Shown piece by piece: positions 1 to 13,839 of a DNA stretch of 13,839 nucleotides. The number at the start of each line of letters is the position of its first letter. The first letter of the stretch is position 1. Both the position numbers and the translations under genes were made by a program. The notes under the pieces are model-generated. The model worked only from the letters and a program-made list of their open reading frames with translations, was not told where the DNA came from and ran no database searches. Source of the stretch: Octopus sinensis (taxonomy: Eukaryota); NCBI RefSeq assembly GCF_006345805.1, contig NW_021826065.1, positions 1 through 13,839 of the forward strand, read 5' to 3'.

Positions 1-735
1 GGTAAGTAGATTGCTTACCAACCACAAGGTTCCTGGTTCAGTCCCACTGCGTGGCACCTTGGTCAAATGTCTTCCACTATAGCCTCTTCTACTATAGCAT
101 CGGGCCGACCAAAGTCTTGTGAGTGGATTTGGTAGACGGAAACTGAAAGAAACCCGGCGTATATATGTATAATAAATATATATATATATAATATATATTA
201 TATATATATAATATATATATTATATTATATATATATATATACAAAATGAGAAAATGGAGAAACATACCTAAATCAATCATCAACCATCAGATAATACCCA
301 CTCAATACTTTATTAAACCATTACACAACAGCAATGACATTATACATAATATATTACAAATATAACTAGACATAGAAATAGAAATAGAAAATACAATTAC
401 ATTGTAGCTGACAGCTGTTTCGGCCGTGAAGACAGGTATGTCCCATTTAACCTATTAGCCATATATATATATATATCTGTGTGTGTGTGTGTGTGTGTGT
501 GCGTGTGTGTGTGCGTGTATGTTTGTGTGTCTATGTTTGTCCCCATAGCATTGCTTGACAACCGATGCTGGTGTGTTTACGTCCCCGTCACTTAGCGGTT
601 CGGCAAAAGAGACTGATAGAATATATACTAAGCTTACAAAGAATAAGTCCTGGGGTCGATTTGCTCGACTAAAGCCGGTGCTCCAGCATGGCCACAGTCA
701 AATGACTGAAACAAGTAAAAGAGTAAAAGAGTAAA
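1..735 (+). mobile_element. tRNA-derived SINE, family A; 5' end cut by window edge; interrupted by an insertion at about 242-462
   Basis: 1-170 (B-box-like GGTTCAGTCCC, GGCACCTTGGTCAAATGTCTT, GTGAGTGGATTTGGTAGACGGAAACTGAAAGAA) and 479-735 (AGCATTGCTTGACAACCGATGCTGG...GAAACAAGTAAAAGAGTAAAAGAGT) match the head and tail of the intact copy at 9811-10215. Short local duplication of CTTC(C/T)ACTATAGC at about 71-98. Confidence 0.9.
242..462 (-). mobile_element. Penelope-like terminal-repeat fragment with truncated hammerhead motif, nested in the SINE's internal (TA)n
   Basis: Minus strand reads ATGGC...GCC-GAAAC-AGCT-GTC-AGCTAC, i.e. stem II ends, GAAA, palindromic stem III and a GUC triplet. The CUGANGA half is lost at the (TA)n junction. 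Flanked by (TA)n on both sides. Confidence 0.55.
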
Positions 736-1004
736 GGTTTTTATATTATAAAAGCTATTAAATGCAAAATGGAAGTTACTTTTGTGTCACCCTGTATCCA
801 AAGAGAAAAAAACCCCAGAAATATCTCTCTATTAAATCATAGACCTTAATCTGACGGTCGGGATATCAAGTTGGTGTGAACGTTAGTGTAAATGGTAGTA
901 CAGTAATCGCGAAAACATAAGTGTATGAGTTCGAGTACCACGTGTACGAAAAATCAATTTTTTTACCGTCGAGGATTTATATACCCCAATATAAGACTAT
1001 TTTC

Positions 1005-1145
1005 TACTTCCCAACCACATGGTACTGGGTTCAGTCCCATGGCTTGGCACATTGTATAAGTGTCTTCTACTATAGCTTCTGGCCAACTAAAGCCTTTTGG
1101 TGGATTTGGTAGACGGAAACTGAAATACTGAAATAAACCCGTCAT
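1005..1145 (+). mobile_element. Degenerate SINE family A head fragment
   Basis: CCAACCACATGGTACTGGGTTCAGTCCCA...AAGTGTCTTCTACTATAGC...TGGATTTGGTAGACGGAAACTGAAA matches 9845-9960; followed by (TACA)n. Confidence 0.85.
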
Positions 1146-1195
1146 TTATATACATACATACATACATACATACATACATACATACATACATACAC

Positions 1196-1395
1196 ATGTG
1201 ACCTCGTGTGTACCGTTGGCAATTTTTTTCCCTCTGTCTTCCCTTCTTTGGATCTTTCGTTTTCCTATGTTTCCGACGAAGAGCTCCGCTCGAAACGTTA
1301 AACCCTTCTTCTTTCCTGAGCGTCCAATAATACTATATTTGTTCCACGTCCTCGCCTTGTTGTTCTTTTTTGTGCTTTCTTGTTTGGACTAACTA
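1196..1395 (+). mobile_element. Short pyrimidine-rich repeat (family H) carrying a minimal type I hammerhead motif; probably Penelope-derived
   Basis: Homologous to 6921-7082 and 8860-9045 (shared GAAGAGC-loop-GCTCGAAA, then CC.GAGC.T..A.TAATAC); ends in (TA)n. Confidence 0.7.
1269..1303 (+). ncRNA. Minimal type I hammerhead ribozyme-like motif (U4C variant)
   Basis: GTTT-CCGACGA-A-GAGC(TCC)GCTC-GAAAC-GTT-AAAC: stem I GTTT/AAAC, stem II GAGC/GCTC, palindromic AACGTT stem III. Confidence 0.55.
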
Positions 1396-1591
1396 TATAT
1401 ATGTACATATATATATGTATATATATATATTTGTGTGTGTGTGTGTGTATGTATTTGTGTATATATTAAAATGGTAGGTATGTTCAATTTGGTGTGAGCG
1501 TAGGTGTGTTCCCTATGATAATGATGAACACGCGCTACCATATGTATTCATGCATATCTCATCGCTTTTCCTATTTCCTCATATTTTCCAG

Positions 1592-1803
1592 ATGGCTGGG
1601 TCGGCTACATCCGAGGATGTTACAAACCTGGGATGCTACACGGAATAAGCGACAAGAATGGATGCCGGCATTGGACGTCTCCCACCAACAACATGACGGC
1701 TCTCTACTGCTTCTGCGACACAGACTACTGCAACAGTGCTCCCGCTGCTTATTCATCCTCCATGCTAGTGTCGCTACTCATCGCTGTTGGAAGTCTTTTG
1801 TAA
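1592..1803 (+). CDS. Terminal coding exon of a GPI-anchored Ly6/uPAR (three-finger; quiver/sleepless-like) protein
   Basis: Polypyrimidine tract and acceptor TTTTCCAG (AG 1590-1591), phase-1 junction. Frame from 1594 reads GWVGYIRGCYKPGMLHGISDKNGCRHWTSPTNNMTALYCFCDTDYCNSAPAAYSSSMLVSLLIAVGSLL* with TAA at 1801-1803. It has the LU-domain IRGC and C-x-C-x-x-D-x-CN motifs, an NMT sequon, small residues after CN (omega site) and a hydrophobic tail. Confidence 0.9.
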
Positions 1804-1958
1804 AAGAAGAAGAGGCGACCGGGGGATGGGTCGGCGCACATTTATTCCCTCCTCTTGCAACTCCCCATCCTTCTCCTCATTGTCCTTGTATTACAAAATT
1901 TTGAAAATATCTGGCTTTGTAAAACTTTATTTTATTATTAATCTCACATTATACATCC

Positions 1959-1990
<32 letters not shown>

Positions 1991-2189
1991 ATATGAGGGA
2001 ATATTATTCCAAACTTACAGGGAAAAATTCAATTTAGAAATACTAAATCAAATTTCACAAAATATGATACATATATATAAATTAGAAAAAAAACAATACA
2101 TTCTATCAATTCAATAATGAAAAATTAAATTATACCATCTAGAAAATTATTATATATATATCTATTATATATATATATATATAATATAT

Positions 2190-2229
<40 letters not shown>

Positions 2230-2244
2230 TTGTGGACTGGCAGC

Positions 2245-2382
2245 TGTAAGTTCTGTGTGGTTAAGAGGCTCGCCTCCTGGTCACGTGATTTTGAGTACAG
2301 ACGCACATTAGTTAAGTGTCTCACCCTTGGACTGATCAAAACGTTGTCAGTGGATTGGCTGTCAGAAACTGAAGTAAACCCT
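2245..2382 (+). mobile_element. Highly diverged SINE family A head fragment
   Basis: CTGTGTGGTTAAGAGGCTCGC...AAGTGTCT...GTCAGTGGATTGGCTGTCAGAAACTGAAGTAAACCC is colinear with the family A head. Confidence 0.6.
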
Positions 2383-2467
2383 TAATAGACAACAATAAAC
2401 ATACATACATCATATATATACATATATACATACATAGATATATATATATATATATATATAGAATATG

Positions 2468-2512
<45 letters not shown>

Positions 2513-2527
2513 GTATATATATATATA

Positions 2528-2900
2528 CTAGCAGTATCGCCGCGTTGCTCAGGTTTGTAAGGGAATAACTATAAAGCATTTTTAGAGAGTTATGCCAAAA
2601 AATAGCAAAAAAATGAGAAAAAAAATGATGGTAAAATTTTTTTGAGAGTAAAAAAAGGTTGAGTTGCGTCCCCTAGACAGTCTGTGGTTTGTTTGTTTTG
2701 ATTCTCGACCCCATGTCGAATTTATCGATTTTTTTCAGAACTGGGGAACTTTTCAAAATTTTCGCTGCGTTAGTTTTGAATTATGACATTGGGCTATGTG
2801 TGTGTCAAGTTTCATCAGAATCGGTTGAAAGCCGTGGTCAGGGTGAGGGTACGAGAAAACAGACACACAGAAACACGCACAGACAAACTGCCGTTTATAT

Positions 2901-2903
<3 letters not shown>
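2528..2903 (-). mobile_element. Non-autonomous Helitron
   Basis: On the minus strand it begins TCTATATAAACGGCAG and ends with a degenerate GC-rich hairpin (CCTGAGCAACGCGGCG) followed by CTAG. It sits between A and T with no TSD, matching canonical Helitron termini. Confidence 0.8.
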
Positions 2904-2945
<42 letters not shown>

Positions 2946-2990
2946 TATATATATATATATATACGTAATATAATATATATATATATATAG

Positions 2991-3054
<64 letters not shown>

Positions 3055-3167
3055 CAATGTGAGTGCGTGTGCTTCAACACCGTTAGGTATATCTGTTTCC
3101 AAAACGTTTGAGCAGGAAACGGTGACTTGTTTTTATTTCTCCTGTCGACAAGTGGTCCACTGCTGGT

Positions 3168-3379
3168 TTGGACCTTTGACGTCACGTGATACTTAACTAG
3201 CAAAGCAGAAACATTGGACCACACGAATGGCTTCCGGTTGGAAAATAATTCGTTTGAATTACAGCTACAGCCCATCGCCTGGGCTTCCACTCATTTTCCG
3301 TTAACCCACGTTTATTACGAAATGAATTCGCTGACGCTGACATAGCGTTTGTCAAAACTGCGACGGCGTGACTATAAAA
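3168..3379. promoter_or_regulatory. Candidate cis-regulatory cluster in non-microsatellite, CpG-retaining sequence
   Basis: Overlapping CRE TGACGTCA (3177-3184) and E-box CACGTG (3183-3188), adjacent TGGACCTTTG nuclear-receptor-like site, ATTGG (3213-3217), ETS-like CTTCCGG (3231-3237) and TATAAAA (3373-3379). Motif matches only. Confidence 0.3.
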
Positions 3380-3767
3380 TCTGAACCACACACGTACACA
3401 TATTCACATATACAGAAACGTATAAACATGCAGACACACACAGATACACACGCACATACACGTAGACAAACAGACAGACACACACATATATTCATACTCT
3501 TAATTATTAAACAACGGCTCAGATTTTAACACAAGAAATTACAGGGACCAAGTTGGTTCGAAACAAGCAATGCATAACTCGGGAGTGTAACCCCAAATTA
3601 CGTGTGAGAATTGATGCAGGCCGATCAAAGAAGAGCCCTTAATTTCTGACCCGAACATGCTTGTATGTATACATACATACATACTTACATACAATACCGA
3701 TCAGGGTAAATTAGTGCTTAACACCACGATTGTGGATGAATATTCTCTAATGTTGGGTTTACAAAAC

Positions 3768-3866
3768 TACCATTGGTTTCATGCTCACAATTCTCTCGAC
3801 GAATAGCAACGTCACAAGTGGAAGGCTTGATAAATGCTTAGAATTGTCTGCATGAAACCAGTGGTA
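3768..3866. repeat. 27-bp inverted repeat with degenerate hammerhead-like right arm
   Basis: TACCATTGGTTTCATGC-TC-ACAATTCT (3768-3794) versus AGAATTGT-CT-GCATGAAACCAGTGGTA (3840-3866). Confidence 0.7.
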
Positions 3867-3972
3867 AACTCGTTAATTCATAAATAAAGTTTACACACAT
3901 ACATATGCATGCATATGATATATATGTATGTAGATATATAATCAAAATAAGCAGCAGGATATCAAGAAGTGA

Positions 3973-4058
3973 TGCAGTACGACCGTCTCAAGCTGGTCCA
4001 TTTAATTGAACAATGAAATCATTACATCAATTTAATTGAAGTGCCATCCTCAGCTGCA
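3973..4058 (-). ncRNA. Type I hammerhead ribozyme-like motif (GAAA mutated to GAGA)
   Basis: Minus strand: TGCAG-CTGAGGA-TGGC...long stem II...CTT-GAGAC-GGTC-GTA-CTGCA; stem I TGCAG/CTGCA is a perfect 5-bp match. Confidence 0.55.
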
Positions 4059-4345
4059 CAAATAAATAAACAGAGTTTTTACCAGTTGGACACATTAATA
4101 TAATTTCCCTCAAATATCTTAGCAGAGCAAGAAGATGGAAGAAATTCATGTTGTCGCTATTTGTAGCTGAAAATAGACTTCCCTTTCAAGACTCGGATGA
4201 TCCTTATTGAAGTCATAGTGTTGTAAAGGATTGTAATTCATTTCTAATTCATTCATCACTTTATCTAACTACTGAATCTAAGACTAGCAGAATGTGTCTG
4301 TTTTGAATAAAGGACAAGAGTGAGTTGACACACCATGGCTAGGTA

Positions 4346-4688
4346 AGGGTAAAGACCCCCTTCGGTCATGAATGACCATGGGATTGCACCGAGAAAGTTA
4401 CCCTCCTAGACACAAGTCCGGGCAAGGTTGTTTATGGAAGGCCAGCAGTCGCCCATGCATACCAGCCTCCCCTCTCCATGCCACCAGTGTTATCTAAGGG
4501 AAAGGCAAAGGGGCCGATACAGCTTGGCACCAGTGACGTCGCAACTCATTTCTACAGCTGAGTGAACTGGAGCAACGTGAAATAAAGTGCCTTGCTCGAG
4601 AACACAACACGCAGCCCGGTCCGGGATTCGAGCTCACAACCTCACGATCGTAAGCTCGACGCTCTAACCACTGAGCCATGCGCCTTCA
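4346..4688 (-). mobile_element. Full-length tRNA-derived SINE, family B, with 12-bp target-site duplication
   Basis: Minus-strand head has A box TGGCTCAGTGG and B-box-like GCTCGAATCCC, then CTCGAGCAAGGCACTT...CACTCAGCTGTAGAAATGAG. Exact TSD CATGGCTAGGTA at 4334-4345 and 4689-4700. Confidence 0.92.
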
Positions 4689-5123
4689 CATGGCTAGGTA
4701 TGGTCGAAAATATTGTCATATGTGTCCCTTTTCCTCAGGGAGGAAAGAAGACATTAGGAGTAGTCAATAGAAAGTAACTGTCTATGAAAAGAGACTAGGT
4801 AGGGGAATACTTTAAATCATGATGTTAATTACCAGTTAAGGGAGCAGGCGCCAAGAAACCTAAGATGTTAATACAGAGGAAATTTTACTTAGGGGCACTA
4901 TGGGTGATTGCTTATCAACAATATTGTTATATTGTATAAAAAATAAAATTTAAGATTTTCAGAAATGATATCATAACCAAAACAGGTAAAATGTGTGTAT
5001 ATAACAATTATAAACATCAGAAAGGAAAGATTACACATAATCAGTTTAATCATCATTTATGTACTTAATTAATTAGTTATTAGGTGATTTCTATAAAGAC
5101 TGCTGAGGGCATTTATCTATTTG

Positions 5124-5209
5124 TGCACCTGAAGATGGCATTGCATTTAAATTGAAGTAATGATTACGTTGTTCAATTAAATGGAGCCGCTTGAAACGGT
5201 CGTACTGCA
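5124..5209 (+). ncRNA. Type I hammerhead ribozyme-like motif
   Basis: TGCAC-CTGAAGA(5129-5135)-TGGC...CATTTAAATTGAA/TTCAATTAAATG stem...GCCG-CTT-GAAAC(5193-5197)-GGTC-GTA(5202-5204)-CTGCA. Core nucleotides are intact, but stem I closes with a C-C mismatch and there are 3 extra nt before GAAA. Confidence 0.6.
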
Positions 5210-5322
5210 TCACTACTTGATTCCCTGTTGCTTATTTTGATATTAAAAACCTTACTTCGAGCTGTACGGATAATACCGGACTGATTTGGTGCTTCAACTA
5301 GTACCTAAATTCAACTGAATCT

Positions 5323-5366
<44 letters not shown>

Positions 5367-5371
5367 TATAT

Positions 5372-5407
<36 letters not shown>

Positions 5408-5577
5408 TATATATGAATATATATATATGTATGTATATATATATATATATAAATATATATAGATGATATATATATATATATATATATATTAGATATATAT
5501 ATATATAAATATATATATATGTATGTATATATATATATACATATATAAATATATATATGTAGATATATATATTATAT

Positions 5578-5613
<36 letters not shown>

Positions 5614-5699
5614 GTTGTTATATATATATATATATATATCTGGTATAACCGAGTGTTTATTTTTAAACCATGTTTTGTATTGTATTTTCCGAAGCCTAC

Positions 5700-6085
5700 T
5701 ACAACGGATTCCAGGCCAATCTGGAGCAATCTAATTCAACGGTCCAGGTCATTCCCTCAATTCCTCATCACAGTGCTGCACCCCCGCACACCTTGGATCC
5801 ACATTTTCAAAGAAACGGAAGAAACGGAATGTTTCACTTTCATACTTCGATCCACGTCGCAAACAAACTGGAACGAACGTTTTTCTTTCAGCGCCTAATC
5901 CTCCTTACAGTTCATTAAACATTTTTCTTATCCTTCTAATCCCCTTTTATATCATTTCTCTGCTTCATCCCACAATCTTCTCTGCCTGGTTCTCCTCATC
6001 CCATTCCTCCTTCTTTCTACCTCTCATATACTCTTTCTCTCTCCTACCACTTCCTGATAACGTATGAAACCCCTCTGGTCCTGCA
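5700..6085 (+). pseudogene. Degraded Penelope-like GIY-YIG endonuclease C-terminus plus pyrimidine-rich 3' region
   Basis: Frameshifted pieces NST / GHSLN (5747-) / LITVL / HLGSTFSKKRKKR / ECFTFILRSTSQTNWNERFSFSA* (stop ends 5898) resemble remembered PLE C-termini (HFN..GHS...R...E...I..L.T..P.G.NERFSF). A decayed CTGATAA-CGTAT-GAAAC motif follows at 6054-6070. Confidence 0.5.
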
Positions 6086-6288
6086 TCCTTTATCATTTGC
6101 AGGCAGTTCTTTTTTAAGACAGTAGATATAAAACGATGGTGTCTCTCATGAAATTTGCTTGTGAACATTTCCGTGAAGATAGACTTTGTCCGAACGGCAA
6201 ATTCCCTGTGGTCATTTCATCAACTTTTCTAAGTAATACAATATTTTCCGATACGGATCAACAGCTGATTTTTGGAAGTGTAATAGTG

Positions 6289-6335
<47 letters not shown>

Positions 6336-6468
6336 TAGATAAATATATACATACGGCAGAAAAAGTTCAGGAAAGGCACGTATATTGTTGCATAACTGAA
6401 GTGGGACTATTTATGTCTATATATGTATATATAGGTATATTATATATATATATATATAAATAATAATA

Positions 6469-6513
<45 letters not shown>

Positions 6514-6849
6514 TTATATATATATATTATATATATATATTATATATATGTATATAGATATATATATATATATATATGTATATGTATATATGTATATATA
6601 TATATATTTAACATGCCCGCATATTATATATATGTATTATATATATATATATATATATACATATATATATTACACACAGATATATATATATGAATTTATG
6701 TCTATGTATATGCATGGATATATGTATTCAGTGTGTATCAATTTTTCTATATATCTATAAATCTGTGTATACATACGAATATATATATATATATGAATAT
6801 ATATATATGTATTTTATATATATGTATATATATGTATGTTTTATGTATA

Positions 6850-6889
<40 letters not shown>

Positions 6890-6920
6890 CTGTCTATATA
6901 TCGATTTATCTATCTATATC

Positions 6921-7082
6921 AATTCTCTCTCTGATTATTTTCTTGTGTTCCTTTCTGTTGAAGAGCTTTAGGCTCGAAACATAAAAGACTTTCTCACCTT
7001 CCAGAGCATTAAACTAATACATCTGTTTGTTGTTTATACAACTGTCTCCGTTTTTTGGTTTTTTCTGTAAATTTCAACTATA
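6921..7082 (+). mobile_element. Family H repeat with degenerate hammerhead motif
   Basis: 6951-6987: CTTT-CTGTTGA-A-GAGC(TTTAG)GCTC-GAAAC-ATA-AAAG; homologous to 8880-9045 and 1196-1395. Confidence 0.7.
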
Positions 7083-7215
7083 CAAGTATACATACATTCA
7101 TACATACATACATACATACATACATACATACATACATGCGTGCATACATACATATATATATATATATATACATTATATACATATACTTACACACATATAT
7201 ACTTTTATATATATG

Positions 7216-7251
<36 letters not shown>

Positions 7252-7422
7252 TATTCGTGTACATGCATATATGAGGCAATACAATAAGTGAGTAATATAA
7301 AACGTAAGCTATTTGGTCACATGGTATACATAACTTTTTGTATGATCATTGTAATCGAAATGTGGCCTCCTTGTTGCTAGACTCATTGGACGCAACTCCT
7401 ACCTCAGGTCCCTATAACCGTC

Positions 7423-7423
<1 letters not shown>

Positions 7424-7453
<30 letters not shown>

Positions 7454-7500
7454 TAAAATTAATAACAATAAAAAAGAATAATAGTGATAATAATAATAAC

Positions 7501-7565
<65 letters not shown>
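7424..7565. repeat. (TAA)n microsatellite
   Basis: Direct reading; left flank of the R4/Dong fragment. Confidence 0.95.
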
Positions 7566-7566
<1 letters not shown>

Positions 7567-7840
7567 GTCAGGTCTCAGGAAATCCCAAAATGGTAGATAT
7601 TCAAAGAATAGGGCTCAGGGGAACTGCCCATATCCTACGTAAAATACTTTCTATGTAGTTTCAAATTTTAAAACAATTCATAATTTTCTTATGTTTTCTT
7701 AAACATTCTCTTGATGCAAAATTAAATAATTGACACCCTAGGCATAACACCAACATGAACTTCTAACTTGTTGTCTCTTGAGGTCTTTGGGTGAGACTTG
7801 GAGCCAACTTGTACAAATACAAAGCAAATGTCAAACATAC
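7567..7840 (+). mobile_element. 5'-truncated R4/Dong-clade non-LTR retrotransposon: ORF end plus 3' UTR, inserted in (TAA)n
   Basis: 7569-7658 translates QVSGNPKMVDIQRIGLRGTAHILRKILSM*, matching the IQK..LLGTA.ILR..L C-terminus of R4/Dong restriction-like endonuclease domains. (TAA)n on both sides is the known Dong target. Confidence 0.85.
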
Positions 7841-7879
7841 AATAATAATAATAATAATAATGATAATAATAAAATAATA

Positions 7880-7924
<45 letters not shown>

Positions 7925-7925
<1 letters not shown>

Positions 7926-8115
7926 TTTGGCAAAAGGTTTGCAATTTTGGGGTTGGGGTATAAATTGATTACATAGACCCCTGTGAATAACTGGTACTTA
8001 TTTCATCGACCCTGAAAGAGATAAATGGCAAAGTCGACCTCGGTGGAACATAAAAAGGGACAAAATGCTATTAGCATTTTCTCCAGCCAGACAACAATGC
8101 TGCCATTTCGCCGCG
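7925..8115 (-). mobile_element. SINE family C, degenerate copy
   Basis: Minus strand reads GCGGCGAAATGGCAGCATTGTT...CCGAGGTCGACTTTGCCATTTATCTCTTTCAGGGTCGATGAAATAAGTACCAG with an (ATT)n tail; homologous to 8172-8360. Confidence 0.8.
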
Positions 8116-8171
8116 TTAACAATAATAATGTTGATGATCGTAATAATAATAATAATGATAATTACTATTAT

Positions 8172-8782
<611 letters not shown>

Positions 8783-8859
8783 ATTTTGATACGAATTCGT
8801 GCATATAATGTTAGGATCATTATACAATATACGCATGCAACCATTTAGGCGCACTCATA

Positions 8860-9045
8860 TATAGACCGCTAGCGACTAAACCTTTTCTATTTTCTCTCCC
8901 TGTTTCTTTCTGTGTTCCTTTCTGACGAAGAGCGTAGGCTCGAAAAAAAACAGACTTTCTCACTTCCCGAGCGTTAAATAATACATCTGTTTCTTGGTTA
9001 CGCACCAGTCTTCGTCTTTTATTTTTTCGTAAATTCTCACTAAAT
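8860..9045 (+). mobile_element. Family H repeat with hammerhead core, stem III decayed
   Basis: 8918-8950: CTTT-CTGACGA-A-GAGC(GTAG)GCTC-GAAAAAAAA; canonical CUGACGA, but the C-GU-H part is replaced by an A run. Confidence 0.7.
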
Positions 9046-9050
9046 ATGTG

Positions 9051-9130
<80 letters not shown>

Positions 9131-9149
9131 TAGATATAGATATATAATT

Positions 9150-9369
9150 AAATAAGGGTAGAAACTAATTATTAATCAATTAAAACCAGTGGCTTAGTAT
9201 ATTGTAAAAAAATCCGGAGATTAAAATTTGTTTTACATACAAATTTAGAGGATTGACCACTAAAATTGGATATGTTCTCATTACATATTCCTCGTGGTTA
9301 ATGGCGATTTCACGTCTATGTTTAGCATATAGGCTGTCCACTTTTTAGTGGTCAGTCCTCGAAATTTTG

Positions 9370-9372
<3 letters not shown>
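9150..9372. mobile_element. Asymmetric fold-back repeat in (TA)n, copy 1
   Basis: Inverted arms 9237-9270 and 9337-9372 (ATACAAATTT..GAGGA.TGACCACTAAAA..TGGA); the unpaired left extension resembles that of 9445-9765. Confidence 0.65.
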
Positions 9373-9444
<72 letters not shown>

Positions 9445-9760
9445 AATAATGAGGGAGATACATTTAATATTAATTTAATAATATCAATTTAAGACAGTAG
9501 CCTAGCATAAAAAAATCTGAAAATCAGAGAAAATTCTAATACATGTGTATATTTAAAGGGCAAGACCACTAGGTAGTCGGCCGTATGCTAGAAATAGATC
9601 ACCTAGGATCAATCTACAAAGAAAAGAATTTTCTCTAGAAGAAAATTCAGCGGACCAAGAACAATTGGCGGGCATTCTTTCTTTGTAGTTTGATCGTAGG
9701 TGATCTATTTCTAGCATACGGCCGACTACCTAGCGGTCTTGCCCTTTGAATATATCAATG

Positions 9761-9765
<5 letters not shown>
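9445..9765. mobile_element. Asymmetric fold-back repeat in (TA)n, copy 2
   Basis: About 81-bp inverted arms at 9548-9629 and 9674-9754, with 4 mismatches and 1 indel by manual alignment. Confidence 0.8.
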
Positions 9766-9799
<34 letters not shown>

Positions 9800-9810
9800 A
9801 TATAATAATA

Positions 9811-10213
9811 GGCGTAGGAGGGCTGTGTGGTAAGTAGCTTGCTAACCAACCACATGGTTCTGGGTTCAGTCCCACTGCGTGGCATCTTGGGCAAGTGTCT
9901 TCTGCTATAGCCCCGGGCAGACCAATGCCTTGTGAGTGGATTTGGTAGACGGAAACTGAAAGAAGCCTGTCGTATATATGTATGTATATATGTATGTGTG
10001 TTTGTTTGTGTGTCTGTGTTTTTCCCCTTAGCATTGCTTGACAACCGATGCTGGTGTGTTTACGTCCCCTTTACTTAGCGGTTCGGCAAAAGAGACCGAT
10101 AGAATAAGTACTGGGCTTACAAAGAATAAGTCCCGGGGTCGATTTACTCGACTAAAGGCGGTGCTCCAGCATGGCCGCAGTCAAATGTCTGAAACAAGTA
10201 AAAGAGTAAAAGA

Positions 10214-10215
<2 letters not shown>
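9811..10215 (+). mobile_element. Full-length tRNA-derived SINE, family A
   Basis: GGCGTAGGAG-GGCTGTGTGG (A box-like), GGGTTCAGTCCC (B box-like), CTTGGGCAAGTGTCTT, internal (TA)/(TG) tract, tail ending GAAACAAGTAAAAGAGTAAAAGAGT; embedded in (TA)n. Confidence 0.92.
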
Positions 10216-10254
<39 letters not shown>

Positions 10255-10255
<1 letters not shown>

Positions 10256-10686
10256 GTTCCACTGCATTATATATAATGCTATATGAGGAATTTGTGAATG
10301 GAAAGAGACCCAATAGAAACCAAGGCTGCGATTTAAGAACTGTGTCAAGTCCTCATTAAAGGCCTATGATATGTAGGAGATTGACTGGAAGAGCAAGGCC
10401 TGTCATCACCACAGATGGAGGAAGCAGGTTAAGGAAGGGGTCGACTAATATTTTGAAGCACATGTTTTGCATGAAGAACATAAGTGCGCTGCTTGAAGGC
10501 ACACTGTTTGTTTAGTGAATGGGGAAGGGCTTGGTTGGCAAGGTTTGCAGTCGTGTATGCTTGCCAAGGGCAGAACTCATTAGCCACCAACGGAGCCGCA
10601 AATGCGACATAGAGGTTAGTCCTAGAGCGCACAATGTTCCTGAAGGTCAGCAAATATCTGCCTAGGTCACGAGAGGACGGCCATCT
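10255..10686 (+). mobile_element. 5'-truncated, pseudogenised RTE-clade LINE 3' end
   Basis: With frameshifts and stops it reads IMLYEEFVNGKRP/PRLRFKNCVKSSLKA...WKSKA...RWRKQVKEG...[19 protein letters not shown], matching the RTE/BovB-type C-terminus (LYGEL..GKR..G.P..R.KD; C..C.R.C....GL.SH.R). Confidence 0.85.
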
Positions 10687-10788
10687 TTTATATATATATA
10701 TATAAATATATATATATATACATATACATATATACAAACACACACACATATATAGATATCCTATATATATATACATATATCTATAGAT

Positions 10789-10832
<44 letters not shown>

Positions 10833-11372
10833 GTATATATGTATATATATATATGTATATATATATATGTATATATATATATATAATGCGTGTGTGTGTG
10901 TGTTTTTCGTGTGTATATATATACATATATATATATATATGTTATTTGTATGCATGTCTGTATGCATGTATTTATATGCGTCAAGAAATATACATTAGTG
11001 TTTTTAGAAGAATAATTTCGTGTATATATACATATATATGCATATGCGTATAGGTGTGTGTGTGTGTGTATGACAGAGAGAGAGAGACAGGGGGAGACAG
11101 GGACAGAGAATATATATTTATGTAAAAAATAAATATATATATATATATTAGTTAATCTATACCAGTTCGTTAACATTTATGTTTATAGTGTCACATACAC
11201 ACATACACACATAAATACATACACATATATTTTTATACATGTACACACAAATGCGCACGCACATAGATACGCACATATATACATTTACGCATCTGACATT
11301 ACTTATTTGTTGTGAATATAAATTAATGCATTCTAGCAAAAAAAAATTACCGATACAGCTTCAACTAACTCT

Positions 11373-11373
11373 A

Positions 11374-11447
<74 letters not shown>

Positions 11448-11461
11448 TGATGATGATGATG

Positions 11462-11492
<31 letters not shown>

Positions 11493-11602
11493 TGATGATG
11501 ATAATAATAATAATAGTGATAATAATAATAATAATAATAATAATGATAATAATAATAATAATTATAATAATAATGATGATGATGATAATAATAATAATAG
11601 TG

Positions 11603-11645
<43 letters not shown>

Positions 11646-11935
11646 TAATAATAATAATAATAATAATGATGATGATAATAATAATGATAATAATAATAAT
11701 AACAATAATAATGATGATGTCGATGATGTTGATGATGATGACGATGATGATGATGATGATGATGATGATGATAACAATTATCATAATGATAATGACAAAA
11801 ATGATAATAATATTAGTAATCATTATAATGACGATAAAAATGATGACAATAATAATGATACCACTAATATTACTACTACTACCACCACAACAACAACAAC
11901 TACTACTACTACTACTACTACTAATAATAATAATA

Positions 11936-11981
<46 letters not shown>

Positions 11982-12004
11982 GTAATAATAATAACAATAA
12001 TAAT
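11373..12004. repeat. 630-bp compound trinucleotide array (TAA)n/(TGA)n/(CTA)n/(CAA)n
   Basis: Direct reading; yields artefactual poly-I/M/N ORFs. Confidence 0.95.
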
Positions 12005-12527
12005 CTGCAAGAGTAATTATGTTCCATAGTCTGTAATGTTTTACAGTTCAGTTCTCTCGAAGATGAAATGCTTTAAAGCAGTTTTATGACCGAAATACGA
12101 TTCCCATTGACACACCTGCATGGAGTTACACCTCCGTTAATAATATACCTTTACATACATACATACATACATACATGCTACATTCATACATACATACTAC
12201 ATACATACATACATACACAATACATACATCATATACATATATATATACATATATCTGTATATATATATATAATATATATGTGTAGTTTATAATATATATA
12301 TATATTATATATATATATATATAGGTGTGTGTGTGTTTGCATTATGCACATACACACACACGAACACACACATATATGTATATATTCATACATATACAGA
12401 CATATATTCTTGTACATTTACCCTTATTGTGCCATATATTAGCCTCACTCCCTTTCGTATGTCTAATTAATATAATTCTCATATATATATTGAAAGTGTA
12501 TATACATATATACATACATACATATAC

Positions 12528-12574
<47 letters not shown>

Positions 12575-12719
12575 TATATATACAGAAATATATATATATA
12601 TATCATGCACACGTGCATTTATATATACATATATATAGTATATATAATATATATATATATATTATATATATTTATAAATATATATATATGTATAAATATA
12701 TCTATATCTATATCTATAT

Positions 12720-12752
<33 letters not shown>

Positions 12753-12771
12753 GTAATATATAATATATATA

Positions 12772-12809
<38 letters not shown>

Positions 12810-13118
12810 TAAACGGCTAAGCTGTTTGTGTAACGTCGTGTGTGTGCATGCGCCTACGTCATTCGGTATCCACGTTGTGTTGTCTTTGTGTCACGACGAA
12901 GAAATCGCTGTAAGTTACTGAAAACCTATTAAACTTATTAAAACATTTCATGCTCGTTTGTTTTGATTTCTTTGTCTTTATTCTGTGGCATGTGTCTATT
13001 TCTGACTGGCACTCCGTTTTCGCCATACGCATCAAGCTAGAATCTGCCATGAATTTTCATCCGTCCATACCTAGGTGCATCAGTGCGTGTATTCTTTCAA
13101 TCTATTATTCTGACACTA

Positions 13119-13120
<2 letters not shown>

Positions 13121-13163
<43 letters not shown>

Positions 13164-13189
13164 CTATCTATCTATCTATCTATCTATCT

Positions 13190-13228
<39 letters not shown>

Positions 13229-13254
13229 CTTCTATCTATCTATTATATATCTAT

Positions 13255-13289
<35 letters not shown>

Positions 13290-13380
13290 ATCTATCTATC
13301 ATCTATCTATCTATCTATCATTTATCTATCTATCTATCTATCTATCTATATATCTATCTATCTATCTATCTATCTATCTA

Positions 13381-13431
<51 letters not shown>

Positions 13432-13432
13432 A
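13121..13432. repeat. (TCTA)n/(TCTG)n tetranucleotide microsatellite
   Basis: Direct reading. Confidence 0.95.
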
Positions 13433-13655
13433 TCTCTCGACATGGACGGACGCTAGTCAAATGAGCTCCACGTAAGTTGGTCATTTTGTACGTTGAAAAT
13501 TGTTTATTGTGAAATATTTTCTGTTTAAAAGTTGTGCAACAACATCCACTGCAAACCTTGATTAATATCTACACAAAATTTTGCCCCTGTGGGCAAAATT
13601 TAAAAGAAAAAATTCTCATAGCCTTCGTGGTTTCATTTAGCCATTTTATTTCAAA

Positions 13656-13839
13656 ATGGCCAATGGTCACCACGAGGCTGAGGTGCAAGTCAAGCGTGAC
13701 GCAGAGGCAGAAAAACAGGATGCTCTGATACCTTACGCTGAACCTGACAACTCCGCCACCATCAACATCGACAACAGCAACAAATACAAAACAAAGGTCG
13801 CAAGGCCAAGCACCGTCAACACCATCAGTGAGTCCACCA
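13656..13839 (+). CDS. Probable first coding exon of an unidentified protein; open to the window end or ending at a donor after 13827
   Basis: Acceptor TTTCATTTAG ends at 13640; ATG in strong context TCAAAATGG; 61 stop-free, relatively GC-rich codons MANGHHEAEVQVKRDAEAEKQDALIPYAEPDNSATINIDNSNKYKTKVARPSTVNTISEST. Possible donor GTGAGT at 13828; upstream donor GTAAGT at 13472. Confidence 0.65.
   Translation, partial: MANGHHEAEVQVKRDAEAEKQDALIPYAEPDNSATINIDNSNKYKTKVARPSTVNTISEST

What the first reader, a model, noticed from the sequence alone, without database searches (positions are those of the whole stretch)
3941..5241. Inverted pair of type I hammerhead ribozyme motifs bracketing about 1 kb
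Seen: two about 130-bp arms in inverted orientation, each with stem I, CUGANGA, a long AT-rich stem II, GA(A/G)AC, a tiny stem III and a GUA triplet. The lesions are complementary: the left copy has a perfect stem I but GAGA, the right copy has GAAA but a stem I mismatch, so the consensus restores both. Established: Penelope-like elements carry type I hammerheads in pseudo-LTRs and often form inverted terminal structures. Inference: this is a non-coding Penelope-derived or retrozyme-like unit whose two strands could each self-cleave. Both copies share an unusual CTT insertion before GAAA, which may be a family-specific core variant.
Basis: partly seen in the sequence, partly recalled or inferred. 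Interest (0 to 1): 0.75.

Follow-up and report, generated by a model that had tools for sequence, protein, structure and literature searches.

The report
Edited hammerheads of inverted Penelope copies
The two inverted arms are the hammerhead-bearing tail ends of two truncated copies of a common Penelope-type jumping gene inserted back to back, a known arrangement, and RNA across this site carries clustered A-to-G changes in one arm, likely host editing that would disable the ribozyme.

Summary
The inverted pair is real (130 nt, 88%), but it is not a closed non-coding unit. It is one 820-nt copy (minus strand, later split by a SINE) joined head to head with a 130-nt copy plus an 83-nt tail, both 5'-truncated ends of a high-copy Penelope-like retroelement. 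Longer copies link the arm to a reverse transcriptase/endonuclease frame with Hydra-clade motifs. The hammerhead reading is supported by compensatory changes between subfamilies and a self-complementary stem III. The 'CTT insertion' is wrong: GCU pairs in stem II, leaving a U·U closing pair listed for 14 of 25 published Hydra families. Both window copies carry a damaging change. Four contigs from presumed RNA runs show A-to-G changes almost only in the right arm, two of them at catalytic A14 and the cleavage-site A17, and those two run uncut across the site: likely ADAR editing of the arm-arm duplex. Cleavage is untested. The scan noted this architecture before in other genomes. Verdict: new family of a known kind, modest interest.

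The parts
3941..5115 (-). Long 5'-truncated copy of the Penelope-like (Hydra-type) element: last 820 nt of its about 1.8-kb 3' untranslated region, ending in the hammerhead arm, no tail, abutting a TA-rich microsatellite; interrupted by a SINE
   Evidence: BLASTN against other loci; 3' region length from L092; flank
3972..4059 (-). Left hammerhead motif: stem I intact, core CUGAGGA, A14G lesion at 3987, further stem II mismatches, GUA at 3980-3978
   Evidence: 96.1 bits with the model built from these families
4345..4689 (-). Very high-copy SINE inserted later into the left copy; 10-nt target duplication at 4335-4344 and 4690-4699 (orientation inferred from a tRNA-like head at the 4689 end)
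   Evidence: absent from other copies of the element; duplication printed; loose ends at 4345 and 4689 and far higher depth
5111..5115 (.). Head-to-head junction with a 5-nt overlap that fits both copies (microhomology)
   Evidence: hits end at 5115 on one side and start at 5110-5111 on the other; bridged by contigs of runs X16, X4, X1, X3 and X7
5112..5241 (+). Short 5'-truncated copy (right arm); region of clustered A-to-G changes in presumed RNA contigs (5133-5215)
5123..5210 (+). Right hammerhead motif: stem I 5123-5128/5205-5210 (C·C at the first pair), core 5129-5135, stem II 5136-5192 closed by U·U, GAAA 5193-5196, self-complementary stem III 5196-5203, predicted cut after 5204
   Evidence: 100 bits
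5242..5324 (+). Optional tail of the element, followed by (TA)n; in near full-length copies this sequence lies between the 5' hammerhead and the start codon
   Evidence: L232 and L233

Best explanation
The locus holds two 5'-truncated copies of a Hydra-clade Penelope-like retrotransposon joined head to head, each ending in the element's hammerhead motif; the copies are likely dead, and a plus-strand transcript likely folds arm on arm and is edited by ADAR rather than self-cleaving. Shown: the copy structure, the SINE, the link of the arm to a reverse transcriptase/endonuclease frame, the subfamily changes that keep the pairs, and the A-to-G clusters. Inferred: (1) the element's enzyme inserted both copies in one event into (TA)n, starting reverse transcription at two sites (arm end at 5241/3941, tail end at 5324), probably once from each nicked strand, with the two cDNAs joined through the 5-nt overlap; (2) in active source elements the hammerhead works as a dimer through the self-complementary stem III, or with protein help, and was kept by selection; (3) at this locus both motifs have decayed by about 6-7%, and the 130-bp duplex out-competes the ribozyme fold and is hyper-edited, including A14 and A17.
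For: Structure: the spacer matches other copies, with coverage falling from 29 of 29 loci at the arm to 5 of 29 near 5000-5100, as expected for 5' truncation; 29 loci picked by the spacer continue upstream to different lengths. L092 holds in one locus an inverted short copy with tail, RT motifs, the endonuclease, 1.77 kb of 3' region and the arm. Clade motifs DKT, CxCX5C, CxxC and CxH around E and N, no CCHH (against PMC8557442 section 11). 35 of 112 sampled loci have a head-to-head partner within about 1.5 kb and 152 of 184 arm ends meet a TA/CA microsatellite; the tail is on exactly one arm in 40 of 42 scorable pairs, 8 more not scorable. Ribozyme: between subfamilies pair 2.1-1.1 goes G-C to U-A, pair 10.2-11.2 is G·U, A-U or U-A, the stem III centre is GU, AU or GC (always self-complementary), and N7 is A, U or G; 90.9% of cells paired against 88.9 +/- 0.3 in shuffles, 0 of 500; 11 core substitutions against 23.7 expected in 27 copies not picked through the motif, p=0.002. 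Editing: A>G at 11 of 33 arm adenosines and 0 of 137 or 0 of 179 outside in X3 and X7, 6 of 23 against 0 of 162 in X4, 7 of 28 against 1 of 162 in X1; 5' G depleted, p=0.024; an X16 contig over 4974-5196 has no difference.
Against: No cleavage assay. Rfam finds nothing; RNAalifold does not recover the hammerhead; the hammerhead fold is 3-7 kcal/mol above the minimum for every subfamily and both arms. Pairs with a change on both sides are not above shuffles (4 against 4.3, 375 of 500), the structure was derived from these sequences, and core invariance among five subfamily majorities is not significant (1 of 12 against 41 of 122, p=0.062). Subfamily D mostly has C at core position 4 (23 of 38). 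Pfam gives GIY-YIG only at E=0.027 and no RT hit for the family's fragments, the homologue search found none, and no tree was built. No single locus with two direct hammerheads at both ends of an element was found among 9 searched. The runs are only guessed to be RNA, are contigs, have no DNA from the same animals, and some of their differences were not listed (1 of 14 in X3, 1 of 13 in X7, 4 of 11 in X4, 6 of 15 in X1). The arms share no private change, so one-template copying is not shown here.
Confidence: 0.87

Rival explanations
1. A dedicated non-autonomous unit (retrozyme-like or MITE-like) with 130-nt terminal inverted repeats that moves as a whole and self-cleaves on both strands.
For: Clean 130-nt inverted arms; motifs on both strands; animal retrozymes are proposed to derive from Penelope-like elements (10.64898/2026.07.22.740005, abstract).
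Against: Distance between paired arms varies from about 0 to 3.7 kb over 50 pairs; the spacer is the element's own 3' region; no other locus sampled has this junction; no head-to-tail monomer array at this locus; tail on one side only.
Confidence: 0.04
2. The motif is a vestigial look-alike: a structured 3' end needed for protein binding or priming, with no self-cleavage even in active elements.
For: Not the minimum-energy fold; U·U instead of G-C at 10.1-11.1; C4 in subfamily D; in a lizard Penelope element ribozyme mutants still inserted in vitro and no RNA ends were seen at the cut site (PMC11167929, section 3 part 2).
Against: Compensatory changes sit in stems I, II and the dimer helix, N7 is the varying core base, core substitutions are depleted; the same lizard motif did cleave with protein present.
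Confidence: 0.15
3. The A-to-G differences are genomic alleles, a paralogous locus or assembly noise, not editing.
For: No matched DNA; run type is a guess; 5166 G is also the family majority (51 of 62); ordinary alleles are present (4108, 4196, 4912, 5239).
Against: The contigs carry the locus-specific junction with 0-2 listed differences over the spacer; the edited set differs from run to run; 5156 is a private A of this locus (family T, G in 0 of 62) yet reads G in X1, X4, X7; changes stop at the arm borders.
Confidence: 0.1

Closest known systems
Hydra-clade Penelope-like elements (Craig et al. 2021, PMC8557442; section 11, passages, supplement parts read), e.g. Penelope-13_HM and Hydra-1_Obim
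   Same: C-terminal GIY-YIG type endonuclease without CCHH, CxCX5C linker, DKT, CxxC and CxH around E and N, (TA)n targets, 3' hammerhead; U·U closing stem II in 14 of 25 listed families; Penelope-13_HM has a 5'-truncated inverted copy with a hammerhead on each strand.
   Different: About 5 kb (estimated from pieces) against mostly under 3 kb; 1.8-kb 3' region; Asn-rich insert before the linker; stem II of 57 nt, longer than any Hydra row of File S2; RWI/RWM instead of RWK; tail about 83 nt against 30-40. Not Hydra-1_Obim, whose hammerhead and protein differ.
Minimal type I hammerheads of metazoan Penelope-like elements (Cervera and de la Pena 2014, PMC4209133; parts 1-2 of 4 read)
   Same: Located in the terminal repeat, long helix II, small palindromic helix III suited to dimers, opposite-strand pairs 100-700 bp apart already reported.
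   Different: U·U or G·U instead of the conserved G10.1-C11.1; activity untested here.
PAc Poseidon element of the green anole (PMC11167929; passages and section 3 part 2 read)
   Same: Two reverse-transcription start sites defining an optional tail, AT-rich targets, hammerhead near the start of the frame.
   Different: Other clade; here the hammerhead lies wholly upstream of the start codon (about 180 nt).
A-to-I hyper-editing of neighbouring inverted repeats (PMC5625713; passages read)
   Same: Clusters of A-to-G in a long duplex, 5' G depleted; octopus among the most edited animals; a lizard Penelope element massively edited.
   Different: Here the edits fall on ribozyme catalytic positions; my searches listed no paper whose title or abstract start addresses that.
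Animal non-LTR retrozymes (PMC7229834, search listing only; 10.64898/2026.07.22.740005, abstract only)
   Same: Type I hammerhead, Penelope link.
   Different: No short head-to-tail monomers; the motif is the end of a coding element.

Membership tests
Hydra-clade Penelope-like element | Single frame with RT and C-terminal GIY-YIG endonuclease | tested here: met
   RT motifs then linker then endonuclease in L091 and L092; all copies broken; Pfam GIY-YIG only E=0.027, below cut-off
Hydra-clade Penelope-like element | DKG motif changed to DKT | tested here: met
   ADKT in L091, L232, L233
Hydra-clade Penelope-like element | CxCX5C linker; CCHH absent; CxxC and CxH beside the catalytic E and N | tested here: met
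   CxCX5C in 14 of 34 loci, CxxC..E in 21 of 34, N..CxH in 17 of 34; one Cys only between the GIY and YIG equivalents
Hydra-clade Penelope-like element | N-terminal RWK motif | tested here: inconclusive
   RMRW at the matching place in 8 of 20 loci, followed by I or M, not K
Hydra-clade Penelope-like element | (TA)n insertion preference and a 3' hammerhead | tested here: met
   152 of 184 ends at a TA/CA microsatellite; hammerhead at the 3' end
Hydra-clade Penelope-like element | Placement in the clade by an RT tree | not tested
   Only visual likeness to the Hydra proteins printed
Neptune/Nematis Penelope-like element | CCHH motif with two Cys inside GIY-YIG, CX2-5CxxC linker | tested here: not met
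   my first label 'Neptune' was dropped
Type I hammerhead ribozyme | Core C3 U4 G5 A6 N7 G8 A9, G12 A13 A14, A15.1-U16.1, H17 | tested here: met
   Family A majority and right arm intact; 43 of 62 subfamily A copies intact; left arm fails at A14
Type I hammerhead ribozyme | Three stems supported by covariation | tested here: met
   Two compensatory pairs plus a palindrome-keeping series; few independent events; RNAalifold alone fails
Type I hammerhead ribozyme | G10.1-C11.1 pair closing stem II | tested here: not met
   U·U in A, B, B2, C; G·U or A-U in D; U·U is tabulated as canonical for Hydra elements
Type I hammerhead ribozyme | Self-cleavage after N-U-H | not testable with these tools
   Needs an in vitro assay; contigs cannot show ends
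Non-LTR retrozyme | Short non-coding monomers in head-to-tail arrays | tested here: not met
   Adjacent arms are opposite-strand in 58 of 62 pairs, same-strand in 4 (not de-duplicated); arm is attached to a coding element

The most novel reading that the evidence does not exclude
Head-to-head Penelope insertions disarm their own ribozymes: the inverted partner turns the hammerhead into a long duplex that host ADAR edits at the catalytic core, so that such insertions can sit in host transcripts (here possibly the 3' end of the quiver/sleepless-like gene 2.1 kb upstream) without cutting them, and thousands of loci in this genome offer a natural test of editing against ribozyme activity.
Probability: 0.2. 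Interest if true: 0.62.

Novelty: new member of a known kind. Interest (0 to 1): 0.37.

Why it matters
It adds a long, high-copy Hydra-clade family with natural compensatory changes that support the dimer model of Penelope hammerheads (the stem III palindrome is kept through GC, GU and AU centres). It also gives a concrete locus where likely A-to-I editing hits catalytic ribozyme positions, which makes the open question of what Penelope hammerheads do in host RNA testable with existing cephalopod-type RNA and DNA data. The architecture itself is known.

Tried and rejected
Rfam, whole window and 3930-5330: no hammerhead hit. RNAalifold on 42 copies: 5 weak pairs, not the hammerhead. Pfam, PDB and homologue searches with endonuclease and RT fragments: nothing at cut-off. 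A degenerate pattern meant to find further families was one base too long and gave background only (31 matches against 15 control), so more distant families were not sampled. The Neptune label was dropped. Sequencing runs: no RNA holder listed on record; 3060-3895 had no cover in X2, X3, X7, so a link to the quiver-like exon is neither shown nor excluded. Three contigs stop aligning at 5299 but carry further letters, so this is not read as a transcript end. No locus with both a 5' and a 3' direct hammerhead among 9 searched. No target-site duplication could be read in the TA flanks. The paper on dimeric Penelope hammerheads that I recall (Lunse et al. 2017) was not held and is not used. ARAGORN finds no tRNA in the window. 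Earlier-findings look-ups by place and by sequence returned nothing.

Full report
1. Observation. The inverted pair is at 3941-4070 and 5112-5241, 130 nt, 88% complementary. Read on the strand pointing outwards, each arm has stem I, CUGANGA, a 57-nt stem II region, GA(A/G)A, an 8-nt self-complementary stretch and GUA. The right arm has C·C at the stem I pair beside the cut site; the left arm has A14G. The family majority lacks both lesions (G at 5128 in 32 of 37 copies, A at 5195 in 36 of 37). Rfam has no match and single-arm folds are not hammerheads.

2. What the locus is. The arm is a high-copy repeat (2314 candidates, 40 scored). In 29 other loci homology extends from the left arm into the spacer, with coverage falling from 29 at the arm to 5 near 5000-5100, and 4345-4689 is missing from them. 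That insert has a 10-nt target duplication and very high depth: a later SINE (I recall it from octopus genomes; not tested). 29 loci picked with the spacer alone run on upstream for up to about 1 kb into the end of an endonuclease frame. So the window holds a long minus-strand copy (5115 to 3941, 820 nt without the SINE) and a short plus-strand copy (5112-5241) with a tail to about 5324, overlapping by 5 nt at the junction. Contigs of five runs bridge the junction, so it is no assembly artefact.

3. The element. Walking upstream gives the order 5' hammerhead, tail, start codon, RT, Asn-rich insert, linker, endonuclease, about 1.8 kb untranslated, 3' hammerhead. L092 shows RT motifs to 3' arm in one locus, with an inverted short copy with tail at its 5' side, the same design as the window; L232-L233 show the 5' hammerhead, tail and start. 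All copies seen are broken. Motifs fit the Hydra clade as defined in PMC8557442 section 11: DKT, CxCX5C, no CCHH, CxxC and CxH around E and N, (TA)n targets; RWK appears as RW(I/M). Pfam support is weak (GIY-YIG E=0.027), the homologue search was blank and I built no tree. It is not Hydra-1_Obim.

4. Insertion pattern. 35 of 112 loci have a head-to-head partner within the fetched flank and 152 of 184 ends meet a TA/CA microsatellite. Of 50 de-duplicated head-to-head pairs, 40 have the tail on exactly one arm, 2 on neither, none on both, 8 could not be scored. Inverted 5'-truncated partners and a one-sided tail are described for these elements (PMC8557442 passages; PMC3846280 passages), opposite-strand hammerhead pairs too (PMC4209133), and the tail marks two RT start sites (PMC11167929). 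Priming from both nicked strands is my inference, a reading taken from earlier scan notes; the two arms share no private change, so it is not shown here.

5. Is it a hammerhead? 186 distinct copies sort into five groups (A 62, the window's; B 38; B2 8; C 40; D 38; median distance to the majority 2-10%). These were gathered partly by motif patterns and by similarity, so they are no random sample. Between groups: pair 2.1-1.1 is G-C (A, B, B2, C) or U-A (D, 30 of 38); pair 10.2-11.2 is G·U (A), A-U (C, D) or U-A (B, 37 of 38); the centre of stem III is GU, AU (B, 33 of 38) or GC (D, 36 of 38), always keeping an 8-nt self-complementary helix, which fits dimer formation; N7 is A, U or G. On 42 of these copies 90.9% of cells pair (shuffles 88.9 +/- 0.3, 0 of 500) but the number of pairs with two-sided change is not above shuffles (375 of 500), and the structure came from these sequences. 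In 27 copies not picked through the motif the core has 11 substitutions against 23.7 expected by base (p=0.002; 11 against 22.3 without diagnostic columns, p=0.005). Against: core invariance among majorities p=0.062, C at position 4 in 23 of 38 D copies, hammerhead fold 3-7 kcal/mol above the minimum, RNAalifold blank. The 'CTT insertion' disappears in this register: GCU pairs with GGC, leaving U·U at 10.1-11.1. File S2 of PMC8557442 lists U before stem II and U before GAA in 14 of 25 Hydra families (my count), so this is a clade trait.

6. What happens at this locus. A transcript through both arms is predicted to pair them (117 pairs; duplex -168 kcal/mol), far more stable than the ribozyme fold (about -17). 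I laid 8 of 21 listed runs. Four long contigs from presumed RNA runs of four studies carry A>G on the plus strand nearly only in the right arm: X3 11 of 33 arm adenosines against 0 of 137 outside, X7 11 of 33 against 0 of 179, X4 6 of 23 against 0 of 162, X1 7 of 28 against 1 of 162; a fifth, X2, enters the arm by only 28 nt and shows one. The sites differ among runs, avoid a 5' G (1 of 16 against 7 of 17, p=0.024), and include 5195 (A14) and 5204 (A17) in X3 and X7, whose contigs extend 95 nt past the cut site. An X16 contig over 4974-5196 matches the window exactly; X15 and X19 gave no long locus-specific piece. This matches hyper-editing of inverted repeats (PMC5625713 passages). Limits: run type is a guess, no matched DNA, contigs only, some differences unlisted, 5166 may be an allele, and editing of the left arm was not seen for lack of a locus-specific contig there. 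The last exon of a quiver/sleepless-like gene ends 2.1 kb upstream on the same strand (Pfam QVR E=2.6e-5, below cut-off); whether it is the source of the transcript is open.

7. Verdict. A decayed head-to-head insertion of a previously unlisted (in the papers I read) Hydra-type Penelope family. It works like the known pLTR hammerheads and is most likely inert here, masked and edited. New member of a known kind; interest 0.37. Supplements of the bioRxiv preprint and of PMC4209133 were not seen and may list octopus motifs.

Noticed in passing
window 1592-1803 (+): Last coding exon of a quiver/sleepless-like Ly6 protein with a hydrophobic C-terminal signal; splice acceptor before 1592, stop at 1801-1803 (Pfam QVR E=2.6e-5).
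   Followed up: partly
L182-L210 (subfamily D): Oldest subfamily has C at hammerhead core position 4 in 23 of 38 copies (T in 13, explainable by CpG decay), a perfect GGCC palindrome and a nearly continuous stem II closed by G·U: a natural core variant worth assaying.
   Followed up: partly
L127-L150 (subfamily B): Younger subfamily, median 2.3% from its majority, 35 of 38 cores intact, perfect AU-centred palindrome; best natural material for a cleavage test.
   Followed up: partly
L064, L068, L079: The element's frame carries an Asn-rich microsatellite-like insert between RT thumb and linker, as described for rotifer Penelope elements.
   Followed up: no
L019/L020 (G000:C17:53326527-53330129): A 468-nt tandem array whose unit contains an inverted fragment pair of this family, giving several same-strand hammerheads in a row.
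   Followed up: no
L095:6054-7499: A separate 482-aa open RT frame with a DKG motif (another Penelope-like family, Pfam RVT_1 E=4e-4) next to a copy of this family.
   Followed up: no
window 1-170, 489-746, 994-1099, 9829-10229: Dispersed copies of other short repeats (84-90% alike), probably SINEs.
   Followed up: no
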